IMG/VR virus record: IMGVR_UViG_3300032212_000044
Span: 1-41,901 of that record
From: a virus
Taxonomy: Duplodnaviria; Caudoviricetes
Strand: one strand, 5' to 3'
Length of the DNA: 41,901 bases
Part shown: positions 1 to 41,901 of the stretch, one piece after another
Layout: every line of letters begins with the position of its first letter
Numbering within the stretch: the first letter of the stretch is position 1
The notes under the pieces: generated by a model
What the model was told of the DNA's origin: nothing
Seen by the model: only the letters and a program-made list of their open reading frames with translations
Database searches by the model: none
Program-made: the position numbers and the translations under genes

Positions 1-243
1 TCTTTAACAACTAGGCCGTTCTTCCACTTCCATTCATCCATATACGCCCTGAAACGGTTATCGCTTGCGTCAAATGCATCACCTAAACCTAGGTCTTCAT
101 GGCTTAAGCCGGCCTCTGAGCCTTTAGGGAAAACACCAAATACTTTGTTTTCGCCCCAGTTAACCAGCCAAATAGACGTATTGTCAGCACCCGAACCACC
201 TGCACTGATAATGTTCTGGGCATTGGTAGCTGAAAGGTCATTG
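1..243. repeat. Terminal direct repeat, left copy (circular assembly overlap)
   Basis: Identical to 41659-41901 except C116 vs G41774. Confidence 0.97.
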
Positions 244-683
244 TAGCGATTAGCAAACCCCACGTATTCTTCTGGATTAGCTGCTGAGCCGTAGATAAGC
301 GTCTGTGCCTGTGCTTGAGACATAGACTCAACAAAAGCTGCTGCTTCATCCATACGATATTGATTAACATTGCCGTTAAGCTCTGCCTCATCCTTATCAA
401 TCTCAGAACGCGCTGTAAGAATTGCTGCATTCTCAACAATCTGAGCCTTAGTAGACTTAGACTTTGGAACACCCTGGTTAATTAAACGGTAATACGAGGT
501 AGGTAAACCAGTACGAATACTTGTCTGCTCACCTGTTGGTAGGTTGCCTTCTTTGAATAACATGTCATCAAGAATGCGGTTTGATTGAGATAAAAGCTCA
601 ACCGTCTTTGCTACTTTGCCATCGGGATCGATACTCTTCGCCCAATCTGCCATAGTTAGCACTGTACTAGATAGTGTAGCCAT
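1..683 (-). CDS. Major capsid protein, BPP-1/epsilon15-like, 5' part (continues across the junction to 41325; about 338 aa in total)
   Basis: Not in the ORF track. Manual translation from ATG 683 gives MATLSSTVLTMADWAKSIDPDGKVAKTVELLSQSN..IRTGLP..AGGSGADNTSIWLVNWG..FPKGS(E/Q)AGL..YMDEWKWKNGLVVKDWR, matching recalled motifs of BPP-1 Bbp17 and epsilon15 gp7. Confidence 0.93.
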   Translation of the reverse strand, partial: MATLSSTVLTMADWAKSIDPDGKVAKTVELLSQSNRILDDMLFKEGNLPTGEQTSIRTGLPTSYYRLINQGVPKSKSTKAQIVENAAILTARSEIDKDEAELNGNVNQYRMDEAAAFVESMSQAQAQTLIYGSAANPEEYVGFANRYNDLSATNAQNIISAGGSGADNTSIWLVNWGENKVFGVFPKGSEAGLSHEDLGLGDAFDASDNRFRAYMDEWKWKNGLVVK

Positions 684-709
684 AATTAGCTCCTGTTACG
701 TTCCATAAT

Positions 710-1606
710 TTAGCCAGTCTTATCGCCGTAAAATATATCCGCGGCAGATTTTGACTGAGCCTCTGGTTTTGGTGCTTTAGGCTTTGTCACAACAGGTATT
801 TTTTCGCGCTTACTCTTAATCTCTCGGCCCTTTTCTTGCAACTGGTCATACTTAGCTGCCTTCAATAGAGTTATCATGTGATGCGAGTAAGACATTTGTC
901 CGAACTCTTCCTGACTAAAACCGGCTCTAGTTGCATACTCAGTCACTAACGAAGTGTCATTATTGTATGCCTCTGTAGGCTGGCCTTTGTCATCGAACCA
1001 ATCTGGGTTAGCTGAAAACAGTTTCTTTTGTTCTTCAGCAATAACCGCTGGATCGTTAGCCGGTACTTCGCGTTCCGCTTTAACTTTCGCTAATGCTTCT
1101 TTGCGCTTATCTGCCAGCTCTTTAAGTTCGATATACCTATCGGGATCATCTTCCTTCAGCTCTACCCAATCAATCGCCTCATCTTCCTGAACTAAAACTG
1201 TCAATAAATCTGACATTTCAGAGATTTCAGCCTGTGACTTAAGTAGATTTTCACGAGTTGTGTCACGCTCAGTCTCAAAGGTTTTACGCTCTTCAGCTAA
1301 GTTAGTGGTCTTCTTCGTGTAGTCAGATTGCATCATGTGACCATCACGCCACTTTCTAACGTCTTCCAGGTCTATCTCTTTACCGTCTATTTCGACGTAA
1401 TGAGACTCCTCGTCATCGTCATTGCCTTCTAACTCTTCGGTTTCATCTTTCGACTCTTCCGGGGCTTCAAGTGTTTCCGCATCCTGTGGAGGATCTTGAA
1501 CTTCCTCTTCAGTAACAGCAGCTTCTTTGGTTGGCTTTACTGGCTCCACTTCGGCTGTGTCTTCATAAAACTTGTTTGCAGTTTCCATTAATGGATTATC
1601 TGACAT
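710..1606 (-). CDS. Capsid scaffolding protein
   Basis: Acidic N-terminus, 'VEIDGKEIDLEDVRKWRDGHMMQSDYTKKT' motif, coiled coil, located between portal and capsid genes. Start placed at MSDNP. Confidence 0.85.
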   Translation of the reverse strand: MSDNPLMETANKFYEDTAEVEPVKPTKEAAVTEEEVQDPPQDAETLEAPEESKDETEELEGNDDDEESHYVEIDGKEIDLEDVRKWRDGHMMQSDYTKKTTNLAEERKTFETERDTTRENLLKSQAEISEMSDLLTVLVQEDEAIDWVELKEDDPDRYIELKELADKRKEALAKVKAEREVPANDPAVIAEEQKKLFSANPDWFDDKGQPTEAYNNDTSLVTEYATRAGFSQEEFGQMSYSHHMITLLKAAKYDQLQEKGREIKSKREKIPVVTKPKAPKPEAQSKSAADIFYGDKTG

Positions 1607-1742
1607 GTGTTTTACCCTATAAAGTTTATCTATCAAATCTTATTGTTTAATAGTTTACAACTAATTTATTTAATTTACCAATATCGTGTATATTATTTAA
1701 TAATCCTATCGATATACGCAAAAAATAACCAGAATTAACTAG

Positions 1743-2027
1743 CTATAAGTTATTTTTCTTGATTGATTCCAGATCAATATCAGCTAATTTACCTGTATTT
1801 AACAATTGCTCGAAATAACTTTCCAGTGCGTTCATATTCTGCATTGTACGCCATGCCTCTTCCCTAACGTCTGCCTGCTCGTGCTTGGTTTTACAGAATA
1901 TCTCGAATATCTGAGCCTTCCTTATCGTGATTGCCTGCTTATAAGCCTCATTATTGATCACCTGCTTACCCATTTGAGCAAATGCAGACTCCTGCTTTAG
2001 CTTCTCTTCTCTTTCTTCGTTATTCAC
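1743..2027 (-). CDS. Small head-module protein between portal and scaffold
   Basis: 94-aa helical ORF overlapping the portal stop. Confidence 0.7.
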   Translation of the reverse strand: MNNEEREEKLKQESAFAQMGKQVINNEAYKQAITIRKAQIFEIFCKTKHEQADVREEAWRTMQNMNALESYFEQLLNTGKLADIDLESIKKNNL

Positions 2028-4116
2028 TAACTGTCACCTCGTTTTCTTTGAAATTGTCATTTGAATCTGTGCTGAATTTAGATTCAATTTCAGTTAATTT
2101 CAGCGCTAGATCCTTCATGAATTGATCCTGCTTTTGAGTTGTTTCAATGTTGAATTGTCTCTGCTCCTCTGCAAGCTTGGCAACATCTATATTCTGCTTA
2201 CCCTGGGCCTCTACAAGCTTGGCCTGAGCTTTTATGGTCTCAGCCTCGGCTAATGGGTTTTGCAATGCCTGTACTTGCTCTTGAAGCTGCTGAACTATGT
2301 TAGTTAATATCTCGTTTTGAGCTGTGGTTAACTCTTCTGGTCGCTCTGGATCATTGAAGAACTCGGATATTTCAGGCAGTCCTGATGCTGTAACCATACC
2401 CTTAAGCACGTTGTACCGCTTAACTTCGTCAGTCATAGGGGAATTATTAGCCTGTAGCTGCTGATGTAGTCCCCATAAGGCTGTCAGTGTTGCTAATATC
2501 TGCTCATCATCACCAGCTCCAAGTCCAACTTTACTCACTACATAATGCTTAAACTTCCAATCAGTAGGGTTAACCGCTAATTCCTCGCCTAATACCTCTA
2601 TCTCTGTCTCGGTATTCTGGAAATTAGACGCAAGCCAAGCAAAGCCCTCAAATAGCTGCCTAAAGCCTGTCTCTGCCATCACTCTTGCAACTAGCTCGAC
2701 TTTAGCCCCAGAAGCGTCCTGAATGCCGTTAAATCGTGTAGCTGTCTCTTGATTCAAGTCATCAGCTTCAAGCCCTTGAGAGGCCATGAGAGAGCCTGTA
2801 GTTTGAGCCCTTGCTTGATCGTAGTATTGGATAACCTGCATTGCCCTATCACCGATGTATGGCGTTACAATAGGCACAACATCATTCCCTACCGGGCCAT
2901 CATGAGTAGTCCTTACAATCCTGTTAGGCCTAGAGATGAGAAGATCATCCATGTTAACATTCTCATTGATTACATGACCTGGGTTATTAACTGCATAAAT
3001 ATTGTCATTCACACCGCGCAAAATAGCCGTCTTGATACGTGCGGTAGGTGCTGCTATCTCAGCTCTTGATTTACCTATTGCCTTGTGCGGCATCAGAATA
3101 GAACTCATTACCGCATAGGGGACATGATTAAATACCTCATTAACCAATACAACAGATCCGCCGCGCATTATGTGGCGTCTCTCAGCTATTCCGTCTCCGT
3201 CATAATCGATAAGCGGATAAAGGTCTTCAATCTCTACCTCTTCGCTGGCCCATAAATCTATAACTACGTTTGACTCTGGCCCGCCTTCGTCCTCATCACG
3301 TATCTGTGGCAATCGTGTGCCGCTTGTCGTATCACTGCCTGTCCCGTTGCTGGTTCCGTCCCCTGTTTCGCCTACTTTGGGTATTTTTGATATTTCAACC
3401 TTCTTGAATCCTAATGCTTTCAAATCACCCCTGGTCATAATTGAAACATCGCCAACCATCTGTGCAGTGTCTTTATCTTCTGCATTCTTGGTCATGCGAA
3501 AGGTTTCCAATGTAACGCCTTTCATCTTTGTCTCTTTTCTGGTCTTCTCTACCTTAATGACTACCGTGTTTTCTTCGTCATCTCCCTCTTCCTCCCTGAC
3601 TATCTCAATGTTTTTAACGTCCTCACCCTTAAGGCTTTCCTCGAATACAGCTAATTCCTCATCACTTAACCCGGTTTTCTTATGCTCTTCAACCTCTGTT
3701 GTTTCTTCAACAAAGTATTTAACTACTGATGTCTTCTGCATTAGCGCATTCTTAATAAATCCATGCAGAACGGGGAAGCTCCAGGGCTGTTCTCTGACTT
3801 GCCAGTTTATATACTTTGTCTTGCTCTCTGCTTCATTGACATCATCTTCATTGCTTTTCTTATTAGGCTTGAATTTAAGTATCTCTCCTGGGCCCAGAAA
3901 TACTCTAGCAAGTGACGGCATATCAGCTTCAACTAAGTCCATCACATCATTTGATATAACATGTGATCTTTCCGGCAACTCATCCCCGTAAAGGTTGCCC
4001 TCATACCTATCTAGTAAATCAGCGTTTTCTCTTGTGAATGTCGAGTTATTACCAGTCGCATCATGCGTCATCTGGTCTAGCTCGTGCAATAAGGTCTCTT
4101 CTGTCATTTGTGGCAT
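2020..4116 (-). CDS. Portal protein (PaP3/LUZ24-like, long C-terminal coiled coil)
   Basis: 698 aa directly after TerL. Motifs 'GDELPERSHVISNDVMDLVEADMPSLARVF' and 'DYDGDGIAE', Q-rich C-terminus. Confidence 0.92.
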   Translation of the reverse strand: MPQMTEETLLHELDQMTHDATGNNSTFTRENADLLDRYEGNLYGDELPERSHVISNDVMDLVEADMPSLARVFLGPGEILKFKPNKKSNEDDVNEAESKTKYINWQVREQPWSFPVLHGFIKNALMQKTSVVKYFVEETTEVEEHKKTGLSDEELAVFEESLKGEDVKNIEIVREEEGDDEENTVVIKVEKTRKETKMKGVTLETFRMTKNAEDKDTAQMVGDVSIMTRGDLKALGFKKVEISKIPKVGETGDGTSNGTGSDTTSGTRLPQIRDEDEGGPESNVVIDLWASEEVEIEDLYPLIDYDGDGIAERRHIMRGGSVVLVNEVFNHVPYAVMSSILMPHKAIGKSRAEIAAPTARIKTAILRGVNDNIYAVNNPGHVINENVNMDDLLISRPNRIVRTTHDGPVGNDVVPIVTPYIGDRAMQVIQYYDQARAQTTGSLMASQGLEADDLNQETATRFNGIQDASGAKVELVARVMAETGFRQLFEGFAWLASNFQNTETEIEVLGEELAVNPTDWKFKHYVVSKVGLGAGDDEQILATLTALWGLHQQLQANNSPMTDEVKRYNVLKGMVTASGLPEISEFFNDPERPEELTTAQNEILTNIVQQLQEQVQALQNPLAEAETIKAQAKLVEAQGKQNIDVAKLAEEQRQFNIETTQKQDQFMKDLALKLTEIESKFSTDSNDNFKENEVTVSE

Positions 4117-5624
4117 TAGACCACTCCTACGCTTGGATAGTTTATGGGTTCCATAACGGCCTTAGCCTTTGGCTTAAATAACACCATCATAACGCTATCG
4201 GCTTGATTTGGCGAATCTATGTCCAAGGCCTTCATTTCTTTCTTGTTCATTATCTGAATGAGTCCGTTTGGGTTGTCTTTTTGTGGGATTTTACACATCT
4301 CAGACCTAAGGCCTGACACGCTGTCTATTCCATCTGAATCAAAGCTTATCATCTCATCAGGGTCTACGTATTCACCCTTAACAACGCATCGATAGGTATT
4401 ATAGCAACGATCAGCTAAATCAGTATAAAACTGCGCCCGGTTGTTCTTGAATGTCTCAGCGTAGGTTTTAGGTTTTGTGTCTTCATCACCGTATTGGGGC
4501 TTATATATCTTCTTGGCATTATCCTGGCCCTTACCTGATAGTGACCCCCTAAACATATGGTACTTAACATTAGTTCCTATAAACGCATTAGATACCTGTC
4601 TCTTTAGCCCTGCGCCCATTCCGTCACCATCCCACACAAACCAGTCAGCACCATATTGAATAGCCTGACCTGTGGCCCAATCGCACCCCTCGTCTATCTC
4701 GCCTGTACTCTTTTCCTTTACAGCCTTTATGATCGATCCATGTCTAATTGCTAAACCCTTGTTATCATTGCCTGTATCAGACGGATCATGAGCAGCTATA
4801 ACGGCCCCTTGAGGCTCGAATACTCGCTTTAACCTATCAATCTTATGAGCATCTACACAAGCATCAAACCATTCTGGCAATATAATAGCGTCATCAACTG
4901 TATCCAAATACTTGCCTAACCACTTATGATCATACTGCGCCCTAGATAGTTTCTCTAAATCGTCTAGTCTTTCCTCTTCCAACCCTGAAAGCTTAAACCA
5001 GTCTTCAGGCATATCCGTATAATTCATCTCAACTACCATAATTAAATCATCTTCATAGTACCCGCATCTATCTAGCTCTTTCTCTGCCCTGGCAAGCCAT
5101 TTAGTCGCTACAGCACCATTCTTAGCACCTCTATTCATGGTTATGATAATCTCAGGCATCTTGACATCTTCACCTGCTATCTTCTTTTGTGTATCAGTAG
5201 CGTTTAGTCGTACAGATGCTGTTAAGACCCTTAGTGTGTTATCGGATAAATCCTCGCCTTCTTCTATCCATAGCCCATCAATACCAGATAACGTACTCTT
5301 AAGTGATGTGATGTTTCTTGATAGACCTCGATAAAATGCCCTGCCTCCAGATGTGTGGTCTATGCTTGTCTTAGTCTCTGTGAATCCAGGCATCTCTAAT
5401 CGTGATATTTCATCAAGAATAGTTCTGTGTACTGATTCCTCAATAGAGTTCTGATGCTCCCTTGCACAACACCATAACTTACCGATAGATAGATTGGCAG
5501 CAACGTAATCAGCTATGCCTGTGGATTTAGTGGAGCCTCGCCCACCTACTATTATTTTTATACGCTTTGGAGTTGTGAATATAGGATTTAAATTCTCTAC
5601 ATACTCGATATTGACTTGATTCAT
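4116..5624 (-). CDS. terL: Terminase large subunit (PBSX/Sf6-like)
   Basis: Walker A 'GGRGSTKS', Walker B 'LWIEEGE', nuclease motifs 'HDPSD', 'WDGDGMG', 'SPNQADS'. Confidence 0.95.
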   Translation of the reverse strand: MNQVNIEYVENLNPIFTTPKRIKIIVGGRGSTKSTGIADYVAANLSIGKLWCCAREHQNSIEESVHRTILDEISRLEMPGFTETKTSIDHTSGGRAFYRGLSRNITSLKSTLSGIDGLWIEEGEDLSDNTLRVLTASVRLNATDTQKKIAGEDVKMPEIIITMNRGAKNGAVATKWLARAEKELDRCGYYEDDLIMVVEMNYTDMPEDWFKLSGLEEERLDDLEKLSRAQYDHKWLGKYLDTVDDAIILPEWFDACVDAHKIDRLKRVFEPQGAVIAAHDPSDTGNDNKGLAIRHGSIIKAVKEKSTGEIDEGCDWATGQAIQYGADWFVWDGDGMGAGLKRQVSNAFIGTNVKYHMFRGSLSGKGQDNAKKIYKPQYGDEDTKPKTYAETFKNNRAQFYTDLADRCYNTYRCVVKGEYVDPDEMISFDSDGIDSVSGLRSEMCKIPQKDNPNGLIQIMNKKEMKALDIDSPNQADSVMMVLFKPKAKAVMEPINYPSVGVV

Positions 5625-6037
5625 TTCTTGTTGCTTACAGGAATGAAGTTAAATGATGTTTCTATTGGGCCTCCGTTTGGCCCTGATACTTCTTTCTTCT
5701 CAACTGCTAATCCATGTATCTTTGCCTTGCCCATTGTGGCACTTGTCATAGCTGCTGGCTGCTGTGTATCCTTTGCTATTTCTCTAGCCTCTTCAAGCTC
5801 TTCAGTTAGCGTATCTACCGTTACATTGTGACGCTCTCTATGATCTTCTTGCAGTTTTAGCACCCTTGAGGACACATGAGGGATTGCGAATAATCGGCAT
5901 GCTTCTTGCCACACTGATTCAGGAGACATGTTTTCAGCATTGTAGGCACGTCTATAAGCCTCAGACTGATTGCCGCCACATTCAATATAGGCCTGACATG
6001 CGGCTTCTTGTTTCTCTGTTAGTGGCTTGTCTTTCAT
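5621..6037 (-). CDS. terS: Terminase small subunit
   Basis: 'LTEKQEAACQAYIECGGNQSEAYRRAY' N-terminus, 'EVSGPNGGPI' tail, ATGA overlap with terL. Confidence 0.92.
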   Translation of the reverse strand: MKDKPLTEKQEAACQAYIECGGNQSEAYRRAYNAENMSPESVWQEACRLFAIPHVSSRVLKLQEDHRERHNVTVDTLTEELEEAREIAKDTQQPAAMTSATMGKAKIHGLAVEKKEVSGPNGGPIETSFNFIPVSNKK

Positions 6038-6315
6038 AAAGGATACACCAGCATCCTATCAGCTGCCTCTATATACGAATTAAGCTCTTGATTTACAAAA
6101 TCTTCTATAGCGTTTTCTTCAATATGCGAATTAACGTACATATCAATTAGATCTATATCTATCTCGCAGTCTATATATCGCTTGTCCTTTAAGGCTAAAT
6201 ATTTTTTTACCTTGTATCCATTTAAAGAGTGAAATCCTTCGCCAGCATATGAGACTTTCCAGCCCCTATATTCCCAGTCAAGTTTTTCCCAGTTTGTAGA
6301 TGGTAGATGTGTCAT
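6034..6315 (-). CDS. Hypothetical protein
   Basis: 93 aa, overlaps the terS start. Confidence 0.65.
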   Translation of the reverse strand: MTHLPSTNWEKLDWEYRGWKVSYAGEGFHSLNGYKVKKYLALKDKRYIDCEIDIDLIDMYVNSHIEENAIEDFVNQELNSYIEAADRMLVYPL

Positions 6316-6361
6316 TGCGATTCCCCTCGGTTGTTCGCTGATATATCTCTGCTAAATAGCG

Positions 6362-7894
6362 CTAATTATTAATCTTTGGCACAGTAGTGATATATGGCTC
6401 TGTAGCGTTGTAGATAATTTCACCCATCTTTATACTGCCTAAACTGGATGGATGTTGATCGGCGTTTGGTGTGACTGTGTTTCCTGTAGCTGAACCTATT
6501 GAAAGCTCTGGGCTATAGTCATCCCCGCCCCATAATTCATACGTCTCATGGAAAAACACTTTAACCGTCTCGCCCGCTGCATTGCTTCTAGTATAGCCAT
6601 TTAATGCTCTTTGCTCACTTCTTAATCTTTCGGCTTCAGCTCTATGGGCATCATTGTTTTTTGTTGATAAACCTTTAAAACCTGCAAACTGTGCAAAGAA
6701 ATGTATTTGTCGTAAGTTTCTACACCCATCAATAATGGTGTCTAATATCGCTTTTGTATCGCCGTAGATGTCTGGCGCTGGACTCGCATCATTGACATCA
6801 TTCCAAGAGCCAGCAGTAATAATGACTTCTGGATTTCTACCTATAATGTAATTTGTAAGCTCTGACGTGAAAGGAACGGCTCCTGATGAGCTAAACCCAG
6901 CCCCATTTTCAGTAGACCCATTCATGCTAGCGGTGGTGTCGTGGAAGCCTGTCACATTTGTTAATACGAAGTTATGATCTACTGCCATACGCCTTAGGAA
7001 TGAATATAAGCCTGACTTATAGCCAGCACGACCTGAGCCATCTGATAACTTTTGCACATCTGCTAATGAATTTATATCTACACCATCCGTAAATGAAGCT
7101 AGAAACGAATCGCCAGGGCCAAAGCATACTCTCATTGGATTAGCCACTAAAAATGATTGCCTCTTTGTTATCTGAATTCTACGTATAAAGTAGTCCCCAA
7201 AATGCCCGGGTGAGAGTAGAGCCTGATTCCCCACTGTAATCCTACTGAATGCGCTCGTAGTAAACTCATTATCAAGCGTTGCCGTTATAACAGGCAATCC
7301 GTCCACAATCACAGTGACAGTCTTAGATTTGAATGTAGCTATAATTTTTGCATAGGTGTGTTCATCATCTGTAACATCAAATTCTCTTTGGGAATTGACA
7401 TAGAAATCAATATTCTGAGTAGTCCCGTTATTAGCTTTTATTGTTAATCTCATCTGACCAGAAGCAGTAGTCCCCGGCTGTCTGGATAACTTTATAAAGT
7501 CTGTTGCACCACTACTAGTGTTTAGTAAAAAGTCAACAGTTGTAGCCCCGACCCTGCCCGTAGATTGTAAAAAGTTTCCAGCGATATCACCTTCATCAAC
7601 AGTAATCCCAGATCGCTCTACTTCAAAATATATGCTCCCCTCATTAGCAGCCAGTAGATCAGTCTCAATAGAGGCTAATGTAGTGGTTAGAGAAGACCCT
7701 GAGCCGACCTTAGTTCCGCCCGTGGTGTCCCATGTAACATTCGCCCCATTTATAACCCAGTCTGTATTAGCTGTAGTGAACTCAGCACCTGTGCTGTAGC
7801 CTGAAAATGTTATATCCTGAAGTATGTCAGCATCTCCAGATGCAAGAGGAGATACATCTGCCCTATCTGTATAGTAATCTGATACAGTGCTCAT
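6362..7894 (-). CDS. Concanavalin/LamG-like domain fused to an SGNH/GDSL hydrolase
   Basis: Beta-rich N-half. C-half has SGNH blocks 'GDSF', 'GSWND' and 'DQHPS'. Start at ATG 7894 overlaps the upstream stop (TAATG). Confidence 0.75.
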   Translation of the reverse strand: MSTVSDYYTDRADVSPLASGDADILQDITFSGYSTGAEFTTANTDWVINGANVTWDTTGGTKVGSGSSLTTTLASIETDLLAANEGSIYFEVERSGITVDEGDIAGNFLQSTGRVGATTVDFLLNTSSGATDFIKLSRQPGTTASGQMRLTIKANNGTTQNIDFYVNSQREFDVTDDEHTYAKIIATFKSKTVTVIVDGLPVITATLDNEFTTSAFSRITVGNQALLSPGHFGDYFIRRIQITKRQSFLVANPMRVCFGPGDSFLASFTDGVDINSLADVQKLSDGSGRAGYKSGLYSFLRRMAVDHNFVLTNVTGFHDTTASMNGSTENGAGFSSSGAVPFTSELTNYIIGRNPEVIITAGSWNDVNDASPAPDIYGDTKAILDTIIDGCRNLRQIHFFAQFAGFKGLSTKNNDAHRAEAERLRSEQRALNGYTRSNAAGETVKVFFHETYELWGGDDYSPELSIGSATGNTVTPNADQHPSSLGSIKMGEIIYNATEPYITTVPKINN

Positions 7895-8454
7895 TATACT
7901 GCCTTCCAAAGAACAATGACTTTATCACCTACAGAGTCAGTTACTGTAAGCGCTCCCTTGCTATTTATTGCGCCCTTAAAATCGACAGTCCTATCTGATG
8001 GGTCAGTGGCTGTGGCATTCCCGGTTATTACTATATTAGTGGCGTTTCCTGCTGAGTCTTCGAATCCTGCTATAGTCGCAGTAATTGCCGCCACCCCATG
8101 CGGAATAGTAATACTCATAAGGTGAGTGTCGTTAGCTACTCCGCCTCCTATAGTAACCGCTCCTGTGCCGTCACATATAGTTAAATTACATTCTTCTCTT
8201 ACAGGTAGATATGATTCTGTTGTGCTTAATGGGTTTCTTATGGCCCCTATAGATTGGTCAGCAACCATCTGTAGGCCTGTTGTCTCGATTTGATACCAGC
8301 TAGAGCCATATAATTTATAAGAATTTCCATCGTCCTGATCAAACTGCGCCCCTTTCTCCAAATCTGCAACAACCAAAGCCAACCTGTCAGCACTAGTCCC
8401 TGTCCATACCGTTTTATTTAAATCGAAATCTGATCTTCTTGAAGATAGAGCCAT
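7894..8454 (-). CDS. Putative virion-associated beta-rich protein
   Basis: 186 aa, Thr/Gly/Ala rich, coupled to the SGNH gene. Confidence 0.6.
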   Translation of the reverse strand: MALSSRRSDFDLNKTVWTGTSADRLALVVADLEKGAQFDQDDGNSYKLYGSSWYQIETTGLQMVADQSIGAIRNPLSTTESYLPVREECNLTICDGTGAVTIGGGVANDTHLMSITIPHGVAAITATIAGFEDSAGNATNIVITGNATATDPSDRTVDFKGAINSKGALTVTDSVGDKVIVLWKAV

Positions 8455-8511
8455 TTTATTCGCCTTTCTTTAAGGTTAAGTATGTAGCCGCTTATAGATT
8501 AAGTTAGTTAA

Positions 8512-8520
8512 ATTATAACA
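8512..8520 (-). promoter_or_regulatory. Extended -10 promoter element (TGnTATAAT)
   Basis: TGTTATAAT on the minus strand about 60 nt upstream of ORF 7894-8454. Confidence 0.5.
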
Positions 8521-8523
8521 TTC

Positions 8524-8739
8524 TTAGCTACCTGCATCAATTGCGCATGATTGCAGCGCTCTCATTAGGTCGCTGTATTCACAGCATGAGCCATCTAAAC
8601 CAATTACATACCATGTGCTATCTCGATAATAGATAGAATATTCACTATTTTCAAACAATAGCTTCCCGTAATTATCATTAGACACCTTATAGCCCAATGT
8701 AATTGCGGGTACAGCTAGCCTTATAGCTTCATCTATCAT
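8524..8739 (-). CDS. Hypothetical protein
   Basis: 71 aa with an AGGA-like RBS. Confidence 0.55.
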   Translation of the reverse strand: MIDEAIRLAVPAITLGYKVSNDNYGKLLFENSEYSIYYRDSTWYVIGLDGSCCEYSDLMRALQSCAIDAGS

Positions 8740-8803
8740 AGGTATATCCTATTAATAACTATATCTTAATAGTTTTTTACTAATAGTAAAGCCGATACAC
8801 TGA

Positions 8804-8860
8804 TTTTATGACCTTTCATAAAAAACTTGAATTGGCTTTCTGTGTTTCCTTAACTAGACT
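8804..8860 (+). promoter_or_regulatory. Sigma70-like promoter with an upstream palindrome
   Basis: TTGGCT-17nt-TAGACT (8832-8860). Inverted repeat TTTTATGA-CCTT-TCATAAAA (8804-8823). Confidence 0.5.
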
Positions 8861-8886
8861 TTAATTATACAAACGAGGAGATAGAC

Positions 8887-9135
8887 ATGATTCCACTTAA
8901 AATAACAGTTAATGATGAGATAGTTGGCTGGGTTATGGAACAAGCCGGGGATATTAAATTTGTATCAATAAATCCACATGTTAAAGCGGCCTTATTCCTG
9001 GCTAAAGATCATATGTTTGATTCTATGGATGATAAAGAGCCAAGCTGGGAAGATTTAACCAATACGGAAGAGGAAGAGCTGAAAAAGCTAGATGAAATCG
9101 AAAACATTGCTTTCTTAGCTAGACAGGCGTTCTAA
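8887..9135 (+). CDS. Hypothetical acidic protein, first gene of an inverted 3-gene cassette
   Basis: Strong RBS GAGGAG, 82 aa. Confidence 0.75.
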   Translation: MIPLKITVNDEIVGWVMEQAGDIKFVSINPHVKAALFLAKDHMFDSMDDKEPSWEDLTNTEEEELKKLDEIENIAFLARQAF

Positions 9136-9224
9136 TGAATAATTGGTTTTGGTTGATAATCGGCATTGCTGTGCTAGCTGCATTCGGTATTGTGTGGCTG
9201 GCCTGTAAGCTTTGTAAACATTAG
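9135..9224 (+). CDS. Small single-TM protein (29 aa)
   Basis: MNNWFWLIIGIAVLAAFGIVWLACKLCKH, TAATG-coupled. Not in the ORF track. Confidence 0.65.
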   Translation: MNNWFWLIIGIAVLAAFGIVWLACKLCKH

Positions 9225-9232
9225 GTGATATA

Positions 9233-9403
9233 ATGGTGACAAAAGATAAAAAACTCGCTGTTAAGGCGCTCTCAGAAGGTCTAGAGGTGTATTTTAGACA
9301 GCCTTCTACTGTTAATTTCATTAAAGCTGAAGATATATCAAATTTCCCTAACGGTGTTGAGTATTGTATAGGGCCGCTTGAAATTGATCTTGGTATTAAA
9401 TAG
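9233..9403 (+). CDS. Hypothetical protein (56 aa)
   Basis: RBS AGGTG, MVTKDKKLAVKALSEG... Not in the ORF track. Confidence 0.65.
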   Translation: MVTKDKKLAVKALSEGLEVYFRQPSTVNFIKAEDISNFPNGVEYCIGPLEIDLGIK

Positions 9404-9419
9404 CCTCTTAATTGAGGCT

Positions 9420-9992
9420 TTATCTTGGCATTGCAAACCCTGCTAATGGGTCTACAGGGTGAAATACTGGCCTTATCTTTTTACTTTCCTTCTTTATCTT
9501 TGGCTTTTTCTCAACCTCTTCCATCACTGTCGTTCCCTCGTATTCTCTGTATGTCTTGCTCATGACATTGAATATAGCGTGGCCACATCTTAATTTTTTA
9601 ACTACATACACATTAATGCCGTAATCAATCAGCAGTTTTTTAGCATAATACACCTTTCTCTCGCTTGTATTTAAAATACCTGCTACATCTTGAATAGTAA
9701 AATCTCCATCTATCCATAACAAATAAGAAACTATTTGCGCTGCCAGGGAGCTTGGGACGCCTAAAGGGATACATTCTAGCGGTCTATGCCTTGTATTATA
9801 GACTCTTGATACACCAAATGACTTATCACTGTATTGATAACCAACATGGTATATTTTTCTACTATCTAATAATTCTGTCTTTGCTATATGGACTGATCTA
9901 AAGCTCTGTTCTGTCTCTATTTTAACACTATTTACTGTAAAATCTTCTTTAGTTTCAATAATATAATTTTTAACCAAATCTATTGCTTTCAT
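9420..9992 (-). CDS. Putative HTH DNA-binding protein (possible transcription regulator)
   Basis: 'FTIQDVAGILNTSERKVYYAK' HTH-like segment. Last gene of the left early arm before late genes. Confidence 0.5.
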   Translation of the reverse strand: MKAIDLVKNYIIETKEDFTVNSVKIETEQSFRSVHIAKTELLDSRKIYHVGYQYSDKSFGVSRVYNTRHRPLECIPLGVPSSLAAQIVSYLLWIDGDFTIQDVAGILNTSERKVYYAKKLLIDYGINVYVVKKLRCGHAIFNVMSKTYREYEGTTVMEEVEKKPKIKKESKKIRPVFHPVDPLAGFAMPR

Positions 9993-10002
9993 AGTTCACT
10001 CT

Positions 10003-10182
10003 TTAAGGTTGCTCAATTTTCTCACCACGATACATATGATCAGGCCAAGGCGTTTCGTCTACATTTCTTGAATAGTCGAGTTTATAGCCCTGTTTAATCA
10101 TCAAACTACGGGCATAATCTTCTACAATCTTGCTTGCTTCTTCACCCGATATTTCTATCTTCATTTGCTTTATTTCTTTCAT
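10003..10182 (-). CDS. Hypothetical protein (59 aa)
   Basis: RBS AAGGGGG, fills an operon gap. Not in the ORF track. Confidence 0.6.
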   Translation of the reverse strand: MKEIKQMKIEISGEEASKIVEDYARSLMIKQGYKLDYSRNVDETPWPDHMYRGEKIEQP

Positions 10183-10206
10183 ATATCCCCCTTGGCTAAG
10201 TAGTGA

Positions 10207-10452
10207 TTAAAAACCTTCGTAACCTTCATTCATTGACGAAAGTAGCTCGGTCATTTGATCGTAATTAATGTCTTCTTGTAGGAATGTATAAGCTATTCCT
10301 TTCAGCTTTTCTTTTTGAGTTTCAAGGGTTTGATTAATAATAAACCTAACCTTTGCCTTGAAAATATCTCTTTCAGCTCTGGTTTTTTTTGATCTGTCAG
10401 AATCAAAACTCCAATAAAGCTTCTCTAATGAATCTTCTATTTCTTCACTCAT
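10207..10452 (-). CDS. Hypothetical protein
   Basis: 81 aa, RBS AAGGT. Confidence 0.65.
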   Translation of the reverse strand: MSEEIEDSLEKLYWSFDSDRSKKTRAERDIFKAKVRFIINQTLETQKEKLKGIAYTFLQEDINYDQMTELLSSMNEGYEGF

Positions 10453-10467
10453 GTTATTACCTTCTGT

Positions 10468-10686
10468 TTATGTGTCTAATATCTGTACATTCTTGGCCCA
10501 TGAAGTGCCATCAAGCGCCATAGACGTTATGAAATACAGGTTGCTATCAACATCCAAAATAATTTCTTCTCTGTCTGTACCGGGGTTAAGTATTTCTTCT
10601 GCGATATAATTTATCTTCTCGTTTTTATAGGTTATTTTTAACTTATCGCCTTCCTTGATCTGACCAGGTAATGTTAATTTATTCAT
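10468..10686 (-). CDS. Hypothetical protein
   Basis: 72 aa, ATGA-coupled. Confidence 0.65.
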   Translation of the reverse strand: MNKLTLPGQIKEGDKLKITYKNEKINYIAEEILNPGTDREEIILDVDSNLYFITSMALDGTSWAKNVQILDT

Positions 10687-10961
10687 ACCCCTTCACCTTT
10701 ACCTGAGTTACCCGCGTTTAAAATAGCCTGTCTCCCTTTGTCAGTAATTTCCCATTTATGCCACGGATATTGTTCTTTTACTGGGGAAATTAATTCATTC
10801 TGCTCAAGAGATTCAATTATTTTACATAACCAAGCATTCTCAGACATATCCCACGTACTAACCTTTGGGTTAATGCTAATCGCATAAAGCACTCCATTTT
10901 CATGACGTAATGATTTTTTTAAATCAATTAATTTCGCATTGGTAAAGCTACAAATATTCAT
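10683..10961 (-). CDS. Hypothetical protein (winged-helix-like C-terminus)
   Basis: 92 aa, 'WEITDKGRQAI', ATGA-coupled. Confidence 0.6.
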   Translation of the reverse strand: MNICSFTNAKLIDLKKSLRHENGVLYAISINPKVSTWDMSENAWLCKIIESLEQNELISPVKEQYPWHKWEITDKGRQAILNAGNSGKGEGV

Positions 10962-11770
10962 AAGCCACCTTTATCTAATCCTGAGTTTCGTATAGTTTTT
11001 ATTATATCGTCAATAGCTTGATTGTAAGCGTTTGCCACGCCTTCAAAATCGTCTGTTTCATCAGCCCTGAGAGTGTTTAGTTTTTCTATCAACTCTTCGT
11101 TGCTGGTATCGAATATCTGTTTTTTTAGCGAATCTCTACAGCTTCTATGTGCATTTATAGCCCTGCCTCTTTCTAAAAAAGTAACCTTGCATTGGTTATC
11201 CAATATTGATTCACCGCAAAAGCCACAATATATTATATTTGTGCCCCAGCCTGCATTTAAAATAGCTGAGTGGCATTGCTCATAGTTAGGTGCTTCATAA
11301 CAATTAAGTGTGTCTTGATAAGCATCAGCACACTGCTGCCGTGTTTCCTCTCTGGCTTGCTCTACTTTTTTACTCATATCATTGAATAGCTCAAGGTATC
11401 TGTTTTGAAGATCAATATATTTTAAATTATGATCTTTATTAACTTGCTCTATCTCTTTTCCAAGTTTTATCACCTCAATCAGATGTTTACACTTCAAAGT
11501 ACCTTCAAGCGCTAATAAGTCTTCTTTGTGCTTGGCTTCGCTGGTGTATTTACTAGCAATTTCTTCTTCCTCGTCATAAGGTTCTATAAATTCAGTAACA
11601 CAATAATAACTAACATCATCAGGAGCAGCTTTAAATCCAGTAATCCAAACTTCGTCTTTCATTGTGCTTACTCTCCCATCTACAATAGATTGCTCTGGTA
11701 AGTCTTCATCCAGTTTGCAGCCACCACTGCAATTATCAGGAGAGCAGCCTTCACACCATTCAATATTCAT
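10958..11770 (-). CDS. Hypothetical composite protein (Cys motifs, coiled coil)
   Basis: 270 aa, 'CEGCSPDNC' and 'CGFC..HRSC'. Confidence 0.65.
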   Translation of the reverse strand: MNIEWCEGCSPDNCSGGCKLDEDLPEQSIVDGRVSTMKDEVWITGFKAAPDDVSYYCVTEFIEPYDEEEEIASKYTSEAKHKEDLLALEGTLKCKHLIEVIKLGKEIEQVNKDHNLKYIDLQNRYLELFNDMSKKVEQAREETRQQCADAYQDTLNCYEAPNYEQCHSAILNAGWGTNIIYCGFCGESILDNQCKVTFLERGRAINAHRSCRDSLKKQIFDTSNEELIEKLNTLRADETDDFEGVANAYNQAIDDIIKTIRNSGLDKGGL

Positions 11771-11900
11771 ATATCTAGCTCCTTTTTATGCTGTTTGATT
11801 TTTCTCTTAACATATAAATGAATACTTATGACAATAGCTGAAATAACTATTGTGAAAAATATAGGGATGATATATACGGGATTCATATATCTAGCTCCTT
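11765..11900. repeat. 20-bp exact direct repeat (RBS plus start)
   Basis: ATTCATATATCTAGCTCCTT at 11765-11784 and 11881-11900. Confidence 0.9.
11767..11886 (-). CDS. Small single-TM protein (39 aa)
   Basis: MNPVYIIPIFFTIVISAIVISIHLYVKRKIKQHKKELDI, RBS AAGGAG, bounded by a 20-bp direct repeat. Confidence 0.6.
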   Translation of the reverse strand: MNPVYIIPIFFTIVISAIVISIHLYVKRKIKQHKKELDI

Positions 11901-12337
11901 AATAGCTCTGTTATTTCTTCTTGCAAATCGCCGCGCCAATTATTCTCCTTTAAAATACTTAAGCATTCTTCGAGGGCATTATTCTTCTCTATCAGCTCTT
12001 CCTTTAAACGATTATTGCCCCAGTCAATATGGCCGGGCGTGCCTACGTTTACTATTTTATGTATGTCAATAAATCGATTAACCTTTCGGCTAAACCTGTC
12101 TCTTAATTGCTGAGTCTGTCCGAATATCCTAGCTGTCTCTGTCAGGTCATTAACAAACTTAGCTATCTCACGATCTTTTGGCTCTTCCTTTGCATTGGTG
12201 CGGGTGTTGAACTTTCTAAGCTCATGTAAAACTTCGCCAGCTTCAGTACCATTTAATATACCTGTCTTGCCTTCGTTATAAGCAATGCCCCAGTACCTTT
12301 CTAAAAGGTCTTCAAAGTTCAGCTCTGTATCACTCAT
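11891..12337 (-). CDS. Hypothetical protein
   Basis: 148 aa within the operon. Confidence 0.65.
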   Translation of the reverse strand: MSDTELNFEDLLERYWGIAYNEGKTGILNGTEAGEVLHELRKFNTRTNAKEEPKDREIAKFVNDLTETARIFGQTQQLRDRFSRKVNRFIDIHKIVNVGTPGHIDWGNNRLKEELIEKNNALEECLSILKENNWRGDLQEEITELLRS

Positions 12338-12662
12338 TGTTTACTCCCAGTACAGCATCTATACAGGTATTTTCATTAGCTTGAATGCTGCCTTCGTGTA
12401 CATCAATAATTAAATTGTTGCTTGAATCAATTACATTTAAAAACACTTGACCATCATCTTGATAATAGGTGAACTCATACCCTTGCAGAATCATCTTCTC
12501 TATAACCTTATTCCTTAAGTTTGCGTCGCTGTATGGGTCGTATAAATATTTCTCATGTAGAAAATAATCCCCTGAATCGTCTTGGAAAAACTCAATTTCG
12601 TCAGCAATACCCATAAACTCAGCGCACTTTAAATTAAACTCTTTCTGCTGTTCTTTAATCAT
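12330..12662 (-). CDS. Hypothetical protein
   Basis: 110 aa within the operon. Confidence 0.65.
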   Translation of the reverse strand: MIKEQQKEFNLKCAEFMGIADEIEFFQDDSGDYFLHEKYLYDPYSDANLRNKVIEKMILQGYEFTYYQDDGQVFLNVIDSSNNLIIDVHEGSIQANENTCIDAVLGVNNE

Positions 12663-12861
12663 TATCCTTCCTTAACATTCTTAGCTCTAAATCAAATAGA
12701 TACTTCATTTGTGGGTTGTGAAGATACCAGCCAGGGTTTCTGTGCATTCTTACATTCTCCTTGAACCTACCTTTAGCTATTAACTTAGTGCTGTTTCTTC
12801 TAGTTAATCTTGCATGCGTTAGCGATACCGACTTCCATTTCTCGTTTAGTAGCAAGCTCAA
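12655..12861 (-). CDS. Hypothetical protein (start uncertain)
   Basis: Fills a gap and overlaps the upstream ORF. Confidence 0.4.
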   Translation of the reverse strand: MSLLLNEKWKSVSLTHARLTRRNSTKLIAKGRFKENVRMHRNPGWYLHNPQMKYLFDLELRMLRKDND

Positions 12862-13051
12862 GTGTTATTATTGCTTCATGTATTTCTTTATCTGACCAAT
12901 CATTTGTTGAGCCGATGTAGAGCAACTGTAATGCTTTGTTTCCATTGATCGCTTGGTCATGCGTGACAGCGGTTCTGTTTAGTGTCATGTCAAAGTATTC
13001 CTTTGCTTGCTGCTTGAATGCTTTATTAGTTACGTTTTCAAATGTGCTCAT
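12800..13051 (-). CDS. Hypothetical protein
   Basis: 83 aa, RBS GAGGTG. Confidence 0.65.
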   Translation of the reverse strand: MSTFENVTNKAFKQQAKEYFDMTLNRTAVTHDQAINGNKALQLLYIGSTNDWSDKEIHEAIITLELATKREMEVGIANACKIN

Positions 13052-13053
13052 TT

Positions 13054-13269
13054 CTACACCTCAGTTAATTTCTCATCTAACAACTCACCATCAGACGCAT
13101 ATTGTCTTACGCATTTCTCTACCGTCCATTCAACTGCACCTTCAAAATCATTTACCCTGTCCAGCTTCTCAGTTTCAGTTTCTTTCTTCGACTTACAAAA
13201 TATTATGTCTATCGAATCACCGTTTATGTCTCTAGGTATTAACCACCATTCTGTAACTTGCATGATCAT
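13054..13269 (-). CDS. Hypothetical protein
   Basis: 71 aa downstream of the promoter element at 13291-13299. Confidence 0.65.
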   Translation of the reverse strand: MIMQVTEWWLIPRDINGDSIDIIFCKSKKETETEKLDRVNDFEGAVEWTVEKCVRQYASDGELLDEKLTEV

Positions 13270-13290
13270 TCCTTTTTGGTTTCATGTGTT

Positions 13291-13299
13291 ATTATAACA
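13291..13299 (-). promoter_or_regulatory. Extended -10 promoter element
   Basis: TGTTATAAT on the minus strand. Confidence 0.5.
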
Positions 13300-13407
13300 T
13301 ATCGACTTTCGTTAACTTCGCTTAAACGCTATAATAGCAGTGTTTTAGGCTCTGATAGCTTGTCGTACCGCTCTAAAAATAATGCTTGACATCTATTTCT
13401 GTAGTGT

Positions 13408-13770
13408 TTAATTACCTGTATCTAGCTTCGTTCTGATCGCTGAATCTATTTCTTTAAGAAATTTCTGCACTTGTTTATATACACCGCATCTGTCCATTGT
13501 TACGTGATCAGATAACCTTAAAGACTCAAATCCGTCAACACCTCTGAGCAGTGCTAGGGACAATTCAGGTTCACTTTCAACGCCCATTATCTCAACCCCG
13601 TTAGATGTTTTTTTGAAAATACTAGCCTGTAATTCAACTGGTTTATTTACTCTTAAAAAACTACCAATAGGTGACAAGTGCAGGGCAACCAAACCTTGTT
13701 TTACATTGGCAAATTCTACATCTGGCTTGCGCTCTCTGTCGTTAAATAAAACTAATGTTGATGTGCTCAT
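13408..13770 (-). CDS. Hypothetical protein
   Basis: 120 aa, RBS GGAG. Confidence 0.55.
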   Translation of the reverse strand: MSTSTLVLFNDRERKPDVEFANVKQGLVALHLSPIGSFLRVNKPVELQASIFKKTSNGVEIMGVESEPELSLALLRGVDGFESLRLSDHVTMDRCGVYKQVQKFLKEIDSAIRTKLDTGN

Positions 13771-13823
13771 CCCTCACTCCATATCTGCCATTTCATTGAA
13801 TTGTTGTGGTGTGTAGTTCATAT

Positions 13824-14039
13824 CTAGTCCTTTGGTGGTGAAGGGAGTGGTTCTTCACCTTCAAAACAAACTTTACTGACATGCCTGTACTTCTCATTAT
13901 CTAATTTAAAAAGTAGCTCGCTCTCTTTTCCCTGACTTAATGAGCCGTTATTTCTTTTATGGCAGGTGAACCCGTTATCGTCCCAGTATTCAGCCTCTAC
14001 ATATTCAAGATGCTTGCAGTTGTCACAATTCTTTTTCAT
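13824..14039 (-). CDS. Hypothetical Cys-rich protein
   Basis: 'CDNCKH..C..C'. Confidence 0.6.
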   Translation of the reverse strand: MKKNCDNCKHLEYVEAEYWDDNGFTCHKRNNGSLSQGKESELLFKLDNEKYRHVSKVCFEGEEPLPSPPKD

Positions 14040-14376
14040 TTAAAACACTCACAATGTCATCAACAATTCGATCAATACACCCATCAAAGCCATGATCACT
14101 GTCATAGTCGTTTATGTCTTTACCCATCGCATTACATAGCTTTGTAGCTCGGTCTAATACAGTAATGTTTTGGTAATCATCTACCTGCTTCTCTAGCTCT
14201 GCTATGCGCTTGTCCTTAGCTCTTAAATCATCTGCGTTATGTAGGGCTGTGTTTTCTAAATCAGATATACGTTCCTTATCTCTAAGAAGTTCATATGCAA
14301 TTGTTTCGGCTTCTGCCTGTGTAATAGGGAAGCCTCTAAGGATGCCGTTTAAATCTTCATCTGTTATATCAGTCAC
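14023..14376 (-). CDS. Hypothetical coiled-coil protein
   Basis: 117 aa, GTG start coupled to the upstream stop. Confidence 0.6.
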   Translation of the reverse strand: MTDITDEDLNGILRGFPITQAEAETIAYELLRDKERISDLENTALHNADDLRAKDKRIAELEKQVDDYQNITVLDRATKLCNAMGKDINDYDSDHGFDGCIDRIVDDIVSVLNEKEL

Positions 14377-14582
14377 TTGCTTTCCTCTTTACTAATTTCA
14401 TCCATTTGCATCCAATGTTCACGGCATTTATTAAACCAATTTTTCGCGTCTGCAAGGCTATTTGTATGATGTGTTATAAACATTTTATCTTTAGACATGA
14501 CGCGATATTTATAACTACGTCGATGACCAAACCCATCACCTTCCTTTGCCTCTTGTATATAATCTTGCTCTGAATACTCCAT
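14373..14582 (-). CDS. Hypothetical protein
   Basis: 69 aa, RBS GAGG. Confidence 0.6.
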   Translation of the reverse strand: MEYSEQDYIQEAKEGDGFGHRRSYKYRVMSKDKMFITHHTNSLADAKNWFNKCREHWMQMDEISKEESK

Positions 14583-14604
14583 TAGTTATTCCTCTGTGTG
14601 TTGG

Positions 14605-14892
14605 CTAATCGCATGGATACATAACTAGATGTAAATCACTCTCAAGCTTGTTTATCCTGTTTTCTAAGAACTGGATATAGCCTGCTAACTTAAGATTCTC
14701 ATCACAACCATATTTAGCCGCTTTCCTATGCAGTTCTTCGTTCCGCTTGTTTTCCCATTCATTTTCTTTTTTTAGTCTGAACCTGTAAAGTTCGTCCCTA
14801 TGATCTTCAAACCCTTCTGTTTCTTCAATATCCCAGCAAGGATCATTCATCCAATTATTTTTTAGTTTGATAATTTCTTCATCTGTTGTCAC
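14605..14892 (-). CDS. Hypothetical phage protein
   Basis: 'LKNNWMNDPCWDIEETEGFE' motif, RBS AGGAG. Confidence 0.7.
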   Translation of the reverse strand: MTTDEEIIKLKNNWMNDPCWDIEETEGFEDHRDELYRFRLKKENEWENKRNEELHRKAAKYGCDENLKLAGYIQFLENRINKLESDLHLVMYPCD

Positions 14893-14927
14893 TTCTCTCT
14901 CCTAATTAATCTGTGTGTTGGCTAACC

Positions 14928-15257
14928 TTAATAGTAATATCCGCTTATAACTTCCATAGGCTTCATAAAATCAAGCCATTCATGCTCCAGCATTTTTCTT
15001 TCTTCACCACAGCCAGAACACCGCATTTTCGTATAGTATTTTGGCGCTGTGCAAGTCGGCTTAAAATTATGCGGCTCGCCATTCATACAGTCTGCTTTTT
15101 TGGCATCATAAGAAAATGAAATATAAGTTGTGAAGGCAAAGCTATTTTCACAATCACGGCATTGTTGCTCGTGAATTAAGCTTTCATCATATCCGTAGCC
15201 ATCATCATGATTTATCTCTTGCCATTCGCCACAATAAGGGCATTCAACGTCTTTCAC
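14928..15257 (-). CDS. Zinc-finger-like phage protein
   Basis: 'CPYCGEWQEINHDDGYGY..CRDC..CSGC'. Confidence 0.7.
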   Translation of the reverse strand: MKDVECPYCGEWQEINHDDGYGYDESLIHEQQCRDCENSFAFTTYISFSYDAKKADCMNGEPHNFKPTCTAPKYYTKMRCSGCGEERKMLEHEWLDFMKPMEVISGYYY

Positions 15258-15277
15258 TTCTCTCTCCTAATTAAGTA

Positions 15278-15406
15278 TGCAGAGCTGAGGGAATATTTAC
15301 GCTGATCCTATAGTCAGTAACCTTCAACTCTGCAAACATGGTGGCGATCCACTGGCCGCTTCGAGCCCACAGCTTGTACTTCGCCTGACTGCCAGTTTCA
15401 CACCAT
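15278..15406 (-). ncRNA. Two tandem stem-closed structured RNA domains (putative)
   Basis: TGCAGAG..CTCTGCA (15278-15334). ATGGTG..CACCAT with inner ACTGGC/GCCAGT (15338-15406). Confidence 0.4.
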
Positions 15407-15410
15407 AATA

Positions 15411-15495
15411 TGGTCGGGTAAGTCAGGGAGTTCCTCTTATGCTGCCGCCCTGACAGTTTCAGCAATTTTAACTGCGGCTATTCCGCCACTACCCG
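15411..15495 (-). ncRNA. tRNA-like element with a non-canonical core
   Basis: CGGGTAG/TTACCCG 7-bp acceptor followed by A and CCA. D-like arm GCGG-AATAG-CCGC and arm GTCAGGG/CCCTGAC. No TTC loop or standard anticodon loop. Confidence 0.5.
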
Positions 15496-15752
15496 TTAAT
15501 CTTTAAAATACCACCTATCTTTCTTGCAATCTTCTTCAAAAAACCTGAATTTACCTCGACTATTTCAGTAGTAGCTCTTTCAAATGACTCATTTAATCTT
15601 TGATAATCTTCAAAATCTATAAATGTGTAACTCACCCTTACAACATCATCATAAATTATAGGATCACTTGTAAATCTACCGCTTGTCTTTTTAAATATCT
15701 CAAGCCACTTATTAAAATCCTCTTTATTTATTGGCTCATTTGATACTTTCAT
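15489..15752 (-). CDS. Hypothetical protein
   Basis: 87 aa, TGATG-coupled. Confidence 0.65.
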   Translation of the reverse strand: MKVSNEPINKEDFNKWLEIFKKTSGRFTSDPIIYDDVVRVSYTFIDFEDYQRLNESFERATTEIVEVNSGFLKKIARKIGGILKING

Positions 15753-15970
15753 CAGTGCGTCCTTTGTTTGTATTCTTTCAATTCTTCAATAGCCATCATA
15801 ATCATGTCACCAGCTTTAAAACAAATATCTTCACCTAAGCCTAAGTTTTCAATAGTCGCCTCCTCAGCGCGTTCTAAGGCGCTCATACACACATGTAAAG
15901 GGACGTCTTTATGCCAGTGCTTTATCATATAGTCGTGTGGCTTCATGGCTTGGTCTGCTAGTGTTCTCAT
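15752..15970 (-). CDS. Hypothetical protein
   Basis: 72 aa, RBS GAGGTG. Confidence 0.65.
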   Translation of the reverse strand: MRTLADQAMKPHDYMIKHWHKDVPLHVCMSALERAEEATIENLGLGEDICFKAGDMIMMAIEELKEYKQRTH

Positions 15971-15990
15971 TTATCACCTCTTAAATTAGT

Positions 15991-16099
15991 TCTGGCAATC
16001 ATGTAATTACAGCTAATACTTCATAAGCTCATAGGAGCATCGATTACATGTTTGTCAACGACCTGCCAGACAGCCGTAAGGTAAAACCCTATGGGCTTT
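15991..16099 (-). promoter_or_regulatory. Structured 5' leader with crossing helices (putative)
   Basis: TCTGGCA/TGCCAGA, CATGTAAT/ATTACATG and AAGCTCATAGG/CCTATGGGCTT. Confidence 0.4.
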
Positions 16100-16184
16100 G
16101 AAATTAATATGATTTAAATATACACCACTAACTATACCTTTAAAAATCAATTGTATTTATGGCTGTGATTAGGTGAGTTAATCA

Positions 16185-17456
16185 TTAGCTTCTGTATTGT
16201 CTTTGTAAGTCTTCAACCCGCATATACTGCTCGATCCATGCCGTTTTAACGTGTCCTGTAGGGCCGTGGCGGTTCTTACACACGTTTATCTCCATAATGC
16301 CTTTCTGGTCTGTATCTTCGTCGTACACCTCATCTCTGTACAATGTCATGACAATATCGGCCTCTTTTTCTATCTCTGAGCTATTCGCTAAATCACCCAT
16401 TGAAGGCCGCTTGTCGGTTCTTTTCTCTACATCCCGATTAACCTGGGCCAAGGCAATAACTGGAATGTCTAAATCTCTCGCGAGTTCTTTTAGTGATTGA
16501 ACCACATTACCAACCTGCTCCCACTTGGCTATGCGTTGATTAGTCCACTTAACCCGCTGTATATAATCAATATACAAAGCCTTGATATTGTATTGGTGCT
16601 TCCACTTTCTGGCCTGCCTGATAACATCTAAAATGCTTATGCCTGATTTGTCATTGATCCAAATATTATTATTTCTGTGTAACTGAGAAACCGAGCTTGT
16701 GAGTTTTGTATAATCAAACTCTTCCATAGTGCCGGTTCTCATCTTTTGTGCGCTCACTCTCCCGTTAATAGCAATTAGTCTTATTCCCATTTGCTCGGCG
16801 GGTTGTTCAGCACTGATAATCCCGCATTGATCCTGATGCGCATTACATAAATTTAGTAAAAAGGCTGTTTTCCCCATTGCTGGCCTTGCACCTATCACAT
16901 ACAGGTCTGAATCATGAAAACCGCCTAACACCTCATCAAGCCTTTCTATGCCGGTAGGAATGCCGACTGTGCCGGTATTCTCTGCTGCGGCCTCTATCAT
17001 TTCTAGAGACTTTGTGATTGTCTGAGACATTGAATGTTCGTGGTTTTGTCTGACAGATGATAGCTCCATTAATAACTTCACTGATTGGTCTATGTCTGAC
17101 TCGCTATTCTCAGAATCATCAATATTGTTTAACAAATCAACACACACAGACTTAGCAGCTCTAATCATTGAGGCATTTTTGATAGATTTTGCATACGCAT
17201 TGACGTTTGATGTTGATGGACAGTCTTTCATTGCCTGACCAATAAATGATACCCACTGCACATTTTTATGATTCTTGCCTAACTTATCTGAAACCGTGAA
17301 TAAATCGATAACATCATTTGATGCAACCATATCCAGTATGGATTGATAGACTAACTTACAGCTTACTATCTCAAAATCATCAGCACTTAAATCAACCTCG
17401 TTTATTAATTCTGGTTTTTGCATCAATGCGCCAATCACTGTATTTTCATAATTCAT
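16185..17456 (-). CDS. dnaB: DnaB-like replicative helicase
   Basis: 'GARPAMGKT', 'IDYIQ', 'ALAQVNR', 'KNRHGPTG'. Confidence 0.96.
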   Translation of the reverse strand: MNYENTVIGALMQKPELINEVDLSADDFEIVSCKLVYQSILDMVASNDVIDLFTVSDKLGKNHKNVQWVSFIGQAMKDCPSTSNVNAYAKSIKNASMIRAAKSVCVDLLNNIDDSENSESDIDQSVKLLMELSSVRQNHEHSMSQTITKSLEMIEAAAENTGTVGIPTGIERLDEVLGGFHDSDLYVIGARPAMGKTAFLLNLCNAHQDQCGIISAEQPAEQMGIRLIAINGRVSAQKMRTGTMEEFDYTKLTSSVSQLHRNNNIWINDKSGISILDVIRQARKWKHQYNIKALYIDYIQRVKWTNQRIAKWEQVGNVVQSLKELARDLDIPVIALAQVNRDVEKRTDKRPSMGDLANSSEIEKEADIVMTLYRDEVYDEDTDQKGIMEINVCKNRHGPTGHVKTAWIEQYMRVEDLQRQYRS

Positions 17457-18007
17457 AGCTCTTTCCTTATCGGCTTAATAGTTGCTTCTTGTGGTTTGTT
17501 CTTCAAATGCCAAGTTCTACAGGAAGCCTTCCAGCTTTTCATTTTATTCTTACCGACCATCCATCCATTTGATTCGTAGTGGTTGTAGAATATCTCTCCA
17601 TCAACAATATATTGCTTTTCACTGATATACGCTTTTAGTTCTCCAATGGTTGGCTTTGTAAATCTCTTACTCTTACTCTTACTCTTACTATCATTCTTAT
17701 TATCGGTAGATTTGGTAACGACTGGTAACGACTGGCTACCAGATGTACCAGTGGTAGATTTGGTAGAATGCCTTTTAACAGCTATTAACCTGTTCTTTTC
17801 ACAGAGTTTTTCGTATTTTTCGCTGTCTCGCTCGAACTGTTTTTTGAATGGAGTAAACACCAAATCTATTAAATCTGATACATCTACGTCTTCATTAAAT
17901 TGGTATGCTTTTATTGCTTTGAATAGTTCGCCAGCTTGCTCTTTGGTTAGTTTATCCAGTATCTCAAGACTATCTTTGTGGATAATAAATGACTTACGCT
18001 CACTCAT
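17453..18007 (-). CDS. Replication initiator (DUF6291-like N-terminus)
   Basis: 'RKSFIIH..LTKEQAGELFKAI' N-terminus and 'FYNHYESNGWMVGKNKMKSWKA' C-terminus. Directly upstream of dnaB. Confidence 0.85.
   Translation of the reverse strand: MSERKSFIIHKDSLEILDKLTKEQAGELFKAIKAYQFNEDVDVSDLIDLVFTPFKKQFERDSEKYEKLCEKNRLIAVKRHSTKSTTGTSGSQSLPVVTKSTDNKNDSKSKSKSKRFTKPTIGELKAYISEKQYIVDGEIFYNHYESNGWMVGKNKMKSWKASCRTWHLKNKPQEATIKPIRKEL
17664..17767. repeat. Iteron-like repeats inside the initiator gene (probable origin)
   Basis: GGTAGATTTGGTA x2, TGGTAACGAC x2 and a (CTCTTA)n run, located in the linker-coding region as with lambdoid origins. Confidence 0.6.
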
Positions 18008-18117
18008 TTAAGGCCCCTTAAAATGTGCTTAAGGATAGTCCTGGCTGTGCGTTTCTTGAGTTTTCTTGATGGCATTGCCTTTGATAAGCGCATTGCTTTT
18101 TTGAAGTGTTTATTCAT
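18004..18117 (-). CDS. Small basic protein (37 aa)
   Basis: MNKHFKKAMRLSKAMPSRKLKKRTARTILKHILRGLK, RBS GGAG, ATGA-coupled to the initiator. Not in the ORF track. Confidence 0.6.
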   Translation of the reverse strand: MNKHFKKAMRLSKAMPSRKLKKRTARTILKHILRGLK

Positions 18118-18132
18118 TATTGATTCTCCAAT

Positions 18133-18243
18133 AAAAAACCCCGCTTAAAGTAGTGCTTTGACCGAGAGACTAAACAAACTCTCGCACTACTCTAAACAGG
18201 GTCTTAAGTTCAGTTTTAAGTTACGTCTACTATCAGGGCCAAA
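18133..18243 (-). ncRNA. C4/CI-like structured attenuator or antisense RNA (putative)
   Basis: 18-bp stem fully paired only on the minus strand (3 G-U), inner hairpin CGAGAG/CTCTCG, 3' U-run, two upstream 7-mers complementary to the mostly unpaired segments. Confidence 0.55.
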
Positions 18244-18273
18244 TCATCCAATAGACAAGGGTATAATAACACA

Positions 18274-18525
18274 TTACTTATCTTCTTGTACCTGCTTTTT
18301 CTCTCTGTGGCATATCTCGCCGTTAGCCATCATCCTTTTATAAGAAACGCCGTTATTCCACTCTATCAAACCAGTGTTCATATCAATATGAGCGTATTTA
18401 GACCACGGCGTTTTAAACCCGCTATCACACACAACTCTGTTGTTTTTTTGCACAGGATTACAGCCTGTTAATGTTATTGCTAATAATACTATTAATGCTC
18501 TTAGTAGCTTTTCTGTGTTATCCAT
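18274..18525 (-). CDS. Putative lipoprotein
   Basis: Hydrophobic stretch ending in lipobox 'LTGC'. Confidence 0.65.
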   Translation of the reverse strand: MDNTEKLLRALIVLLAITLTGCNPVQKNNRVVCDSGFKTPWSKYAHIDMNTGLIEWNNGVSYKRMMANGEICHREKKQVQEDK

Positions 18526-18773
18526 TAGTTAAATAACCCTCCTAACACCCTTGATCCTGCTGCTTGCAAGCCATAGTCGTACTCTCTAGCTGCTCTTTCT
18601 AATGCGCTATGATACATACAGGAACAACCGTTATAACCAGCCAGCTTTCTTTTGTATTTACCCTGTGCAAGCAGTTTAGCCGCTATCTTGACCTCATTCT
18701 TACTAAAGCACTCGTGATTCTTCAATACGAATTTAAGCTGGTCTTTGTCTAGTTCTAGTATTTCTGCTGTCAT
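18525..18773 (-). CDS. Hypothetical protein
   Basis: 82 aa, coupled. Confidence 0.6.
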   Translation of the reverse strand: MTAEILELDKDQLKFVLKNHECFSKNEVKIAAKLLAQGKYKRKLAGYNGCSCMYHSALERAAREYDYGLQAAGSRVLGGLFN

Positions 18774-18898
18774 TTGTATTTATCCCAGTTAGAAACAAAT
18801 TTAGTTCTCGCATATCTTAGCTCAATCTGTATTTCTAGCGGGTATTGAGCAATAACGGATTCATGCCACGCTATAAACTGCTTTAAGTCTTCACTCAT
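18770..18898 (-). CDS. Hypothetical protein (42 aa)
   Basis: RBS AGGTG, ATGA overlap. Not in the ORF track. Confidence 0.55.
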   Translation of the reverse strand: MSEDLKQFIAWHESVIAQYPLEIQIELRYARTKFVSNWDKYK

Positions 18899-18912
18899 AT
18901 ATCACCTATTCG

Positions 18913-19152
18913 TCAAATTGACCCTTTGTCATTTAAAGCAGATACGCCATTTTCTAAACCGCTTAAATAGACCGCTAAAATAGCATCCTGAAAATACTGT
19001 CCAGAATTAACCGAATCAGTAAAAATACTAAGGGCTATATTTGACAGGCCATCTCTAGTTTCTTCGTCCATTGCTGGAGCCTTAGACATATTATTAGGCT
19101 TAATCTTTCCTTTCGTTGATTGTCTAATACTGTGGTGTATCGTGTTTACCAT
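18913..19152 (-). CDS. Hypothetical protein
   Basis: 79 aa, RBS AGGTG, bounded by short direct repeats. Confidence 0.65.
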   Translation of the reverse strand: MVNTIHHSIRQSTKGKIKPNNMSKAPAMDEETRDGLSNIALSIFTDSVNSGQYFQDAILAVYLSGLENGVSALNDKGSI

Positions 19153-19155
19153 AAA

Positions 19156-19518
19156 TCACCTATTCGACAAGTTATATTCGTCAAATTGTCCTTCTTTAAA
19201 CTCGACTCTCTTGCAGGCTATGCAATTAGAACCACGCATTTTTTCTGCCTCTGAAGCTGTTCTAAATGATTCAAATGGGCCTAATTTTCCACCTATAGAA
19301 TATACGTTCAAATACCTTACATGCTTCTCAGGTACGTTGATTAGGTCTCCTGGTTGATTGTCTCGCCCGACTCTTATCTGTCCTTTCTCTGTAAATATTT
19401 CAATGTCCTCAATATCACCTACTAATGCCACTATTGAATAATTGCCAGCTCTATCAGTGCAGATAATCCTTGCCTTTCTTCCGTCTCTTATTTGTACTGG
19501 TTTGTTTAAATCAAGCAT
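19156..19518 (-). CDS. Conserved phage hypothetical protein
   Basis: 'LDLNKPVQIRDGRKARIICTD..YSIVALV' motif. Confidence 0.75.
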   Translation of the reverse strand: MLDLNKPVQIRDGRKARIICTDRAGNYSIVALVGDIEDIEIFTEKGQIRVGRDNQPGDLINVPEKHVRYLNVYSIGGKLGPFESFRTASEAEKMRGSNCIACKRVEFKEGQFDEYNLSNR

Positions 19519-19868
19519 TACTGATCCTCCATAAACCTATTGGCTTTATCTTTAATTTCTACGAAAACATCACGATCTAACATAAAACTAGCTGCTCTCA
19601 CAAATAGTCCTTCAAACGTGTCCTTTCTTATCTTTGCCTCCTCTTTTGTCCTTCTAGAAAGCGCATTAGCGATAAGCTGGTCATTCCTTCCTACCTTCTT
19701 CATAGCTATCTTTGCATTAAATAACCATGTTTTATCCAGTGTTTCCGGTGAATCTTCTGCAAAATCTATCTGAATTTTTATATTATCCAAATCAATCAGA
19801 TTCTCTACTTTAATATCTTTTAGTTCTTCAACTGTCATATCGTCCAACGATAGGTCGGTTATGTGCAT
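19518..19868 (-). CDS. Hypothetical protein
   Basis: 116 aa, RBS AGGAG. Confidence 0.65.
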   Translation of the reverse strand: MHITDLSLDDMTVEELKDIKVENLIDLDNIKIQIDFAEDSPETLDKTWLFNAKIAMKKVGRNDQLIANALSRRTKEEAKIRKDTFEGLFVRAASFMLDRDVFVEIKDKANRFMEDQ

Positions 19869-19953
19869 ATCTATTCTCCTATTAGTTCACCCTTATTCTA
19901 GCTATCATGATGTAAATATCTAATCAAAATAATCTTAGGTGCATTAACTGAAT

Positions 19954-20145
19954 CTATTGTCCTTCAATATCGTATTTAGCATTGAGTTTCATTTTAACTT
20001 CATAAACTAAATTATAAGCATTCGCTAATAAGTCGCTCTCTTCCTCTGTTAGCGCATCCCTGAATATAGGGTTGAATGTTGATAGTAAATTATCAATCCT
20101 TACTACGTTACTTAATAAAATATACTGCTCTTCTGTTACTTTCAT
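19954..20145 (-). CDS. Hypothetical protein
   Basis: 63 aa, RBS AAGGT. Confidence 0.6.
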   Translation of the reverse strand: MKVTEEQYILLSNVVRIDNLLSTFNPIFRDALTEEESDLLANAYNLVYEVKMKLNAKYDIEGQ

Positions 20146-20150
20146 AGTAT

Positions 20151-20333
20151 TTACCTTTTCTTATTCCACTTATTTTGTCTCTTGCTGGTTAAATGCCAAT
20201 ACTCACAATAAGGACATTTATAAGGCCTTAGCTTCTTATACTGTTGTGTCTCACTCTTTCTATTAGCTCTTTTAATAAATAATATCTCCTTCTTTGCTTC
20301 TGACTTATCCTTGTAGCCTATTTTATTACACAT
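20151..20333 (-). CDS. Small zinc-ribbon phage protein
   Basis: 'RPYKCPYCEYWHLTS' motif. Confidence 0.7.
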   Translation of the reverse strand: MCNKIGYKDKSEAKKEILFIKRANRKSETQQYKKLRPYKCPYCEYWHLTSKRQNKWNKKR

Positions 20334-20421
20334 ATATTTACCTCACAGCCTGTCTATTTATTTTATAGTCACCCCACCCTTTTTCTTCCTTGCTAGTTAT
20401 TAGCTCGAGCTCTGGTCAGCA

Positions 20422-20472
20422 TTACTTAACCAGCTCTCTAGGAATACAATCCCCATTTATAAGCTCAATCAC
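20422..20472 (-). pseudogene. Possible N-terminal remnant of a DNA methyltransferase
   Basis: RBS AGGAG and GTG start give MIELINGDCIPRELVK*. 'I.L..GDC' is a typical start of phage beta-class methyltransferases. Confidence 0.4.
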
Positions 20473-20501
20473 AGTAGTATCTCCTAATTAATTAAAATTC
20501 A

Positions 20502-20606
20502 GGCTACTTGATTGGTCGAACAGTGTGAGATATCATACTTATATCGGCTGCCATTGTGGCGGTTGGATACGTAACTTGCATTTACTGTTCAACCGGGTTG
20601 GTAGCC
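20502..20606 (-). promoter_or_regulatory. Long structured leader of the leftward early transcript
   Basis: GGCTAC/GTAGCC and GGTTGAACAGT/ACTGTTCGACC stems enclosing smaller hairpins. Confidence 0.45.
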
Positions 20607-20620
20607 CAGTCGATAACTCT

Positions 20621-20648
20621 AATTTACTACAACAGGTCTGAATGTCAA
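20621..20648 (-). promoter_or_regulatory. Leftward sigma70 promoter
   Basis: TTGACA-16nt-TAAATT. Confidence 0.55.
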
Positions 20649-20687
20649 TGAAAACTAAACAACTAACTCGACCGGAACCCAGAATAT

Positions 20688-20764
20688 CTGGGTGTAGCTC
20701 AGCTTGGTAGAGTAGGAGCTTTGGAAGCTCATTGTCGCAGGTTCAAATCCTGTCACCCAGACCA
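20688..20764 (+). tRNA. tRNA-Pro(TGG)
   Basis: Acceptor CTGGGTG/CACCCAG, D arm GCTC/GAGT, anticodon loop TTTGGAA, T arm GCAGG-TTCAAAT-CCTGT, A73 and encoded CCA. Confidence 0.93.
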
Positions 20765-20795
20765 ACAAGAGGAAACGCACTAGCGGCCTCAAATC

Positions 20796-20827
20796 CTAAG
20801 CCTCATTAATTTGGGGCTTAGTTGTTT
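20796..20827 (+). terminator. Intrinsic terminator after the tRNA
   Basis: CTAAGCCTCA..TGGGGCTTAG followed by TTGTTT. Confidence 0.6.
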
Positions 20828-20867
20828 CTGGTGTATAATAAAGCCTCAAATAACCTACAGGTGATAT

Positions 20868-21128
20868 ATGTCAGAACAAGCAGAACTACCACGTTACAAA
20901 TGTAATAAAGAAGTACGGGCACTTAAAATTGAAGAAATTGTCTTAAATCATAATAGCTCACTGGATTTCTTCTTTGGTGAAGACTTTCAACCAATTAACG
21001 TAGAATCAGAAAACCTTGAAAACAAGCCAGTACCAGAAGTTGGTATGTATTACGTAGTTTATAAAGGTGGTTATTTCTCATTTAGCCCGGCAGATACATT
21101 TGAAGAAGGTTACGAAAGAATAGTATAA
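20868..21128 (+). CDS. Conserved phage protein, candidate anti-defence protein
   Basis: 'LPRYKCNKEVRALKI' and 'GMYYVVYKGGYFSFSPADTFEEGY' motifs. Confidence 0.7.
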   Translation: MSEQAELPRYKCNKEVRALKIEEIVLNHNSSLDFFFGEDFQPINVESENLENKPVPEVGMYYVVYKGGYFSFSPADTFEEGYERIV

Positions 21129-21166
21129 TAAACCCTCACAAACATCATTTATCTATAGGAGATAAT

Positions 21167-21463
21167 ATGAAAACTCTACACAATGACTGTGTTTCTAAAG
21201 CCTCAGAAAACGTAAAAGACATCAATGTATTTGGTAATGGCGATATGTTTAAGCTAATCAGTAAAGCGTCAAGTGATGAAGAGGGCTGGATGAAGTCCAC
21301 CAAAGCCATGCAGATTGACGGTGTTGGCTGTGTTATCCAGGTGACAACCCAGCAAGGCGATAATGTCGCAGAGGCGCTTACGTTCGTTCCTGGCGTTATG
21401 ATATTCGGTGATGGGCCAAATAGAAATATAGTTCCAATTGAAAAAACACAAGTAGGCAGTTAA
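21167..21463 (+). CDS. Conserved phage protein, candidate anti-defence protein
   Basis: 'GNGDMFKLISKASSDEEGWMKSTKAM..GCVIQVTTQQGDNVAEALTFVPG' motif, RBS AGGAG. Confidence 0.75.
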   Translation: MKTLHNDCVSKASENVKDINVFGNGDMFKLISKASSDEEGWMKSTKAMQIDGVGCVIQVTTQQGDNVAEALTFVPGVMIFGDGPNRNIVPIEKTQVGS

Positions 21464-21690
21464 ACTATCCCCACTACTCACCCTCAAAGCTCAGCTAGAG
21501 GGGCTGGCATTCAGGGATGAATGTTCGGCTTAATAAATCAAATTAATAACTATCATAATCACAATCTATTGTACTTCGTTATTTAGTTAGATTAATCTGT
21601 AGGTACACTAACTAACCGGAGGTGATACTTTCTAAACTAGGTTAATCGATAAAACTCCTGTGACTGGTCAGGTAATACCAGTCTATTATG

Positions 21691-21783
21691 GGTTGTGTAG
21701 GCAATGATAGAACCACTATAGCAATAGTTCTATAGTAGCTGATTAGATAAAAGCCAGTTCAAATCTCGCCACGACCTTGACCA
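21691..21783 (+). ncRNA. Degenerate tRNA-like element
   Basis: GGTTGTG/CACGACC acceptor, T arm GCCAG-TTCAAAT-CTCGC, central hairpin ACTATAG/CTATAGT, CCA 4 nt past the stem. Confidence 0.5.
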
Positions 21784-21816
21784 ATTTCACAAGCAAGAGA
21801 CAAGGACGTTACATTT

Positions 21817-21847
21817 AGCCCACTATCTTCTAGTGGGTTCTTTTTTT
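21817..21847 (+). terminator. Intrinsic terminator
   Basis: AGCCCACTA-TCTTC-TAGTGGGTT followed by a T7 run. Confidence 0.8.
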
Positions 21848-22017
21848 GTGTTAGAATATAATTCTCAGCAAAGCACAGGTCAGTCTATCACCTCCCTAAA
21901 GCATTGCTGGGGATTGCTCCCGGCGCTCTGTCGGGAGCTTCTATTAACTCAGTTAATCTACTATCAAATCTTTCTATTTCACTTATCTATACTAATCATT
22001 AAACTTGTATTCAAGAG

Positions 22018-22245
22018 GTGATTATGAAAGTAGATGATCTAGTGAAGGTTAAAGTCGTTTCAGGAGGCAGTCAGTTTTTTGACTATCTAGGGGTATATGA
22101 AGCTCAGATCATTAAATTATCACCTGATGGAAACCATGAAATATGGGTAGCCGATAAGTATAACGAGATTATGCGGTCAAAGATGAAAAATACCTGCCAG
22201 TTAAACGGCGGTGAATTTAAAATATTAATGGAGTTAGTAAAATGA
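22018..22245 (+). CDS. Hypothetical protein
   Basis: RBS GAGGTG, likely ATG at 22024. Confidence 0.6.
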   Translation: MIMKVDDLVKVKVVSGGSQFFDYLGVYEAQIIKLSPDGNHEIWVADKYNEIMRSKMKNTCQLNGGEFKILMELVK

Positions 22246-22511
22246 GAATTGCAGAATTTAAAAGAATTGGCGAGTCATATACTTACAATATGGTTGGCAG
22301 TGAAGAAGAATATGGTGATAACGACGGATATATCCGTATATCTGAATGGGCAGAAGTAGAACTAGTAAGGCTACCTTATGGTGAAGCTGAGAAAGCAGAA
22401 ATAAATGTAATAGACAAACAAATACAAGTCGTTCAAGCCGCTGCTGAAACTAAGATTAATCAGCTAAAAGAGCGTAAAGCTGAACTACTGGCTATTGGGA
22501 GTGACTCATGA
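22242..22511 (+). CDS. Hypothetical phage protein
   Basis: 'YIRISEWAEVE' plus coiled coil, ATGA-coupled. Confidence 0.7.
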   Translation: MRIAEFKRIGESYTYNMVGSEEEYGDNDGYIRISEWAEVELVRLPYGEAEKAEINVIDKQIQVVQAAAETKINQLKERKAELLAIGSDS

Positions 22512-22822
22512 GCTACGACACCAACTACATAAGACCAAACCATGACGCTGCAATGCTTGAGCCTCTGCCTGAGCGTGTTTCTGATGATCAGTATATACAG
22601 GCTAGGAAAGAGCGAGAAAACGAGCTGTACGCTGATTTAGACTATCTTCGTGATGAAGTAATACCAGCTTGTTTAGATAAAATTGCGCTCAATGATTTAT
22701 CTTTTTTCCTTATGCACGACACTGGCGGGGTTAATTTTGTTATGCGTCTATCAAAGGCTTGTAAGGCATATATACAAGAGCAGGCCAGAATAGACATTGA
22801 TAATCAAGGTGATGAGGTATGA
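22508..22822 (+). CDS. Hypothetical protein
   Basis: 104 aa, coupled. Confidence 0.65.
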   Translation: MSYDTNYIRPNHDAAMLEPLPERVSDDQYIQARKERENELYADLDYLRDEVIPACLDKIALNDLSFFLMHDTGGVNFVMRLSKACKAYIQEQARIDIDNQGDEV

Positions 22823-23001
22823 ACGAACAAGACTATATCTATGACCAGATTTATAAAGGCGCATTAAAAGCCGGAGCGAGTGATAGAGCAGCATTACAAG
22901 CGGCTACCACGGGACTACAGAAATACAAGAATAATCAATTTAAGAAAGCCTCATCTTTGATTAATGACAAGATCAAGGAAGCTGTGAAAGATAAATACTA
23001 A
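22819..23001 (+). CDS. Hypothetical protein
   Basis: 60 aa, coupled. Confidence 0.65.
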   Translation: MNEQDYIYDQIYKGALKAGASDRAALQAATTGLQKYKNNQFKKASSLINDKIKEAVKDKY

Positions 23002-23399
23002 TGCAAAAGTTTACCATTTATAAAGAGACTCAGATAACTCCAATAGGGACTTATCTCAGAGGGCTTGATTATTCAGTTCATCCTTATGAGGTCTCGATTA
23101 AGCAAAAACCCCCCACTCGAAGTTTAGAGCAGAACGATAAGATGTGGGCAATGCTTGGAGAAATATCTGAGCAGGTCACATGGTATAACAAGAAGATGAA
23201 ACCAGAACACTGGAAAGACCTCTTCACAGCCGCGTTAAACGGCCAAACGGCTATACCTAACCTGGATGGTACCGGGGTGGTTATGTTGGGCGCTAGAACG
23301 TCTAAAATGACCATTAAACAGATGATAGATGTAATAACAGTAATGGAGGCTTTTGGGGCTGAGAATAATGTTAAGTTTTCGGCTCCTGAGTATAGGTGA
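23001..23399 (+). CDS. ninB: NinB-like recombination protein
   Basis: 'RSLEQNDKMWAMLGEISEQV..EHWKDLF..RTSKMT..AFGAE' matches the lambda NinB family pattern. Confidence 0.85.
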   Translation: MQKFTIYKETQITPIGTYLRGLDYSVHPYEVSIKQKPPTRSLEQNDKMWAMLGEISEQVTWYNKKMKPEHWKDLFTAALNGQTAIPNLDGTGVVMLGARTSKMTIKQMIDVITVMEAFGAENNVKFSAPEYR

Positions 23400-23402
23400 T
23401 AA

Positions 23403-23711
23403 ATGAAAATAAAAAGAATTAAATCAATAAAGATCAACTGCTACGAATTTAAGGTTATATGGGAAAAATCACATGCAGGCGGATCATTTTCGTACCGTGA
23501 TAAATTTATTGAAATAGGCGTCAAAAACTCGACAGAAGACGAAATATTTATGGTTATTTGTCATGAGCTGATGGAAATATGTACGCTTGAAATGAATGTA
23601 AGGCTGCATAGACCGGATTGCGATAGTGACTATATCTTTGTTTACGATCATAGGCAGCATGAAACCATGATGAATATGTTTTCTAGTTTGATAAGTGAGT
23701 TTATAAGGTGA
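23403..23711 (+). CDS. Hypothetical protein (metallopeptidase-like, HELME)
   Basis: 'ICHELME' resembles HExxH with a His-to-Glu change. Confidence 0.5.
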   Translation: MKIKRIKSIKINCYEFKVIWEKSHAGGSFSYRDKFIEIGVKNSTEDEIFMVICHELMEICTLEMNVRLHRPDCDSDYIFVYDHRQHETMMNMFSSLISEFIR

Positions 23712-23714
23712 TAT

Positions 23715-23795
23715 ATGACCCCAATATTTAAAGCAGCGGTATTTAGTTTAGCGTTATGGTTTTTGATTATATGGGCAATATCTAAGTTCGCATGA
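23715..23795 (+). CDS. Small TM peptide (26 aa)
   Basis: RBS AAGGTG, hydrophobic, ATGA overlap. Confidence 0.5.
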   Translation: MTPIFKAAVFSLALWFLIIWAISKFA

Positions 23796-24004
23796 TCTAC
23801 ACCATTGAGAAACACAACGAGAAGGACGCTAAGGGCGCGTACAAGCAGACTAAATACTATATCAAGGCAGGTAGTAGGGTAGTTCACGATATAATGACAG
23901 AAGACCGTACAGACCGTGTTAATCATTTATATGCGTTGTTCTGTTTTGGGTATTGTGAAGTGACCGATGAGCAAATGAGAGAATTTGAGGGCATGAAATT
24001 ATGA
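23792..24004 (+). CDS. Hypothetical protein
   Basis: 70 aa, coupled. Confidence 0.6.
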   Translation: MIYTIEKHNEKDAKGAYKQTKYYIKAGSRVVHDIMTEDRTDRVNHLYALFCFGYCEVTDEQMREFEGMKL

Positions 24005-24089
24005 GTAGACTAGACGACATATTAGAAATTAAAAAAGCCTCTAGGCGAAGAATTAAACAGTATAACAACTTATGCAAAAGGGTAACAAC

Positions 24090-24389
24090 ATGAAATATAG
24101 TGATGCAATTATTACAGATGATAATTTTGATTTAGAGCATGAAAAGTTATGTGAAATTATAGGTGTTCCGCATTTTAATGACGTTGAAATATACGTCAAA
24201 TTACCAAATGGCTTTAGGGAGCAAGAAGCAACTGGAAGAGACGGTAAAGAGCTAGGTTTTAAAGAATTCGTTAGAAGCAAAATAGTGTCGAATAAAGGCA
24301 GTGATTTTCAACAGGCTTTTGAAGTTGGGGAGGTTGCGTATCAATTTGGTAATATGTTTATATCGAAGCATTATGAGATGGTACTTTGA
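24090..24389 (+). CDS. Hypothetical protein
   Basis: Start MKYSD coupled to a 30-aa ORF at 24001-24093. Confidence 0.6.
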   Translation: MKYSDAIITDDNFDLEHEKLCEIIGVPHFNDVEIYVKLPNGFREQEATGRDGKELGFKEFVRSKIVSNKGSDFQQAFEVGEVAYQFGNMFISKHYEMVL

Positions 24390-24449
24390 CCATATAACTA
24401 AATAAATTATGGCTACGAAGAATGTGGTTTATGTGAGGTTCAAGACAGT

Positions 24450-24740
24450 ATGAGCAAGATAACAAAGGCCAGCAAAGGTAGTTCCTGTATTAATTGTGGT
24501 GCTGATGGCGCTTACTCCTGTCATTATAATGGGCCAAGGCAACACGACTACGGCAAAGGCAGAGGTATAAAGTGCAATGATCTGGCTACTGCTGAGTTAT
24601 GCCATGAATGCGATAGAGAGTTTACTGAGGGCAGTAAAAGCCACCTATGGGATAATAAGTGGGAAAGATCAGAGGTGTTTTTGCATTTAATTATGATGAC
24701 CAATATTAGACGTTTAGAGAATGGGGTGATTAGTGAGTAG
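24450..24740 (+). CDS. DUF1364-like zinc-binding nuclease-domain protein
   Basis: 'CINCG..CHYN..GKGRGIKCND..LCHECD'. Confidence 0.7.
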   Translation: MSKITKASKGSSCINCGADGAYSCHYNGPRQHDYGKGRGIKCNDLATAELCHECDREFTEGSKSHLWDNKWERSEVFLHLIMMTNIRRLENGVISE

Positions 24741-25005
24741 AGTTAACCGGCTCAGATCAAAGGTAGACGCTAATCAACCTGAGATAGTAAAAGCATTAAG
24801 AGCTATAAATGGCGTGACTGTAGAGCTAGGAATGGATGATTTTCTAATAGGATACAAGGGCGTGACTTACTGGATAGAGCTAAAAGAGGTCGGCAAAGAG
24901 AAAAACACCACACCACACCAAAAAGAGCTATTAGCTAACTGGAAAGGGCATTATTTAGTCACAAGCTCATTAGATGAAATATTAGAATTATTGGGTCTTA
25001 AGTGA
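24733..25005 (+). CDS. VRR-NUC / PD-(D/E)xK nuclease (resolvase-like)
   Basis: 'KVDANQPEIVKALR..DDFLIGYKG..WIELK..TPHQ'. Confidence 0.8.
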   Translation: MSRVNRLRSKVDANQPEIVKALRAINGVTVELGMDDFLIGYKGVTYWIELKEVGKEKNTTPHQKELLANWKGHYLVTSSLDEILELLGLK

Positions 25006-25238
25006 TGGATCAAATAGCAATAGCTTTAACAGGCGTAGTCGCTATATGGCTATCTCAGGACGAACGTAAGAGTTTTAGACGCTATTCCAGTGTATTTGGG
25101 TTAGTAGGCCAACCCTTCTGGTTTTACTCTGCTTATATGGCTGAACAGTGGGGAATATTTATTTTATGTTTCTTCTACACGTACGCATGGTTTAAGGGCT
25201 TTAAGACTCACTGGATAAACAAAACTGATACCCAATAG
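25002..25238 (+). CDS. Small membrane protein (PnuC-like helices)
   Basis: Three hydrophobic segments, 'GLVGQPFWFY..QWGIF'. Confidence 0.7.
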   Translation: MMDQIAIALTGVVAIWLSQDERKSFRRYSSVFGLVGQPFWFYSAYMAEQWGIFILCFFYTYAWFKGFKTHWINKTDTQ

Positions 25239-25284
25239 AAAACTTTGATTAGTCGGGCTTTAAATAATTTGAGATGATTACCAC

Positions 25285-25431
25285 ATGATATTACTAACTA
25301 GAAACGATATAGAAAACATGATCAGAAACGTAGTTAAAACGGCTACGGAGTCTCTTGAATCAGATCAAAAACAGGACTTACTACAGGATTTGATAGAGTT
25401 ACTTGAAAAGATACAAGGCGAATTAGAATAG
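25285..25431 (+). CDS. Hypothetical protein (48 aa)
   Basis: Open frame filling a gap. Not in the ORF track. Confidence 0.5.
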   Translation: MILLTRNDIENMIRNVVKTATESLESDQKQDLLQDLIELLEKIQGELE

Positions 25432-25446
25432 CCAATGGTGATTGGT

Positions 25447-25596
25447 TGACCAAGGGTTGAAACTTCCCTCATTTGCTTGTGTTTTCCCGACAAGTGGTCA
25501 CGAACGGGATTTAGAGTTATATCGCGCGTCTGGATTCCGCTAAGATTAGTTGGACGTAAAAGCACAGTTAGCGGCGACTTGCCGATCGTAAGCGGC
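25447..25596 (+). promoter_or_regulatory. Structured leader with two potential pseudoknots
   Basis: TGACCA/TGGTCA junction with loop TCCCG pairing to CGGGA. CGTCTG/TGGACG with loop CCGCTAA pairing to TTAGCGG. Confidence 0.45.
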
Positions 25597-25620
25597 TCTA
25601 TTTAACTATATAGGTGATGT

Positions 25621-26238
25621 ATGCCAATAGAAATACACGGAAAAGAGTACATAACAGTAGCCGAAAGGATTGATCAGCTTAGAAAGTCTGATGATTTCAA
25701 AGACTACGCCATAAAAACAAAGATCGTTAGCAATACAGAGTATGTGATTGTTAGGGCAAAGATCATTGATGCTACAGGTCGAGTCGTTGCTACTGGCACA
25801 GCAGAAGAGAATAGAAACAACGGACATATAAACAAAACTTCTGCATTAGAAAACTGCGAAACCTCAGCAGTAGGACGCGCCCTGGCATTCCTTGGATTTG
25901 CAGGGACAGAGATAGCAAGCGCCGATGAACTAGTTGCAGCACAAGAGCAGCAAGTTAAAAAGGCTTGCTGGGAGGCCGCTACTAACACAATGCAGGCAAC
26001 ATTAGACAACTATGAGTCTGTTGTAGCTATAAAAACAGCTATTGTATCCGAAAAACCTGATCAAGTTGTTGAGGCATGGATGGAGCTAGAAACAAATATT
26101 AAGGAATATCTGTGGAAAGCCCCATCTAAAGGCGGGCCGTTTACTACATCAGAAAGAGCTTATTTTCAAAGCTCTGAATATGTAGAGGCTAGAAATGCTT
26201 ATAATGGCTTAATTGTTGAAGAAGATAGCGATGACTGA
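25621..26238 (+). CDS. ssDNA-annealing protein (Rad52/Sak-like)
   Basis: 'HGKEYITVAERI..ATGTAEE..INKTSALENCETSAVGRALA'. Confidence 0.75.
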   Translation: MPIEIHGKEYITVAERIDQLRKSDDFKDYAIKTKIVSNTEYVIVRAKIIDATGRVVATGTAEENRNNGHINKTSALENCETSAVGRALAFLGFAGTEIASADELVAAQEQQVKKACWEAATNTMQATLDNYESVVAIKTAIVSEKPDQVVEAWMELETNIKEYLWKAPSKGGPFTTSERAYFQSSEYVEARNAYNGLIVEEDSDD

Positions 26239-26383
26239 GCGCACAGGCGAACCTGAACGAATCAGACAGAAGAAATTCAGGGATAAGAAGCGGGAAGATG
26301 GTTATATTCATCTACAGGCATGGGTAAAACACGAACACAGGAATCTTGTTAAGAAGTTTATCAAGGATCTTGAGAATAACTAA
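26231..26383 (+). CDS. Small basic DNA-binding protein (RHH-like, 50 aa)
   Basis: 'ERIRQKKFRDKKREDGYIHLQAWV' pattern. Not in the ORF track. Confidence 0.6.
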   Translation: MTERTGEPERIRQKKFRDKKREDGYIHLQAWVKHEHRNLVKKFIKDLENN

Positions 26384-26412
26384 CCGGGAGGTTTCTCCCT
26401 ATAAGGTGATTT

Positions 26413-26604
26413 ATGACCAAAAAAATAAAAGTTACAGTTTCGACTGGCTGGGCAAATGGTGATCATGTTGATTATTGGGATTTGCCTATTCACTGGGATG
26501 AGCTTGATGAAGAGCAAAAACAGATAACATTACACAGTTATGCTGAAGAATATCTACATGAAACCTGTGAATCTTATGCGGAAGTCGCTGAAGATGAAGA
26601 CTAG
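26413..26604 (+). CDS. Hypothetical acidic protein
   Basis: 63 aa, RBS AAGGTG. Confidence 0.65.
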   Translation: MTKKIKVTVSTGWANGDHVDYWDLPIHWDELDEEQKQITLHSYAEEYLHETCESYAEVAEDED

Positions 26605-26770
26605 ATACTACCTAGCCCTATTTATCTTATTATTTATAGGCTGGTCTGATTTAATCGCCTGTGGTGATGAGTGGGAGACAAGGACAGAAGAGATGCAAGC
26701 TCAGTTTGATGCAAGTATTGAGGCTGAGTGTAGATATATTAAATGTAGAGAACTTGATGAAGGCCGATAA
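26594..26770 (+). CDS. Hypothetical protein with an N-terminal hydrophobic segment
   Basis: Start placed at MKTRYYLALFILLFIG. Confidence 0.5.
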   Translation: MKTRYYLALFILLFIGWSDLIACGDEWETRTEEMQAQFDASIEAECRYIKCRELDEGR

Positions 26771-26849
26771 CTCGAAAGGAGGTGGCTAGGACACTAACGC
26801 AGGGACGCTTTACCAATAACAACGATACTTCACTTTAACCTTATTAACA

Positions 26850-26884
26850 GTCACCTTTGCGTAAGGGTGGCAACCTTCTTTTTT
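26850..26884 (+). terminator. Terminator-like hairpin between convergent operons
   Basis: GTCACCTTT-GCGT-AAGGGTGGC followed shortly by a T-rich run. Confidence 0.5.
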
Positions 26885-26962
26885 ACAGTGGATACACATC
26901 CGATTAAATTAGTAAGTATCACACACGTTATACCAATTGTTCCTAATACAAACTTCATACTA

Positions 26963-27388
26963 TCACCTCGTAGAGCCGTTACTCTTCTCCATTGTTCTCA
27001 TTCCACCTAATCCCAACATTCCTAATAATACCGGCATCATCACGGCTAGATCGATTTCAGGTGGATAAACCGGTGTTTCCATTGTAATAGTAACTATCCA
27101 TGCTATTAATGGGTGTAGGACGTACTGATAAGCCAGTGCTAGCCCGCATACCCATCCTGTAAAGGGTCGCCAGCCTGCAACAAATATAGACCTGTGCTGG
27201 GCTTCTATGGCGTTCACAGCTAATTGAGCTTTTTGGGGTTCTTGCTTAAGTCGTCCCATGACTTCTTTGTGGGTTAGACGTTCATCATCAGATGTAAACA
27301 ACCCATTAAGACCATTAGCAACAGAATCGACTGTTTTTGATACATCACCACTAAATAGACCTTTCGTTAATCGCCCTAATCCAAACAT
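26963..27388 (-). CDS. Holin (GTA 3TM-like family)
   Basis: 'FTSDDERL..VNAIEAQHRSIFVAGWRPFTGWVC..GMLGLGGMRTMEK'. Confidence 0.85.
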   Translation of the reverse strand: MFGLGRLTKGLFSGDVSKTVDSVANGLNGLFTSDDERLTHKEVMGRLKQEPQKAQLAVNAIEAQHRSIFVAGWRPFTGWVCGLALAYQYVLHPLIAWIVTITMETPVYPPEIDLAVMMPVLLGMLGLGGMRTMEKSNGSTR

Positions 27389-27397
27389 ATATCACCT

Positions 27398-27434
27398 CTA
27401 CGTTGTGTGCCTATCAATCACCAATCTTTAATAG
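27398..27434 (-). pseudogene. Decayed duplicate of the 3' end of ORF 28093-28416
   Basis: Reads LLKIGD / IDRHTT* (frameshifted) against intact LLNKISDHIDRFHTKS*. Confidence 0.45.
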
Positions 27435-27497
27435 TATAATCGGCTACAGGGCGCTACGAACGCCCATCACCTATCATAAACTTAAGAGAGTAAGCTA

Positions 27498-28103
27498 ATG
27501 ACTATAAAGAAGTGTACTAAATGTGATACAGAAAAGCCATATACTGATTTTAACAAAGACTCATTGAAATCAGATGGATTGCGGCCAGAATGCCGTAAAT
27601 GTCAAAACAAAAGAGAAAGCTTGTATAGAAAAACCAAGTTAGGATTTATCGAAAGAATGTATGCACAACAATGTGCAAGATCTAAAAGAAGAAATCATAA
27701 TTTACCGAGTTATACATTAAAAGAATTAACGGCTTGGATTTTAAATAAAGATATATTCCATATATTATTTGATGAATGGGAAAAATCAAACCATAATAAA
27801 GACTTATCTCCGTCTATAGATAGAATAGACGATTCTATCGGATACTCATTTTCTAATATAAGGATAGTTACTTGGGCAGAGAATAATACAAAAGGGAACT
27901 ACGACAGAAGAAACGGAAATAATAATAAGGCTAGCTCAAATGTCATACAAATGGATTTTTTCTGCAATATAATTGCCTACCATTATTCAATAGCAAGCGC
28001 AGCAAGGGAAACAGGTATTAACAGGGGGAGCATAAATAAATGCTGTTTAGTAAAGCAAAAACAGGCCGGTGGATTTTATTGGATAAAAAACATTAGCTCT
28101 TAG
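27498..28103 (+). mobile_element. Free-standing HNH-type homing endonuclease (Zn finger plus NUMOD1-like), inverted
   Basis: 'CTKC..CRKC', 'SPSIDRIDDSIGYSFSNIRIVTWAEN', 'SIASAARETGI'. AT-rich, own TATAAT at 27435-27440. Confidence 0.8.
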
Positions 28104-28416
28104 TATGAAATCTATCTATGTGATCAGATATTTTATTTAATAATCCTTTTTCTGCATTCGTTATCCTGTCATGACAGTCATAGGCTGATTTACGTGTCTC
28201 CTTGTTATATGACGCCTGATTACCTATTTTGTCCTCTAACTCCGTTCGGCATTCTTTAACATTAGCATAGAGCCTGTCTATTCGGTCATCCAATCGTCTG
28301 AAAAGCATCTTACCAAGCCAATATAATAACGTACCCAAAGCGGCAAATAGCGTACTAGTCAGGCTCACCATCATTATTACTAGAAACGTCTGATCGATCA
28401 CTATTGTCTCTGCCAT
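28093..28416 (-). CDS. Membrane protein (single TM plus coiled coil), lysis region
   Basis: N-terminal hydrophobic helix and charged C-terminus. Confidence 0.65.
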   Translation of the reverse strand: MAETIVIDQTFLVIMMVSLTSTLFAALGTLLYWLGKMLFRRLDDRIDRLYANVKECRTELEDKIGNQASYNKETRKSAYDCHDRITNAEKGLLNKISDHIDRFHTKS

Positions 28417-28418
28417 CG

Positions 28419-28901
28419 TTAAGCTCTCTTATGACCGCTAAAATCAAGATAGCGGCGAATAAAATTAGGATTGTTCCAATGACCACTAATGACTCCAATC
28501 AGCCCAATAATAAGCTGTACAACGGATATTCCTGTCATCATGAACTCATAATTCTCAGCTTCAATTCCTAACAGAGCTAATACCATCACATAAAATAGAT
28601 ACCCCATAATAATAGCTGACATTGCACTTAATGCCCGGCATTTAAATTCTAAGTAGGTTAAAAGGAATACAGACTGAAGCAAAAACTTAATGGAATAAAA
28701 CCAGGAATTGTGCTCAATTGTCGGGAATAAATCATGTTCAGATTCAAGGACAAAGGTCTGATAACCCGTCATCACAAGAAACTCAACAAATAAAATAATC
28801 CCTACATATCTGTATTTAGTCGGAAGAGCGCCTAATGCAATCAATCCAGCAGCGATCAAGAAATATATCTCGCCTGTTGTGATTGTGTCTATAATGTTCA
28901 T
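28419..28901 (-). CDS. Multi-pass membrane protein
   Basis: About 5 hydrophobic segments in 160 aa. Confidence 0.75.
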   Translation of the reverse strand: MNIIDTITTGEIYFLIAAGLIALGALPTKYRYVGIILFVEFLVMTGYQTFVLESEHDLFPTIEHNSWFYSIKFLLQSVFLLTYLEFKCRALSAMSAIIMGYLFYVMVLALLGIEAENYEFMMTGISVVQLIIGLIGVISGHWNNPNFIRRYLDFSGHKRA

Positions 28902-28951
28902 TATCTAGGCTTTCTGACTTTCTTCTTCTTTGGTTTACGATTACCCGCCAT
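28901..28951 (-). CDS. 16-aa Lys/Arg-rich micropeptide
   Basis: MAGNRKPKKKKVRKPR*, RBS GGGGA, TAATG overlap with the next gene. Confidence 0.6.
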   Translation of the reverse strand: MAGNRKPKKKKVRKPR

Positions 28952-28952
28952 A

Positions 28953-29375
28953 TCAATCCCCTAAAAGGTTAGTTTTCCAGTCATCAACAATTACCAATCT
29001 AAACTCTATATCGTTTGATAATATTGCTTTAAATTCATTATACCCCTGTTTTGAGTTAAGCACTCCGCTTTCGCCGTCAAGCTTGCCAAATTGTTCAGCA
29101 ACGCCAATACATCCCAGTAAGTCTCTCAGCCTATTTGCCTTATGGAATAAGATATGAGTACGCCCTGGAACATTCGTGACTTCAAAAGTATCTCCAAACT
29201 TAGGAGATGACACCCGTTTACAGATATATTCACCTGATGGAATGCAAGAAACCATAGGCTTGTTATCTAGCCAAGGCAATTCCAAAGTTACGGCAAAAGG
29301 AGCGTTCTCAAATACCAGATTACCAAAGGTACCCTGATCACCTGTGGTTATACGTCTAATGATTAATGTCTTCAT
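28953..29375 (-). CDS. DUF5675-like protein (candidate endolysin)
   Basis: 'TLELPW..N..SCIP.G.Y..VPGRTHILFHKAN..GCIGV'. Confidence 0.75.
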   Translation of the reverse strand: MKTLIIRRITTGDQGTFGNLVFENAPFAVTLELPWLDNKPMVSCIPSGEYICKRVSSPKFGDTFEVTNVPGRTHILFHKANRLRDLLGCIGVAEQFGKLDGESGVLNSKQGYNEFKAILSNDIEFRLVIVDDWKTNLLGD

Positions 29376-31393
29376 GCTGTTGCCGTCTCATACCAAATAC
29401 CGCCGATACTTGTAAACTCGTATACTACATTCACTGTCATCGCCTTATTTGCTCCTGTTGAGGTTTTTAATGTTCCACCGTTAACCAATGTAGCTGCATG
29501 TAAAGCTAATATTTTAAACGAGTCCCCATCCCCAACACTACCAGTAAATGCTGTTAATGCTGTTAGATCAGCTGTTTTGAATGTTCTACCGTTAGCAATA
29601 GAAGGGTTTGTTGTAGCTAGTGGAAAGGTTTCCGCTGCTATTTTTGCCAAACCATTGTTAATAACAGGCTTATTGATACTATAGTCGGTTATTCCACTTC
29701 CAGTCACCCTATTGCCATCTATAAGCATGTCAGTTTCACTAACTAGATTGGCAATACGAACACCAGCATGAGCAACATTTAAATCAGTGTTGTTATCTTT
29801 TATCTTGTTACCATGAATAATCAAATCATCACTAGTGTATACAAAAATACCAGATAACCCGCTTTCACTTATCTTGTTACCGATAATAGTAATATCTTCA
29901 CAAGTATCACCTACTTCTATCCCTGATTGAGCATTATTCTTAATTGTGTTGCCTGTAAGGGTGATCCCAGAGACCAGAGTTCCACCGGCTTTTGCCATCC
30001 AGATGCCCTGAGCAGTTCCATCTGTGATTGTATTTCCTGTAACAGATACGTTCTGATTGTCTTGATTTGAGCTACCAATGCCTATACCAGCTCTAGTTGA
30101 GGAGGTTATCTTATTGCCTGTAACCGTACCATCTTGACCTCCACCAATTTCTATCCCGTAGCCAATTGAACCCGAAACAAGGTTATTAGCGCAAACAAAG
30201 TCATTGCAGTTATCCATAGAAATACAATGTGTACTGACACCTAAAGCAGCAGGGTTACAAATAACCCGGTTATCAATAACTCGATGATTAACCGCTGTTC
30301 GACCTGTAGTAATACCGGGTCGATCGGCTAAATCAAGTGCAAAGTCTTCTACATGGTTTCTGGCAATTAACGTATTATCTACGTAATCCTGACAGTGGAT
30401 ACCCATTGTGCCGGTGTTCTTAACTACATTATCAATTATTCTTATATCGTCATCATGAGCTAATGTCTGAGCAAGTATTAATATCCCAGCACCCCCCATG
30501 TTATTGATCAACATATTAGATATTTCAATATCTGTTGAGCTGTTCCCGTTAGCTACTCCATAAATACCTTCATTAGTTAGCCCGGTGTAGGTCGTTTTGT
30601 TACCGTCTATCTGGAAGTTATGGATAGTTACATTGCTTACGTTATCAAACTCAATAACGGAAACATTAGCACCTAATTTCAGGATAGAGTTATGACCAAA
30701 CCCTTCAATGACTTGATTTGAATTCATATCAAGGTTTGAAGTGATAATACTTGTTCCGACTGATAACTTAACATTCGATACGGCATTTAATGCAGCTTGT
30801 ATAAACGTTGTATCATCAGTAACCCCGTCAGCCTTAGCACCTGCCTGCATAGATGTTTTAAAGTCCAAAGATACGCTCTTCCAACGACCTGTAATAACTC
30901 CCGTCACTTGAAATATAGTCACGTCATTAGCGGTCTCTGTGCTAGCAGCGTCCCAGAATAATTCCTGGTCGCCCCCAACAATACCGTCATAATAAGACTG
31001 TAAACTAGCTCTTTGGTTATCAAATTCGCCCTCAAATAGCTTTAGAGCAGCTACATTGCCAATCGGAATTACACTATTTTTAGAGGGATCGGCATTTAAA
31101 TTGTCTGCGAACTGGATTGCATTAGTCGTGTCGTCAAAGTCTGCTTCGCTCTCAGTCGGGAATAACCAAAGATCATAATCGCCATTGATAAAGGGGATAA
31201 ATCTAGCGGCCCCTGCTGTTATAGGGAAGCCTTCTGAGTCAAGCTGGCATTTAGCTAGCAACGTACCGGCCGTCGCATCAGTCGCCATACTTAAAGGTGT
31301 GACTGTGCCCTGTTCATAGGCTTTTAACCACCAACTAGACAGAGTCTCGCTATCATACTGTGGAATTGTTAGTGCTATTGGTGCGTAAGACAT
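29372..31393 (-). CDS. Tailspike with a right-handed beta-helix (putative depolymerase)
   Basis: 'GAKADGVTDDT..IQAA' followed by many 'ITGNTI'-type repeats. Confidence 0.88.
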   Translation of the reverse strand: MSYAPIALTIPQYDSETLSSWWLKAYEQGTVTPLSMATDATAGTLLAKCQLDSEGFPITAGAARFIPFINGDYDLWLFPTESEADFDDTTNAIQFADNLNADPSKNSVIPIGNVAALKLFEGEFDNQRASLQSYYDGIVGGDQELFWDAASTETANDVTIFQVTGVITGRWKSVSLDFKTSMQAGAKADGVTDDTTFIQAALNAVSNVKLSVGTSIITSNLDMNSNQVIEGFGHNSILKLGANVSVIEFDNVSNVTIHNFQIDGNKTTYTGLTNEGIYGVANGNSSTDIEISNMLINNMGGAGILILAQTLAHDDDIRIIDNVVKNTGTMGIHCQDYVDNTLIARNHVEDFALDLADRPGITTGRTAVNHRVIDNRVICNPAALGVSTHCISMDNCNDFVCANNLVSGSIGYGIEIGGGQDGTVTGNKITSSTRAGIGIGSSNQDNQNVSVTGNTITDGTAQGIWMAKAGGTLVSGITLTGNTIKNNAQSGIEVGDTCEDITIIGNKISESGLSGIFVYTSDDLIIHGNKIKDNNTDLNVAHAGVRIANLVSETDMLIDGNRVTGSGITDYSINKPVINNGLAKIAAETFPLATTNPSIANGRTFKTADLTALTAFTGSVGDGDSFKILALHAATLVNGGTLKTSTGANKAMTVNVVYEFTSIGGIWYETATA

Positions 31394-31434
31394 TTGTTTA
31401 ACCTCGTATATATTGAAGTTTTATTCATTACTAT

Positions 31435-32358
31435 TCATGAGGCCGTATGGTATGTTCCTGTGAAAGACATATCACCACCGTTTGACTCGGTTATAGTTAA
31501 ACTACTTATTCCTCCAGTAACATCCCATTTATTCAGGTTTATTCTGGTTTCAGTAAGGCCAATATGACCGGAAACATATTCCCCCGCTGTAATACTCATA
31601 GCGTTTCCTCTGCCTAGTGATATAGTGCCTATTAGATTTCCCGCGCTGGTGAATGGAAGGCCAGCTATATAGGCTGGGTCTCCGCCTGTGAGAGCACCTA
31701 AAGAAGTTAAGGATATTCTTCCGCTTATAAATACCGTTGTCCCAATTTTCGTATATTTACCTTCTTGCACTCCATATGTCTGACCCTCTGCGTCACTTGC
31801 TGAAAAGTCTTGTAATGTAGGAGTCCAATCCCCAGATATTGGTGCAGCAGCAGCTACTTGTGCATCCACGTAAGCCTTTATAGATTGCTGTGATGCGGCA
31901 ACAGTAGCGCTATCAGAAACCATATCATCTTCATCTAAAAAACCTGTTCCGCTTAATGTGCCATTCAAGACAGGACTAGTTAGAGTCTTATTGGTTAATG
32001 TCTCAGCTCCGGTTAACGTAACTAATGTTGCGTACGGAATTCCACTTTCTGGATCAGCGTTTACATTATCAGCAAATTGCACCGCATTAGTCGTGTCATT
32101 TGTATTGGCCTCTACTTCAGTAGGGAATAGCCATAAATCATAATCACCATCGATAAAAGGCGTAAATCTTACAGCTCCAGCGGTCAAAGGGTAGCCACTT
32201 GTATCTAATTGAGCCTTAACCAATAACGTCCCGCCTGTGGCATCAGTGGCCATGCTTAAAGGCGTGGTGGTTCCTTGCTGGTAAGCCTTTAGCCACCAGC
32301 TAGCATATACGTCTTTATCATATTGAGGCATGGTTAGTGCAATAGGTGCATAGGCCAT
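31435..32358 (-). CDS. Short tail fibre / second receptor-binding protein
   Basis: N-terminal ~105 aa shared with the tailspike. 'TLTNKTLTSP', 'LDEDDM.SDS..SQQSIKAYVD', 'WTPTL..GKYTKIG'. Confidence 0.8.
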   Translation of the reverse strand: MAYAPIALTMPQYDKDVYASWWLKAYQQGTTTPLSMATDATGGTLLVKAQLDTSGYPLTAGAVRFTPFIDGDYDLWLFPTEVEANTNDTTNAVQFADNVNADPESGIPYATLVTLTGAETLTNKTLTSPVLNGTLSGTGFLDEDDMVSDSATVAASQQSIKAYVDAQVAAAAPISGDWTPTLQDFSASDAEGQTYGVQEGKYTKIGTTVFISGRISLTSLGALTGGDPAYIAGLPFTSAGNLIGTISLGRGNAMSITAGEYVSGHIGLTETRINLNKWDVTGGISSLTITESNGGDMSFTGTYHTAS

Positions 32359-34172
32359 TATTGATCCCCTTCCTGTGATTCTTCCTGCTGCTTTCTTATT
32401 GCATTAGCAAAAAACACAGCATCTGTTATTAGCTTTTTAACTTTTGGAGGGAATCCGCCTGATTTTATATTTATTTTATTCAAAGCAACATCTGGCCTTA
32501 GTAATAACTCTGTCAATTCTGCCGCGCTTCTGTCTCTTGCCGGTATGCCTTTAATATATGCTTTTGCGATACGAGACCCATTACTTCCTGCCTTAACTAT
32601 TAAATTAGCCGCATTAGCGTTATTTCTTGTTAACTTTTGCGCTAAATTTCTGGATACTTGCCCAATCAAAGGAACTGCTACAGCACCAGCAGGCCCACCA
32701 GCAGCAGCACCACCAGCAACACCTAGCGAACCCATAAGCATATTAGAAGCCTGCCCCTCACTAAATCCAAATCTACCTATCATTTTAGCCATGTTCTCAG
32801 CAGATCCGCCTCTTACAATTTTTCGCATTGCGGCTAATTCTGGCGCAGTAAATCCAGCCGATTTCCTTTTATTGTTTAAAATCTGCCTAAACTGTGTTCT
32901 TAATCCGTTTTCAAATCCAGTCGCTTGATTTCTGGCCTTCTCAAATGCTTCTTCAATTAATTCTGATTTTTTAGCCCTTCTCCATAACTGCCTTGCATCT
33001 CTATACTTTGCGCCAACCTTTCCTTTCCCCTTCTTAAAATCAGCAGGCTTTAGGTTGTCCAAAAAATCATCAATCTTGTTGACCATAAGCGTTCCCAATC
33101 TCTTTTCTTCAGGCTCTACGCTGTTTGATGCGGCTTTAGTTATTTTCCTTAGTGTGTCTATTTGTGTAACAGTCTGGTCTCTTCCTGCAACAGAGTTAAA
33201 CTCATCAAGCGCAGCACTAACTTTTGGATGTATCCTTCTGTTAAACCCCTCTTTTCTGGTTATTGACGCGAGTTGATTTCCCAATCTATCAACGCGGCTA
33301 GAATTAACAACAGCACCAAGGTTATCAATTTCTTTATACACTCCTCTTGCAGCAGTTTTCAGCCCTTCAATAGTGGGAGCCGCCTCGCTTAACAGCTTCT
33401 TAGCGCTCTGAGTGGCTAATTTTTTACCTGTCTGTGTGATTATAGTACCAGACACAGGGACTAATATGCCGCCAGCTAATTGGCCAATAGCTTTTCCAGT
33501 CTCGCCAGTTCCGCCTAATGCAACATCAGCAGCTTCGCCAGCCTCACCACCTGCAACCAAGCCAGCACCAGACAGAGCCGCCCCTGTTACGTCCTGAGCC
33601 GGTGCTGTTGCACCTAACTGCCCTGTAACCCTCTGTCCTAGTGTTTGTGCGCCTGCTTGAACTGCTGGAACGGCCTTGGCCGCTGTTCTTAATGCTTGGC
33701 CACCAACAGCGCCAGGAGCCACTAACTCACCACTTGCTCTTAATATATCTCTTTTTAATCCCGGCTCTACAAATTCACCCTTTATCGCGCCTTCAAAGGT
33801 CTCAGCTACTGTGGGTATTCTTTCTTCTTGTGGAACCCCTGCTATCTGCTGAACTGCCCTAGCTGGCTTGGTTGTGAAGAAATCGACAAGATTAGCAGCA
33901 CCCCGATTCACGGCCGCGCCAAATTCAGCCAATTCTGATCCACCGGGAGCGTCTAAAATGGCCTGTCTTAATTGATCTAACATAGCTGGCGTAGGCTCTT
34001 CTTGCTGTTGTGTTTCACTTGGAACGAGCTGATCAGCCTGTTGAGGCTCATTAAATTGGCCGCCTCGCACCATAGATTGTATTTGAGCTTGCGCCTGTTC
34101 TGGCGTAGTGCCATCGGGAACCTCAAATCTCGCTATTCTTCCATCTGGCATTTCAAACCTTGCTATTGGCAT
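32358..34172 (-). CDS. DNA ejection / internal virion protein (P22 gp16 position)
   Basis: 604 aa, Ala/Gly-rich and helical, 'MPDGR..EVPDGTTPEQ' start, third of the ejection trio. Confidence 0.7.
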   Translation of the reverse strand: MPIARFEMPDGRIARFEVPDGTTPEQAQAQIQSMVRGGQFNEPQQADQLVPSETQQQEEPTPAMLDQLRQAILDAPGGSELAEFGAAVNRGAANLVDFFTTKPARAVQQIAGVPQEERIPTVAETFEGAIKGEFVEPGLKRDILRASGELVAPGAVGGQALRTAAKAVPAVQAGAQTLGQRVTGQLGATAPAQDVTGAALSGAGLVAGGEAGEAADVALGGTGETGKAIGQLAGGILVPVSGTIITQTGKKLATQSAKKLLSEAAPTIEGLKTAARGVYKEIDNLGAVVNSSRVDRLGNQLASITRKEGFNRRIHPKVSAALDEFNSVAGRDQTVTQIDTLRKITKAASNSVEPEEKRLGTLMVNKIDDFLDNLKPADFKKGKGKVGAKYRDARQLWRRAKKSELIEEAFEKARNQATGFENGLRTQFRQILNNKRKSAGFTAPELAAMRKIVRGGSAENMAKMIGRFGFSEGQASNMLMGSLGVAGGAAAGGPAGAVAVPLIGQVSRNLAQKLTRNNANAANLIVKAGSNGSRIAKAYIKGIPARDRSAAELTELLLRPDVALNKINIKSGGFPPKVKKLITDAVFFANAIRKQQEESQEGDQ

Positions 34173-35326
34173 TACTCAAACCCCAGGAATTTTGGCTGTC
34201 TTTCTGCCTGAGTTGTTTGGCCTAACTCAGATTGTTTTGTCTCAATATCGCGCATTTTCTGATTAATAAACGCATCTAATTGAACCATCTTTTCTTCTGG
34301 GCTTGCGTCTGGATCGCCCATTGTTGCCTTAAGTGCCTCACCTTCTTGAACAGTGAAAGCAGCGCCGAATGTAGGCTTTAATAATGGAAGAACTTGGTTA
34401 TTAACGATTGCTATAAACTTAGCTCTTGCCGTAGCCCCCTTAGTGGCTCCGAATCCTGTTTGTTTAACAGCAGAATCAAATATCTTCCCGCCTATTGTGC
34501 TAGTGGCTATTGTTGATAATTCTCTTAGCTGATCAACAGCATTAGTCAGGCCAGGTAGAGCCGCTCTTGCTTGGTTCAGCTCACTTAGCGCTTCGCCTTT
34601 TCTCTTAGCCGCTGTTCTGGCTTTTATAACCGCTTTCTCTATTTGAGGCTTAAATTTAAGTTTAGCTGTAGATGCTCCGGTCTCTTCGCCTAGTTTTTTC
34701 TTCTCGCCGATAGTTGCCTCAACATCGCCTATCTGCTCGGCAGTGCCTTCCCTTAGTATAGTTTGACTTGCCGAACCAGTAGCCCTAGGATCAAGCCCTA
34801 ATTTAACTCTTCTGGCTCTTTCTGCCTCCTCTGGAGATAGGTTTGCAGTTAGTGAGCTAAATTCTCTTTCGCCAAGACTAACCCCTGTTGTATCGATTCT
34901 CTTGGCCAAGTCTACCGCCTGTTGTGAGCGTGTTAATAGTTCAGCGGGGTTAGTTTGGGCTAATTGAATAGCTTCATCTGTCTCATCAGTAGGCAAACCA
35001 GAATTAATAAGATCATTCCTACGTCTCTCCAACTTAGCTACTACTTGGTCTGTTCGACCTGCCTGAAGATCAGGGATAATTTGCTGTGCACCAATACCCA
35101 AAGACTTGATTATTTCTGATTGTCTTGCATTCTCAAGTGACTCTTGCGTTGGGATATTAGCCTCTGCTGTTTGGGCTTGAGCTTCTAATAATCTATTTCT
35201 AAAAGGCCGCTCTTTGCTCTGTTGAACGAGATTACTTATACGCTGGACATTCATCAGTGCATTACTAAAAGTCTGCCCTATGTCTGTGACTCTGCCCTGA
35301 AGCCCTATTTCTGGTTTAACCGCCAT
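34172..35326 (-). CDS. DNA ejection protein (P22 gp20 position)
   Basis: Helical and Gln/Ala-rich, supported by synteny. Confidence 0.7.
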   Translation of the reverse strand: MAVKPEIGLQGRVTDIGQTFSNALMNVQRISNLVQQSKERPFRNRLLEAQAQTAEANIPTQESLENARQSEIIKSLGIGAQQIIPDLQAGRTDQVVAKLERRRNDLINSGLPTDETDEAIQLAQTNPAELLTRSQQAVDLAKRIDTTGVSLGEREFSSLTANLSPEEAERARRVKLGLDPRATGSASQTILREGTAEQIGDVEATIGEKKKLGEETGASTAKLKFKPQIEKAVIKARTAAKRKGEALSELNQARAALPGLTNAVDQLRELSTIATSTIGGKIFDSAVKQTGFGATKGATARAKFIAIVNNQVLPLLKPTFGAAFTVQEGEALKATMGDPDASPEEKMVQLDAFINQKMRDIETKQSELGQTTQAERQPKFLGFE

Positions 35327-36059
35327 GATTAACACCTATCATAGAATAATTAACTTTTAGGTAGCCATTTTCACTTATTACCGCACTTGGATATTTATCT
35401 AAAATTTCTTGTGCAATTACCCCGAAACTATCACCAAACATGCCTAGTGAGTTAGCCAGTTTATTCCATGTCCATGAATAGATATTATGTCCTTTTTCTT
35501 CGCCTATTTTCTTAATATTTTCTTTTAGCCGCTTATCTGAAAGGAAAGCTAGAGCGCCTCCTGCATTCACACCAGCATTTAATAAATTAGCAGTGCCCTG
35601 CTGCTCTGCGCTTGCCCCACCTAACTTGCCCGCGGCAATAGCCGCCGCCGAATCTGTAACCAATCCGCCTTGAGCCTTAGCCGTGGAAGAGCCTATATTA
35701 AGCAGGTCTGCTATGCTGTTTTTCTGGCTTGATATTAGGGGTTGTGCAGATAATAGAACATTATTACTCAATTGCTGTAATGTATCACCAGCACTTAGCC
35801 TGCCTCGTGCAGCAGCCATGTTTTTAGTCTGTGTATTGGCATTATCTAATGCTAGATCAAATAAAGGATTACTTTGAAGAAAATCAAATTGTGCTTGAGG
35901 GTCTGTCAAGAATCCAGCTTGTTCTATTCCCCCTATACCTAGTTGCCTGAAGGGCTCAAACAGTGCACTTGATTCTCGTGCGGAATCAGCTTGTAACTGT
36001 CCGCCCTGTTGGGCTGCACTTGCTACCCCGCTACCTGTTAATTTTCTGACAAACCCCAT
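35316..36059 (-). CDS. DNA ejection protein (P22 gp7-like) with a C-terminal S74-like chaperone domain
   Basis: 'AAARGRLSAGDTLQQL' gp7-like core, then 'FLSDKRLKENI..YSWTWN..GVIAQEI..YLKVNY'. Confidence 0.78.
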   Translation of the reverse strand: MGFVRKLTGSGVASAAQQGGQLQADSARESSALFEPFRQLGIGGIEQAGFLTDPQAQFDFLQSNPLFDLALDNANTQTKNMAAARGRLSAGDTLQQLSNNVLLSAQPLISSQKNSIADLLNIGSSTAKAQGGLVTDSAAAIAAGKLGGASAEQQGTANLLNAGVNAGGALAFLSDKRLKENIKKIGEEKGHNIYSWTWNKLANSLGMFGDSFGVIAQEILDKYPSAVISENGYLKVNYSMIGVNHGG

Positions 36060-36235
36060 TATATTAACCTCATCTTAATAACATCATGCCCTACACCATT
36101 CTTGATGTAGTCGTTTTTGATGATCCCGGACTCTTCAAACCCAAACTCTTTAGCAAAGCTAATGACATTTGGATAGCATTCCGGTATTTCGGCGTGGATA
36201 ATGGCGTTTTTCCTTCTCCCGAATATAAGAAGGAT
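36059..36235 (-). pseudogene. Orphaned duplicate 3' half of the GNAT gene
   Basis: Start-less frame ..AEIPECYPNVISFAKEFGF..DYIKNG..DV..RLI*, 25/43 identical to the intact copy, ends in a TAATG overlap with the gp7-like gene. Confidence 0.85.
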
Positions 36236-36247
36236 TCACACAACTTT

Positions 36248-36739
36248 CTATATTTTACCAAAAACAACAAATTTATTCATCGATTCCCATTCAAATCTTG
36301 CAGACATAGCTTGAATAAAATACTTAAATGTACCAAGACGTCTCTGCTTTACTCCGTCTATCTGGCTTGTCGTTGCTGCCCATTTGTTCCTGCGTTTCTC
36401 AAATCTAACTCCAACCAACTCAGTGTTATCACATCTATTGTGATTATTCTCAATATAACTGGCGCTCCTTAGGTTTTCCCACGTATTATCAGCCCTGTTC
36501 CTATTAATGTGATCTACATTGTTTTCAGGAAAAAATCCAGTCATGTATAGAAATGCCAGTCTATGCAGAGAATAGGACTTTCCATCTATATGTACGGTTA
36601 AGTATCCATCTGTATTTAACGACCCAACTATATCGCCAACCTTACATCTATTAGAGCTGGCTATTTTTCTTATAAAGATTCCGGTATTTTTATTATAGTC
36701 TAAGACGTCTTTTAATCTTTTTTGGGTCAATTCAACCAT
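36248..36739 (-). mobile_element. Free-standing HNH homing endonuclease (HNH plus AP2-like)
   Basis: 'LTQKRLKDVLDYN..TGIF..HRLAFLYMTG..VDHINRNRADNTWENLR..N'. Confidence 0.9.
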
Positions 36740-37178
36740 TTTTTAGCCTATATCTGTGTACATCGTATTTTAGTCCGTTCTTAATATATTCATCTTTAAT
36801 TGTTTTTACCCTAACAAACCCAAAGCTCTCTGCAAAATCGATAACATTTTTATATATTTCTGGTATTTCTGCATAAAGATCGCGGGCTCTGTATTTATCA
36901 ACCTGTAACGCTATTCGCGCGAATTCTTTTGCATACTCCTGTCTGTACTCTGGCAATACTTGAATATGACATTCAACAAAATCATTAATTGTATGATAGA
37001 TCATTAGGCCAATAATGTCATCTTTCTCATATCCTGCAATATATTCAATATCTTCATTGATAGGCACTTCAAATTCAGCTATATCTGGGCTTCCGTCCCC
37101 GTTTATCACATCATAGATGTCAGGATGACAAAGCACTTTCCTTATGTCTTTCTTGTTGGTTGTTTCTGTTACGTGCAT
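36732..37178 (-). CDS. GNAT-fold protein (P22 gp14 / DUF2824-like)
   Basis: 'ECHIQVLPEYR..NVIDFAESFGF', position before the ejection genes. Confidence 0.8.
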   Translation of the reverse strand: MHVTETTNKKDIRKVLCHPDIYDVINGDGSPDIAEFEVPINEDIEYIAGYEKDDIIGLMIYHTINDFVECHIQVLPEYRQEYAKEFARIALQVDKYRARDLYAEIPEIYKNVIDFAESFGFVRVKTIKDEYIKNGLKYDVHRYRLKNG

Positions 37179-38077
37179 TATGCGTCATCCACAAGCAATA
37201 TTTCCATATCAGCAGAAACCTCTGCGACTGCCCCAGAACCCTGGGCCTCTACCCATATATCAGTCAGTGCAGGAAATGGCCCTACCGGGGATTTCGGAGA
37301 AAATCCAAGCGCACCAGATAACCCGTCCCAATAATTTCTGATTCTTAATGAGCTAAAAGGCGCTACCGTGTCTGTTATCCCTGCCCTGGTAACAATCTTA
37401 GCGTCGGCTGTCTTATTTGAATCTACCGTAATTAGTGCGCTCAATAGATAACCTGTCTTACCTGCTGGAATCGTATAGCCGCAATACTGAGATTGACCCT
37501 CATACTGAGCGATAGAGATTAAATCCTGTGTTCCCGCTGTATTCTCTATGACAATAGCGCCCTGGTTGGTTCCCGTTGTTGGTGTTGTTGAGTACGTACC
37601 GACCGCTGATACATAAGCCCTAAAATCCCTTAGAAAAGAGGTTGTTGTTGATGCGCTTGCCGCTATGCCATTGGTGGCGATTGTCTCGGATACTTCATTG
37701 CCAGATGCGTCAAGCCCTTCTACTGTCACCTCTCTTGCACCTGTTCCCGCTGCTGTATCATTCGCGTTCCCGCCGGCCTTAATTCTGACGGTTGTTGCCG
37801 CAGATAGATGGAATGCAGGCACGCTTAACAAGGCGACTCGCTCCCATGCCCCGCTTGCAACAGCATCATTGCGTCCAAATTTATGGACAATTGAATGACC
37901 AGTAATATTTCCCTTAACAACCTCTGTATAAAAATCAGCGGAAGTATAAGAAACAGCTACTGGCTGCTGGACATTAACTTCGATTGGTGTGGAATCATCG
38001 ATAGTTAGTGGCTGATTGTTTATATCAACTAATACAGCATCTTTTGCTGCGTTTAATGGGAGTAGTATTAAGCTCAT
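37178..38077 (-). CDS. Putative virion structural protein
   Basis: 'VHKFGRN..DTAAGTGAREVTVEGLD..YTIPAGKTGYL' motifs, located in the tail module. Confidence 0.65.
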   Translation of the reverse strand: MSLILLPLNAAKDAVLVDINNQPLTIDDSTPIEVNVQQPVAVSYTSADFYTEVVKGNITGHSIVHKFGRNDAVASGAWERVALLSVPAFHLSAATTVRIKAGGNANDTAAGTGAREVTVEGLDASGNEVSETIATNGIAASASTTTSFLRDFRAYVSAVGTYSTTPTTGTNQGAIVIENTAGTQDLISIAQYEGQSQYCGYTIPAGKTGYLLSALITVDSNKTADAKIVTRAGITDTVAPFSSLRIRNYWDGLSGALGFSPKSPVGPFPALTDIWVEAQGSGAVAEVSADMEILLVDDA

Positions 38078-38514
38078 GTGCCTATCCAAGCGGTTGTACT
38101 GATAACAGTAAATTGTATCGACATATATTGTTGGGTGAGCAATACACTAGTATCACCCAGCACAGTCTCTGAGCCAGCAGTAGCAACAGTTACATCGTTT
38201 GTGGCATCTATCACCGCGATATCGACCGATTCCCCTGATGTATCAGCAGATATTGCAGGGAGCGTGATTTGAACCGTATTATCAGACGCATCAACAACAA
38301 TTAACGAACCATAAGCATCAGAGTCGAGAATTAAATCATTATTCGCTAATGTAACTATCTGCTTCCCAGCTACCGCGTCAAATGATCCGCCGGTTCTTTG
38401 CCACAATTGAAACAGAATAGTATTCTGCCTTTCAAAGTACGACCTTATATCTGGATCATTAAAAAACTTATCCGGTATTCTTAACTGTGGTGGTGGATTG
38501 ACTAAGGTACTCAT
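38074..38514 (-). CDS. Putative tail needle/tip protein
   Basis: Follows the hub gene. 'LFQLWQRTGG' plus a beta-rich C-terminus. Confidence 0.55.
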   Translation of the reverse strand: MSTLVNPPPQLRIPDKFFNDPDIRSYFERQNTILFQLWQRTGGSFDAVAGKQIVTLANNDLILDSDAYGSLIVVDASDNTVQITLPAISADTSGESVDIAVIDATNDVTVATAGSETVLGDTSVLLTQQYMSIQFTVISTTAWIGT

Positions 38515-39938
38515 CGCCCAGCCAGCCTTATGTCAATTGCTGCTGAGTAGATATTAAAAGCCACTGGATCAGAAGTTGTTAATCTAACCATGCAATCATA
38601 AAAGCTTTTCATATTGAACCACTCCGCCCTGATATCAAACTGACCCATTCGGCCTATCTTCAACCATGTACCTGTACTCCATGTTCTACCGCCATCATAG
38701 GAGGCCTCTAGCATTATTGAGGGGTCTTGACCTTGCCCGCTTACCAATCCAACGCCGGTTTCAAGTATAAATTCCATGCGTGACATTTGTATCCTGTGGC
38801 CTTTCTGCCCTAATGCATCACCATTTATAGACCCCATGACTCTACGTCTACGCCATGCATCGCCCGCTATATCGTAAGCACTAAAGTCTAATTTATTTAA
38901 CTTTCCATTACTCCTATCGCCTACCAGTGTTTCATTGTAAGCGCTCAGCATAGAACCAGCGTTAAAGCTGTCATCCTCTATACCTTCAGATAGCTCAAAC
39001 CAGCCATTTAGCCCTAATTCCTCGATTACACACCATGTCTTTTGCTCGGTTGGGAACGTCAAAACATAAATTGTCTTATTATCAACCGTGATAATTTCTC
39101 CGAATGCGTCGCTTACCGTCGTATAGCTCTGTATATCGCCTGAGATCGCTGCTGTGCTGATAACTTGCTCTTGCCCGCCCCTAGCCCTATAAACCTGTAA
39201 ATCAGTTCCTAGCCAGTAAACAAAGTCCCTTGAGTTATCAACCGAATGTTTGGCAACAAGGCCAATATTCATTATCTGGCCTTCAAGTCTGTCAAATGGC
39301 GGTATCCCTACGCCTGAGTTAAACCAGTTAGCACAAGAGCGCTTACCAAATCGGTATAGGATCTGATCAAAAGCGTAATCTCTTACTAATTCGTCTGGGT
39401 CTGATTCTTCCCCTACAGCGTTAAGACTTGAGGCGCTTGAACCGTCGCCAACATCACTAAACACTGTTAATAGTGGAAATGTGTAAGCGAATTGATTATT
39501 TATGAATGCAACTGACTGAGCGCCAACGATACTCGCATCAGTGACCACTGTAACAAGGTTAGTTGTTGCGCTGTATTGACTAACTATGCCATTAGCAACA
39601 ATGAACATATTTACGCCATCATCAGCAAATATACATCTATCAGTGCCGGATATTGTGCCCCTTGACGTGTGTGTGCCAGTGCTTGAAACCTCATACAGCG
39701 TATTATCGATAACCCTGTAGGCTATCTCTGACATTTGGTGCATACCTCTGTCAGTGCCCGCTGTAGTCGATCCTAAATTAGTTTGCCCAGGAAATGACTT
39801 GATAACGTAGTTTTCTTTTCCAGATTCCACTCTCTCATGATAAAGGTTTCTTGTTTCCTGAGATGTCAAAGGTCTTGACCTGTCCTGATAAGACGGCCCA
39901 GCTATGTTAATAGGGACGGTTTTAAATGCTGATTCCAT
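38511..39938 (-). CDS. Tail hub / packaged DNA stabilisation protein (P22 gp10-like)
   Basis: 475 aa beta-propeller-like, 'IKSFPG', 'ESDPD', 'SYDGGRTW'. Confidence 0.85.
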   Translation of the reverse strand: MESAFKTVPINIAGPSYQDRSRPLTSQETRNLYHERVESGKENYVIKSFPGQTNLGSTTAGTDRGMHQMSEIAYRVIDNTLYEVSSTGTHTSRGTISGTDRCIFADDGVNMFIVANGIVSQYSATTNLVTVVTDASIVGAQSVAFINNQFAYTFPLLTVFSDVGDGSSASSLNAVGEESDPDELVRDYAFDQILYRFGKRSCANWFNSGVGIPPFDRLEGQIMNIGLVAKHSVDNSRDFVYWLGTDLQVYRARGGQEQVISTAAISGDIQSYTTVSDAFGEIITVDNKTIYVLTFPTEQKTWCVIEELGLNGWFELSEGIEDDSFNAGSMLSAYNETLVGDRSNGKLNKLDFSAYDIAGDAWRRRRVMGSINGDALGQKGHRIQMSRMEFILETGVGLVSGQGQDPSIMLEASYDGGRTWSTGTWLKIGRMGQFDIRAEWFNMKSFYDCMVRLTTSDPVAFNIYSAAIDIRLAGR

Positions 39939-40567
39939 TAGGGTGTAGCGCCTTCTACGCGCACAACAGGGGCAGGCCCATACCTACCCAACCAATCCTT
40001 CTTGTTCGCTCCCCTAATGGCTAATATGAACTTCTGATAATTATCCGCTGCCATCTGTGGCTCTTCAGTGAAGCTTCTTAATGCCCACAAAGCACCAAAT
40101 AGATAAATATTAGGATGATTAGTTAATACTGAATTAGTGGTATTAGATGCAGATAAGGGAGTAAAGTCCTGAAAATACTGAATCTCACCTGCATAAACCT
40201 GATCCGACACGCGATCGAACTCTATCTGATCTGTGATAGTGAAGAATCGAGGCATACCCGTAGAGCTTTTAATATTTAACTGTCCTGGAGTCCTATAAAA
40301 CAATTCATAAGATTCTCCATCAACAATCTGAATCCTTAGCTTTCTTGATGACTGATAACCAGTAGGTAGCGCTGCAAACCGATCAGTGGTATTAGTGGCG
40401 AAAGCCGTTAAAGTCTCTGATGATCTGAGTTTTAACGGCTCATCCTCATTAGCCAGCATCTTAGACTCGGCCATGTCAATAAAGGTATCTATTTTTAGAT
40501 CAAGATCATCCCTGTGTGACCATTCGATGATTTCATTCTTTAAATTAGCGTATGTGTCTAAACTCAT
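39938..40567 (-). CDS. Head-tail adaptor
   Basis: 'TYANLK..I..W..R.DL..IDTFIDMAE..N..LTNHPNIYLFGAL'. Confidence 0.8.
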   Translation of the reverse strand: MSLDTYANLKNEIIEWSHRDDLDLKIDTFIDMAESKMLANEDEPLKLRSSETLTAFATNTTDRFAALPTGYQSSRKLRIQIVDGESYELFYRTPGQLNIKSSTGMPRFFTITDQIEFDRVSDQVYAGEIQYFQDFTPLSASNTTNSVLTNHPNIYLFGALWALRSFTEEPQMAADNYQKFILAIRGANKKDWLGRYGPAPVVRVEGATP

Positions 40568-40601
40568 GGCCCCGCCTTAAAGTTAGTTCAGCCGAACATA
40601 A

Positions 40602-40838
40602 TTACTCTGAATCTTTTTGTTTTTCGCTCTTTGGTTTTGGCCCTGGCTTGGATTTTGACTTCTCTACCTTAGTCATCCATTCGTTACTAAATTGCTGCTC
40701 TTCAGTAATAACAACAGGGTCGCCATTTTTGTCTACATCAACCGAATGTTTAACAGGCATCAAATTAAATTCCTGATTTTCTTTGCGTAAAATACCGTAT
40801 ATGAAACCAGTTTTACCGGGCTTGACTCGAACTTTCAT
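40602..40838 (-). CDS. Hypothetical protein after the cement gene
   Basis: 78 aa, RBS GAGG. Confidence 0.7.
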   Translation of the reverse strand: MKVRVKPGKTGFIYGILRKENQEFNLMPVKHSVDVDKNGDPVVITEEQQFSNEWMTKVEKSKSKPGPKPKSEKQKDSE

Positions 40839-40888
40839 AATAAATCCTCAAATGCGCCCCTCCTGAACCAGCAAGGGGCAGTTAGTGA

Positions 40889-41314
40889 TTAAGAGATAGT
40901 GAAGCCATCTGCATAGTCTACGGAGGCATCAATCATGCTTAATGGCAGGATATTAGCTGATACTGTCAGCGTTGGCGTAGTGCCTGCTAACGTATATCGA
41001 ACGCCGATAAAGCCTTCCATATCTGTATGATCGATTGGCATCACAAACTTATAACCCGCTACCAAAGTACCGGCTACGACAGCCTTAGTTGAGATAATAG
41101 TCGCAGATGATAAAGCAGCTACGGTATCAGTCTCGATAGCGAATGAATAAGTCTCATCGCCAGTCGTGAAGTCAGCCGCCACATCAACAGTAAAGACAAC
41201 CCCTAAAGGCTCACCAATACCCATTGACTCATTAAAAGGTGCAACATTGGTACTAATCGCTGTTGCCGTTAACGCCTGAGCGTCAGATAGTTGTAATTGT
41301 GAATCTAAGTACAT
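40889..41314 (-). CDS. Capsid cement protein (BPP-1 Bbp16-like)
   Basis: MYLDSQLQLSDAQALTATAISTNV.., RBS AAGGAG before ATG 41314, directly after the capsid gene. Confidence 0.85.
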   Translation of the reverse strand: MYLDSQLQLSDAQALTATAISTNVAPFNESMGIGEPLGVVFTVDVAADFTTGDETYSFAIETDTVAALSSATIISTKAVVAGTLVAGYKFVMPIDHTDMEGFIGVRYTLAGTTPTLTVSANILPLSMIDASVDYADGFTIS

Positions 41315-41324
41315 AGTATTCTCC

Positions 41325-41901
41325 TTAAGAAACCACGGCTTCAGCGTTGATGATACGATCAACCAAGCGCACAGGAATACCCAAAAAGCGCAGCTCTTGA
41401 ATAGTCATGCCGAATTGATTGATCGCAGGCTCAATTGTCACAGCACCAGTGCTAACATCCATCGCCATTACGCGCAGATGTGATGCAACAGTACGGTTAA
41501 CATAAAATGCTGGCTTATCCCCTGGGCCGTTAGGTAGATGATCAATAGCTCGTGCCATTAACTTATGAATTGCTGTAGCCGCAGTAGTGGCCTGAGTAGT
41601 GGCCTTAGCAACCAGATCAGATACATCAATGTTAGGAATGCGAACCACTTCGCGCCAGTCTTTAACAACTAGGCCGTTCTTCCACTTCCATTCATCCATA
41701 TACGCCCTGAAACGGTTATCGCTTGCGTCAAATGCATCACCTAAACCTAGGTCTTCATGGCTTAAGCCGGCCTGTGAGCCTTTAGGGAAAACACCAAATA
41801 CTTTGTTTTCGCCCCAGTTAACCAGCCAAATAGACGTATTGTCAGCACCCGAACCACCTGCACTGATAATGTTCTGGGCATTGGTAGCTGAAAGGTCATT
41901 G
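41325..41901 (-). CDS. Major capsid protein, 3' part
   Basis: In-frame continuation of 1-683: 'VKDWREVVRIPNIDV..FYVNRT..FLGIPVRLVDRI'. Confidence 0.92.
   Translation of the reverse strand, partial: NDLSATNAQNIISAGGSGADNTSIWLVNWGENKVFGVFPKGSQAGLSHEDLGLGDAFDASDNRFRAYMDEWKWKNGLVVKDWREVVRIPNIDVSDLVAKATTQATTAATAIHKLMARAIDHLPNGPGDKPAFYVNRTVASHLRVMAMDVSTGAVTIEPAINQFGMTIQELRFLGIPVRLVDRIINAEAVVS
41659..41901. repeat. Terminal direct repeat, right copy
   Basis: 242/243 identical to 1-243. Confidence 0.97.

Follow-up and report, generated by a model that had tools for sequence, protein, structure and literature searches.

An 85-nucleotide stretch of phage DNA, read on the minus strand from position 15495 to 15411, is a real feature and very probably not a product of chance. 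Its sequence and relatives point to a genuine shell derived from a proline tRNA that is wrapped around an exchangeable interior. The window, by which the whole stretch of DNA analysed is meant, is a complete virus record of 41.9 kb (41,901 nucleotides). Its head module is of the podovirus type, with a portal protein 28% like that of PaP3/LUZ24, and it codes for a DnaB helicase and for one tRNA-Pro(UGG), called by ARAGORN at 20688-20764. The element, whose sequence is present as quoted in the preliminary description, lies about 0.7 kb past the helicase gene, amid small ORFs without assigned function. It is situated between ORFs in the middle of an operon, 5.2 kb from the tRNA-Pro gene and on the opposite strand. 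The G+C content is 51% over 15275-15495 and 40% genome-wide.

The predicted mature unit (15411-15495, minus strand) is delimited by its fold, by comparison with shuffled sequences and by a homologue on the related phage contig L026 (1234-1108). It is closed by an acceptor-like stem of 7 bp, one of them G-U. The 5' strand of this stem (15489-15495) starts with C1 and is identical in L026 and in two further relatives, L018 and L029. The 3' strand (15411-15421) carries U66, where L026 has C66, followed by G72, the discriminator A73 and an encoded CCA, so that the acceptor stem and ACCA end described earlier are borne out. Folded with about 100 nt of upstream and 200 nt of downstream sequence, six of the seven pairs reach probabilities of 0.94-0.99, and the G-U pair 0.39. 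A 3' arm of 7 bp with a 19-nt loop (15422-15454) stacks on the acceptor stem, which gives 14 bp in all, compared with 12 in a tRNA; when the 85-mer is folded alone, this arm has a probability of 0.99-1.0. Between the two lie a D-like arm of 4 bp with a 5-nt loop (15474-15486), whose register is uncertain in silico, and a weak arm 2 with its loop 2 (15455-15473) in the position of the anticodon arm. As noted before, a 7-nt anticodon loop and a TTC loop are both missing, and ARAGORN makes no call on the element even at a 70% threshold. The minimum free energy (MFE) is -29.6 kcal/mol (z -2.45), a value equalled by 4 of 200 shuffles. The four-arm layout first proposed holds for the acceptor stem and the 3' arm, but its exact form, at -24.2, lies 5.4 kcal/mol above the MFE, and its D register (probability 0.01) and arm 2 (about 0.15) are improbable in the ensemble. 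The two small inner arms of the window copy are thus uncertain in these models, although L026 favours the proposed D register.

A scan of the genome for a 7-bp stem with C1-G72 and A-CCA matches the element and the tRNA-Pro gene only. With criteria that were fixed after the element had been seen, this strict pattern occurs 0.05 times per genome in 40 dinucleotide shuffles and in 0 of 2000 local shuffles, and 0.53 times per shuffled genome and in 10 of 2000 local shuffles when the C1-G72/A73 condition is dropped.

Relatives of the element were found by scanning metagenomes with its 5' 18-mer. The 21 loci obtained comprise the window's own contig, three family members (L018, L026 and L029), recognised by ATTAA before C1 together with a phage gene context, and 17 that were dropped. 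L026 harbours an intact homologue of 127 nt, which agrees with the window over its first 17 nt and at its 3' end, with G7-C66 in place of G7-U66. Its layout consists of the 7-bp acceptor stem, a D-like stem, a long arm, and a 5-bp stem with a 7-nt loop, followed by A73 and CCA. The 5-bp stem stacks on the acceptor and is T-arm-shaped, with a 12-bp geometry and a non-canonical loop. This copy folds better than any of 200 shuffles (z -3.71), and the matching 3' end arises in only 20 of 20000 shuffles of L026. Its interior is otherwise unlike that of the window, bar an identical 13-mer and the D-like stem. A homologue that keeps both ends around a different body supports the earlier view of the element as a non-decoding tRNA mimic.

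The other two family members are incomplete. In L018, 16 nt at the 5' end are retained; a different hairpin follows, and the sequence runs into a gene without a CCA. In L029, whose phage is closely related to that of the window, about 21 nt remain, and a gap of about 200 nt takes in most of the element. The shell is therefore intact in two of the four readable family loci. Since L018 and L029 retain only the 5' part, the cassette is, to judge from these alleles, portable and dispensable. An A/U-rich leader (15496-15502), a predicted RNase P leader and cassette boundary, precedes C1; all 7 nt recur in L018, L026 and X1, and the last 5 in L029. X1 is a low-depth contig of 829 nt from one DNA sequencing run, aligned to window positions 15250-15502. 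The leader and the first 16 nt are identical in it (23/23), then come 105 other bases against 205 in the window, and its upstream DNA differs. The acceptor stems of the two intact copies differ by one one-sided change and no two-sided ones. L018 and L026 carry the assembly prefix of the window contig, which limits their independence and may make them close kin; the shared blocks may therefore reflect recent recombination and not selection. A MAFFT alignment of the four loci puts the 13-mer in the wrong place.

The ends of the element are of the bacterial tRNA-Pro type. The C1-G72 pair has been described as unique to bacterial tRNA-Pro (PMC2377447). When the two-end pattern of the element was searched in 151 genomes and 30 loci were fetched, ARAGORN found a tRNA at the match in 19, all of them Pro, and none in the remaining 11. 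C1 together with G72-A73-CCA occurred in none of 39 non-Pro tRNAs from the fetched loci and L114. A tRNA-Pro pattern gave no matches in three genomes. At position 13 of the D stem, which the search pattern left free, both intact copies have a G paired with C (G13-C22 in the window), whereas 19 of 20 tRNA-Pro genes have a C paired with G. Positions 8-15 suit tRNA-Leu about equally well (mean 10.0, compared with 10.5 for Pro, of the first 15), the Pro set having been chosen by the end pattern. The phage's own tRNA-Pro shares C1-G72 and A73, as the preliminary description had observed, but has other acceptor pairs at positions 2, 5 and 6, and is hence not the immediate donor of the shell.

The 13-nt motif (15430-15442, minus strand) reads as an Ala codon, a stop codon and a Shine-Dalgarno-like run, and is similar to gene junctions in this phage group that combine a stop with a Shine-Dalgarno sequence. 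An identity of 13 nt between the interiors of the window and L026 copies is reached in 0 of 2000 shuffles. Near-copies precede real start codons at window position 11790, at two sites in L026 and at one in L018, in a fuzzy search that also matches many coding positions. One possibility is that the motif is captured junction DNA and a recombination patch, an origin that would account for the L018 allele; the other is that it is cargo. The motif is mostly unpaired in the window ensemble and largely paired in that of L026, where its first three bases close the long arm by pairing with a complementary triplet that follows the D-like arm. In the window, the same triplet pairing would require a pseudoknot with the 3' arm, which ViennaRNA cannot score. 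Likewise, TGCTG (15464-15460) and CAGCA (15444-15440), the loop sequences pointed out earlier, are genuinely complementary over 5 bp, with a chance of 0.027 for loops so composed, and could pair only as such a pseudoknot. No loop target beyond chance was found in the 12-kb arm, and within their own contigs the complements of L026 and L018 do not exceed 7 nt. The best complement in the 12-kb arm extends over 11 nt (window 13939-13929, minus strand), involves the paired strand at element positions 67-77, and is equalled in 15 of 300 shuffles.

The surroundings of the element are variable. The upstream ORF of 87 amino acids (15489..15752, minus strand) belongs to no family, and a protein search yielded no viral relatives; a 41% identical relative in L018 ends before the element. 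The overlap of its stop codon with the 5' end of the element, noted previously, is real in the window but incidental, as the upstream stop lies 5, 9 and 5 nt before C1 in L018, L026 and L029, and the overlap is found in the window genome only among the four loci. The upstream neighbour genes differ between relatives. Downstream, on the same strand, follow hairpin 2 (15406-15338), with CCA paired in the MFE structure, and hairpin 3 (15334-15278), a long stem directly before the ribosome-binding site of the next gene. Both hairpins are missing from L026 and L029, and hairpin 2, given its absence from L026, does not belong to the conserved unit. A 7-nt stretch in hairpin 2 could compete for the 3' strand of the element's 3' arm. 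The idea that hairpin 2 duplicates the interior of the element was rejected, with 146 of 1000 shuffles as good; so was a 64-aa frame starting with TTG across the element, which lacks a ribosome-binding motif. The next ORF, a Cys-rich one of 109 amino acids (14928..15257, minus strand), gives a weak match, below the cut-off, to Lar restriction alleviation (17.5 vs 28.6 bits). Promoter-like sites do not exceed chance (14 found, 21 expected), and none of the 74 window ORFs scanned matches an integrase. Gene-junction motifs are repeated in the accessory region (14878-14909 and 15243-15274; 14588-14609 and 14905-14926), and also occur in L029 and X1; they are likely recombination boundaries of gene cassettes.

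Beyond these loci, searches for further copies returned none. Rfam gave no match over the element at gathering thresholds or at E up to 10, nor over L018, L026 and L029, in which ARAGORN likewise called no tRNA. A blastn search of 50,697 phage records, run at E limits of 1 and 10, returned only chance matches of 22-28 nt. Two scans of viral contigs yielded no loci, and others 62 and 7 that looked chance-like on inspection; with the acceptor strands alone, the single viral locus was a canonical tRNA-Pro and not a family member. A genome scan produced 14 loci, none of the element's family. In 401 genomes of one class, allowing 3 mismatches, 22 matches compared with 15 in the control, and in none of the 22 was a stem closed with a CCA. 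The element is absent from five related phage records reached via neighbouring proteins. Its region is contained in one DNA sequencing run, perhaps that of the source sample itself, and in no RNA run among the sequencing runs found. No description of such an RNA family was found in a literature search in which subscription and older papers were thinly covered.

Other tRNA-like RNAs are encoded in this phage group. A stretch of about 113 nt just before a tRNA gene is shared by the window (20500-20612, plus strand) and L008 (7075-6963, minus strand), at 76% identity. In L008, it has a 9-bp closing stem, C1-G72, A73 and CCA, and is followed by a tRNA-Met gene; in the window copy, compensating changes keep the closing stem, and the CCA end is lost. 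The pair shows seven two-sided changes that keep pairing, on a consensus fitted to the same two sequences, and neither Rfam nor the phage records contain a match. Together with the element, this makes two lineages with Pro-type ends in the group, which is suggestive (n=2). L017 (about 2518-2395, minus strand) has a tRNA-like stretch of about 120 nt, in which a long interior separates a D arm of the Leu type from a T-like arm; it receives no ARAGORN or Rfam call and is probably another lineage. In the related phage L007 (4542-4638, plus strand), a 97-nt tRNA-Phe is called that has an enlarged anticodon arm and a long variable arm.

A discrete processed RNA probably arises from the element. We tentatively favour, with somewhat less than even confidence, the reading that it is excised as an uncharged, CCA-ended small RNA that acts through its acceptor end, much like T4 RNA C. 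The leftward phage transcript would fold the acceptor stem, and host RNase P would cut before C1. By analogy, the element is a plausible RNase P substrate, as had been proposed: E. coli RNase P takes hairpin-like substrates without a T loop, including the P4 CI and P1/P7 C4 RNAs (PMC5499578), and the enzyme is described as using RCCA anchoring and a 12-bp ruler (PMC11143913). Host RNase E could then cut right after the CCA in one step, in the way that C1 of E. coli tRNA-Pro directs it to cut directly after CCA and avoids polyadenylation (PMC8860583). The product is probably uncharged, as it has no anticodon. An earlier suggestion of a synthetase ligand is correspondingly weak, given that recognition by bacterial ProRS involves the anticodon in addition to G72 and A73 (PMC2377447). 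That of an anticodon-nuclease decoy is not supported, as neither intact copy has an anticodon loop, and any decoy would have to work through the acceptor end. The least supported step of the scheme is that the RNA may be a decoy for host enzymes reading this end. Candidate targets would be CCA modifiers that select by acceptor stem, such as toxSAS/CapRel, with MenT also named; toxSAS toxins, which have been implicated in phage defence, are described as modifying the CCA end and selecting by acceptor stem (10.1101/2024.07.05.602228). No toxin specific for Pro acceptor stems was found in the literature search.

A role of the ends is favoured because they are mainly what both intact copies keep, and the shell model gains from the difference between their interiors, from the 12-bp RNase P geometry of L026, and from the unrelated L008 RNA that also ends in C1-G72, A73 and CCA. 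Several observations weaken it: only two of four loci are intact, and close relative L029 has lost most of the element; the window copy has a 14-bp stack without a T-like loop; the window counterpart of the L008 RNA lacks a CCA; the shared 13-mer is unnecessary for a role of the ends alone; and an RNase P cut in the window would take off the stop codon of the upstream gene. Overall, we are inclined to place function in the acceptor end and not in the interior with no more than tentative confidence.

In a different account, the element is a decaying tRNA-Pro relic into which gene-junction DNA was inserted, its blocks persisting as recombination patches in a hypervariable region and its RNA having no role. 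The loss of the 3' half in two of four loci fits this, as do the likeness of the 13-mer to real junctions, with recombination explaining the L018 allele, the confinement of homologues to three related contigs across all scans of the collections, and the lack of two-sided compensatory changes between the intact copies. However, both intact copies fold better than shuffles, a D-stem pair is flipped relative to tRNA-Pro, and the T-arm geometry of L026 comes with a sequence that resembles none of the commonest Pro T arms listed. Decay should not rebuild the middle into new stems while both ends stay perfect, and we regard a relic as unlikely. The shell may alternatively be a cleavage signal in cis, at which RNase P and RNase E split the leftward mRNA and thereby uncouple or stabilise the downstream accessory genes, leaving the RNA as a by-product. 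Such a signal would suit a mid-operon position on the strand opposite to the tRNA gene and 5.2 kb away from it, the chance-level promoter-like sites and the two long hairpins that follow in the window, and polycistronic mRNAs are among the substrates cited for RNase P (references of PMC11143913). It is nevertheless doubtful as well, since the hairpins are missing from L026, the neighbours differ in each relative, L018 and L029, judged by layout, would express their downstream genes without an intact shell, and cleavage needs neither the D-like arm nor the 13-nt motif.

A regulator in which the ends only mature or protect the RNA is rather improbable. Its interior would act as an antisense RNA like C4 or CI, or as a Shine-Dalgarno bait for ribosomes or an RNA-binding protein. 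This reading is favoured by the 13-mer, identical in both intact copies and mostly unpaired in the window, whose first bases close the long arm of L026, as a pseudoknot would in the window, and by C4 and CI as examples of phage RNAs that RNase P cleaves (PMC5499578). Against this stand the poor targets (the 11-nt complement that lies on a paired strand, and the 7 nt in the own contigs of L026 and L018), the largely paired 13-mer in the L026 ensemble and the lack of an Rfam match. Two further explanations are hardly credible. A miniature tmRNA is hinted at by short frames that end in an Ala codon and a stop, like a degradation tag (ETVRAAA in the window, DVATVPA in L026, both in the same frame relative to C1). 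In tmRNA, alanine identity is conferred by G3-U70, and the molecule is far larger than 85 nt; the acceptor of the element has G3-C70, ARAGORN and Rfam make no tmRNA call, and the Ala-stop end is accounted for by the gene-junction motif. Chance folding of a GC-rich intergenic stretch could appeal to the rate of the loose stem-plus-CCA scan, of which several matches in related genomes are probably spurious, but is contradicted by the strict scan and the Pro-type ends, and largely refuted by the L026 homologue.

Returning to the tRNA-Pro-derived shell, one shell with two interiors, together with half-deleted alleles, allows the question of whether function lies in the ends or in the interior to be asked directly. 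Should the ends act as decoys, the RNA would be a counter-defence directed at toxins that target CCA; should one-step maturation by RNase E be the reason why the Pro-type first pair is kept, these phages would exploit a processing shortcut of the host. A more speculative extension, which we consider rather unlikely, combines the two: the acceptor end of tRNA-Pro would be a reusable chassis, in which C1-G72 provides one-step maturation by RNase E and a clean, uncharged CCA end, while interiors are swapped by recombination in the manner of accessory genes and the resulting RNAs serve as counter-defences soaking up toxins that attack 3' ends.

In comparison with known systems, the element is not a tRNA, a tmRNA or a member of the C4/CI group on the features tested. 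With tRNA-Pro (RF00005), it shares C1-G72, A73, CCA, U8-G9, G10-C11-G12 and an A after the D stem, but its D loop is shrunken and without the GG pair, and there is no anticodon arm or TTC loop; the anticodon read by ProRS has no loop to sit in, either here or in L026. The C4 RNAs of P1/P7 and the CI RNA of P4 are likewise small RNAs of phages that lack a T loop and are released from an operon transcript by RNase P (PMC5499578), whose cut is predicted for the element as well. The element differs from them in having no Rfam match and no complementary operon sites nearby. YrlA (RF02553) is also a non-decoding RNA that mimics a tRNA. It imitates the D and T elbow, and its partner is Ro60; RF02553 does not match over the element, and no Ro-like PHROG match was obtained among the 74 ORFs, many of which are without a family. 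The preliminary description raised the possibility of an undescribed class of ncRNA. That claims too much: Rfam has no entry for the sequence family, but tRNA-like ends on odd bodies have long been known among the phage RNAs of T4. By analogy, the element appears most like RNA C and RNA D of that phage, the species 1 and 2 RNAs (rnaC 70908-71046, rnaD 71053-71171, NC_000866.4). These are small stable RNAs whose role is described as unexplained; like the element, they are phage-encoded, 85-140 nt long and have a tRNA-like 3' region on a non-tRNA body (PMC3014915, PMC9697503). A closing stem with a tRNA-type 3' end around a non-tRNA body is found in the element too. It differs in its T arm, its location and its sequence: the T arm of rnaC is canonical and its closing stem imperfect, whereas the element has a perfect Pro-type acceptor and no canonical T loop; rnaC lies in a tRNA cluster, whereas the element is an optional mid-operon cassette remote from the tRNA-Pro gene; and blastn against the phage records yielded no match between the element and rnaC or rnaD. 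It resembles the T4 RNAs in architecture, on an acceptor end that is of proline type.
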